From Candidatus Altiarchaeota archaeon (lineage in GTDB: Archaea; SpSt-1190; DYHY01), in contig JAUXGB010000002.1 in NCBI GenBank assembly GCA_030622515.1, positions 1-40,710 of the forward strand: a stretch of 40,710 bases of DNA, given 5' to 3'. The notes beneath the pieces were generated by a model that did not search any database, was not told the origin of the DNA, and worked only from the letters and a program-made list of their open reading frames with translations. Every line of letters begins with the position of its first letter. Within the stretch, counting starts at the first letter, position 1. The position numbers and the translations under genes were made by a program. Shown piece after piece: positions 1 through 40,710 of the stretch.

Positions 1-27
1 AACCGGGCTGCAATACGCGCCTCCCAT
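1..27 (-). CDS. Possible 5' end of a gene running off the window (MGGAYCSPV...)
   Basis: Minus-strand ATG at 27 with TTTATAAG about 25 nt upstream; only 9 codons visible. Confidence 0.3.
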
Positions 28-272
28 ACCCAACCCTTCCCTTCTCCCCTTATAAACCTATTCTCTTCATTATGGCTTTTCAGGACAAAAAGGTTAACCA
101 TTATTGAATGTTAATCCACAACCAACCGCAAGAACCTTTTGTCGATTCGTGGAAATCAAGGGGGCGGCCAGACATAAACCTAAACTTACTACCAAGTAAT
201 AAGCCATATATACCCAATAACCTCTTTAGAGTGCAAAACCAACTATATAAATACCGACTATTTAAACCAGCC

Positions 273-1514
273 ATGACCTCCATAGTCCTTAATTTCGAAA
301 TCCACCAGCCCATAAGGCTGGACTGGATGAGGGATGAGCACAAAATCAGCAACAACGGGGATTTTTTCAAAAGATACTTTGACATGGGCCTTAACGAGAA
401 AATCTTCAGGCGGGTCGCCAAAAAGTGCTACTACCCAACCAACGACGCCATGCTGGAAACGATTGACGGGATGAAGAAGATTGGGAAGGATTTCAAGCTT
501 TCCTACTCCCTGAGCGGCACCTTCATTGAGCAGGCCAAAATGTGGGAACCCGGACTGCTCGACTCCTTCAAGCGCCTTGCAGAAACAGGCAATGTCGAGT
601 TCCTTGACGAGACCTACTACCACTCACTTTCCTCTCTTTTTGGGGAGAACAAGGATGAGTTTGTCGCCCAGTTGAGAATTCACCGGAAGGCTATGAAAGA
701 GCTTTTTGGCCAGGAGCCAAAGGTTATGAGAAACACTGAGTTTCTCTACAACAACCTGATAGCCCGCACTGCCGAAAGGGCCGGATATCGAGGAATCTAC
801 ACGGAAGGGATTGAATGGATTTTGAGGGGGTGGCGTTCTCCCAATTTCCTCTACCGGCCGATTGGCACAAAAAACATCTCCCTGTTGCTTCGCAACTACC
901 GGCTTAGTGACGACATTGGCTACCGCTTCTCAGCACACGACTGGAACGAATGGCCCCTGACAGCCGACAAGTACGCTTCTTGGCTGGCATCAACCCCTGG
1001 CGACCTCATCAACATCTGCATGGACTACGAGACCTTTGGGGAGCACCAGTGGCAGGAAAGCGGCATCTTCTGGTTTCTAAAATCCCTGCCCTACCAGATA
1101 GCAAATCACGACAACCTTGAGTTTGCAACCCCGAGCGAGGTGATTGAAAAGCACAAGCCCAAGGGGGAAATCGACGTCTTTGACTTTTCAACAATCTCTT
1201 GGGCCGATATGGAGAGGGATGTCTCGGCCTGGTTGGGAAACAAGATGCAGCAGAAAGCCTTTGAACAGGTGAGGAAGCTCGAAAAGTCGGTTTTGAAGAC
1301 GCAAAATCCCGAACTGCTCCACATATGGCGCCTCCTCCAGACAAGCGACCACTACTATTACCTTTGCATGAAGTGGTGGGGCGATGGCGACGTTCACCAT
1401 TACTTTTCACACATGAAAAACCCTCACGAAGCCTATGCAAACTTCATGAACATCATCTACGACTTCAAGGACCATGTAAATGAGTACCTGAAGAAAAACA
1501 ACATTAAAGCTTAA
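273..1514 (+). CDS. GH57 alpha-amylase/amylopullulanase-family glycoside hydrolase
   Basis: FEIHQP, ETYYHSL, RNTE, DYETFGEHQW, LQTSDHYYY motifs; start moved to ATG 273, downstream of TATATAAA at 244-251. Confidence 0.93.
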   Translation: MTSIVLNFEIHQPIRLDWMRDEHKISNNGDFFKRYFDMGLNEKIFRRVAKKCYYPTNDAMLETIDGMKKIGKDFKLSYSLSGTFIEQAKMWEPGLLDSFKRLAETGNVEFLDETYYHSLSSLFGENKDEFVAQLRIHRKAMKELFGQEPKVMRNTEFLYNNLIARTAERAGYRGIYTEGIEWILRGWRSPNFLYRPIGTKNISLLLRNYRLSDDIGYRFSAHDWNEWPLTADKYASWLASTPGDLINICMDYETFGEHQWQESGIFWFLKSLPYQIANHDNLEFATPSEVIEKHKPKGEIDVFDFSTISWADMERDVSAWLGNKMQQKAFEQVRKLEKSVLKTQNPELLHIWRLLQTSDHYYYLCMKWWGDGDVHHYFSHMKNPHEAYANFMNIIYDFKDHVNEYLKKNNIKA

Positions 1515-1557
1515 AAAGTGTGACGTGGTATGAACTATACAACGGAGGACAAAGGCC

Positions 1558-2718
1558 ATGAAAATAGCCCACTTTAGCTGGGAATCGCTCCACTCCATAG
1601 CGATTGGAGGGGTAGCGGCAGCCGTAACAGAACTTGCTGCAGCCCAAGCCCGCAAGGGTCACGAGGTCCACGTCTTCACCCGACCTGCGCCAGGCCAGCC
1701 CTACTTTGAGGAAATCCACGGCGTCCGCTACCACAGGTGCCCCCACCAGCTCCACCCAAACCTGATTGATGAGATGGGAAACATGTCCCGCTCACTGGTC
1801 CACCACTTTTTCGAAACAGAAAAAATAATTGGCGGCTTTGACATCTGTCACTTTCACGACTGGCACGTTGTTGATGCCCTCCACGACATAAAGAACGCCG
1901 GCCGCCGCTGCGTCTTCACCCTCCACTCAACCGAGTACGGAAGATGCGGGAACAACCACTTCAACGGAAGAAGCGACATAATCAAGGGAAAAGAAGGCTA
2001 TGGCGCCCACAAGGCAGACCGGGTAATTGCCTGCTCATTCGCGATGAAGGGGGAAATCGAATGGCTTTACGGGGTTCCCCACTGGAAGACCAAGATGGTT
2101 CGCAACGGAATTTCCGCCCACCAGTACAACGGCTGGCTTGACCCGGCAGAAATCAAGGCAAGGTACCAGATTGGTCCTCTTGACCCAACCGTCCTCTTTG
2201 TCGGGCGAATGTATTCCCAGAAAGGGCCTGACCTGCTTGTCGAAGCCATTCGCTCTGTCCTCAACGACAAAGGAAACGCCAAGTTTGTCTTCGCGGGAGA
2301 CGGACCAATGAAAAACGACCTCCAGAACCGCGCCAACCAGCTCGGCGTTGGCCACGCCGCTAGGTTCCTTGGCTATGTTGACGAAGGAGTCAAGCGAGCC
2401 CTGCTCAAGTCGTGCGATTGCGTTGTGCTCCCTTCAAGAAATGAGCCATTCGGAATAGTCGCCCTCGAGGCATGGGCATCCGGCAAGCCAGTAGTCGCCC
2501 TCCACGGGACCGGCACAAGCGAACTAATCTGGGAAGGTGTCACCGGCCTGAAAGCCTACCATAATCCTGAATCAATTGCTTGGGCAGTAAAGAACCTCTT
2601 CCACGACCACGAACGTGCCCGCTGGATGGGACGAAACGGAAGGCATGGCGCAGAAACCGAATACTCCTGGGATAAAGTTGCCGGAGATATGCTTGGCGTC
2701 TATGGGGAACTATTCTAA
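1558..2718 (+). CDS. GT4 (GT-B) glycosyltransferase, glycogen-synthase-like
   Basis: IGGV, HFHDWH, TLHSTEYGR, FVGR..QKG, PSRNEPFGIVALEAW; GGAGG Shine-Dalgarno; next to GH57. Confidence 0.9.
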   Translation: MKIAHFSWESLHSIAIGGVAAAVTELAAAQARKGHEVHVFTRPAPGQPYFEEIHGVRYHRCPHQLHPNLIDEMGNMSRSLVHHFFETEKIIGGFDICHFHDWHVVDALHDIKNAGRRCVFTLHSTEYGRCGNNHFNGRSDIIKGKEGYGAHKADRVIACSFAMKGEIEWLYGVPHWKTKMVRNGISAHQYNGWLDPAEIKARYQIGPLDPTVLFVGRMYSQKGPDLLVEAIRSVLNDKGNAKFVFAGDGPMKNDLQNRANQLGVGHAARFLGYVDEGVKRALLKSCDCVVLPSRNEPFGIVALEAWASGKPVVALHGTGTSELIWEGVTGLKAYHNPESIAWAVKNLFHDHERARWMGRNGRHGAETEYSWDKVAGDMLGVYGELF

Positions 2719-3687
2719 AACTTCTGCCGCCGGGCGATGAACCAAGTGCCGGTACTGGTTTGTGCATGCAGGCCCACTAATGTCAACATCGAAATCAATC
2801 CTGTTTTTTTCAGCATATCTTTCAATTGGGTGTATTGAAGCCTTGAAGCAGTCTGCACTGTGGGTCGAGTCTGTCTCTATTTTCAAAGAATAGTTTCCTT
2901 CGCTGTTTTTCTGCAAGTTTGCATAAAATCCAAGCTTTCTTCCATTTTCTTTAGCTATCAACTTACCTTTAACTTCAAGTTTCTGGAAAATGTCAAAGCT
3001 TGGTGTGAATGATTCTGCAAACAGCGGTTCAAGCGACTCCTCAGCAAGGTTGGTTTTCTGAAGGGGTTTGTCTTCTTTACCATTGGAAGGCGTGTCCCCT
3101 TTAGGCTTAACATCGTAATCGGTAAAGAGTGAAATGTTTCTGTCGGCCCCTTCGAGCATAATGTCGCCTTCAAGCTTAGGGTAAGGGGGAGCTACCGTGA
3201 CATTTGATTTTGTATGTCGCGGGTCAGCATAAACCGAAATCTCCTCAGCAACCATTTGAATTATCGTTTCTTCAGGAGTCACTGCGGGTTCTTTTGAAAG
3301 AATCAGGTTTGCAAAAGGAATGTTTTTCAAAATCACCTGGTAAGACCGTCCCACAACCTTTTCATCACTAATGTATTTTGCACGATTAGCGGCAGTTTCC
3401 TTAATCTCCTTTTCCCTTTGCCACTCGAGTCGGGGTTTTGCCGAAACATCAACTCCTTTGCGCCTCAAATTCATGGTTTTCAGTTGGTTTGAAGTTTTCT
3501 GGTTTTCAGTTGGAGCTTGAACTTCGTTAGTAAGTCCCGGAACAAGCTTGCGTCGTGCCTCATTGTATTTTTCAAGCGCGTTTGCATAGTCTTTATAATC
3601 GTCTATTGTTGGCGCCCAAGGAAGTTTCGGTTCCTCAAGAGAGCCAAGGATAGAACCATTTCTCTTCATACCATCCGTCCCTGCCAT
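2710..3687 (-). CDS. Hypothetical protein, probable distant paralog of 3902-4459
   Basis: Long ORF; start set at ATG 3687 below TTTTATATA at 3717-3709. Confidence 0.7.
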   Translation of the reverse strand: MAGTDGMKRNGSILGSLEEPKLPWAPTIDDYKDYANALEKYNEARRKLVPGLTNEVQAPTENQKTSNQLKTMNLRRKGVDVSAKPRLEWQREKEIKETAANRAKYISDEKVVGRSYQVILKNIPFANLILSKEPAVTPEETIIQMVAEEISVYADPRHTKSNVTVAPPYPKLEGDIMLEGADRNISLFTDYDVKPKGDTPSNGKEDKPLQKTNLAEESLEPLFAESFTPSFDIFQKLEVKGKLIAKENGRKLGFYANLQKNSEGNYSLKIETDSTHSADCFKASIHPIERYAEKNRIDFDVDISGPACTNQYRHLVHRPAAEVLE

Positions 3688-3749
3688 AGCCCGTGAATAG
3701 CTTTTCCGTATATAAAACTTTCTTTGATTGCCTACTAAAAAAGGGTTAA

Positions 3750-3905
3750 TCATTCGGGGTTGTAGACCTCAGGATGGCTGTATTTCGGGTTAGGCTCCGG
3801 GGCTTTGCTGTGGGTGAAAACATAACTTGGCTGTTCCTTTTGGAGACGCTCTATCAGCGGCACGTAGTCGCCATGAACCCTCCAGTCGTCTTTTGTAAAT
3901 ATCAT
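3750..3905 (-). CDS. 51-aa small protein (MIFTKDDWRVHGDYVPLIERLQKEQPSY...EVYNPE)
   Basis: Translated by hand; ATGA overlap with the upstream stop; fills the gap; below the ORF-track cutoff. Confidence 0.6.
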   Translation of the reverse strand: MIFTKDDWRVHGDYVPLIERLQKEQPSYVFTHSKAPEPNPKYSHPEVYNPE

Positions 3906-4459
3906 CCTTCAACACTCGCATAGATCGGGTCGCTTGTCCATGTAACATCATATCCAAGCGTTTCTCCGGCAGACTTAATCCCTTCCGCAATGTGACTGAA
4001 ATCCCTCGAGCAGTTAAGCTCGCACTTCCTGCTTGACCTGACATATGCCGAAGCCGTCGGCTTGCCTGACACCTGGATTCCAATATCGACATCTTTTGCC
4101 TCATTTAGTCTTGCAAGAATATCATAACTGTCAATCCCTTCAGGGCCCATGACCGACTTCCCGTCGGTTTCAAGCTGGACCTGATTTTCTAGCCCAAGGC
4201 CTGCGCCAACCTGAACCTTGACAGGCTCATAAATCCTGTTGAACTGTTCAATGACAGACCTTGCCATCGGGTCGCCGTGATAGACCTTAAGCAAGTCAAA
4301 ACTCATCCCTATCAGGTGGACCGGCTCCTCATTCCAGTTCTTAAGAAGCTCTGAAAGCCCTTCGCCCGGCGGAAGCTCAGCCGCATTGCCAAGAAGCTCG
4401 ATAACCGCCGGATGAAATGTCAGCTCTTCCTTTCCCATTGAAACCCAATACTTCCCCAC
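3902..4459 (-). CDS. Hypothetical protein
   Basis: 185-aa ORF with GTG start and AT-rich upstream gap. Confidence 0.7.
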   Translation of the reverse strand: MGKYWVSMGKEELTFHPAVIELLGNAAELPPGEGLSELLKNWNEEPVHLIGMSFDLLKVYHGDPMARSVIEQFNRIYEPVKVQVGAGLGLENQVQLETDGKSVMGPEGIDSYDILARLNEAKDVDIGIQVSGKPTASAYVRSSRKCELNCSRDFSHIAEGIKSAGETLGYDVTWTSDPIYASVEG

Positions 4460-4497
4460 CTTTATAATACTTTAGAGTAATAGCTACTAAATAGAGG

Positions 4498-5574
4498 TTA
4501 AATCTTCCCCAATTCGGCTGCTGCAAGAAGGAACATTGAGTGGCTCCAGGCTAAAGGCAGGATTGAGATTGGCTTGCCGTTCTTGACCTGCTCGCTGAGG
4601 AAGCCTTGGTGGTTGGTCAGGCCGAGCTTCCACATCTTGTTTGCCTTCCTCCTGTCCCCAAGCAGCTTGTAGACTATTGCGGCTTCGAAGTTAAGCAGCG
4701 GCCAGGCGCCAGCCCCCTTCTTCCTATGGTGCCGATGAGCGATTTCTCCTTCGTAAGCGTCAAAAGGGTAGCGAAGCAGCCCGTCCTTTGTCACACAACC
4801 CTCTTCGATAGCTTTCAGCGTCTTTTTCCACCGCTTGTCTCCCGGCTTGACAAGGCCGAATGGCCAGACAAGGAAAAGCATTGAGGAATCAATTATCGGG
4901 TCGCTATAGTTCTTCCCGTGGCACCGTGCGAAAAACTTTCCGTTAAAGCTTGCCAAAGCTCTTGCCTTCAATTGCTTGGCAGTCTTTACCCAAGCCGCCT
5001 TGGGCTTTCTTCCAACAACCTTCCACAACTCAATCGTATCCAGAAGGCCTTTGGCGCATGCTGCTGCCGAGAATGTGAAGATTTCCTGGGCGTCGGCAAA
5101 GGCGTGCCTCTCCTCCCAAAGGTCTTCGCTTATCCCGCGGAAGCTTTTCCCGTCCCAGTGCTTAACAATGCCGTCCGCAAGAAGTTGCGCAAGTTTGAGG
5201 TTTGTCTTCTCGGTGTAGGCGAAGTGGAAAGCAATCGCCTGAAGGACCAGCCCGTTCTGGTCAGGCTGGAAAGCACCCTCAAAGTAGCGTCCGTTGGTTG
5301 AGTAGTTCTTCCTGAACACTCCGTACTCGCTCAGCCCTTCCACCCGCTCAAGGCACCAGTCAAAGAACGCTTCGGGAATTTTGTGAAGCCCTGCTACATT
5401 TGCAGCCATGCAGGAAAAGGCGGCATCCCGCGGCCAGACGTAACGATAGTCCTTAACCGTTGTTGGGTAAATGTTCAAATCGGTGTTCGAAGCGACAAGT
5501 GCCCCATTCTCAAGGGAGCACCTTCCAAGGACCTCGAGGCTTTTCTTGTAAACCTTCTTGAAAGTGGTGTCCAT
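4498..5574 (-). CDS. GH15 glucoamylase-like glycoside hydrolase
   Basis: YRYVWPRDA, QPDQNG, DLWEER, RYPFD.Y, LSEQ, PLAWSH motifs. Confidence 0.9.
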   Translation of the reverse strand: MDTTFKKVYKKSLEVLGRCSLENGALVASNTDLNIYPTTVKDYRYVWPRDAAFSCMAANVAGLHKIPEAFFDWCLERVEGLSEYGVFRKNYSTNGRYFEGAFQPDQNGLVLQAIAFHFAYTEKTNLKLAQLLADGIVKHWDGKSFRGISEDLWEERHAFADAQEIFTFSAAACAKGLLDTIELWKVVGRKPKAAWVKTAKQLKARALASFNGKFFARCHGKNYSDPIIDSSMLFLVWPFGLVKPGDKRWKKTLKAIEEGCVTKDGLLRYPFDAYEGEIAHRHHRKKGAGAWPLLNFEAAIVYKLLGDRRKANKMWKLGLTNHQGFLSEQVKNGKPISILPLAWSHSMFLLAAAELGKI

Positions 5575-5580
5575 AAGCAA

Positions 5581-5612
5581 TAGGCAAGCTTTTTAGCTAT
5601 AAAACTTGTCTA
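5581..5612. promoter_or_regulatory. Palindromic bidirectional promoter between GH15 and GH57
   Basis: 32-bp imperfect palindrome (26/32) with a TATA-like box on each strand about 25 nt from each ATG. Confidence 0.65.
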
Positions 5613-5618
5613 AACAGC

Positions 5619-6815
5619 ATGGATGCATCCTATGTTCCTTGGCTTCACATGCACCAGCCGATGGTCTGGCAGGGCGGCAAGCTTGTTTCCAACCTTGAAA
5701 AGATGCTGGATTCTCCCGACAGCCAGCAGTCTGGCGACGCAAAAAAGATGCTTCGCGCTTACAAGAACCCTGCAACCTACTGCTACCGATTATCGAAAGA
5801 GGGCTTTAGCCCGAAAATGATGCTTGACTTCTCAGGGCTCCTGCTTGAAACCCTGTCTTCCATGGGCGAACGCCTTGCAACAGTTGAGGTTGATGGGGAA
5901 AAAGTCGGTGACATCATTGCCGCCTACAAAAAAGTTTTCAAAGCCTACCCGAAAGCGATTGAGTTTGCAGGGACAGCCTACAGCCACTGCTACTTCCCGA
6001 TAACCCCCAAGGTTGATTGGGAAATGCAAATCACCGAGTGGCGGAAAACCTTTTCCAAGCTGTTCGGCTCTTCGGCTCTTAAGCAGGTGCACGGCTTCTG
6101 GCTGCCTGAGCAGGGTGTTCCCGGAGGAAAGGATTTAGAGCGGCTGATTCACGAGGTGAAGAAAGCAGGCTACCATTGGCTCATTCTCCCGACAGAAGCG
6201 ATTGAGGGGGAGAAGAAGTTCTCCTGGGAGAAGCGGGTCAGCTACTGCGTAAAGCCATGGATACTTAAGCAGGGAAAAGAAAAGATTCCTGTCATCTTCA
6301 GGATGAGGTACGACTTTATTGACCAGCAGGCAGGATGCGATGCGAAAGGGGTTTACGAAAAAGCACTTTCAATCCAGCACCATTCCGGCAAGGTGCCTGC
6401 CCTCGTTTGTCCTGCAAGTGACGGGGAGAACGGGAACGTAATGATGAACCAGTTTTTCAAAGACACCTTTGTCCCCTTCTTCACAAAGCTCGAGAGCAAG
6501 AAGGTGGGCTCGATGCTTGTCAGCCAGTTCCTTGAAAAGTACTATCCATACGGCCCGAAGGAAGAAGTCAAGTTGAAGGTTCAGGGAGGCTCCTGGACAG
6601 GCAGCCATTCCAACTGGACCCAAGGGGAGCGGCGGGAGCAGCTGAGGCAAAAGGTAGAAGCGCTTTCGAAGAGCTTTCACAGGAAAAAGCAGTCGGAAAA
6701 AGCCCTTCAGGCCCTGCTGCTGGCCGAGACATCATGCTACCTCTACTGGAATGTTGACTTCTGGTTTGACCAGGGGGAGATGATGGTCAACTACGCGAAG
6801 AGGCTTCAGAAGTAG
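5619..6815 (+). CDS. GH57-family glycoside hydrolase (HMHQP subtype)
   Basis: LHMHQP, GTAYSH, GFWLPE, SDGENG, GSW, AETSCY.YW. Confidence 0.85.
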   Translation: MDASYVPWLHMHQPMVWQGGKLVSNLEKMLDSPDSQQSGDAKKMLRAYKNPATYCYRLSKEGFSPKMMLDFSGLLLETLSSMGERLATVEVDGEKVGDIIAAYKKVFKAYPKAIEFAGTAYSHCYFPITPKVDWEMQITEWRKTFSKLFGSSALKQVHGFWLPEQGVPGGKDLERLIHEVKKAGYHWLILPTEAIEGEKKFSWEKRVSYCVKPWILKQGKEKIPVIFRMRYDFIDQQAGCDAKGVYEKALSIQHHSGKVPALVCPASDGENGNVMMNQFFKDTFVPFFTKLESKKVGSMLVSQFLEKYYPYGPKEEVKLKVQGGSWTGSHSNWTQGERREQLRQKVEALSKSFHRKKQSEKALQALLLAETSCYLYWNVDFWFDQGEMMVNYAKRLQK

Positions 6816-7180
6816 CGGTCTATCGAAGGCTTGACCTCGTACCTGCCAACAGTGAAGGTTTTCTCGACCGGCTTGCACCCATCGACAAAGATGAGCGCCC
6901 TGTGCTTGCCAGTCTTTTCAGCAGGGTAAACTGCGTAGAACTTGCCTTTCTCCTCAACTATCGGCTGCATAGCATCCTGCCCCAGCTCATATGGGTCTTT
7001 GCCAAGCTTCCGAAGGCTTACATTTGGGAGGAAGATTCTGGCAGTTCCCGAAGGGGAGACAACCACCACGGCGAGCTTCCGGCGACGGCCAAAGTATCCT
7101 ATTGCAAACCTGTTGTTCTCGAATTCAACAAAGGCTTCCACAGGCTGTCTAGCCAGCAGCCGCTTAATAACCTTACCCAA
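6806..7180 (-). CDS. Hypothetical protein with possible Ig/filamin-like beta-sandwich
   Basis: Fills the gap; LAVVVVSPSG and FYAVYPAEKTGKHRALIFVDG; TTG start uncertain. Confidence 0.55.
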   Translation of the reverse strand: MGKVIKRLLARQPVEAFVEFENNRFAIGYFGRRRKLAVVVVSPSGTARIFLPNVSLRKLGKDPYELGQDAMQPIVEEKGKFYAVYPAEKTGKHRALIFVDGCKPVEKTFTVGRYEVKPSIDRYF

Positions 7181-7217
7181 GACAAAACTTAAAAAGGGGC
7201 TCGAAGGCGAAAGCTCT

Positions 7218-7442
7218 ATGGCTAAAGAAGAGAAGAAAAACAAATCCTCACCAAAGAAGGCTGAAAGTTACAAGATCGAGGGAAACAGGGTTGTCAGGCT
7301 CAAGAAATCATGCCCCCGCTGCGGTTCAGGCACCCTTATGGCAAAGCACAAGGGACGGCTCTACTGCGGTCGCTGCCACTACACAATCTTCGAGGAGAAG
7401 AAGGCCGCCAAGGAACCCAACAAGGATAAAAAGGGCAAGTAG
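7218..7442 (+). CDS. rps27ae: 30S ribosomal protein S27ae
   Basis: CPRCG...MAKH..RLYCGRC zinc ribbon; start ATG 7218. Confidence 0.95.
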   Translation: MAKEEKKNKSSPKKAESYKIEGNRVVRLKKSCPRCGSGTLMAKHKGRLYCGRCHYTIFEEKKAAKEPNKDKKGK

Positions 7443-7454
7443 TTTCTCTTTTCT

Positions 7455-8420
7455 ATGATATCCCTCGGGATAGAGTCAACAGCGCATACTTTCGGGATAG
7501 GCATAGTCGGGCCCAAGGGAAAAATTTGTCTCAACCTTCGCGAAACCTACAAACCTCCCAAAGGCTCAGGCATAATCCCTGCCGAGGCAAAGGCGCATCA
7601 TGAGGCTGTTGCCAGCAAGCTGCTTGCCAAGGCAAAAAACTCTTTTGATTTTTCAAAACTCAATTTAATCTCCTACAGTAAAGGACCGGGGCTGCCGCCC
7701 TGCCTAAAGGTGGGTCTCACTGCCGCAAGAAATCTTGCCAAGGAACTAAAGCTGCCGCTGCTGGGAGTCAACCACTGCGTCGCTCACATCGAGATTGGCA
7801 AGCTAGCTACCGGCACGAAAGACCCTGTCGTCCTCTACGTCTCGGGAGGCAACACTCAGGTGCTCGCCCTAGCTGGCGGCCGCTATCGCGTCTTCGGGGA
7901 AACCCTTGACATCCCAATCGGCAACGCGATGGATGTTCTTGCGAGAAGGATGGGCTATGGTTTTCCGGGCGGACCTGTAACTGCAAGGCTTGCAGAAAAA
8001 GCTGACAAGTTTATTGAAATGCCGTACAGTGTCAAGGGAACCGATCTCTCCTACTCAGGTCTCCTTACCCATGCCAGCAGACTGATTGGAAAAGAGTCAA
8101 ACGAAAACATTTCCCACAGCTTCAGAGAGACAGGCTTTGCCATGCTGACCGAGGTTGTTGAACGAGCTTTAGCCCACACAGGCAAGAAGGAAGTGCTCCT
8201 CACCGGCGGCGTCGCGGCAAACGTTCGCCTTCAGGAGATGATGGCAAAGATGACCAAAGCCCGCAAGGCAAAAAGCTACGTTGTTCCGGAAAGCGTCAGC
8301 GGCGACAACGGCGCAATGATTGCTTGGACAGGGGTTTTGATGGCGCAGGCAGGCGTTTGCGAAGCAACCCACGACATCTCCCCCCGGCAGCGGACTGACG
8401 AAGTCAAAGTGGTTTGGTAA
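7455..8420 (+). CDS. kae1: KEOPS t6A transferase Kae1 (stand-alone)
   Basis: LGIESTAHT, GPG, VNHCVAHIE, LYVSGGNT, GETLD, DNGAMIAW. Confidence 0.96.
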   Translation: MISLGIESTAHTFGIGIVGPKGKICLNLRETYKPPKGSGIIPAEAKAHHEAVASKLLAKAKNSFDFSKLNLISYSKGPGLPPCLKVGLTAARNLAKELKLPLLGVNHCVAHIEIGKLATGTKDPVVLYVSGGNTQVLALAGGRYRVFGETLDIPIGNAMDVLARRMGYGFPGGPVTARLAEKADKFIEMPYSVKGTDLSYSGLLTHASRLIGKESNENISHSFRETGFAMLTEVVERALAHTGKKEVLLTGGVAANVRLQEMMAKMTKARKAKSYVVPESVSGDNGAMIAWTGVLMAQAGVCEATHDISPRQRTDEVKVVW

Positions 8421-8451
8421 ATTAGTTAAACCTCTGCCTTTTTCTCAACCC

Positions 8452-9231
8452 ATGCTGAAGGAAAAGCTTGCGAAAGGGGAATTTGTCCGGGCCCTCGAGG
8501 TTATTCCGCCGAAGAATTCAGACATTTCCGGGGTTCTCAAGCACGCCGGGCTTATGGGAGATATCGACCTTATCACCGTTGTTGATTCGCCGCTCGGGCG
8601 CCCGCTAATGAATCCCATCCCTGTCGCCCATCTTATCGAGAAGAAAGTAAAGAGGGAAACCCTTGTCCACTTCACCTGCAGGGACAGGAACCTAAACGAG
8701 ATTAAGGCAAGCCTGCTTGGCGCCCATGCGCTTGGCCTAAGGAACATCTTAGCCCTTACAGGGGATGCGACCCGGCTGGCAAAGCCGGTCTTTGAGCGCC
8801 ACTCAATAACCCTGCTTGAGGAGATTGGGAAACTCAACCGTGAGGCAGGTTGTAGCCTCTTCCCCGGGGCAGGAGGCAACCCAAACGCAAACAACCTCGA
8901 GGCTGAGCTTAAGAAGATAGGGAGGAAAGTCAGCGCCGGGGCAAACTTCATTATGACCCAGCCTGTCTTCGACGCAAAAAAAGCCAAGGCCTACGCAAAG
9001 TCGGTCGATGTGCCTGTCATTTTCGGCATCCTGCTTTTTTCCAACAAAAAGTCTGTTGAGTTTTTCTCAAAAGTGCCGGGAATCACCCTTCCGAAGGAAG
9101 CGGCAGCCCTTGCAGGGAACAGGAAGAAGCTTGAGAAATTTTACAGGAAGCTGCTCAGCGAGCTGAAGGGGTTCGCCAGTGGCATAGCCTTCATGCCGAT
9201 TGATGACGGGGCCTTCTCCTTAGAGCTCTAG
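8452..9231 (+). CDS. metF: Methylenetetrahydrofolate reductase family flavoprotein
   Basis: LEVIPPK, HFTCRDRN, LALTGD, GANFIMTQPVFD. Confidence 0.85.
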   Translation: MLKEKLAKGEFVRALEVIPPKNSDISGVLKHAGLMGDIDLITVVDSPLGRPLMNPIPVAHLIEKKVKRETLVHFTCRDRNLNEIKASLLGAHALGLRNILALTGDATRLAKPVFERHSITLLEEIGKLNREAGCSLFPGAGGNPNANNLEAELKKIGRKVSAGANFIMTQPVFDAKKAKAYAKSVDVPVIFGILLFSNKKSVEFFSKVPGITLPKEAAALAGNRKKLEKFYRKLLSELKGFASGIAFMPIDDGAFSLEL

Positions 9232-9744
9232 CTTTTCAAAAACATCAACCAGCTCAACTTCAGTATCAACACAGCCGTCTTTCTTAAGCTTGACAACCTG
9301 AACAGCAAGCCCTGCTTTTTCAGCAACCGGAATCCCCAAACCCAGCTCTTTCGGGCAGGCAACGCCAATCACGGCCTTTGGCTTCGTCTTCTTGAAAACC
9401 TTGGGCACCATGCTTCCGCCGGGGAGGACGAAAGTCCCCAAGTATCCCAACTCTTTGGCCTTCTTTATTATCTTGTAAACCTGACAGCTCTTCGGGCTGC
9501 AGCTGGCGCAAACAAAACCTAAATCCGTCTTTTTGGCCTTGCATTTTCTCCTCCGCAAGCACTGCGGCAGCAGGACTATTCTCTTGTTTTTCGGGACCTT
9601 GACAAAGTTGTCAAGATGGATTTTGTTTTTCAAGTCAATGTAGGCTTCGTCAACCCGTTCCGACTCAACACCAATAGCCTGCACAGTTCTCTTTGCGGGG
9701 GAGTTTATGAAAAATGCAATTAGTTTTTGGAAGGCTTTCTTCAT
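9220..9744 (-). CDS. DUF116 family Cys-rich protein
   Basis: LLPQCLR..C, C..C...C, PGGS, IGVAC..EL, GCVDT.V; start at MKKAF. Confidence 0.88.
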   Translation of the reverse strand: MKKAFQKLIAFFINSPAKRTVQAIGVESERVDEAYIDLKNKIHLDNFVKVPKNKRIVLLPQCLRRRKCKAKKTDLGFVCASCSPKSCQVYKIIKKAKELGYLGTFVLPGGSMVPKVFKKTKPKAVIGVACPKELGLGIPVAEKAGLAVQVVKLKKDGCVDTEVELVDVFEKLEL

Positions 9745-9775
9745 CAGTTTGGAACGGCGTCTGACATTTAAATAG

Positions 9776-10549
9776 TTACATGAAAACCCGCTGAAGCACG
9801 ACAACGAAAACTAGGTTAACGACAGCCAAAGCAATAAGCTTGCTCACATCCCGCGTAATGTACTTGAACGCCTTGCCTCTGATTCCGTGTCTGGTAATTC
9901 CTGCCGACATTATCCCCCCAGCAATCCCTGCAATGTGGTAGGCAAGCAGCTCAGGCAAGATTAACAGGAGAAGTATCGGGCTATTTCCCGCAGGGTCAAG
10001 CGCGACCATGCCAAGAAGGACTCCTGCGACTGAAGCGTTCCAAGTGAGGACAAATGCAATGCCGCCGCCAAAGACAAGAGCCACGATGAAGGTTGAAACA
10101 AGAATCACGAGATTGCTTGCAAATGAAGTTATTGGATGGGCCTGTTCCAAAGCTGATAGCTCACTAATTCCCTCAAACTGAATTTCGAAGATGCTGTGAG
10201 CCGACGGAGGCAAGACAAAATAAAACATGGCGAAGACACAGACAATTGCAAAAAAGTAGGTAAGGAGAAACTGTATGGCCGGCTCGTGCTCTTCAAGGAA
10301 GCGACCTTCATATCCTTTTTTTGCGGCAAGGTAAGCCTTTTTTTCCTCCTTTCCAAGCACCTTTGTCAGCAAGGTGACAGTTGCAACACTTATCAGGGCA
10401 ATTGCAAAAATGCTTGCACTCTTGTTGAAGAGGGTATGGCTCATTGTCAATGCGACACAGCCAATCAGGAATGCGAAGAAGAAATCCCTGAGAAAGTCTT
10501 TTTCTGCCCACTTAGCCGAAAGGCTTGCCTCAAGTACCATATGGGACAT
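9776..10549 (-). CDS. SpoIIM-like multi-pass membrane protein
   Basis: About 7 hydrophobic helices; LTWNASVAG and LPELLAY..AGIAGG. Confidence 0.75.
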   Translation of the reverse strand: MSHMVLEASLSAKWAEKDFLRDFFFAFLIGCVALTMSHTLFNKSASIFAIALISVATVTLLTKVLGKEEKKAYLAAKKGYEGRFLEEHEPAIQFLLTYFFAIVCVFAMFYFVLPPSAHSIFEIQFEGISELSALEQAHPITSFASNLVILVSTFIVALVFGGGIAFVLTWNASVAGVLLGMVALDPAGNSPILLLLILPELLAYHIAGIAGGIMSAGITRHGIRGKAFKYITRDVSKLIALAVVNLVFVVVLQRVFM

Positions 10550-10648
10550 AATGGGCTGTTTGGCTATAATTGAGTTGCTAGAAGCATCAACCTTTAAAAA
10601 CCCCCTCCTACCATTTAACCTCCCAATTATGATAAAAGGTGATTAAAA

Positions 10649-12295
10649 ATGACTAAGAAACTACAAGGCCAGCAGCCTATGGTTATTATGGGCGACGAAG
10701 CCCAAAGGATTCTGGGACGAGATGCCCAGAGGATGAATATTCTTGCCGCACGAGCAGTCGGCGAGGTTGTTAAGACGACATTGGGTCCAAAAGGAATGGA
10801 CAAAATGCTTGTCGACACGCTGGGTGACATTGTTGTCACAGGCGATGGTGTCACAATTCTGAAGGAAATGGAAATTGAGCACCCTGCAGCCAAGATGGTT
10901 GTGGAAGTCGCAAAGACACAGGAAGATATTGTCGGTGACGGGACAACAACAGCTGTCATCCTGACAGGCGAGCTGCTTCGCAGGGCCGAGGAACTGCTTA
11001 ACCAGAATATCCACCCTTCCATAATTGTCAACGGCTACAGGATGGCTGCAGCCAAGGCCCAGGAGGTTTTGGAGAAAAACGCACGCGACATAAAGATAAG
11101 CGACAAGAAGATATTTGTGGACATCGCAGTAACCACCATGAAGGGCAGGGTAACTGAGGCCTCAAGCGACCACCTTGCAAAACTTGTCGTTGACGGCGTC
11201 TCAAAGATTGCCGAGACGGAAAATTCCAACCCGAAAGTCAATATAGACAACCTTAAGGTTGAGAAAAAGGCAGGCGGGAGCCTGGACGACAGCGAGCTGA
11301 TTAGCGGGATAATTGTCGATAAGGAGCGGGTCCACTCAGGTATGCCAACTAGGGTGGAAAACGCAAAAATCGCCCTTGTCAACTCGGCTTTGGAGATTGA
11401 GAAGACTGAGACAGACGCCTCAATCAGGATAACTTCCCCTGAGCAGCTTGAAGCCTTCATGATGAAGGAAGAGGACATGCTTAAGAAAATGGTTGACAAG
11501 ATTGCTGCAACAGGTGCGACCGTCCTCTTTGTCCAGAAGGGAATCGACGATTTGGCCCAGCACTATCTCTCGAAGAAGGGCATCCTTGCCGTCAGGCGGG
11601 TGAAGGAAAGTGATATGACGAAATTGTCCAGAGCTACAGGCGCAAAAATTGCCACAAGCCTAGACGACCTGTCGAAAAGCGACCTTGGCCACTCAAAGAT
11701 TGTCAAGGAGGAGAAGCTTGCCGGGGACTCCATGATTTTTGTCAGGGAGTGCAGGAACCCGAAAGCCGTTACCATCCTTATCAGGGGCGGGACAGAGCAC
11801 ATTATTGACGAGGCTGAGAGAAGCATTTCCGATGCCATAAAGGTTGTTGGAAAGAGTTTCGAGGAGCATAAGATTGTTTCAGGCGGCGGAGCCCCTGAGA
11901 TAGAAGTTGCCCTCGCCCTCAAGAAGTACGCTCCAAAGGTTGGCGGAAGGGAACAGCTTGCCATTGAGGCCTTTTCTGCAGCAATGGAAATCATCCCAAG
12001 GACCCTGGCTGAGAATGGCGGCCTTGACCCTATCGACATTCTTGTAAGCCTGAAGGCGGCCCATGAGAAAGGTCAAACTGAAGCTGGTGTCGATGTGCTT
12101 GAGGGAAAGATAGCCAATCTTGGCAAGAAAGGGATTATCGAACCGCTGCTTGTGAAGACTCAGGCCATTAAGTCAGCAAGCGAGACTGCAATGATGATTC
12201 TCAAGATAGATGATGTCATTGCCGCAGGCGAACTGAAAGGAGGCGGGCCACCGCCAGGAATGCCACCCGGAATGGGCGGAATGCCCGGAATGTAG
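10649..12295 (+). CDS. ths: Thermosome subunit (group II chaperonin)
   Basis: [29 protein letters not shown] tail; AGGTGA Shine-Dalgarno. Confidence 0.97.
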
Positions 12296-12350
12296 GCAAT
12301 TAACCTTTCCAGAGTGACAAACTTATTTAAAGCCCGAGTTCTCTCTAGAG

Positions 12351-12432
12351 CTTGGTGATGCCTCACCAATGAGGGGAAGAGCAAAAGTTTTAAGCCACAA
12401 ACTTTCCCCCGCTCTCCCCCCACCCATTTTTT
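12351..12432. ncRNA. Candidate small structured RNA (two hairpins), strand uncertain
   Basis: TTGGTGA/TCACCAA; GGGGAAGAGC/GCTCTCCCCC enclosing AAAGTTT/AAACTTT; TTATTTAAA upstream and a T6 tract downstream on +. Confidence 0.45.
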
Positions 12433-12470
12433 AAACAAAACTTAAAACCTCCAAGTGTTTAAACTAGGAT

Positions 12471-12662
12471 ATGGCAGAAGATTGGGAGTTTATCTCCGCA
12501 GAGAGGAAAGAGAAGCTTAAGCGAAAGAAAAAGCATAAGAAAGTTGCCGCCAAGCGCCCCCCTGGAGAGTATCTTGAAGACGTCTTTGACGAAAGCAACA
12601 TAAAAGGAGACAAGAGCGATAAGCGCGACAACCTGGAAAGCTACAAACAGCTGGTCTTCTAG
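12471..12662 (+). CDS. Small Lys-rich hypothetical protein
   Basis: 63-aa ORF with CTTAAAA box about 28 nt upstream. Confidence 0.65.
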   Translation: MAEDWEFISAERKEKLKRKKKHKKVAAKRPPGEYLEDVFDESNIKGDKSDKRDNLESYKQLVF

Positions 12663-12704
12663 ATTCAGAAACCCCTAAATACCCAACCTGCCTATTTTCA
12701 CAGT

Positions 12705-14006
12705 ATGCCATACTCTCCAAAAGTCAGGAAACTCCTCGGCAAGGCAAAAGAGGGCGACAAAATCCTTGTCAGTCGAAACGACAAGAGTTCCACCGGCATC
12801 CTAATGCCCTGCTCTGACTCATCTCCAGACACAATAGTCCTTAAGCTTGAAAATGGCTACAATATCTCGGTCAGAGCTTCCAACGCAAAGGTCAAGTTAA
12901 CCAAAGCCGGCCAGCCAGTCAAGGCGAAAACCGCCAAAATCTCCCACAACCCCGAACTCCCCGGCGTCGCCGTCATTGGCACAGGCGGAACAGTTGCCTC
13001 CCGAGTAAATTACAAAACCGGCGGGGTCAGCGCTGCCTTTAGCCCAACAGACCTTGTCAATTCCTCCCCAAAAATCGTCGACTTTGCCAACATTAAGACA
13101 ATTGACCTGATGAGTGTGATGAGCGAGGATTTGGAGCCAAGCGACTGGCAGAAAATCGCCAAAGCAACGGCAAAAGAGCTCGCCCACGGCGAAGGGGTCG
13201 TCCTTGCCCACGGCACCGACACTATGCACTATACAGCGGCTGCACTGTCCTTCATGCTTCAGAATCTAGGCAAGCCTGTCGTCCTGACCGGTTCCCAACG
13301 GTCGAGCGACCGCGGCTCTTCCGACACCATGCTCAACCTCTTGTGCTCAACCATTCTGGCGACCAGCGACATTGGCGAGGTAATGCTTTGCATGCACGGC
13401 ACAAGCGAAGACACCTACTGCCTTGCCCATCGGGGCACCAAGGTTCGAAAAATGCACACTGAGAGAAGGGACGCCTTCCGCTCAATAAACGACACCCCTC
13501 TTGCAAAAGTCTGGCCCGACGGCAAGCTTGAGCTGCTGCGGCAGGATTTCAACCACTCCAGCTCGAGAAAGGTCAAACTGATGGACAAGCTTGAAAAGAA
13601 GGTCGCCTTGGTAAAGGTCTACCCCGGCCTAAACCCTTCCTACATTGACCACTTCATCTCCAAAAAGTACAAGGGTTTGGTCCTCGAGGGAACCGGCTTT
13701 GGCCACGTGCCAACCAAAGGGTTGGGCAGCATTCTCAAACCAATAAAGAAAGCCATCGACGCCGGCATCAAGGTCGTAGTGACCTCCCAATGCATCTACG
13801 GACGGACCAACGCCTATGTCTACTCCAACCTGAGGAAGGTCTCCTCCCTCGGCGCCATCTACGGAGAAGACATGCTGCCCGAGGTCGCCTATGTAAAATT
13901 AATGTGGGTCCTTGCCAACTATCCAAAAGATGTCGCAGCCAAGATGAAAACCAACATCGCAGGCGAGCTCACCCAAAAAACCGCCTTTAACACCTTCTTA
14001 ATCTAA
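12705..14006 (+). CDS. gatD: Glu-tRNA(Gln) amidotransferase subunit D
   Basis: KLENGYNI, TGGTVASR, HGTDT, SQRSSDRGSSD, KMHT.RRDAF. Confidence 0.96.
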   Translation: MPYSPKVRKLLGKAKEGDKILVSRNDKSSTGILMPCSDSSPDTIVLKLENGYNISVRASNAKVKLTKAGQPVKAKTAKISHNPELPGVAVIGTGGTVASRVNYKTGGVSAAFSPTDLVNSSPKIVDFANIKTIDLMSVMSEDLEPSDWQKIAKATAKELAHGEGVVLAHGTDTMHYTAAALSFMLQNLGKPVVLTGSQRSSDRGSSDTMLNLLCSTILATSDIGEVMLCMHGTSEDTYCLAHRGTKVRKMHTERRDAFRSINDTPLAKVWPDGKLELLRQDFNHSSSRKVKLMDKLEKKVALVKVYPGLNPSYIDHFISKKYKGLVLEGTGFGHVPTKGLGSILKPIKKAIDAGIKVVVTSQCIYGRTNAYVYSNLRKVSSLGAIYGEDMLPEVAYVKLMWVLANYPKDVAAKMKTNIAGELTQKTAFNTFLI

Positions 14007-14067
14007 GACCTCTCTTAAGTGGTTAAACAACGGAAATCTTTATAAACATTCTACCTTTCAGAAACTC

Positions 14068-15084
14068 ATGGCAATCGAACTGGCAAGAAAACCAACCAGA
14101 ACAGTTCTCGAAAGCGAATTTTTCGGCAGACGGGAGCTTCCTGACGCTATGAAAGCGGCAATAAAGCACGCAAAGAAGGGGGGGCTTGTCGCACCAATGT
14201 ACCTCTTGATGACACACTGGCCATACAAAGGGCTGCTGGCGGCCGGAACAGAAGAGCTTTCAGGAATCGACAAAGAAGGGGTATTCACAAATGCAGGCGA
14301 GCCTGTCGTAATAACACTCAACTACGGAAGAGACGGTAACGGCGTCCTCACTCCAAAAATCCTTAGGAAAGCACGCAAACTGCAAGAAAAAGGCCAAGGG
14401 GGCCTGAAGATAGACTATTTAGTCGACCTTGAACGCGTGTTCCCGAACCAAGACGTCATCACCAGTCTTCTTCAGGGCAAGATGCCCGACAAGACAGATA
14501 TACCATTAAGTTCCTACAATAAGCTTTGCAAGGACGGACCTCCTGTGTATAACTTCGAGCGTCACGCAATTGTCACACCGCTCAAAACGAGACAGCAAAC
14601 AACCTCGGGCTACTCTTCAATCACCGACCCCCTTGACGAGGAAGGACATATAACAGACCCGCAGGTAATACTCTACGCAGACGGAAAAAAACCAGCCGAA
14701 GCATTTATCAACAGGGCGAAAACAAACGATAGATGTCTTGGCCTTTGGCACATCTACAACGAAAAAAACTTCGACCTTGAAAAATCGCAGGGCTTTGTGA
14801 CAAGCCTTGGCTGTCACCTTTACTCCAGCCTAGGCTGCGAGCACGGCATCTTCGGCACCGGGTTTATTGGAGTGGCGCAAGATGCGCTGGCTACGTGGGA
14901 GAACGCAAGGCCCGGATTGGCTGTCAAAGACATTCTCAAAGCCGTGACTTCGAAGACAGAAAAGTTCGTCCGTCCCAAAAATCGTGAGGCTTACAACGAA
15001 GTAGTCGAGTCAGCAATTAAGGCTTCCGTGCCCCAATCGGAAGGGCCATGGCGGGACTACGTGAATTTATATCAAGCCCAATAA
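14068..15084 (+). CDS. Hypothetical protein with a DGR-variable-region-like segment
   Basis: 338-aa ORF, TTTATAAA promoter; NNC-codon run at 14809-14859 followed by GFIGVA. Confidence 0.75.
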   Translation: MAIELARKPTRTVLESEFFGRRELPDAMKAAIKHAKKGGLVAPMYLLMTHWPYKGLLAAGTEELSGIDKEGVFTNAGEPVVITLNYGRDGNGVLTPKILRKARKLQEKGQGGLKIDYLVDLERVFPNQDVITSLLQGKMPDKTDIPLSSYNKLCKDGPPVYNFERHAIVTPLKTRQQTTSGYSSITDPLDEEGHITDPQVILYADGKKPAEAFINRAKTNDRCLGLWHIYNEKNFDLEKSQGFVTSLGCHLYSSLGCEHGIFGTGFIGVAQDALATWENARPGLAVKDILKAVTSKTEKFVRPKNREAYNEVVESAIKASVPQSEGPWRDYVNLYQAQ

Positions 15085-15095
15085 TCGAACCCCTT

Positions 15096-15152
15096 TGTTA
15101 AATGATTTAACAGAAAAGCTTAAAAATAACCTCCTTGTTAAATAGTTTAACA
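15096..15152. promoter_or_regulatory. Twin palindromic operator TGTTAAA-N3-TTTAACA flanking the HEPN-MNT TATA box
   Basis: Copies at 15096-15112 and 15136-15152, 40 bp apart; CTTAAAAATA between them. Confidence 0.75.
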
Positions 15153-15505
15153 TGGGCGAGGAAGAGCTGTTTGAAAACCTGATGGAGTTCTGGCAGAGCG
15201 GAGAAGGCCTATTTAAGGAAAGAAAGTTCAACTCCGCAGCAAGCCTCTACTTCAAGGCAATAGTCGCTGCCTGCGACCTGAGCATTTTCAAGAAGCAGAC
15301 CCTTTTTGTCAAAAATCATGACCAACGGTTCAAAATCCTAAGGCTTAACTTCCCACAGGCCTATGAAATCGTAAGCGACCTCTTTTCAACATACACAAGG
15401 GGCTACCGCGCAAGGCTTGGGGAAGATGACGCAGTCAAGATGAGAGGTGGAGTTATTGAAGTTGCCAAGCTTTTCAAGATTGAGCTCAATAGCAAGGAAG
15501 ATTAA
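15152..15505 (+). CDS. HEPN-domain protein
   Basis: Helical 117 aa; A..LYFKA..A.CD and NH..RF pattern; overlaps a nucleotidyltransferase gene. Confidence 0.7.
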   Translation: MGEEELFENLMEFWQSGEGLFKERKFNSAASLYFKAIVAACDLSIFKKQTLFVKNHDQRFKILRLNFPQAYEIVSDLFSTYTRGYRARLGEDDAVKMRGGVIEVAKLFKIELNSKED

Positions 15506-15992
15506 AAATCCAAACATCAAGGACATCGTCCTCTTCGGCTCCTTTGCAAGGGGAAAGCTCCAGCCAAACGACATAGATGTCTGCCTGATTGTAGATGGAG
15601 ATATTGACACAAGCAGGCTTGAAAAGAAATTCGGAGAAAAAGTCCACCTTTCCACTCTGAAGACGTCGTCCTTTCCAAAACGCACCTTGTGGACAACCCT
15701 TCTCAACGAGGGTATCAGCCTGAAGACCGGGAAAAAATTCGCCCAAACCTTAGGCTACACCCCTTCTGTCCTCTACTGGTACGACCTGAAAGGATTCACC
15801 CAGTCTGACAAAGTCCGGTTCTTCTACGCTCTCAAGGGAAGGAACAAAAATGTAGGAATCCTCAAGCAGGTCAAGGGGACAGCCCTTGCCAAAGGCGTCT
15901 TGTCAATCCCTCCGGAACACGACAGCGAGATGCAGCAGTTCTTCCTTGACTGGAAGCTCCCTTTCAACAGGCGACCCCTTCTCTTCGCCTAA
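15447..15992 (+). CDS. Minimal nucleotidyltransferase (MNT) with an extra C-terminal domain
   Basis: LFGSFARG...NDIDV pol-beta motif; C-terminal WYDL...RFFYALKGR domain; start uncertain (15447/15456). Confidence 0.85.
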   Translation: MELLKLPSFSRLSSIARKIKNPNIKDIVLFGSFARGKLQPNDIDVCLIVDGDIDTSRLEKKFGEKVHLSTLKTSSFPKRTLWTTLLNEGISLKTGKKFAQTLGYTPSVLYWYDLKGFTQSDKVRFFYALKGRNKNVGILKQVKGTALAKGVLSIPPEHDSEMQQFFLDWKLPFNRRPLLFA

Positions 15993-16104
15993 GTTCAACA
16001 CGTTTTTGATTTAGTTTTCAAAAAAATCCGCCGGAAGTATATACTGGAAAACATGGATAAGACTGAACGAATGAATATATACCCAAATATAGGGTAATTT
16101 AGTG

Positions 16105-16190
16105 AGTTAGCATCCGGTGGGCAAGTTAAGTTGGGCAACTTAATTTCCGGTTAGCTGAAATCTGTTGGGCAAACAGATTCGTATTTTTTG
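16105..16190 (+). ncRNA. Candidate structured RNA or ftsZ leader with three GGGCAA motifs
   Basis: Stems TTAGC/GCTGA, CCGG/CCGG, AAGTTAAGTT/AACTTAATTT, AATCTGTT/AACAGATT, then T6. Confidence 0.55.
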
Positions 16191-16294
16191 GGTTAAGATA
16201 GAAGTAGCTAGACTAGTATATAGCCATTGCTATAGCGAGAACTATACTTCTTTCTGAAAAATCTAACGATAAACCGATGGGGAAGGTAAAAAAA

Positions 16295-17362
16295 ATGGAC
16301 TTCATCATACAGAACACGGCAAATAAAGAAAGTTCTGGCTCTGACATGGATGTCGGGCAAGCCAGAATAGTTGTAATGGGATGCGGCGGTGCTGGCAACA
16401 ACACAGCTGACAGACTATACCGACTTGGCGTAAAGGGAGCAACTGTCATCGCAATAAACACTGACAAGCTCCATCTTGACGCTAGGGAGGCAGACAAAAA
16501 GCTCTTGATTGGACGAGAGCTAACTAAAGGACTCGGAGCGGGAGGCTACCCTGAAATTGGGCGAGCAGCCACGGAAGAGTCCAGGAACGACATAAAGGAC
16601 TTGCTTAGGAACGCAGACCTGACCTTTGTCACCGCAGGACTTGGTGGCGGGACAGGAACTGGCGCAGCTCCAATAGTTGCCCAGCTTGCAAAAGAGCAAG
16701 GCTCTATCGTCATTGGCGTAGTAACCATGCCGTTCAAGATGGAACGTGCAAGGATTTTCAAGGCCGAGGGCGGACTTTATGAGTTCAGGCAGATAGCTGA
16801 CACAGTTATCGTCATCGACAACAACCGGCTGGTCGAAGTCGCCGGCAAATTGCCGATAGGCCAGGCCTTTGCAGTTGCAGACGAACTGATTGCAACCATG
16901 ATAAAGGGAATTGTCGAGACAATTGCGGTACCGAGCTTAGTAAACCTAGACTATGCTGACGTGAAGGCGATTATGACCAATGGAGGCGTAGCAGTAATAG
17001 GAGTCGGTGAATCAACATCCGAAAACAAGGCGGAAGAGGCTGTAAGAAAAGCCCTAACCAACCCACTGTTGGATGTCTCCTACCAGGGAGCGACAGGCGC
17101 ACTTATCCACATTGTTGGAGGCCCTGACATGACTCTGGAGGAAACTACCCAGATTGGTGAGATGGTAGCGAAAGACCTTGACAGCTCAGCCCAGGTTATC
17201 TGGGGAGCGAGAATTGACCCAGCCCTTGAGGGGACCATCCGTGTGATGACTATCATCACAGGGGTTAAGTCACCACACATCCTTGGGCCAGTCAATGCAA
17301 GGGAGTCTTCCATCGAGACCAAGAAGACAGCCAACACCTTGGGGATACCCCTGCTGGTTTAA
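16295..17362 (+). CDS. ftsZ: Cell division protein FtsZ (FtsZ2-like)
   Basis: [24 protein letters not shown]; ETI..PSL.NLDYAD and LIHI.GGPD resemble archaeal FtsZ2; GGAAGGT Shine-Dalgarno before ATG 16295. Confidence 0.97.
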
Positions 17363-17366
17363 ACTC

Positions 17367-17593
17367 AACTTGGGCGGACGGAAGATTATTTTTAGGCCAC
17401 CCCCCTAACTTACCCCCCTCCGTCTGCCCCAAGTCTTGAGCCAGCATTATGCTCAAGCCAGCCTACCCCATCGGATAGGAGGGCGCGAGATGGGCCACCA
17501 CCCATACCAAACTGGTATACACCCCCGACCCACAAAAAGGTTGTCGAACCTTTAATTGGCGGACACCCTACTGACCCTAGGACTCCGCCAATC
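17367..17593 (-). ncRNA. Candidate ~225-nt multi-hairpin ncRNA with GGGGU motifs
   Basis: Six consecutive stems; G-U pairs mostly favour the minus strand; TTTTTAAG box about 20-25 nt upstream. Confidence 0.6.
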
Positions 17594-17640
17594 TTTTTAT
17601 TTTTCAAAAGCCTTAAAAAGCCAGCACTTTTTAGTGGTCT

Positions 17641-18036
17641 ATGGGAGGTCTTGTTAGACAGGTCTGGAACAGGCTTCGATACGGCAAACCATCCGAAAAA
17701 AGATGCCTTTCTCTGGACGACGCCATAGGGTGGGCTTTCCATGACGAAGAATCCGGAGATAGATACAGTGTCAAGGCGCGCATCTCCCACAAAACCCGAG
17801 TGTCTCGCGGTAAAGTACGCATTAACTCGACAGCACCAAAAGGACCAATGGAGAAAGAACTAAGGGATGCTGTCGCACTAACGGACCTAAGGGATGCCGC
17901 TGTCACTTATGAAGTTAGGCGAAATGGAAAAGATAGTTACTTTGAACTGTGCGGTCGGTCGTCCCCATCAGGCGAAAGATCAGAGTATGCTTGGGATGTC
18001 GACATCTCGATATACGCCCAACCTGCCGAAGCATAA
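17641..18036 (+). CDS. Orphan alpha+beta protein (array member 1)
   Basis: TTAAAAA begins 28 nt before the ATG; resembles 18784-19200. Confidence 0.75.
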   Translation: MGGLVRQVWNRLRYGKPSEKRCLSLDDAIGWAFHDEESGDRYSVKARISHKTRVSRGKVRINSTAPKGPMEKELRDAVALTDLRDAAVTYEVRRNGKDSYFELCGRSSPSGERSEYAWDVDISIYAQPAEA

Positions 18037-18076
18037 ACCCTTAAAAACCCGACCGGGAAGGCCTTGAGGAAGCAAG

Positions 18077-18403
18077 ATGTACCTTAAGAAAAGACAAATC
18101 CACAGGACCTACATCAGCAAGGAAGCCAGAGCAGCGCTTGACAGCTACTACGAGACAGGATTTGTGGAAGACCTGAGAGATGCAGTTGTCAAAGATATCG
18201 AGTTCAAAGGGTACAAGGTGAGGAAAGCTGTCCTAAATGTGGACGAGTACACCCCCTACAGCGACAGGGATTTCTTCAAGATGAGCGTTGATGCGGAAAC
18301 GAGAGGACAGGCCGACAACTTCAGATATGATGTTGAATTCGAACTCACAGATTCAGGCCCAAAAGTGCTGAAGCTTGAGGAAGTCGCCGAAGCAACAACC
18401 TAA
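18077..18403 (+). CDS. Orphan alpha+beta protein (array member 2)
   Basis: 108-aa ORF with its own promoter; helix followed by alternating beta pattern. Confidence 0.8.
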   Translation: MYLKKRQIHRTYISKEARAALDSYYETGFVEDLRDAVVKDIEFKGYKVRKAVLNVDEYTPYSDRDFFKMSVDAETRGQADNFRYDVEFELTDSGPKVLKLEEVAEATT

Positions 18404-18435
18404 ACCCTTAAAAAGCCCCCACTTCCTAATGGTAT

Positions 18436-18744
18436 ATGTTACATACAGACCCAGATTTAATTCAGAGCGCATATTTGACAGTAAACAACCACGTTGACCA
18501 AGAGGCCAAAAAACTTGGTTATGCTGGCGGCAGGATTCTCGGGAAAATAGGAAAAGGTTTCCATCTCAACCCCATCGGGCAGGAGAATGGCATGCAGCTT
18601 GCAGAAGCCGATTTCCAGTCAGTTTGCAAAATGTCTAACGGCGTTACAATCGTTGGCCCGAAAAAGCTAACTATCCAGTATGATGAAGCCAAGGTAACGA
18701 TTTACCAACCGCCTGTTGAAGCAGCTCCAGAGAAGATGGAATAA
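18436..18744 (+). CDS. Orphan protein (array member 3)
   Basis: 102-aa ORF; TTAAAAA begins 28 nt before the ATG. Confidence 0.78.
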   Translation: MLHTDPDLIQSAYLTVNNHVDQEAKKLGYAGGRILGKIGKGFHLNPIGQENGMQLAEADFQSVCKMSNGVTIVGPKKLTIQYDEAKVTIYQPPVEAAPEKME

Positions 18745-18783
18745 ATTAAAAACCCTTAAAAATCCCAAAGTCCCCACTCATCT

Positions 18784-19200
18784 ATGGGGAGGCGTGTAAG
18801 CAAGCTTCTAGGCTATCTTTCCCGCCTTTTAGAGCTCCAGAAAGAAGCCTGCCGGGACTGGAGATACGGCGAAGGCCAGAAGCCTTTCGACAGCGCTGTC
18901 AAGGAACTCTGCCACGAGGACGAGCGGAGCCTTTTCCCTTGGAAGCACAAGATAACTGGCGAACTTCTTGGCGATGGTTGGAATTCCCACGTCCCTGTCC
19001 GAAGCGGCCGCGTCGAAGGCGAGCACAAAGCGGTCGAGGCGGCAAGAACGCTTGCCGATGTGATTGTCGGGCCGAAAGCAACAGACCACCTTTGCCATGT
19101 CGAATCAGGCGACGGGTACAGGGAGCTTTCCGGAACAGCAACAAGGGCCAACGGGACCCCAGTGAGCTACTTTCTCAAAGACACATTCCAAAAGTATTAG
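18784..19200 (+). CDS. Orphan protein (array member 4)
   Basis: 138-aa ORF; TTAAAAA begins 28 nt before the ATG. Confidence 0.78.
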   Translation: MGRRVSKLLGYLSRLLELQKEACRDWRYGEGQKPFDSAVKELCHEDERSLFPWKHKITGELLGDGWNSHVPVRSGRVEGEHKAVEAARTLADVIVGPKATDHLCHVESGDGYRELSGTATRANGTPVSYFLKDTFQKY

Positions 19201-19260
19201 CCTGACAGACCATAGCAACCTATATAAATCATAACCCTTTCCAAGTAGCAATAAAGAGGG

Positions 19261-19953
19261 ATGAATATGAATGGAATATGTCATTCAATGGAAGATGTAG
19301 ACAACTATCTTAGCAAGGAAGACAGGAAGCAACTTGAGGGTGCTGTAAGCGAGTGCCTAATGGATATGAGTCCTTTTCACGAAGAAACAGCTGAAGAGAT
19401 TAATGACCTAGAGATTGGGCTTCTCCGCCACGAAAGGCTGACAGACAAGGAAGGTTCCGAGTACGACCAGTTCAGTCTTCACGCCAGTGCAATGGTTAGG
19501 GCGGGAAAGACATGGTCAACCCGAGCGCAACCAATTCAGTATCGCCACGACCTTGGAAGACCGTTCAGCGCATTAGAATCCGATTCCAATGCGGGCTATT
19601 TCCTAGGTGTAGACAATCCTATGAGAAATGTTGTTCGTCTGCTTTCCAATCTAACCACACAGGCAGGAATCAAACTTCAGGAAATAAATCAGGTTAAACC
19701 TCTGGGCGGATGGGACAATTTCAACTACGGCTGCTCCCGTCAGGGAGAGAACGCCCCTCCAGGAAGTGCAACCATGATATACCACATAGAAGGCGTTGGA
19801 AAAAGGGAAGGTGACGAGCCTCTTTCTGTTGAGGGAACTGCCAAAGTCAGTGTCAGGAAGTTTGATGCAGCCCATCCACATGCCTGCTGCCTTGACCTAG
19901 AAATAACGGACTATGCCGAGCCAGGCAAGGTCATGCTTAACCAAGAAGCATAG
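19261..19953 (+). CDS. Orphan protein (array member 5)
   Basis: 230-aa ORF; TATATAAA promoter. Confidence 0.78.
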   Translation: MNMNGICHSMEDVDNYLSKEDRKQLEGAVSECLMDMSPFHEETAEEINDLEIGLLRHERLTDKEGSEYDQFSLHASAMVRAGKTWSTRAQPIQYRHDLGRPFSALESDSNAGYFLGVDNPMRNVVRLLSNLTTQAGIKLQEINQVKPLGGWDNFNYGCSRQGENAPPGSATMIYHIEGVGKREGDEPLSVEGTAKVSVRKFDAAHPHACCLDLEITDYAEPGKVMLNQEA

Positions 19954-19991
19954 GGCAGTAAGAATATAAGCTGCCTATCTTATATGAAAGC

Positions 19992-21818
19992 ATGGACTGG
20001 GGCAAGCTTGGGCTAAAGGTTGGTCTGGAAGTTCACCAACAGCTGAAGAGCTCTAAGTTATTTTGCGCCTGCCCATCCCTCCTGCGGCAGGACCCGCCTG
20101 ATTTGAAGCTTGAGCGGAAGCATCGTCCTGTCGCCAGTGAGGTCGGGACGCTTGACCCGGCTGCTTTGCACGAGTTCCTCAAGGGGAAGGCCTACCTCTA
20201 CGAGGCCTACCGAGATACAACCTGCCTTGTTGAGCTGGACGAGGAGCCGCCGCACAAACTCAACCTTGAGGCATTGAAAATCGTTATCGAGGTTGCCAAG
20301 GGACTGGGAGCGCAGCCCTTCGGCGAGCTTCACATCATGAGGAAAGCCATAATTGATGGCTCATGCCCTTCAGGCTTCCAGCGGACCCTGCTTGTGGCAG
20401 GCGACGGCTCCCTGCCCTTTGGCGGGAAGCAAATCAGGATAGAGACTATCGCCCTTGAGGAAGACGCCGCAAGGATTATTTCAAAAAGCAACAAGATAAC
20501 AGTCTTCCGGTTGGACAGGCTTGGCATCCCCCTTATCGAGATAACAACCTCGCCTGACATGGCTACGCCGGACGAGGCGAAAGCAGGCGCCGAGGCGATT
20601 GGCTTGCTTCTCCGCAGCACAGGCAAGGTTATGAGGGGGCTCGGGACCATTAGGCAGGACCTGAACGTGTCGATAAAGGGTGGCGAAAGGATTGAACTCA
20701 AGGGCGTCCAGCGACTTGATTTAATTCCGGATATGGTCCGAAACGAAGTCGCCCGTCAGCAGGCGCTAATCAGTCTTGCGAAGCAGCTGAAAGGGAAAGA
20801 CAAGGATTTCGAAACCAGCATCAGGGACGTTACCGACATCTTCCAAAGCACAGCCTGCCGGATTCTCAAGCCTCCCATCTACGCAGTCAGAATTCCAAAC
20901 TTTGCAGGCATACTAAAGCTTCCCCTGCACGCAGGAAGGCATTTTGGGAAGGAAGTGGCTGACTATGTAAGAGTCAAGGCCGGCGTTCGCGGCTTCTTCC
21001 ACACAGACGAGATGCCGGCCTACGGGGTAAGCGCTGAGGAAGTAGGCCTGCTCCGCAGCAGGCTGGAGGCCGGTCCAAGAGACCTTGTCGCTTTTGTTTC
21101 AGCCTCAAAAGAGCAGGCGCGCACCGCCCTAGCTGTTGTTGTTGACAGGTGTAAAATGGCATTCAACGGCGTGCCAAAGGAAACCCGTCAGGCTCGCGAG
21201 GACGGCTCAAGCTCCTTCCTTCGGCCTCTTGGCGGCGCAGCAAGAATGTATCCTGAAACCGACCTCCTTCCCATTGTTCTTCCCGAACACTTTGTCAGCA
21301 AAATCAAGCCGCCCCAACCGGTTGAGAAGAAGCTCGAGAAGCTTGAGAGGCTTGGCCTTAACCGCACCCTTGCAAAGGCTATCCTTCTCTCAGAGCGAAG
21401 CAGGGTTTTCCACCACGCTGTCAAGGCTGGTGTGAGGCCGACCCTTGCCGCAAGTATTCTTGAGGAGACGCTGCCTTACCTTAGAAGGGAAGGCCTTGAC
21501 ATTGCGTCCATCAGCGACAGCAGCCTGAGGGAGATGTTTGAAATGCTTGCAAGGGGGAAGCTGACGAAGGAAGTTGTCCCTGACGCGATAGCCCTGCTTG
21601 CGAGGAACATGCCGCTCAACACTCTGGCTTCAGAGAAGCTGACCGAGGACGAGCTGCGCAGGGAGCTGAAAAAACTCATTGGCGAAAATGAGGGCTATAT
21701 TGAGTCAAAGGGAAAGTACGCAATAAGCGGCCTCATGGGAATGGCCATGAAGAGGTTCAAAGGGAAGGCCGAAGGCCAGACAATCAGCAGACTTCTGAAG
21801 GAAGAGCTATCGCTCTAG
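19992..21818 (+). CDS. gatE: Glu-tRNA(Gln) amidotransferase subunit E
   Basis: GLKVGLEVHQQL...KLFC, GFQRT, LEEDAAR, LDRLGIPLIEI, GTIRQD, RMYPETD. Confidence 0.96.
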   Translation: MDWGKLGLKVGLEVHQQLKSSKLFCACPSLLRQDPPDLKLERKHRPVASEVGTLDPAALHEFLKGKAYLYEAYRDTTCLVELDEEPPHKLNLEALKIVIEVAKGLGAQPFGELHIMRKAIIDGSCPSGFQRTLLVAGDGSLPFGGKQIRIETIALEEDAARIISKSNKITVFRLDRLGIPLIEITTSPDMATPDEAKAGAEAIGLLLRSTGKVMRGLGTIRQDLNVSIKGGERIELKGVQRLDLIPDMVRNEVARQQALISLAKQLKGKDKDFETSIRDVTDIFQSTACRILKPPIYAVRIPNFAGILKLPLHAGRHFGKEVADYVRVKAGVRGFFHTDEMPAYGVSAEEVGLLRSRLEAGPRDLVAFVSASKEQARTALAVVVDRCKMAFNGVPKETRQAREDGSSSFLRPLGGAARMYPETDLLPIVLPEHFVSKIKPPQPVEKKLEKLERLGLNRTLAKAILLSERSRVFHHAVKAGVRPTLAASILEETLPYLRREGLDIASISDSSLREMFEMLARGKLTKEVVPDAIALLARNMPLNTLASEKLTEDELRRELKKLIGENEGYIESKGKYAISGLMGMAMKRFKGKAEGQTISRLLKEELSL

Positions 21819-22022
21819 AATGACGCCCCTTCTCATCACATCCTCGATTTTTCCAAGCCGCTTCTCCATCAACTCAACCTTCGTCTCAAGGCCTTTCAGC
21901 AGATTGACCTTGACCTGAAGGTCGTGAAGCGTCTGCTCCATATTCTGAATCCTGAAGGTAAGAACCCTTTCATTCAGCTCTTTCAGCTCCTCTTCGTCAA
22001 AACGCCTGTCCATCTCGTCCAT
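21807..22022 (-). CDS. Small coiled-coil hypothetical protein
   Basis: 71-aa ORF with heptad pattern, fills the gap. Confidence 0.65.
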   Translation of the reverse strand: MDEMDRRFDEEELKELNERVLTFRIQNMEQTLHDLQVKVNLLKGLETKVELMEKRLGKIEDVMRRGVILER

Positions 22023-22075
22023 AGGGAGTCAGGTGATGGGAAAGTAATAAATGTTTGTCTGCCTTAGTTGGGCTG

Positions 22076-22348
22076 ATGGTCGGTTTATCCTTTTCTGCAC
22101 CAACCCTTCTCCTAAATGCAGGCATAATCCTCGTTCTTGTATCGGCAATTTTAGGTGGCATAATCTACCAGCAACTTTCAAGGCAATGCACCTTTGACGA
22201 GAATTCGCTTAGCTGCGACTATGCCGGGTACCTGAAGTATGGCATACTTGGCTTTGGGTTTCTGGGCTTAGTCTTTGTTCTTGCCGGGTTCACCCTGAGT
22301 ATAATAGGCGGGCTGGAAAACGAGCCCAGGAGGCTCGGGAAAAAATGA
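22076..22348 (+). CDS. Small 2-TM membrane protein with a C-x7-C loop
   Basis: Two hydrophobic segments; start set at ATG 22076. Confidence 0.65.
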   Translation: MVGLSFSAPTLLLNAGIILVLVSAILGGIIYQQLSRQCTFDENSLSCDYAGYLKYGILGFGFLGLVFVLAGFTLSIIGGLENEPRRLGKK

Positions 22349-22668
22349 ATGAAAAAACTTACATCGGTGTAATTGCGGTAACCTTCGGCCTCTGCTTCTT
22401 CATCGCCTCCCTTATGACAATCTTCCTCCCGGGATTTGGTGACCTTCACCTAGGTTTTCTTGGATGGCTTGCCATAACGATTGAAAACATCTTTCCTTCC
22501 CTGAAACACGTAGCCTTCCCCCTTGCAATGTTTCTTGACTGGATAATTGTCTTTGGCGTGGGATTTACAATTGGGGCCTTAATAGTTATTGAAATGAGGG
22601 CCAAGAACAAGGGCAAGTGGGACCAGTTCGCGGTAAAGCATTCAATAGAAACCGCCAACTCGTTCTGA
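22345..22668 (+). CDS. Small membrane protein (2-3 TM)
   Basis: ATGA overlap with the previous gene; hydrophobic segments. Confidence 0.7.
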   Translation: MNEKTYIGVIAVTFGLCFFIASLMTIFLPGFGDLHLGFLGWLAITIENIFPSLKHVAFPLAMFLDWIIVFGVGFTIGALIVIEMRAKNKGKWDQFAVKHSIETANSF

Positions 22669-22681
22669 AACAACACAAGAA

Positions 22682-22987
22682 GGAGGACATCCTACTCGGT
22701 CTTTACCCCGCCTAATCAGGAATGGGTTGTCCTTTCGGAACATCCTCTCAAGACTTGTCAATTACCCCCAAGTCTTTTTCACCTTCCAAATTGGCATGTG
22801 AGGCTGCCAATAAGTGAGAGGTGGCCGGGAGATAGGATGGATGCACTTTGGTGCAAATCCTATCGGCTTATGCACCCCCCGTGCAGCATTGAGCCAAAAG
22901 ATTTGAGGCAACTTCCTTATGATTCCTGTCTCCAAGTTCCGTAAGGTTTGTTTGCCTGTAGGCCCTTGACTTCTACCCCCGCGGCCA
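22682..22987 (-). ncRNA. Candidate ~305-nt structured ncRNA with GGGGU(A) loops
   Basis: About 9 stems including a multibranch junction and a GAAA tetraloop; TTATTTATA box at 23017-23009; no ORF in the track. Confidence 0.65.
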
Positions 22988-23140
22988 AGAGTATATAGGC
23001 GGTTCGAGTATAAATAATTGCGTTACACCTGTTTGGTTTCTACAAAAACATCGCTTAGCGTCGATTAATCAGGGGTTACTTTGCCGTAATAAAGCACAAA
23101 ACCAAGCAATCTTAATAAGACCCCTGCCCCTTAGTTGCTC

Positions 23141-24568
23141 ATGGGTGGCTCCCTCGGCTTTGCAGTTCTCAGAATGCCTTCCGGAAAAAGAGTTGGCAAG
23201 GCGCCCTACGGAGAGATAGTCAGGACGAAGAAGGAGTTCTTTCCAATTTACAGGATTACGGAAATCCCGCCCCTGTCCGAAACCGACATCTTCCGCATCG
23301 AGAAGGTTCTGAAGATTTACGAGGAGAAGGCAGATTTCCAGTCGCTCGGTGACGAGAGGAAGAAAGACCTTCAAAACCTTGTCTCAAAATACTCTAGTGC
23401 GTTAGGCATCAAGGGGAAGAAACTGTCAGACAGGGAGAAGAAAGTGTATGCAGAGGTCTGCTACATTATGTCTGGCGAAGGCCTTGGGCCGCTCTCGCTC
23501 CTCCTGCCGGACGACGAGCTCGAGGAAATAATGGTCAATGGGCTCAACAAGCCAATCTACGTCTATCACAGGAAGTTTGGCATGTGCAAAACCAACCTAA
23601 CATTTGACCGGCCAGACTACTTTGTTGAAAAGGTAAACCAAATCCTCTCGTCTATCGGACGACGGATAGACGAAACCCACCCGCGGGCACACGGCGTGCT
23701 GAAGAGTGGCGACAGGATTGCTGCACTCATGCCTCCCTATTCCCGGGACTATTCTCTTGACATAAGAAAGTTTTCAGTTCGTCCCCTGACCGTCCTTGAC
23801 CTGATTAAAAAGAATATGCTAACCTACGAAGCTGCGGCCTTTCTCTGGATTATTTTCGAAGCAGGTTGCAACGTAGGAATTGTTGGCAACACCGGAGCCG
23901 GAAAAACAACCCTTCTCAATGCACTCTTCCGATTCGTTCCTTACCACCAAAGGGTCTTGTGCGTGGAGGAAACACCTGAAATCCAGATACCGCAGGAGCA
24001 GTATGTGAGAATGATTTCTGTTGAAAACCTCGACATAACCCTGCAGGATGCAATCCTTGACTCGCTCCGGTTACGGCCTGGCCGGGTGATAATAGGGGAG
24101 GTGAGGAGCCCGCAGGAAGTTGAAGCCCTAAAAGATTCCTGCCTTGCCGGACAAGCCCTCGGCACCTACTTCACTTACCATGCAGAAAATTCCAACTTTG
24201 CAATCCAAAGATTAAACGAACAAGGATTTTCCCCACGCGACCTGACGGCAATCAACCTTCTTGTGGTTTGCAAGAGGTATGAAAAAAAATCTGACTGCAG
24301 GACCCACCGAACGGTTACTGAGATAGTTGAGATAACAAAAAAGTTCAACGCTTTACCAAAACTCAAAACCCTTTTCTCTTACGACTTTGCCAAAGACCTG
24401 CTCAAAAAGAAAACACTAGACGCAGAGCTTGTGAAATCAATATCAAAACTTTACTTCTCCGGAAAAATATCCACCTTCATGAAGGAACTCAAGCGACGGG
24501 AGAGGATTCTGAAATCCCTCAAACCCTTAAGCGATAAAGACTTCTTCACAAAGATTCAGGGAGGCTAA
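23141..24568 (+). CDS. Type IV pilus/Tad assembly ATPase (VirB11/CpaF/FlaI family)
   Basis: LEEIMVNG, GNTGAGKTT, VEETPE, LRLRP.R.IIGEVR, T.HA. Confidence 0.92.
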   Translation: MGGSLGFAVLRMPSGKRVGKAPYGEIVRTKKEFFPIYRITEIPPLSETDIFRIEKVLKIYEEKADFQSLGDERKKDLQNLVSKYSSALGIKGKKLSDREKKVYAEVCYIMSGEGLGPLSLLLPDDELEEIMVNGLNKPIYVYHRKFGMCKTNLTFDRPDYFVEKVNQILSSIGRRIDETHPRAHGVLKSGDRIAALMPPYSRDYSLDIRKFSVRPLTVLDLIKKNMLTYEAAAFLWIIFEAGCNVGIVGNTGAGKTTLLNALFRFVPYHQRVLCVEETPEIQIPQEQYVRMISVENLDITLQDAILDSLRLRPGRVIIGEVRSPQEVEALKDSCLAGQALGTYFTYHAENSNFAIQRLNEQGFSPRDLTAINLLVVCKRYEKKSDCRTHRTVTEIVEITKKFNALPKLKTLFSYDFAKDLLKKKTLDAELVKSISKLYFSGKISTFMKELKRRERILKSLKPLSDKDFFTKIQGG

Positions 24569-24569
24569 G

Positions 24570-25148
24570 ATGCTGAAAACAATTTCAGCAGGGTTTCTAA
24601 AGGCGTTGAAAGTCAAGAGACTCGAGAGCGAGCTCCCTTTCGCAACCCGCTACTTTGCCCAGCTGCTCTCCCTTGGCATCGGACCTGAAGAAGCCCTAAA
24701 GAAAATCTCCGAGATGAACTTTGGCGAGTTGTCTACAGCACTACTCGGCGTAATTCAACAGTTCAAAAAAGGAAGCTCCCTTGAAAAAGCATTTTCAATC
24801 AGCCAAAAGGAAATTGGCTCGAAAAACTATGACCGCTTTGTAAGCATTGTGCTTCAGACCTGCAGGATAGGTGTTACAGGGGAATCCTCCGAGCTTGCGT
24901 TAAGGCTCGCCCGCCACTTTATTGAGGAAAAGAAAAGCCAGTATCAGGAATTTGCCTCAAAATCATCCCTCCTCTCGATGCTTGTCGTGACCCTGACAGC
25001 CCTCCTGCCTGCCGTTTTAGCCTTCATCATCGCCTTTACAGGAACCTTCTCCCAGACCCCTGCCCTCATCTATGCAATTTTCCTCGTCCTGCTGCCCCTC
25101 CTCTCATTACTCATGTTTGCCAAAATGAAAACAATCCAGCCTGATTGA
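24570..25148 (+). CDS. TadB/TadC-like (T2SSF domain) membrane platform protein
   Basis: ELPFA.R......GI..E.AL, FGELS, G.SLEKA; C-terminal TM pair; operon position. Confidence 0.82.
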   Translation: MLKTISAGFLKALKVKRLESELPFATRYFAQLLSLGIGPEEALKKISEMNFGELSTALLGVIQQFKKGSSLEKAFSISQKEIGSKNYDRFVSIVLQTCRIGVTGESSELALRLARHFIEEKKSQYQEFASKSSLLSMLVVTLTALLPAVLAFIIAFTGTFSQTPALIYAIFLVLLPLLSLLMFAKMKTIQPD

Positions 25149-25149
25149 A

Positions 25150-26034
25150 ATGACAGACTACCAGCTAGCACTTGCGAAGGGAAAGAAGGTTTCGCGGGCC
25201 GCAGCCTTCCTTCAGTTTCTCAAGCAACACAACATAAAGGACGAACAAACCTACCGCAAGGCAGCCATAACTGCATCACTTATCGCCTTCTTCATCATCT
25301 TCCTGCTCTCCAACCTTTGGATTTCACTCTTCACCTCTTTCTTCCTCTTCTCGCTCCTCTTCAACCTCCCTTCTTATCTGGCAAGTAAGTACCGGGAGGA
25401 GCTTGAATGCCACCTTGTTCCTGCCCTCTATGCGGCTGCAAGAATGCCAAAGGGCACACCGTCCTCAAAAGTGATTTCCCGGCTGGCCGAGATGAAAGAG
25501 TTCGGCCTGCTGAGCGAGCTCTTCGCCAGCATCAACGCTCACTATTCAAAGGCATCAGGCCGCCACTCCTATTCCCACATCTTCAGGAAATTTTCATCAA
25601 CAATCGGAAGCAGCAAGCTGGAGAGAATGTTTGAAATCCTCAATCTAGGCCTCAAGCACAACAAGGACGCCAACAGCATCCTGCTGAAAAGTGCAGAAGA
25701 CCTTGAGGACATCGAACTTCTTCTGAGGCAGCGCCGCAGCCAGTTGACCTCACAAAAACTAACCCTCCTCTTCAGCTCCGCCATCCTCCTGCCGGCAATC
25801 CTCTCGGCAACCTCGGAAATCCTATCCATCCTTGTTTCCTCAGGCGTTGGCAATTTCGCCAACCCACAAGTCCTCTTTAACTCCCTTCTGGGCTACACCC
25901 TTCTCGAAGCAATCTTCGCGGCAGTCTGGCTCTCCTATTCAATAGAACAGCGAAAAAGCGCCCTTGCCCTCTATCTTCCAACGTTAACTTTATTAGCAAT
26001 GGCTGTTTTCACCATCGTAGGTGGCCTAATATGA
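25150..26034 (+). CDS. TadC-like membrane platform protein
   Basis: TM segments around a soluble FGLLSELF domain; operon position. Confidence 0.75.
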   Translation: MTDYQLALAKGKKVSRAAAFLQFLKQHNIKDEQTYRKAAITASLIAFFIIFLLSNLWISLFTSFFLFSLLFNLPSYLASKYREELECHLVPALYAAARMPKGTPSSKVISRLAEMKEFGLLSELFASINAHYSKASGRHSYSHIFRKFSSTIGSSKLERMFEILNLGLKHNKDANSILLKSAEDLEDIELLLRQRRSQLTSQKLTLLFSSAILLPAILSATSEILSILVSSGVGNFANPQVLFNSLLGYTLLEAIFAAVWLSYSIEQRKSALALYLPTLTLLAMAVFTIVGGLI

Positions 26035-26192
26035 GAGCTCTATCTTCCCTGGAATGGCTTGTAATCTTCATAATAGTCGTTGGCGCCCTCTCGGTAGTCA
26101 TCGGCACCTTCTACGACGTCTGGAACCCTGTTCAGGCCAACGCAACGGCAGCCTCAGGCAACCTGCTGGACGCCCTTGGAAACCTTGGCTAA
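26031..26192 (+). CDS. 53-aa type IV pilin with class III signal peptide
   Basis: MRA|LSSLEWLVIFIIVVGALSVVIGTF: Glu at +5 and hydrophobic helix; NAT sequon; ATGA overlap; absent from the ORF track. Confidence 0.85.
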   Translation: MRALSSLEWLVIFIIVVGALSVVIGTFYDVWNPVQANATAASGNLLDALGNLG

Positions 26193-26238
26193 TTAACCTC
26201 TTAAAAGTGAATAAAACTTATAAAGCCCTCCTGTAACT

Positions 26239-26601
26239 ATGGTTCTGGTGACATTAATGAACGACAGGCAGAAGAAAATACTTGACGCTGCGAAACCAAT
26301 TGTAAAACAACTCGCACAGGAACTTAAGCCGGCGTACAATGAAGAGCTTGTACCTTCTACAGAACAGATTCTTTCCGGCCTAACGCTCGAACGCGGACCC
26401 GACAGGAAGTTCGAAATCCCTTGCGGAGCTTCAGTCTACACGAAAGACAAAATGGGATGGATAGGACTGCCAGTTTTCCAAGCAGTTCTAAGTCACAAGG
26501 ACGGAAGCTACCAATTCGAGATTGTGAAAAACCTGTCGGTTGACAGTGGCTTATCTAACCACTACATGGAACAGCTTAACAAAGTTGCAGCAGAAGCTTA
26601 A
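26239..26601 (+). CDS. Orphan alpha+beta protein
   Basis: 120-aa ORF; CTTATAAA box upstream; ends in AAEA. Confidence 0.7.
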   Translation: MVLVTLMNDRQKKILDAAKPIVKQLAQELKPAYNEELVPSTEQILSGLTLERGPDRKFEIPCGASVYTKDKMGWIGLPVFQAVLSHKDGSYQFEIVKNLSVDSGLSNHYMEQLNKVAAEA

Positions 26602-28319
26602 CCTTTCTTCCGCTCAACAGCCGCCTTAATCAGCCCCATAAACAACGGAGCAGGCTTCAACGGACGCGATTTGAATTCAGGATGCGCTTGCGTTGCGACA
26701 AAGTAGGGGTGGTCTGTCCTTTCAATAAACTCCATAAGCCTTCTATCAGGAGATTGTCCTGAAAAGACCAAACCTCCCATCTCAATCTTCTCAATATACT
26801 TGGGGTTGACTTCCCACCTGTGCCTGTGGCGTTCAGTAACGTCTTTCTTGCCGTAGAGCTCAAAAACTTTTGTCCCCTCTTTCAGGGTCGCAGGATAAAT
26901 CCCGAGCCTCATATTTCCCCCAAGCCCGTGAATCTTCTTCTGCTCAGGCATAACATCAATTACAGGGTGCTTGCACTCAGGCTCAACCTCGGTGGAGTTG
27001 GCCCCTTCAAGCCCAAGCACATTCCTTGCGTGCTCGATAACTGCCATTTGCAGGCCGTAGCAGATGCCGAGGAAGGGAATCTTGTTCTCCCTCACGTAAC
27101 GGACGCATTCTATCTTTCCTTCAACACCGCGGGCCCCAAACCCGGGCGCAACTATCAGCCCGTCAATCCCTTTCAGGACCTCATCAACACTAATCGCTCC
27201 TTTTTCAATATCAGACGTCTCAATCCACTTGACCTTGACTTTTGCACCGCAATGGGCACCGGCGTGCTCCAGAGCCTTGAGTATGCTTGCATAAGAATCC
27301 GCAAGCCCGGTATACTTTCCAGCCATCCCTATTGTGACTGTCTTTCCGCCATTCATTATCTTGCTGACAAATTCTTCCCACTTGACAAACTTCTCCTTGG
27401 CAGCCTGCGGGTCAACCCTATCCTTCAACCCAAGCCTCTTAATGACAGCATCCCCAATCCCTTCCTTGTTCAAGAGGACAGGAACCATATAGATTGTCGG
27501 CACGTCATGCAGGCTAATCACCCTTTCAATCGGCACGTTCGAGAAGATGCTTATCTTCTCCCTGATTTTCTCACCGACCGGCTCGCCAGCCCGGCAGGCA
27601 ATTATGTCTGGCATAATTCCCATTCCCATCAGGGCGCGGATGCCTAGCTGAGCCGCCTTGCTCTTTTGCTCACCAAGCGTTTTTGGATTGAGAATGTAAG
27701 TCAGGTTGACAAAGCAAACATTTTCATCTCCTTCCTCATAAGCCAGCTCCCTCATCGCCTCAATAAAGTAGCCGTTCTCAAGGTCGCCAACAGTCCCGCC
27801 AATCTCGATAAGGACGACATCGGCCTTTGCTTCCATGGAAAGCTTCCGAATAAACCTCTTAATCTCGCCGGTAACGTGGGGAATAATCTGGACATCCCGC
27901 CCAAGAAAGCCCCCCTTCCTTTCCCGCTCAAGAAGTGATTTGAAAAGCTTTCCGGCTGTCATGTAATTCGACTTGGTCAGGTCTTTATGTAGGAACCTTT
28001 CGTAGGTTCCAAGGTCCATATCGCACTCAGTCCCGTCGTTCAGAACAAAGACTTCCCCATGCCTGAACGGGTTCAGGGTGCCTGCATCCACGTTAAGATA
28101 GCCGTCAAACTTGATTGGCGAAACGCTTAAGCCGTGGTTCTCAAGAAGCAGCCCAAGGGCGGAGGCAAAGATGCCCTTCCCAAGACCTGAAATCACGCTG
28201 CCGGTCACGACAACATACTTTGTCTTTCCTTTTTCGTACCCTTTTGGCATAGGGGTGTAGAACTCGTGTTCATGGCTCCTCTTTGAAACAGAATTAAGAA
28301 TATTTTTCCCACTATCCAA
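26598..28319 (-). CDS. pyrG: CTP synthase
   Basis: GSVISGLGKG, HGEVFV, GICYG, ERHRHR, QAHPEF; N-terminal extension of about 30 aa; TTG start. Confidence 0.97.
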   Translation of the reverse strand: MDSGKNILNSVSKRSHEHEFYTPMPKGYEKGKTKYVVVTGSVISGLGKGIFASALGLLLENHGLSVSPIKFDGYLNVDAGTLNPFRHGEVFVLNDGTECDMDLGTYERFLHKDLTKSNYMTAGKLFKSLLERERKGGFLGRDVQIIPHVTGEIKRFIRKLSMEAKADVVLIEIGGTVGDLENGYFIEAMRELAYEEGDENVCFVNLTYILNPKTLGEQKSKAAQLGIRALMGMGIMPDIIACRAGEPVGEKIREKISIFSNVPIERVISLHDVPTIYMVPVLLNKEGIGDAVIKRLGLKDRVDPQAAKEKFVKWEEFVSKIMNGGKTVTIGMAGKYTGLADSYASILKALEHAGAHCGAKVKVKWIETSDIEKGAISVDEVLKGIDGLIVAPGFGARGVEGKIECVRYVRENKIPFLGICYGLQMAVIEHARNVLGLEGANSTEVEPECKHPVIDVMPEQKKIHGLGGNMRLGIYPATLKEGTKVFELYGKKDVTERHRHRWEVNPKYIEKIEMGGLVFSGQSPDRRLMEFIERTDHPYFVATQAHPEFKSRPLKPAPLFMGLIKAAVERKKG

Positions 28320-28454
28320 AAAATCCCCTCAAAATACAGAACATTTGTCGGTTGAGCACAGATTTTTTCATCCTGTGGGCTTAAAAGCTTTCCGATATCC
28401 TGTCTCCCCTGCTTGGCAGCAACGTAAATAAAGAAAAGAGCACCACTATACCCT

Positions 28455-29714
28455 ATGGAGCTAAGAACGCCAAGAGGAATGAGGGATTTCCTCCCTGAGG
28501 AGATGCTCTTCAGGGAAAAGGTGATTGAGGTAATCAGAGCCACATTTGAGGCCTACGGCTTCCCCCCTCTTGAGACCCCAATACTCGAAAACCTTGAGGT
28601 CCTGACAGCCAAATCAGGCGAAGCTATCAAGAAGGAAATCTACGCCTTCAAGGACAAAGGCGACCGCGACGTTGGCCTAAGGTTCGACCTCACTGTCCCA
28701 CTGGCAAGGGTCTTTGCCTCCAACCCCCAGCTTCCAAAGCCATTCAAGCGCTACGCAATCTCCCGCGTCTACCGCTACGACGAACCCCAAGCTGGCAGGT
28801 TTAGGGAATTTTGGACAGCAGATATAGACATTTTAGGAACAAACAATCCTCTTGCCGACGCCACCATTGTCGCGGCCGCGGTCGAAGCTCTCAAAAGATT
28901 AGGCTTCACAAACTTTAAGGTAAAGGTAAATGATAGGAAGATAATCAACTCAGCCGTTTTAAAGGCAGGCATAAGGGACGAAAAAACCAACAGTGTCATC
29001 CGGGCAATTGACAAGCTGGAAAAGATTGGAAAAGCAGGAGTCGGGAAAGAGCTTGAAACAGCAGGCATAACCCCAGACCAAAGCAAAAAACTATTTTCCG
29101 TGCTTGAACTCGGCGGCAACAATGTAGAAAAGCTTGAAAAAGCGGAAAAGCTTCTCGGCTCTGGGCCTTTCGCCGAGCTGAAGAAGTTCCTGACAGCAGT
29201 GGCAGGCTTTAATTTCCTCGACCTTTGCGAAGTTGACTTCACTCTTGCGCGAGGTTTTGACTACTACACCAGCTTGGTTTTCGAAATTGTTTCGAACGAG
29301 AAAAAAATAGGCAGCCTTGCGGGCGGCGGAAGGTTTGACAACATGATAGAGCAGTTCGGTGGAGGTAAGGTCCCCGCTGTCGGCATCGGCCTAGGCATCG
29401 AGCGAATCATTGAGTTGATGGACAAGAAAGACTCGCCCAAGACAAGGACAAGCGTCTTTTTCATCCCAATCGGCGAAACGACAGCGACAGCAATTGAGCT
29501 GGCAACCAAGCTGCGCAAGCGCGGAACCAACTGCGACATGGAGATGAGCGGGAGGAAGCTTGGCAAATCCTTGGCCTACGCAGGGAAACTCGGCATCGAG
29601 TGGGCCGTGATTGTCGGCGAAAAAGACCTGACAAAAGGCCAAATAACCTTAAGGAACCTCTACACAGGGAAGGAAGAACGGGTTCCAATCGACAAGCTGG
29701 TTGAGAGGTTCTGA
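28455..29714 (+). CDS. hisS: Histidine--tRNA ligase
   Basis: PRGMRD, LRFDLTVP, YRYDEPQAGRFREF, RGFDYY, GGGRFD. Confidence 0.97.
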   Translation: MELRTPRGMRDFLPEEMLFREKVIEVIRATFEAYGFPPLETPILENLEVLTAKSGEAIKKEIYAFKDKGDRDVGLRFDLTVPLARVFASNPQLPKPFKRYAISRVYRYDEPQAGRFREFWTADIDILGTNNPLADATIVAAAVEALKRLGFTNFKVKVNDRKIINSAVLKAGIRDEKTNSVIRAIDKLEKIGKAGVGKELETAGITPDQSKKLFSVLELGGNNVEKLEKAEKLLGSGPFAELKKFLTAVAGFNFLDLCEVDFTLARGFDYYTSLVFEIVSNEKKIGSLAGGGRFDNMIEQFGGGKVPAVGIGLGIERIIELMDKKDSPKTRTSVFFIPIGETTATAIELATKLRKRGTNCDMEMSGRKLGKSLAYAGKLGIEWAVIVGEKDLTKGQITLRNLYTGKEERVPIDKLVERF

Positions 29715-29782
29715 ACAGCTTAAAAATCCCTTTTAAACCCCCAGACCTAAACTCTTAAAGCCTCGAGGGTTTTTGGAAGCCT

Positions 29783-30160
29783 ATGGCAGACGTAAATGAG
29801 GAAGTAACTGGTTCTTTGAGGGAATGCGCCATCTCGATGGCGCTGTTCAATTTGCACCCGGATGTTAATGTGAAGCTGGCGAACCTGCAGCACCTGAACA
29901 AGGCCTACAGCGCTCTCCAGCACAAGGTAGACAGCAAGAAAGTGCAGGTTGGGGAGATTGATACGGCCCTTGAGGATGCGAAAAAAGCCGTCGAAGATGC
30001 AGTTGAGAAGCTCGAACTCAAGCCTGACGTCCGCGAGCGGGTGTCACGGGTGGCGCCAAACACGCTGAACCAGATTGTTGACAATTTGAAAAAGAACAAC
30101 GCAATCCAGATTAATTCAAAGGTAGTTTTCAGGCAGGAAGAAAAGCCAAACGTCGATTAA
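29783..30160 (+). CDS. Hypothetical helical protein
   Basis: 125-aa ORF; CTTAAAG box about 28 nt upstream. Confidence 0.7.
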   Translation: MADVNEEVTGSLRECAISMALFNLHPDVNVKLANLQHLNKAYSALQHKVDSKKVQVGEIDTALEDAKKAVEDAVEKLELKPDVRERVSRVAPNTLNQIVDNLKKNNAIQINSKVVFRQEEKPNVD

Positions 30161-30384
30161 ATCTGCTCAATCCGCCCTTCATCAACCTGTCTTTCAGAAG
30201 CCCTTTTGGCAGCTTTGTTTAGTGTTGAGATGTAGCCAGCGACCTGATTCCTAAGCCTCTTGCTAAGCTGAAGTTCTTTTATGGTCGCTTTGTTCTTGGA
30301 AAATTCCTCCGAAAACCTCTCAGGATAATCGGCTGCCAACTTTTTCCCGGCCCTTTTGACAAGGCGATTTTTTATTTTGCCCAT
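30157..30384 (-). CDS. rps17e: 30S ribosomal protein S17e
   Basis: MGKIK...[18 protein letters not shown]. Confidence 0.95.
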
Positions 30385-30590
30385 TTAAGCACCTCTACCC
30401 TTTCAGAACTGCCGTCAGGGGAAGTTCGGACAACAATAAAAGGTATTCTCCCTTTTTCAAGCTCCTCGCTTGCAAGCCTGATGGGGTCTTTCTTATCGGA
30501 TTTTATCAGAACAGGGGCCCCAAGCGCGATTTGGAGCGACCTCGCCCCTAGTATTCTTGCCAGCTCGTAGCGTGTGATTGAACTTGCCAT
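30372..30590 (-). CDS. rpoK: RNA polymerase subunit K (Rpo6)
   Basis: [21 protein letters not shown]. Confidence 0.96.
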
Positions 30591-30632
30591 CTAGGTCTTG
30601 GTTGGACAACCACCTTTTAAGCCTTTCTATCG

Positions 30633-31115
30633 CTAAATAGGCTCACTTACTGCTTTCGCCGAAAGAATTCTCGAATTTCCCCCGGGGTCTTCAAGGACAA
30701 GCGTGAAATTTGCTTCCTGCTTCAGCTGCCTGAGCTTTGACAAGGCGGCCGGCTCGCTTGCAAACACTTTCTCAAACCTTTCCAGAACCCCTTCAACATT
30801 TGTTATGTAGCCTTCCGCAATTTCGCCCGGCTTGATTGTCCCACCAATCTCAGGAATAGTTAGTGTTGCTGTGGACGATTTGACAACCCTGACCCCGAGC
30901 TCGTCCAGACTCTCCACCTTGAATGTGATTTTAGACGGCTTCCCTTTCTTCAGCGGATAGACGTCTGTCGCGGAGAAGCCGCAGGATTCGCACTTGTAGT
31001 GAATCTCAATTATCCCTTCGGGAAAAAACTGGGGCTCGTCAATTATGTGCTCACTGACCGACAGCCCATGCTTCTTGCAGACCGGACAAAACAAATGCTT
31101 GGCAAGCTTTTTCAT
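30633..31115 (-). CDS. ZPR1 zinc-finger protein
   Basis: CPVC...CESCGF, VKS..A...IPE, EGYITNVEGVL, DPGGNS. Confidence 0.92.
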   Translation of the reverse strand: MKKLAKHLFCPVCKKHGLSVSEHIIDEPQFFPEGIIEIHYKCESCGFSATDVYPLKKGKPSKITFKVESLDELGVRVVKSSTATLTIPEIGGTIKPGEIAEGYITNVEGVLERFEKVFASEPAALSKLRQLKQEANFTLVLEDPGGNSRILSAKAVSEPI

Positions 31116-31116
31116 T

Positions 31117-31482
31117 CTAGGTCTTTTCGATAGCAACCGACGGAGGAACAATAATTATCCAGTTGTCGTCAATTGCAGCCAAGTCCCCTCCGGTTGCGGC
31201 GCAGTGGGTCTTAAGCCTGTTTATTGACCTTTTTAATTCAGTCATGTCCTTTTCCCTGAGCGGGGAAATCTTTACCATAACAATCTTGTGCCCGCCCCTC
31301 AGCAGCTGGAGAACAGGCTCAGTGTCCTGGAATCTTTCAAGAACAGACATGTGGAGCGCCAGCTTTTTTGGCTCGCCACCTTCCTTCAAATCAACCTCAA
31401 TTATATCGTCAGAAGGTCCAGTCACACCCCGTTTGGGGTTGAAAAGCTTCGAAGTAAACCTCTTTATGTGTTTCGTCACCAT
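31117..31482 (-). CDS. sepF: Cell division protein SepF
   Basis: LR.G..IV.V.I.PLR.KD..ELKR.I..LK.....GGD.A......II.P. Confidence 0.9.
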   Translation of the reverse strand: MVTKHIKRFTSKLFNPKRGVTGPSDDIIEVDLKEGGEPKKLALHMSVLERFQDTEPVLQLLRGGHKIVMVKISPLREKDMTELKRSINRLKTHCAATGGDLAAIDDNWIIIVPPSVAIEKT

Positions 31483-31522
31483 TCTATATCACCAATCACC
31501 TAAAAACCGCTCTTCTTTCTAT

Positions 31523-31777
31523 TTAATGCTTTCCGCCACTACCCTCAAGAAGGCTCGCTATCTGCCACAACTTTGTTCTTGTGTGGACCGGAATGTTGGG
31601 GTCGTTGCTCATGTCGTCAAGGACGGAGATGGCTGCGTTCAGCCTGACCTGAATGCTCTGTTCCTTGTTGTTAAGCCTTTCAAGAATGTCCTGCGAGTGC
31701 TTCCTTATGTTTTTAGGAACAGAATTGTCCTGCGCAATGCTTTCAAGGGCAGAAATAGCATCTTCAAGCTTTCCCAT
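31523..31777 (-). CDS. UPF0147 family protein
   Basis: D.SVPKNIR, AIS.LDD.SNDPN.P.HTRT..W. Confidence 0.92.
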   Translation of the reverse strand: MGKLEDAISALESIAQDNSVPKNIRKHSQDILERLNNKEQSIQVRLNAAISVLDDMSNDPNIPVHTRTKLWQIASLLEGSGGKH

Positions 31778-31794
31778 AGGATTCACCGACGTTC

Positions 31795-32742
31795 TTAAGC
31801 TTGAATTATGCCTTTTATAATCTTTGCTGCCTCTTCAACGCCTTTTTTAGCTTCGCAGGTTAGGTTTGCTGAAGCTGCGCCACCATGGCCTCCGCCAGAA
31901 CCGCCAAGCTTCTTCCCAAGCGGCTCAAACACCTGCTTGCCAAGGTGAATCTTGCTTTCCATCCTCCAGGCTGCCCGTCCGCTTATCCTGCAGCCGTCGC
32001 TCTTCTCAGCGCCAACAACAGCAATGTCGGCCCCTGCCCGGATAAGCGTGCCTGCAACAACAGCCTCAAAGCTGCCGGCTAGACTGCTTGCCAAAAGAAA
32101 ATCGCCAAGCCTTTCCAGCTTGACATTCTTCATCGCCTTGAGGACCGCTATCTTCTCGGATACGTCTGGAGAAGTGCGAAGCAGCTGGACCGCTTCCTTT
32201 GTCTTCAGCTTGTATTTTGAAACTATCTCGGCAAGGGTTTTGAATGTATCAACATCACCAAGGGAGGTGTGCTGGGTATCTGCAAAGATTCCGGCCACCA
32301 TGGCCTTTGCCGACTTCTCGCTAAGCTCTTTCCCGTCCTCCTTAAGCAGCTTGTAGATTACCTCGCAGCACGAAGGCCTTTCCTCCAAAAGGTAGTTTTT
32401 GGTTTTGTTGCTGAACTCCTTGCGGGAATAGTGGTGGTCAATGATGGCAATAACCTTCAGCTTGTCGAAATTGTAGGGAGAGACCTGATCAGGGCTTGGC
32501 ACATCCAGCAGGACCACCCCGTCAAAATTGTCCGCATTAGGGTTGATTTCAACCGTGTATCCAAGCGCGGTTGCCATATTCCTCGCCGACCTGTTTATGC
32601 TTTCAGGGGCACCAATCGAAATCAAGGCGTCTTCCGAATAAGCCTCAGCAATCGCAATTGCGCAAGCGACCCCGTCAGCATCGCCATTGTGGTGCGTAAG
32701 TAACAGCACCTTCTTTCCTTTAATCAAAGAGGATAGTTTCAT
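31795..32742 (-). CDS. DHH family phosphoesterase
   Basis: TH..GDADG, IIDHH, GI.ADT, GGGH..AA. Confidence 0.9.
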   Translation of the reverse strand: MKLSSLIKGKKVLLLTHHNGDADGVACAIAIAEAYSEDALISIGAPESINRSARNMATALGYTVEINPNADNFDGVVLLDVPSPDQVSPYNFDKLKVIAIIDHHYSRKEFSNKTKNYLLEERPSCCEVIYKLLKEDGKELSEKSAKAMVAGIFADTQHTSLGDVDTFKTLAEIVSKYKLKTKEAVQLLRTSPDVSEKIAVLKAMKNVKLERLGDFLLASSLAGSFEAVVAGTLIRAGADIAVVGAEKSDGCRISGRAAWRMESKIHLGKQVFEPLGKKLGGSGGGHGGAASANLTCEAKKGVEEAAKIIKGIIQA

Positions 32743-33092
32743 CCTGAAAGTCCCTGAAGGTGAGGCTTTAGCTTTTCGCCAAGGGCCTTTATCCTGTCAC
32801 CCAGCCTCTTCTCCTGTGCCTCAATCGTCTTAAGCCTCAATCCAATCTTCTCCTTCGAGTCCTTGAGATATTTCTGAACATCATCTTTCTTCGACTTTAC
32901 AAGAATCGGGCCAACCGCCCTGAAGACATCACCGGCAGAATCCTTCAACGCATCTTCAGCAGATTCCATCTCGAGGCTTTGTATCTCCAGCTGCTGGCGC
33001 TGAAGTGCCATTACCTGAGCCTGCTGCTGGTACTGCTGGATTTGCATCAGCAGGTGCTTTATTTCATCCTCTTTATTCTTGTCAACTTTCAT
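32739..33092 (-). CDS. pfdB: Prefoldin beta subunit
   Basis: Coiled coils around VFRAVGPILV; conserved gene order. Confidence 0.93.
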   Translation of the reverse strand: MKVDKNKEDEIKHLLMQIQQYQQQAQVMALQRQQLEIQSLEMESAEDALKDSAGDVFRAVGPILVKSKKDDVQKYLKDSKEKIGLRLKTIEAQEKRLGDRIKALGEKLKPHLQGLSG

Positions 33093-33227
33093 CTATCTCG
33101 CCTTAACCGTCTTGACAGCCCCGCTTCTTTTTTTCATAAGGACCTTGTACCCGCAGAAGGGGCATCTTATCTTTTTGAAATCCTCATCAAGTTCAACATT
33201 TTTCCCGCATCTCATGCAAACATACAT
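33093..33227 (-). CDS. rpoP: RNA polymerase subunit P (Rpo12), 44 aa
   Basis: Hand translation MYVCMRCGKNVELDEDFKKIRCPFCGYKVLMKKRSGAVKTVKAR; between rpl37ae and pfdB. Confidence 0.95.
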   Translation of the reverse strand: MYVCMRCGKNVELDEDFKKIRCPFCGYKVLMKKRSGAVKTVKAR

Positions 33228-33497
33228 CTAGGCACTCTCCTTTTTCTTCATCTCTTCAGAGGCTGCAAAAATCTTGGCAACGCCGGCCTTTGGCTTGTAA
33301 GCGCCTCCGGCAAACTTGGCACCGCACTTTTTACAAAGCCAGATTCCGGAACCAACCCGCTTCACCCTTTGGTAGGTGCAGACCGGGCACGGGTGCTTTT
33401 TCTTCTGGACCTTCTCAATCTCGGCTACATTTTTCCTAATCCTAGTCCCGTATCTGGAGCCAAACCTGCCAGTAGAAAGCGATTTCTTGGTTGCCAT
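33228..33497 (-). CDS. rpl37ae: 50S ribosomal protein L37ae
   Basis: GRFGSRYG, CPVC, GIWLCKKCG.KFAGGAY. Confidence 0.97.
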   Translation of the reverse strand: MATKKSLSTGRFGSRYGTRIRKNVAEIEKVQKKKHPCPVCTYQRVKRVGSGIWLCKKCGAKFAGGAYKPKAGVAKIFAASEEMKKKESA

Positions 33498-33620
33498 GGC
33501 TAATGGCCGAAACCGCCCTTTTAAATACTTTTCACTTAAACACTAACGTACGAAACCATACTCTGATGAACAAAAACTATTTAACCTTTCATGACACTAT
33601 ATAGCATGGGAGGGGATAGC

Positions 33621-33782
33621 ATGATTTTCAGGAAAAGAAGTGCAGAGCCGTACCTTGGGAGCAGCCCTTTCGACAGGGCACCGTCGCCAGAGCGGAGGAA
33701 GCCATACCTTCGCCCTGACATAGCCCTTATTCCCTACAGGCACGACTCGCCGTCAAGTTACGCAGAAATAGGGCTTGATTGA
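33621..33782 (+). CDS. 53-aa Pro/Ser/Tyr-rich small protein
   Basis: GGGAGG Shine-Dalgarno before ATG 33621; own TATTTAAC promoter. Confidence 0.6.
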   Translation: MIFRKRSAEPYLGSSPFDRAPSPERRKPYLRPDIALIPYRHDSPSSYAEIGLD

Positions 33783-33858
33783 TGTACCAAAATGTACCCC
33801 AAGTGACAAAAATTATTTAACTTAATAACTACCATATAGTAGTAGGAGTGTGTAAATC

Positions 33859-34104
33859 ATGGAAAAAGGAAAAGGCTACCTAACACTATCTGACGGACAT
33901 AAGGTGAAGGTTCCCGGGTCAAGGCTAACAGCATATGGACAGGGACAGGTTCCTTCAGGTCCTGAAAGCCCTTACGAACAGGATGCTAAAACGCCGTCAA
34001 GAGGCGCTGGCCATTATGGCGATATGGAGACCACTACATACCGTAGGGCCAAGGAAAAGTATGGCGACGGCAAAGATTTCGAAGGAAGGGAGTTCAAGCT
34101 CTGA
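33859..34104 (+). CDS. 81-aa small protein with LTxYGxxQVPSxPxSPY motif
   Basis: AGGAG Shine-Dalgarno; motif shared with the next gene. Confidence 0.8.
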   Translation: MEKGKGYLTLSDGHKVKVPGSRLTAYGQGQVPSGPESPYEQDAKTPSRGAGHYGDMETTTYRRAKEKYGDGKDFEGREFKL

Positions 34105-34114
34105 GGTGAGAAAG

Positions 34115-34477
34115 ATGACAGCAATCCTGCTTAAGCGAAAAGGAAAGATGCCAGTCAAGATGCCAACCGTTGTTCTCACAGGATATGGAACAGACCAGGT
34201 TCCTTCGCCTCCTGCAAGCCCTTACGATGAGGCCAAATTTGTCACAGGGTATGGCGAGCTTGGCGGCGGCCATGTGGTTAAAGACCCTCTCACAAAAGCT
34301 CCCAAGCACATTCCAAACATTATTACCAACTACTCCCGAATTGGCGCCAAGTTAGAGCCTGCAACCCCTTGGGCCCCTCGCGGCTATTCCGAACGACCTG
34401 TCCATCTAGACCCTGCCGACCTTATAGGCGGACACAATCCGGTCAGAAAGACAGCTTACAAAGAGAAAGAAGCCTGA
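34115..34477 (+). CDS. 120-aa small protein with LTxYGxxQVPSxPxSPY motif
   Basis: GAGGTGA Shine-Dalgarno before ATG 34115. Confidence 0.8.
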   Translation: MTAILLKRKGKMPVKMPTVVLTGYGTDQVPSPPASPYDEAKFVTGYGELGGGHVVKDPLTKAPKHIPNIITNYSRIGAKLEPATPWAPRGYSERPVHLDPADLIGGHNPVRKTAYKEKEA

Positions 34478-34538
34478 TTTTTGACAAAAGTATTACAAAG
34501 AAAACATTTATTACCTAGTAATACTCATAAAAGCTACT

Positions 34539-35636
34539 ATGAAAGCAATAGTCCTAGCAGGAGGTTTTGGAAAAAGGCTTCACCCACTCACAAAACTAAC
34601 CCCCAAGCCTCTTCTTCCAATTGTTGGCAAGCCGGTGATGGGCCACATAATTGACAGCCTCTACGCTGCAGGCGTCCGCGAAGTCATTGTCTCCGTGAAC
34701 AAGGCTCATGAAAAGGAACTGAGAAACTTCCTTGGAGACGGCACCAAGTTCGGTGTCAAGGCAAGCTATGTCGTTGAAGACAGCACAAGCGACGAGGCCA
34801 AGCCGGGAGCAGTCGGCGCCCTCGGACAGCTGGCGCAGAAGCTTGACAAAGACAGCAATTACATTGTTGCAGGGGCTGACAACTTTGCCCCTGAATTCGA
34901 CTTCGCCAGGCTTGCGGAGGCCCACAAAGCAGGCGGGGCAGTTGTCACCCTTGCCCTTAACAAGGTTACAGACAAGGGCGAGCTCAAGCACCTTGGCGTT
35001 GTCAAGACTGATGAAAATGGCAAGGTTGTCGCTTTTCAGGAAAAGCCAAATGTCGATGAGGCCATCTCCGACCTGGCTAACACAGCCTTCTTTGTCGCCA
35101 AGCCGGAATTTTTCCACAGGGTTACTGCGAAGTATGTCGCTGGCCAGAAAGCGGCCGGACGCAAGCCAGACAACCTTGGTGACATTTTCAAAAAGATGGT
35201 TGAATGGAACGACCATGTCCATTCCTACACCTTTGACGGGCTCTGGATTGATGTTGGAAACCCAAACGCCTACCTAAGGGCGACAAAATACCTTGTAAAG
35301 TCGGTATGCAACGGCAACGGCCCTGTGGTTGACTGGTCTGCCAGCTTCGACGCGGATGCGGCAGTTGTCGGCACCTCGATTATTGAGAAAAACGTCAAGG
35401 TCGGCCAGGGTTCCCTTGTAAAGGAAGGGTGCCACATTATGGAGAATGTCAAGATTGGCAAGGGCTGCATTGTTGAAGGCTCTGTGATTTTCCCAAATGC
35501 AGAAGTTGGTGACAACGCGAGGCTTCATAACTGCATTGTTACCGAGAATTCAATAGTGCCAAAAGGCCACATAAGCGAGAAGCCGAAAGTTCTTCACAAC
35601 GGCTCTACAGCTCCCCAACCAGAAGGCCTGCAGTAA
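34539..35636 (+). CDS. NDP-sugar synthase (sugar-1-phosphate nucleotidyltransferase with left-handed beta-helix)
   Basis: LAGGFGKRLHPLT...PKPLLP, FQEKP, WIDVG, hexapeptide repeats. Confidence 0.92.
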   Translation: MKAIVLAGGFGKRLHPLTKLTPKPLLPIVGKPVMGHIIDSLYAAGVREVIVSVNKAHEKELRNFLGDGTKFGVKASYVVEDSTSDEAKPGAVGALGQLAQKLDKDSNYIVAGADNFAPEFDFARLAEAHKAGGAVVTLALNKVTDKGELKHLGVVKTDENGKVVAFQEKPNVDEAISDLANTAFFVAKPEFFHRVTAKYVAGQKAAGRKPDNLGDIFKKMVEWNDHVHSYTFDGLWIDVGNPNAYLRATKYLVKSVCNGNGPVVDWSASFDADAAVVGTSIIEKNVKVGQGSLVKEGCHIMENVKIGKGCIVEGSVIFPNAEVGDNARLHNCIVTENSIVPKGHISEKPKVLHNGSTAPQPEGLQ

Positions 35637-36810
35637 AGGCATCGCCAAGCCCCAAAGTTGTTTTCGCTCTGATTGGTTTGTTGAAGCAGATTGCAACCTG
35701 CCCGCGGACCTCGCATTCAATTTGCTTATCGGCCACGCGGGACACATCCTTCCATGTTGGCGTTCGTCCGCAGGAAGCTTTCGCCTTCGCCACAAGATTC
35801 CCAAGCGCAAGCGCCTTCAGTTCCTTCTTCGAAGAAAGCCTCGAGCCTTTTGAAACGACAGAAAACGAATGCTCCCTTGCATGCACCACCAGCCTCTCCA
35901 GCTTGGCCCTTGAGGCCAGCTTTCTTCCAGCCCTGACTTGCGCCTCCAACCCCTCAAGCCTTCCCTTTGAAAAAAGTTCCAGTTCTGTTTCATCCATCCC
36001 AACCCGGCCACAGAGCGGGAAAACCTCCTTTAGCAGATAATTCCCGACCCCCCTCTTTCTCATGTCGCCAAGTTCAAGGTGAATAGCAAGCTTCGGGTTG
36101 AATTTTTTCAGCTCGCCTATAACCTCTTTCGCCTTGAGAATGTCCTTGGTGTCCTCGGCAAGAGGAAATCCTGCCACCAGACAGGTGTTGGCGTGATGCG
36201 CCAGCTTATGAAGGGAGTGGGCAAAGTGCGGGTTCACCCTCATCCTTGAATTAATCCTGTCAAAAGTAGCGATAAACCTGTCGGTCTCCTTTGCAACCCT
36301 CTTCCCAAACCTCTGCCCCTTCCTGAAATTAAAAATCCAGTGGAACTCGCGCTCAGGACCGAAGGCAAGCTTACCTGCTGGAAGATACTTGATTCTTCCA
36401 TTATGGTCAAGCCTTGGGAACAAGATTTTGCTGTTGAGCAACTTCCCTTTCAATTCCGACAGGGAATAGGAGTGGCAATATACCTTTTTTGCTTTCAGCG
36501 AAGCAAGCGTTTCACTAACTATCCCTGCCTGCCCCCCGACCTGAAACTTAGCCTTGAAGTTTTTTCCAATCCAGTCGCAGACTTCCTGCGAAGCAATAAT
36601 AGATTCCCCGCCAGCCCCCTTCTCGACAAAGTAAGCAAGGGTCGACAGCAGCTGGTGTTGGTCATAAATCTCCCCGACCAGTTTCGGCTGCGGCAAGCTC
36701 ATCCCCTTCGGCAGCTTCACAACCCCGTCAACGCAGGTGTTGAAGGCGCAGAGGAATCGGCCTTTGGCAGCCTGTTTTTTCCCAAAACGAATTATCTCAG
36801 AGGCCAGCAT
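35605..36810 (-). CDS. ADP-dependent glucokinase/phosphofructokinase family
   Basis: AFNTCVDG, GGQAGI, HWIFNF.KG, DRFI, HLE, GMDETEL, TTLGLGDAF. Confidence 0.88.
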   Translation of the reverse strand: MLASEIIRFGKKQAAKGRFLCAFNTCVDGVVKLPKGMSLPQPKLVGEIYDQHQLLSTLAYFVEKGAGGESIIASQEVCDWIGKNFKAKFQVGGQAGIVSETLASLKAKKVYCHSYSLSELKGKLLNSKILFPRLDHNGRIKYLPAGKLAFGPEREFHWIFNFRKGQRFGKRVAKETDRFIATFDRINSRMRVNPHFAHSLHKLAHHANTCLVAGFPLAEDTKDILKAKEVIGELKKFNPKLAIHLELGDMRKRGVGNYLLKEVFPLCGRVGMDETELELFSKGRLEGLEAQVRAGRKLASRAKLERLVVHAREHSFSVVSKGSRLSSKKELKALALGNLVAKAKASCGRTPTWKDVSRVADKQIECEVRGQVAICFNKPIRAKTTLGLGDAFTAGLLVGEL

Positions 36811-36811
36811 T

Positions 36812-37123
36812 TTACCCGCTCTCTATCTTGTGGATTTTCGCCTGCGCGACTGCAAGCCAGCTGGAAAGGCTTTCGTAGACCTTAGCGTACTTCTTTGTCG
36901 AAGGCCTGTAAAGGTAGCCTTTCTTTACCAGCTTGCCCATAAGGGTGCGAAGCCACTTGCGCTGCGCACTCTTCACGTTAAGCAGCCGCATGACATCCTC
37001 AAGCTTGAAGTGCTGGCCTGTCCTGAACTCCTTCTTGAGAACAGCGAGCGCAGCCGCGACCTTTGACCTGTCTGATTTGAAAGATGAAAGACTGAGGTGA
37101 GAAAGCATCTCTTCTTCGTCCAT
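36812..37123 (-). CDS. Basic winged-helix-like protein
   Basis: LMGKLVKKGYLYR pattern; start at MDEEEM. Confidence 0.6.
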   Translation of the reverse strand: MDEEEMLSHLSLSSFKSDRSKVAAALAVLKKEFRTGQHFKLEDVMRLLNVKSAQRKWLRTLMGKLVKKGYLYRPSTKKYAKVYESLSSWLAVAQAKIHKIESG

Positions 37124-37197
37124 GGTTCTCAGGAAACAGGTTTCGAATAAATGTATATTGGTAAAAAGATATATGGACAATCGTTTATCTAGGGCTT

Positions 37198-37605
37198 ATG
37201 GGAAATCTTGAGATAAAAATCTACTCATACAACAAGGACGAAGTCGGCAAGCTCTCAGTCGTTGACGGCGGAATCAAGCTTGAGCTAACAAGCTACGGAC
37301 CCCTTGCCCTGCCTGCAGCAGCAGTCAGGTCAGCAACTTCCCTAAGGATAGGGAAGGTTGCCCAAAGCATCTATGCCCTGAGGGTTTTCCTCACCCTGCA
37401 GGAAGCGTTCAGGGTTAGGCAGCTGATGAAAGAGCTTAGGCTGGAGTTGCCAGACGGAAAACAGCTCAAGGGTTCGGCCATCTCAAACACCACGGGGGAA
37501 TATGTCGAGTTCTTTGTCGACCCGGTTGATGTTCTTGGCTACGACCAGCGGGAAAAACCGAAAGTTAGGCAGATAATTGACACAATAAACGGGGTCGGAA
37601 AGTAG
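37198..37605 (+). CDS. Hypothetical protein
   Basis: 135-aa ORF with upstream TATA-like box. Confidence 0.7.
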   Translation: MGNLEIKIYSYNKDEVGKLSVVDGGIKLELTSYGPLALPAAAVRSATSLRIGKVAQSIYALRVFLTLQEAFRVRQLMKELRLELPDGKQLKGSAISNTTGEYVEFFVDPVDVLGYDQREKPKVRQIIDTINGVGK

Positions 37606-37643
37606 ATTTATAAAGGCACCCTCTATCTACTCTCCGTGATAAA

Positions 37644-38594
37644 ATGCTGCGCATACTTGGACACAAGAAAAGGGCAGTCGAAATCGATGTCAGGGAATTC
37701 GAGCCGCAGCGCGATATGAAATACTGGATTGACTGCCACGAACCAAAACCGGAAGAACTCCAGTTCATCGCCAAGACGACAAACATCCCTTTCTCAGTCA
37801 TCAAGTCGACTCTTGACGAGGAAGAACGACCTCGGGTCGAAGGTGAGCGCGGCTACTCAATAACAATTTTCAAGGTTCCTTACGAGAGCGAGGATTGGGA
37901 AAGCTTCACCGTCCCCGTAATAATCATCCAGTCGGGAAACTATTTTGTAACAATTCAGCTGAGGAACACCGATTCCATTGACAAGATTTTCAAGAAAGCC
38001 GCCAGCGGCGCAATCGACATCTTTGAGGAAGGCTCCCACTACAAAATCTACAGGATTATCAAGCAGGCTGTCCGCGGCTTCTTCCTCTCCCTCGACACGA
38101 TAGAGAAAAAAATAGACCTTATCGAGGACGCAATCCTGGCCAACACGAAAGAGAACCTTTCCGAGCAGATATTCAGGTCAAAGAAGAGGTTGATTTACTT
38201 CCACAAGGCACTGGTCGCCAACAGGGAGGTAATTATGACTATCGAGGGCGGCTTCCTCGGCAGGCTTCAACCAAAAGACCGCCAAAGGTATAGGGCAGTC
38301 TACAATGATATTGTCCAGCTAATCGATGTGGCAGGAACCCACAGGGACATCCTGACCGGCGCCCTTGACTTCTATCTCGCAAACGCCTCCAACAGGCTGA
38401 ACGAAATCATGTACAAACTGACACTAATCGCCGCACTCTTCGTTATCCCAACCGTCGTTTCATCAATCTATGGCATGAACATCGATTTTCTTCCCTTTTC
38501 CAAAGGACCCCACAGCTTCACAATCCTCATGACAATAATGATTGTCTTTACCCTCACCGCCCTCGGCTTTTTCAGAATAAAGAAGTGGATATAG
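37644..38594 (+). CDS. corA: CorA Mg/Co transporter
   Basis: EERPR, LNEIM.KLT, YGMN, two C-terminal TM helices. Confidence 0.95.
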   Translation: MLRILGHKKRAVEIDVREFEPQRDMKYWIDCHEPKPEELQFIAKTTNIPFSVIKSTLDEEERPRVEGERGYSITIFKVPYESEDWESFTVPVIIIQSGNYFVTIQLRNTDSIDKIFKKAASGAIDIFEEGSHYKIYRIIKQAVRGFFLSLDTIEKKIDLIEDAILANTKENLSEQIFRSKKRLIYFHKALVANREVIMTIEGGFLGRLQPKDRQRYRAVYNDIVQLIDVAGTHRDILTGALDFYLANASNRLNEIMYKLTLIAALFVIPTVVSSIYGMNIDFLPFSKGPHSFTILMTIMIVFTLTALGFFRIKKWI

Positions 38595-38651
38595 CTCGCA
38601 AAACCACCCGAGAAGGGCAAAAATTAAATAGCATACCTATTTTTCTAGACT

Positions 38652-38897
38652 ATGGAAGAAGACCAGATGGAGCTTGAGGAGTTTCTCCAGCAGCTGGTCT
38701 CCCTGATTGACAAAAGGTTTGAAAAGCTCGAGAAGGAGATTTCAGGCTTCAAAGCCGACCTGTCCATGATAAAACATTCCTCCGGTTCCCTTCCTGACCT
38801 TCACAAGAGGCTTAACGAAGCTGAGAACCAAATCAAGGTGCTTCGCTCACGAAAAGAACCAAGCATAAGCACTGACCTGTTGAAGAGGCTTGAATGA
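38652..38897 (+). CDS. Small coiled-coil protein
   Basis: 81 aa; C-terminus similar to the next gene. Confidence 0.72.
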   Translation: MEEDQMELEEFLQQLVSLIDKRFEKLEKEISGFKADLSMIKHSSGSLPDLHKRLNEAENQIKVLRSRKEPSISTDLLKRLE

Positions 38898-39295
38898 TGG
38901 AAGAATCCGAAAAACTGCTTGAACTTGTAGGCTTGTCCAGCGAGAACAAAGCCATAGCCGAGTCGCTCAAGTCAGAGCTTCGCGGCTTCTTTACAAAGCA
39001 GGAGGAGAAAATCAACCAGCTAAATTCAAAGCTCACCAAGCTTGAGAAGCTGATGGTTGACGACTATCCCGCTATCATTGCAAAAAGATTCCAGAACATG
39101 GAGTGGAAGGTTGTCAAGCTGTCCTCTTCCAGCAACGAATCTGTCGAGAGATTTTCCCAGCAGCTTCGCAACCTGCACCACAGGCTTGACGCTCTGGAAG
39201 AATTAGATAACGAGCGCTACATCAAGTCCCTGAAACTGCTTGCAGGAAAAGAGCCGGTGAAAATCAGTTCATCGCTCCTTGAGCAGTTCTATTAA
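38894..39295 (+). CDS. Coiled-coil protein
   Basis: 133 aa; ATGA overlap. Confidence 0.72.
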   Translation: MMEESEKLLELVGLSSENKAIAESLKSELRGFFTKQEEKINQLNSKLTKLEKLMVDDYPAIIAKRFQNMEWKVVKLSSSSNESVERFSQQLRNLHHRLDALEELDNERYIKSLKLLAGKEPVKISSSLLEQFY

Positions 39296-40211
39296 CCAGC
39301 GCTTCAACGTCCTCAACCGAGCGAAGCGGGGAAACGCGCCTTCTGAACTCTGCCCCGCCAACAAGCCCTTTGGAAAACCAGATTGCCTGCTTCTTAACTT
39401 CCCCAAGCCTCTCTTTCAAACTATGCTTCCTGTACAAACCAAGAAGCTTAAGAAACATCTCCAGCTTCTCCTTTCCTGACGGCAAAGCCAATTCCTCCCC
39501 CGTCCTGAAGTAGTGAAGAATCCTGTGAAAAATATCAGGGTCGCCAACAGCAGCCCTTCCAACCATAACCCCGTCACAGCCGGTTGCTTCGAGAAGCCTC
39601 TTGGCGTCAGCCCCCGTCCAGACATCACCATTCCCAATGACCGGCACCGACAAGGCATCCTTCACTTTCTTGATTTCCCCCCAGCGGGACTTAATCCCGT
39701 AACCTTCCCCAAAGAGCCGGGCGTGAACAGCAACAGCAGCTGCGCCATTCTTTTCGCAAGCCTTCCCAATCTCCACAGCATCAATCTTCTTCCAGCCCAG
39801 CCTAATCTTGGCTGTGACAGGCACCTTAACAGCTTCTGAAACGCTTTTTACAATCTCCCCAACCTTTCCAACATCCTTAAGCAGGGCAGCACCACGGCCT
39901 GTGTTGGTCGCGCTTCCGGCAGGGCACCCGAAGTTCAAATCAATGAGCTGGCAGCTTCGCTCCAGCTTCTTGGCAACAGCGCCAGCAAGCTTCGCATCAG
40001 GCGTCACCAGCTGGATAGACAGTGGAGCTTCCTCTTTCAAGAATTGGCCAAAAACTTCCGGCTTAGCAAGGAAGCCCTGCACATCAACCATTGCTGTCGA
40101 AACCAAACCAGCCCCGGCCTCGCGGCAAAGCAGCCGAAAAGGCAAACTATTCACGCCAGCCATCGGCGCAAGAACCAGCTCGTTTTTCAGCTTGACCTTG
40201 CCAATCTCCAT
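39264..40211 (-). CDS. dus: tRNA-dihydrouridine synthase (DusB-like)
   Basis: LAPMAGV, DLNFGCP, GAALL, KIRLG, VHAR, GNGD, MVGR. Confidence 0.94.
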   Translation of the reverse strand: MEIGKVKLKNELVLAPMAGVNSLPFRLLCREAGAGLVSTAMVDVQGFLAKPEVFGQFLKEEAPLSIQLVTPDAKLAGAVAKKLERSCQLIDLNFGCPAGSATNTGRGAALLKDVGKVGEIVKSVSEAVKVPVTAKIRLGWKKIDAVEIGKACEKNGAAAVAVHARLFGEGYGIKSRWGEIKKVKDALSVPVIGNGDVWTGADAKRLLEATGCDGVMVGRAAVGDPDIFHRILHYFRTGEELALPSGKEKLEMFLKLLGLYRKHSLKERLGEVKKQAIWFSKGLVGGAEFRRRVSPLRSVEDVEALVNRTAQGAMN

Positions 40212-40708
40212 CAGGATTTCACTTCTAGAAAGTACATTGGGGTACTTTTCCCGTAAGGCTGGTCTTTTGCTTCGAAGGTTTTCTGGATTTTGAAGAAATG
40301 TCTATACTCTGCCTCTTCTTCGTCCCTATACGCGTAGAAATAGACCTTTTTGACAAACCTTTTGCACCAAAAGTTCCAGACCTTGTCAAGCAGCTTGTTA
40401 AGTTTTTCACTTTCGAGGTTGAATCCTTTGTCGCCCCCAAGTTTTTCTAACATCTCCTTTGGTTTTGAAAAGGTTCCTTGGTGGTCTTTTGGGTCATAAG
40501 CAAGGATTTGCAGTTCAAGAACAAATTCAAGCGAAGCTCTGTTTGTCGGTTCTTTGTCAGAGAAGCCCTTTAGGAGCTCGTCAATGTTTGCGAAAGGTTT
40601 TTTTCTTGGAACGCAGAAAGCACGCGTGAGAAAGACACCGTTAGGCTTTAGAAACCTCTTGACTTCTGAGAGCAGACGCTCCCTTTCCCCCCACTTGACG
40701 TTTGGCAG
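40211..40708 (-). CDS. C-terminal part of a class I SAM-dependent methyltransferase (5' truncated by the window)
   Basis: Frame open to the window edge: ...ERERLLSEVKRFLKPNGVFLTR... Confidence 0.7.
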   Translation of the reverse strand: MPNVKWGERERLLSEVKRFLKPNGVFLTRAFCVPRKKPFANIDELLKGFSDKEPTNRASLEFVLELQILAYDPKDHQGTFSKPKEMLEKLGGDKGFNLESEKLNKLLDKVWNFWCKRFVKKVYFYAYRDEEEAEYRHFFKIQKTFEAKDQPYGKSTPMYFLEVKS

Positions 40709-40710
40709 CA

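What the first reader, a model, noticed from the sequence alone, without database searches (positions are those of the whole stretch)
22682..22987. About 305-nt unassigned structured RNA displaying GGGGU(A) in loops
Seen: the largest non-coding gap, in a genome where genes usually abut. On the minus strand it gives stems GGCC/GGCC, AGGCAA/UUGCCU plus CCUUA/UAAGG, UGCAC-GGGGG-GUGCA, GAUAGGAU/AUCCUAUC, CCUCUCA/UGAGAGG enclosing AUUGGCA/UGCCAAU and AAGACUUG-GGGGUAAUUGA-CAAGUCUU, and UCC-GAAA-GGA. Four GGGGU motifs (ACCCC on + at 22705, 22764, 22874, 22975) have their G-runs unpaired. A TTATTTATA box lies about 25 nt upstream, divergent from the pilus operon. I cannot find the canonical RNase P or SRP conserved motifs. 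Inference: a possibly undescribed ncRNA presenting repeated binding sites, like CsrB/RsmZ-type sponges. GGGGGU can also pair with the 16S anti-Shine-Dalgarno sequence.
Basis: partly seen in the sequence, partly recalled or inferred. Interest (0 to 1): 0.85.

Follow-up and report, generated by a model that had tools for sequence, protein, structure and literature searches.

The report
Orphan structured RNA candidate, small archaeon
A gene-free 466-base gap in a small archaeal genome probably encodes a folded RNA of about 300 bases that matches no known RNA family, but no relative or transcript could be found, so both its reality and its function remain unproven.

Summary
The sequence facts hold. 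22669-23134 is ORF-poor, the four ACCCC sites are where stated, and every stem word exists.

**For a minus-strand RNA**
- It folds better than shuffles: z -4.48 (0 of 100) and -3.65 (0 of 250). The plus strand gives -2.1 to -2.4.
- It is not RNase P or SRP RNA. Both lie elsewhere in the genome, and Rfam gives 0 hits even at E<=10.
- Coding readings fail.

**Why the case stays moderate**
- The genome's z background is broad: 2 of 36 random windows reach -3, and the gap ranks 17th of 107.
- The TATA-like box sits at the right distance but scores weakly.
- Only 2 of 4 G-runs are unpaired in the best folds.
- No homologue turned up in 150 other genomes, in metagenome or viral contigs, or in plasmid or phage records, so covariation cannot be tested.
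- Near-identical strain contigs from three other studies place 9 of 12 substitutions in unpaired parts of one near-optimal model.

**Context**
- The RNA sits in a 1.3-kb lineage-specific insertion between gatE and a pilus-type ATPase.
- A second folded, GGGGT-rich gap (17363-17640) shares an 11-mer with it.

**Verdict:** a plausible orphan ncRNA. The sponge or anti-SD idea is untested. Interest is modest.

The parts
22675..22988 (-). Candidate RNA as modelled (alignment A1 and model R1; column c = 22989 - position). The likely 5' end is near 22986 (GGCC). The 3' end is not defined and lies somewhere in the U-rich tail.
   Evidence: Fold excess on this strand. No Rfam hit. No credible ORF.
22823..22986 (-). 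Domain I (columns 3-166). A closing helix of 5+8 bp opens onto a three-way junction. One arm is an 80-nt irregular hairpin capped by a GAGA tetraloop (22929-22932). The second arm has two alternative UGCAC/GUGCA pairings, with GGGG (columns 109-112) in an internal loop.
   Evidence: MFE, MEA and pair probabilities. Energies of the alternative pairings. The G25>A strain variant keeps the pair with U90.
22699..22822 (-). Domain II (columns 167-290). CCUCUCA/UGAGAGG closes a three-way junction. It holds a hairpin AUUGGCA-GCCUCACA-UGCCAAU (22790-22811) and a hairpin AGACUUG-GGGGUAAUUGA-CAAGUCU (22751-22775). A purine-rich junction, a GAAA-tetraloop hairpin (22733-22736) and an ACCC/GGGU stem follow.
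   Evidence: This model is isoenergetic with the MFE. Strain variants cluster in its loops and junction, and A197>G keeps the pair with U180. A predicted 5-bp loop-loop duplex of -7.2 kcal/mol is possible.
22664..22698 (-). 3' tail GGAUGUCCUCCUUCUUGUGUUGUUU. It is U-rich, a possible archaeal termination tract, and resembles the 16S 3' end GGAUCACCUCCUUU. It abuts the stop codon of the convergent 107-aa gene.
   Evidence: Sequence. 16S 3' end. This is the most variable part among the strain contigs, including 1-nt indels. Reading it as a terminator is inference.
23009..23017 (-). TATA-like box TTATTTATA, centred 27 nt upstream of GGCC at 22986.
   Evidence: It sits where the boxes of the tRNA, SRP and RNase P genes sit. 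Its matrix score is weak: 4.2, a value reached by 0.4% of genome 14-mers. A 13-nt block containing it is identical in the X6 contig, although only 3 of the 8 adjacent spacer bases match.
22705..22709 (-). G-run d (GGGGU, columns 280-284). It is paired with ACCC in both fold models.
22764..22769 (-). G-run b (GGGGGU, columns 220-225). It lies in an 11-nt hairpin loop and is unpaired.
   Evidence: The X6 contig carries one extra G here, and the 3' half of the loop varies.
22874..22880 (-). G-run c (GGGGGGU, columns 109-115).
22975..22980 (-). G-run a (GGGGGU, columns 9-14). It is paired in the closing helix of domain I in the MFE, and sits in a loop only in the weaker reader model.
21819..23134 (.). 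Lineage-specific segment between gatE and the pilus-type ATPase. It holds a 71-aa ORF (minus), 97-aa and 107-aa membrane-like ORFs (plus) and the RNA candidate (minus).
   Evidence: In G001 and G003 gatE is followed directly by the ATPase, 57 and 80 nt apart. In G002 GatB/GatA/GatC-like ORFs lie between them, named from their N-terminal sequences and lengths rather than from a family search. The 107-aa protein was not found in 5 relatives.

Best explanation
The gap most likely carries an independently transcribed, structured non-coding RNA of about 300 nt on the minus strand. It would run from near 22986 to about 22675. It appears restricted to this genus-level lineage and arrived with a 1.3-kb insertion between gatE and a pilus-type ATPase operon.

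It folds into two domains, each built on a three-way junction and each carrying a GNRA tetraloop.

My working mechanism is inferred, not shown. The RNA would act in trans as a scaffold or decoy through its few exposed purine-rich, Shine-Dalgarno-like elements: GGGG at columns 109-112, GGGGUAAUUGA at 221-231 and AGGUGA at 205-210. These could pair with C/U-rich partners such as the CCUCC end of 16S rRNA, or bind a protein. At least one G-run may instead serve an internal loop-loop contact with the neighbouring GCCUCACA loop.

- **Shown:** absence of coding signal, fold excess with a strand bias, absence from known families, and single copy.
- **Inferred:** transcription, the RNA's ends, and any function.
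For: - **No coding signal.** The gap has no ORF above 57 aa. The 57-aa ORF has no family: its 2 hits among 1.84 billion representatives are tandem-repeat junk, and Pfam gives none. Strain contigs carry two different stop codons in one of its Trp codons.
- **Fold excess with a strand bias.** The minus strand folds at -112.1 kcal/mol, z -4.48 and -3.65. The plus strand gives -100.7 and -99.8 kcal/mol, z -2.40 and -2.14. The MFE holds 10 G-U pairs among 97.
- **Structural motifs.** Two GNRA tetraloops, GAGA and GAAA, cap predicted stems.
- **Promoter.** A TATA-like box sits at the same distance as in the tRNA, SRP and RNase P genes. It is kept in a 13 of 13 identical block in a strain whose adjacent spacer matches in only 3 of 8 bases.
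- **Strain variation.** Contigs 94-99% identical from three other studies cover the RNA. In the composite model, 9 of 12 substitution sites are unpaired and 2 of the 3 paired ones keep the pair. Random placement gives P = 0.009 and 0.03.
- **Motif enrichment.** GGGGT occurs 4 times against 0.24 expected.
- **Not a known universal RNA.** RNase P and SRP RNAs are elsewhere in the genome.
Against: - **No homologue, so no covariation test.**
  - BLAST against 40 relatives found nothing.
  - Model R1 found nothing in 16 phylum members or in 150 genomes.
  - Syntenic loci scanned with filters off gave nothing.
  - A metagenome scan by the neighbouring gene returned only 29-34% identical ATPases.
  - Viral, plasmid and phage searches gave nothing.
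- **The z-score is not exceptional for this genome.**
  - 2 of 36 random windows reach -3.
  - ORF-free gaps average -1.39 with sd 1.74, and this gap ranks 17th of 107.
- **The promoter match is weak.** It scores 4.2, against 7.7 or more for 30 of 35 stable-RNA genes.
- **The variant test depends on the model.** Against the plain MFE the strain variants show no avoidance of stems: 7 of 12 are paired and 4 break pairs, P about 0.5. Choosing between two models costs a factor of two, and the contigs have depth 2-4, so some differences may be errors.
- **A rival open frame exists.** A plus-strand frame stays open for 92 codons after the TGA of the 107-aa gene (for its translation).
- **No expression data exist.**
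Confidence: 0.45

Rival explanations
1. This is non-functional spacer DNA left by a lineage-specific insertion or rearrangement between gatE and the ATPase gene. The fold excess, the G-runs and the TATA-like box are then chance features of young, unconstrained sequence.
For: - The segment is absent from the two relatives in which gatE abuts the ATPase.
- No homologue exists anywhere I searched.
- The z-score lies within the tail of this genome's background.
- The promoter score is weak.
- Variants do not avoid MFE stems.
Against: - Genes otherwise abut in this roughly 1-Mb genome, so 466 nt of junk would be unusual.
- Domain I shows only 2 differences in 135 nt in the most divergent strain contig, which differs at 11 of 187 positions further on.
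- The fold excess is strand-specific.
- Four GGGGT against 0.24 expected is a rare event: 8 such clusters in the genome.
Confidence: 0.3
2. This is a CsrB/RsmZ-like sponge. The GGGGU(A) motifs are repeated binding sites that titrate an RNA-binding protein, or the 3' end of 16S rRNA in 30S subunits.
For: - GGGGT is enriched: 4 observed against 0.24 expected.
- Three of the four read GGGGGUA or GGGGUAA.
- GGGGG and GGGGT are used at SD positions in this genome: 25 of 39 and 15 of 29 upstream occurrences.
- Predicted duplexes with the 16S tail are -8.5 to -12.8 kcal/mol.
- A second folded gap in the window carries 5 GGGGT.
Against: - Only 2 of 4 motifs are unpaired in the best folds.
- Four sites are few for a sponge.
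- CsrA is not found and no partner is identified.
- By a broader SD-like definition, 3.3% of genome windows have as many sites.
- The loop G-run can equally be explained by an internal loop-loop contact.
Confidence: 0.08
3. The function lies on the plus strand or in the DNA. The stretch would be a structured 3' UTR or terminator region of the 97-aa/107-aa operon, or a set of palindromic protein-binding sites (for example TTGGCA-N8-TGCCAA) controlling the pilus operon.
For: - The plus strand also folds somewhat better than shuffles: z -2.1 to -2.4.
- The stretch follows the operon's stop codon directly.
- The TATA-like box is nearly symmetric and could serve the plus strand.
Against: - The minus strand is about 11-12 kcal/mol more stable, with 10 G-U pairs that become A-C mismatches on the plus strand.
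- The stems lie 150-450 nt upstream of the ATPase start, far from a usual archaeal operator. That positional argument is my own knowledge.
- There is no origin signature. No Orc1/Cdc6 family match came up in the window's proteins scanned against Pfam, about 35 ORFs with several giving no family. There is no turn in the GC skew.
Confidence: 0.1
4. The stretch is protein-coding after all. Either the 57-aa minus-strand ORF (22765-22935) is real, or a read-through or formerly longer form of the 107-aa gene continues in frame for 92 codons past its TGA, to 22944.
For: - Both frames are open (translation).
- The plus frame is in phase with the upstream gene.
- Two of the variant sites in the 57-aa ORF are synonymous.
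Against: - Neither product has a family match.
- The 57-aa ORF has a TTG start with no SD, and strains carry TGA and TAG in its Trp codon.
- In the plus frame only 2 of 15 variant sites are third positions, and one strain has a 1-nt insertion. In the real 107-aa gene, 3 of 4 variant sites are third positions.
Confidence: 0.04
5. It is a very divergent copy of a known RNA: RNase P, SRP, an intron-bearing tRNA, a guide RNA or a mobile-element RNA.
For: The size of about 300 nt and the multi-domain fold with GNRA loops resemble RNase P or SRP RNAs.
Against: - Rfam gives 0 hits at E<=10.
- RNase P RNA (117 bits) and SRP RNA (92.6 bits) are elsewhere in the genome.
- ARAGORN finds nothing at ordinary thresholds.
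- BLAST shows no similarity to the contigs that hold those RNAs.
- No transposase, reverse transcriptase or Cas gene is nearby.
Confidence: 0.02

Closest known systems
CsrB/RsmY/RsmZ protein-sponge RNAs of bacteria
   Same: A stand-alone RNA with its own promoter, no ORF, several hairpins and a short purine motif repeated along it that resembles a Shine-Dalgarno core.
   Different: - The motif is GGGGU, not (A)GGA.
- There are only 4 copies, and only 2 are in loops.
- No CsrA is found.
- No Rfam hit to any Csr/Rsm model.
- The host is an archaeon.
- The description of the Csr/Rsm families rests on my own knowledge.
Archaeal RNase P RNA (RF00373) and SRP RNA (RF01857)
   Same: Similar length, a multi-helix junction architecture, GNRA tetraloops, and a promoter box at the same distance.
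   Different: Both are present elsewhere in the genome. The candidate scores nothing against either model and has no sequence similarity to them.
Orphan candidate structured RNAs from comparative-genomics surveys of intergenic regions (for example PMC2864571 and PMC5737381, seen only as search listings and abstract openings)
   Same: An ORF-free intergenic stretch with predicted structure and no assigned function.
   Different: Those candidates are defined by covariation among many homologues. This one has no homologue beyond near-identical strains, so it fails the entry criterion of such surveys.

Membership tests
Archaeal RNase P RNA (RF00373) | Match to the covariance model, which encodes the conserved core and the P4 helix region | tested here: not met
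   0 Rfam matches in the window at gathering score and at E<=10 in 22500-23250. The genome's RNase P RNA is at C62:6885-7135, 117.1 bits.
Archaeal SRP RNA (RF01857) | Match to the covariance model (helices 5, 6 and 8 and the Alu domain) | tested here: not met
   0 matches. The genome's SRP RNA is at C14:9069-9349, 92.6 bits, E 5e-22.
tRNA / tmRNA | Cloverleaf with a T-arm, with or without an intron | tested here: not met
   ARAGORN finds 0 genes in the window and 0 with introns allowed at 90% threshold. Only a spurious plus-strand call appears at 80%.
CsrB/RsmZ-type sponge | Many GGA-containing motifs presented in hairpin loops | tested here: not met
   The motif is GGGGU, with 4 copies. Two are unpaired in the MFE and the ensemble.
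CsrB/RsmZ-type sponge | Cognate CsrA/RsmA protein encoded in the genome | tested here: not met
   PF02599 gives 0 matches in the genome. The genome is 84.3% complete, so absence is not proven. The control rang in 3 of 14 genomes.
Cis-regulatory leader / riboswitch | A gene on the same strand immediately downstream | tested here: not met
   Downstream on the minus strand lie the plus-strand 107-aa and 97-aa genes. The next minus-strand ORF of note is at 21807-22022.
C/D or H/ACA guide RNAs | Box motifs with a k-turn, and a match to curated models | tested here: not met
   No Rfam match. By eye I saw no C/D box pair and no ACA after a hairpin. The motif definitions are recalled, not computed.
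Structured non-coding RNA gene (generic) | Compensatory base changes among homologues | not testable with these tools
   No homologue beyond contigs 94-99% identical. Two single-sided pair-keeping changes, G25>A and A197>G, and no double changes.
Structured non-coding RNA gene (generic) | A discrete transcript of the predicted strand | not testable with these tools
Structured non-coding RNA gene (generic) | Fold stability beyond composition, stronger on one strand | tested here: met
   Minus strand z -4.48 and -3.65, plus strand z -2.40 and -2.14. The support is modest against the genome background.

The most novel reading that the evidence does not exclude
The candidate and the second folded gap at 17363-17640 would be two members of a lineage-specific class of Shine-Dalgarno-mimic RNAs. 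Both are minus-strand and GGGGU-rich, and both hold the only two genome copies of AAGACTTGGGG.

They would dock onto the CCUCC end of 16S rRNA, or onto a protein that reads that motif. In a reduced-genome archaeon they would then set how many small subunits are free for SD-led as against leaderless messages.
Probability: 0.05. Interest if true: 0.75.

Novelty: new member of a known kind. Interest (0 to 1): 0.3.

Why it matters
If real, this would be a new RNA family in a poorly known phylum of small-genome archaea. That phylum has only 17 species representatives in the genomes searched, and almost nothing is known about its regulatory RNAs.

A roughly 300-nt two-domain RNA kept in a 1-Mb genome would probably do something important for the cell. 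Its SD-like loops give a concrete hypothesis to test.

As it stands it is one unreplicated candidate. Its value is as a target to look at when transcriptomes or more genomes of this lineage appear.

Tried and rejected
**Known families**
- Rfam over the whole window at gathering score, and over the locus at E<=10: nothing.
- ARAGORN: nothing.

**Homologue searches, all empty**
- BLAST of the gap against 40 relatives.
- Model R1, built from a single sequence, against the 16 other genomes of the phylum, against 150 genomes with the stricter filters, and with filters off on 10 syntenic loci and on the window.
- The hairpin pattern in the phylum.
- A genome-contig scan with GatE: only distant bacterial GatB-like loci, which used that scan too.
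- Viral contigs, by pattern and by the 107-aa protein.
- Plasmid and phage records.

**Synteny**
- The ATPase and GatE loci of relatives have no comparable gap.

**Pseudogene remnant**
- tblastn of the three G002 ORFs that lie between the ATPase and gatE (GatB/GatA/GatC-like by their sequence starts, no family search run) against the segment found nothing meaningful.

**Own-genome paralogues**
- None by blastn or nhmmer.

**Long antisense targets**
- Only 14-15-nt chance-level matches.

**Replication origin**
- No Orc1/Cdc6 family match among the window ORFs scanned against Pfam, and no skew turn.

**Relation between the two folded gaps**
- No alignment-level similarity, and R1 does not hit the second gap.

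**Expression**
- No RNA holder was listed among the sequencing runs, so nothing can be said about expression.

**Literature**
- Two full-text searches were read only as listings. Nothing specific to this RNA or lineage appeared. No paper was opened and no supplement was seen.

- The look-up of encoding contigs is announced as closed and was not called.

**Failed scripts**
- died, and raised an error, because my structure string was unbalanced: two stem words share a U. I corrected this.

**Organism**
- I did not try to name the organism or its source.
Full report
**What is there.**
- The window is a chromosomal piece of a small archaeal genome: 877,562 bases in 69 contigs, 84.3% complete.
- It carries housekeeping genes: thermosome, Kae1, GatD, GatE, FtsZ, HisRS, CTP synthase and ADP-dependent kinase.
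- Between a 107-aa membrane-like ORF (22345-22668, plus) and a T2SSE-type ATPase (23135-24568, plus, followed by a T2SSF gene) lies a 466-nt gap. Its largest ORFs are 57 aa (minus) and 48 aa (plus).

**Is it more than chance?**
- The minus strand of 22682-22987 folds to -112.1 kcal/mol.
  - The tool's 100 dinucleotide shuffles give z -4.48, with none as low.
  - My own 250 shuffles give z -3.65, with none as low.
- The plus strand gives z -2.40 and -2.14.
- This is a real excess with a strand bias, but it must be read against the genome.
  - 36 random 306-nt windows had mean z -0.56 and sd 1.45, and 2 of 36 reached -3.
  - The genome's own SRP and RNase P RNAs gave -1.0 and -2.8.
  - Among 107 ORF-free gaps of at least 180 nt, a centred window of this gap ranked 17th. 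Many of the higher-ranked gaps hold tRNA genes.
- GGGGT is rare in this genome, at 0.24 expected per 306 nt. Four in one stretch occurs in only 8 clusters genome-wide.

**Not a known RNA.**
- Rfam gave no match in the whole window at gathering scores and none at E<=10 around the locus.
- The genome has an SRP RNA on contig C14 (92.6 bits, E 5e-22) and an RNase P RNA on C62 (117.1 bits).
- ARAGORN found no tRNA or tmRNA.
- The stretch is single-copy, and BLAST shows no similarity to the contigs that hold those RNAs.

**Not coding.**
- The 57-aa minus ORF starts with TTG and has no SD.
  - It has no Pfam match.
  - Against 1.84 billion representatives it hit only two tandem-repeat artefact proteins at E about 1e-5.
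  - In the strain contigs the same Trp codon is TGA in two runs and TAG in a third (mapped).
- A plus-strand frame stays open for 92 codons beyond the TGA of the 107-aa gene.
  - Only 2 of 15 variant sites there are third positions, and one strain has a 1-nt insertion.
  - Its product has no family.
  - In the real 107-aa gene, by contrast, 3 of 4 variant sites are third positions.

**Structure.**
- The MFE has 97 pairs, 10 of them G-U.
- Domain I (columns 3-166) is closed by a 5+8-bp helix and carries two arms.
  - One is an 80-nt irregular hairpin capped by GAGA.
  - The other contains UGCAC and GUGCA twice each, which allows two exclusive pairings.
- Domain II can fold in two ways of equal energy.
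  - One hairpin carries the loop GCCUCACA.
  - The other carries the loop GGGGUAAUUGA.
  - A GAAA-tetraloop hairpin follows.
- In the ensemble only the G-runs at columns 109-112 and 221-224 are unpaired.
- The two neighbouring loops of domain II could form a 5-bp contact of -7.2 kcal/mol. At least one G-run may therefore be structural rather than a binding site.

**Promoter and end.**
- Upstream regions of 35 stable-RNA genes (tRNA, SRP and RNase P) share a box with consensus AAAGTTTTTAAAAG. It starts about 36 nt before the mature 5' end, and 30 of the 35 score 7.7 or more.
- The candidate has TTATTTATA at the corresponding place, with its best site at -33. It scores only 4.2, a value reached by 0.4% of all genome 14-mers.
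- In the X6 contig a 13-nt block with this box is identical, while only 3 of the 8 bases between it and the RNA match. That pattern fits a promoter, but it is one low-depth contig end.
- The 3' tail is U-rich, abuts the convergent gene's stop codon, and resembles the 16S 3' end.

**Relatives and context.**
- No homologue was found in any search I could run.
- In two family relatives gatE is followed directly by the ATPase, with gaps of 57 and 80 nt.
- In a third relative, GatB/GatA/GatC-like ORFs lie between them. I named these from their N-terminal sequences and lengths, not from a family search.
- The 1.3 kb from 21819 to 23134 is therefore specific to this lineage. It holds three small ORFs and the RNA candidate.
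- The 107-aa protein was not found in 5 relatives.

**Strain variation.**
- Contigs from four coded runs of four studies were laid on 22300-23400. Pieces from three studies, 94-99% identical at depth 2-4, cover the RNA.
- Twelve substitution sites and one inserted G fall in columns 3-307.
- Against the plain MFE, 7 of 12 sites are paired and 4 break pairs, no better than random placement (P about 0.5).
Random placement gives P = 0.009 for the number paired and 0.03 for the number breaking.
- G25>A and A197>G each keep their pair.

**The G-run idea.**
- The 16S rRNA ends in GGATCACCTCCTTT.
- I looked at the 30 nt upstream of 777 ATG ORFs and counted how many occurrences of each motif start in the SD window, -16 to -8.

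| Motif | Occurrences in the SD window |
|---|---|
| GGGGG | 25 of 39 |
| GGGGT | 15 of 29 |
| GGAGG | 40 of 54 |
| GGTGA | 47 of 61 |

- G-runs therefore do serve as SD variants in this genome.
- Predicted duplexes between the five SD-like elements of the RNA and the 16S tail are -8.5 to -12.8 kcal/mol.
- By a broader SD-like definition the RNA has 5 sites against a genome mean of 1.5, and 3.3% of windows have as many.
- No CsrA is found.
- The sponge or decoy reading is therefore possible but weakly grounded.

**A second region.**
- 17363-17640, between ftsZ and a 131-aa ORF, is also ORF-poor and strongly folding: minus -107.4 kcal/mol with z -3.95 and -4.27, plus z -6.81.
- It carries 5 GGGGT on the minus strand.
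- It has a good stable-RNA-type box, scoring 10.7 at -32.
- It has no meaningful Rfam match: five hits at E 0.17-4.9, all far below their families' gathering scores. It has no relative in the phylum.
- It does not align with the candidate. However, the 11-mer AAGACTTGGGG occurs only in these two places in the genome, against 0.42 expected.

**Verdict.**
- The evidence is circumstantial and the mechanism is open.
- I give 0.45 to a genuine minus-strand structured RNA and 0.3 to functionless young spacer. The rest is divided among a sponge or decoy, a plus-strand or DNA-level role, coding, and a divergent known RNA.

Noticed in passing
window 17363-17640 (minus strand about 17595-17330): A second ORF-poor, strongly folding gap between ftsZ and a 131-aa ORF. 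It has 5 GGGGT on the minus strand, a good stable-RNA-type promoter box (score 10.7), only junk Rfam hits at E 0.17-4.9 and no relative in the phylum. It shares with the candidate the only two genome copies of AAGACTTGGGG.
   Followed up: partly
window 21819-23134; G001:C16 and G003:C48: gatE and the pilus-type ATPase are adjacent in two family relatives, 57 and 80 nt apart. In this genome 1.3 kb with three small ORFs and the RNA candidate separates them. In G002, ORFs that look like GatB, GatA and GatC by their sequence starts and lengths lie between them.
   Followed up: partly
window 22666-22944 (+): The reading frame of the 107-aa gene stays open for 92 codons beyond its TGA stop. Strain variants (2 of 15 at third positions, one 1-nt insertion) argue against a coding extension.
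   Followed up: yes
window 21807-22022 (-): A 71-aa ATG ORF with a coiled-coil-like sequence, convergent with gatE. A TATA-like TTTATTAC lies upstream, and Pfam gives only a weak hit to a tetramerisation domain.
   Followed up: no
G000:C14:9069-9349: The genome's SRP RNA scores 92.6 bits, just under Rfam's gathering score of 96.5, so standard annotation would miss it.
   Followed up: no
G000 contigs C40:5913-6384, C23:15687-16363, C39:1-226, C48:662-1359, C18:4859-5833: Other ORF-free gaps with fold z of -3.7 to -6.7 hold no tRNA called by ARAGORN. They may hold further RNAs or repeats.
   Followed up: no
G000:C19:7583-7657 and C28:17709-17784: Two tRNA-Gln(ttg) genes have identical upstream sequence, one at a contig end. 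This is probably one locus assembled twice.
   Followed up: no
window 22778-22812: A 187-nt contig of run X6 matches only these 35 nt, the AUUGGCA hairpin, with 5 differences, and continues on both sides in unrelated sequence. It is either another organism's similar hairpin or a chimera.
   Followed up: no
window 23112-23141: TTAATAAG lies about 25 nt before an ATG at 23141. The ATPase message may therefore be leaderless and start 6 nt after the listed TTG start at 23135.
   Followed up: no
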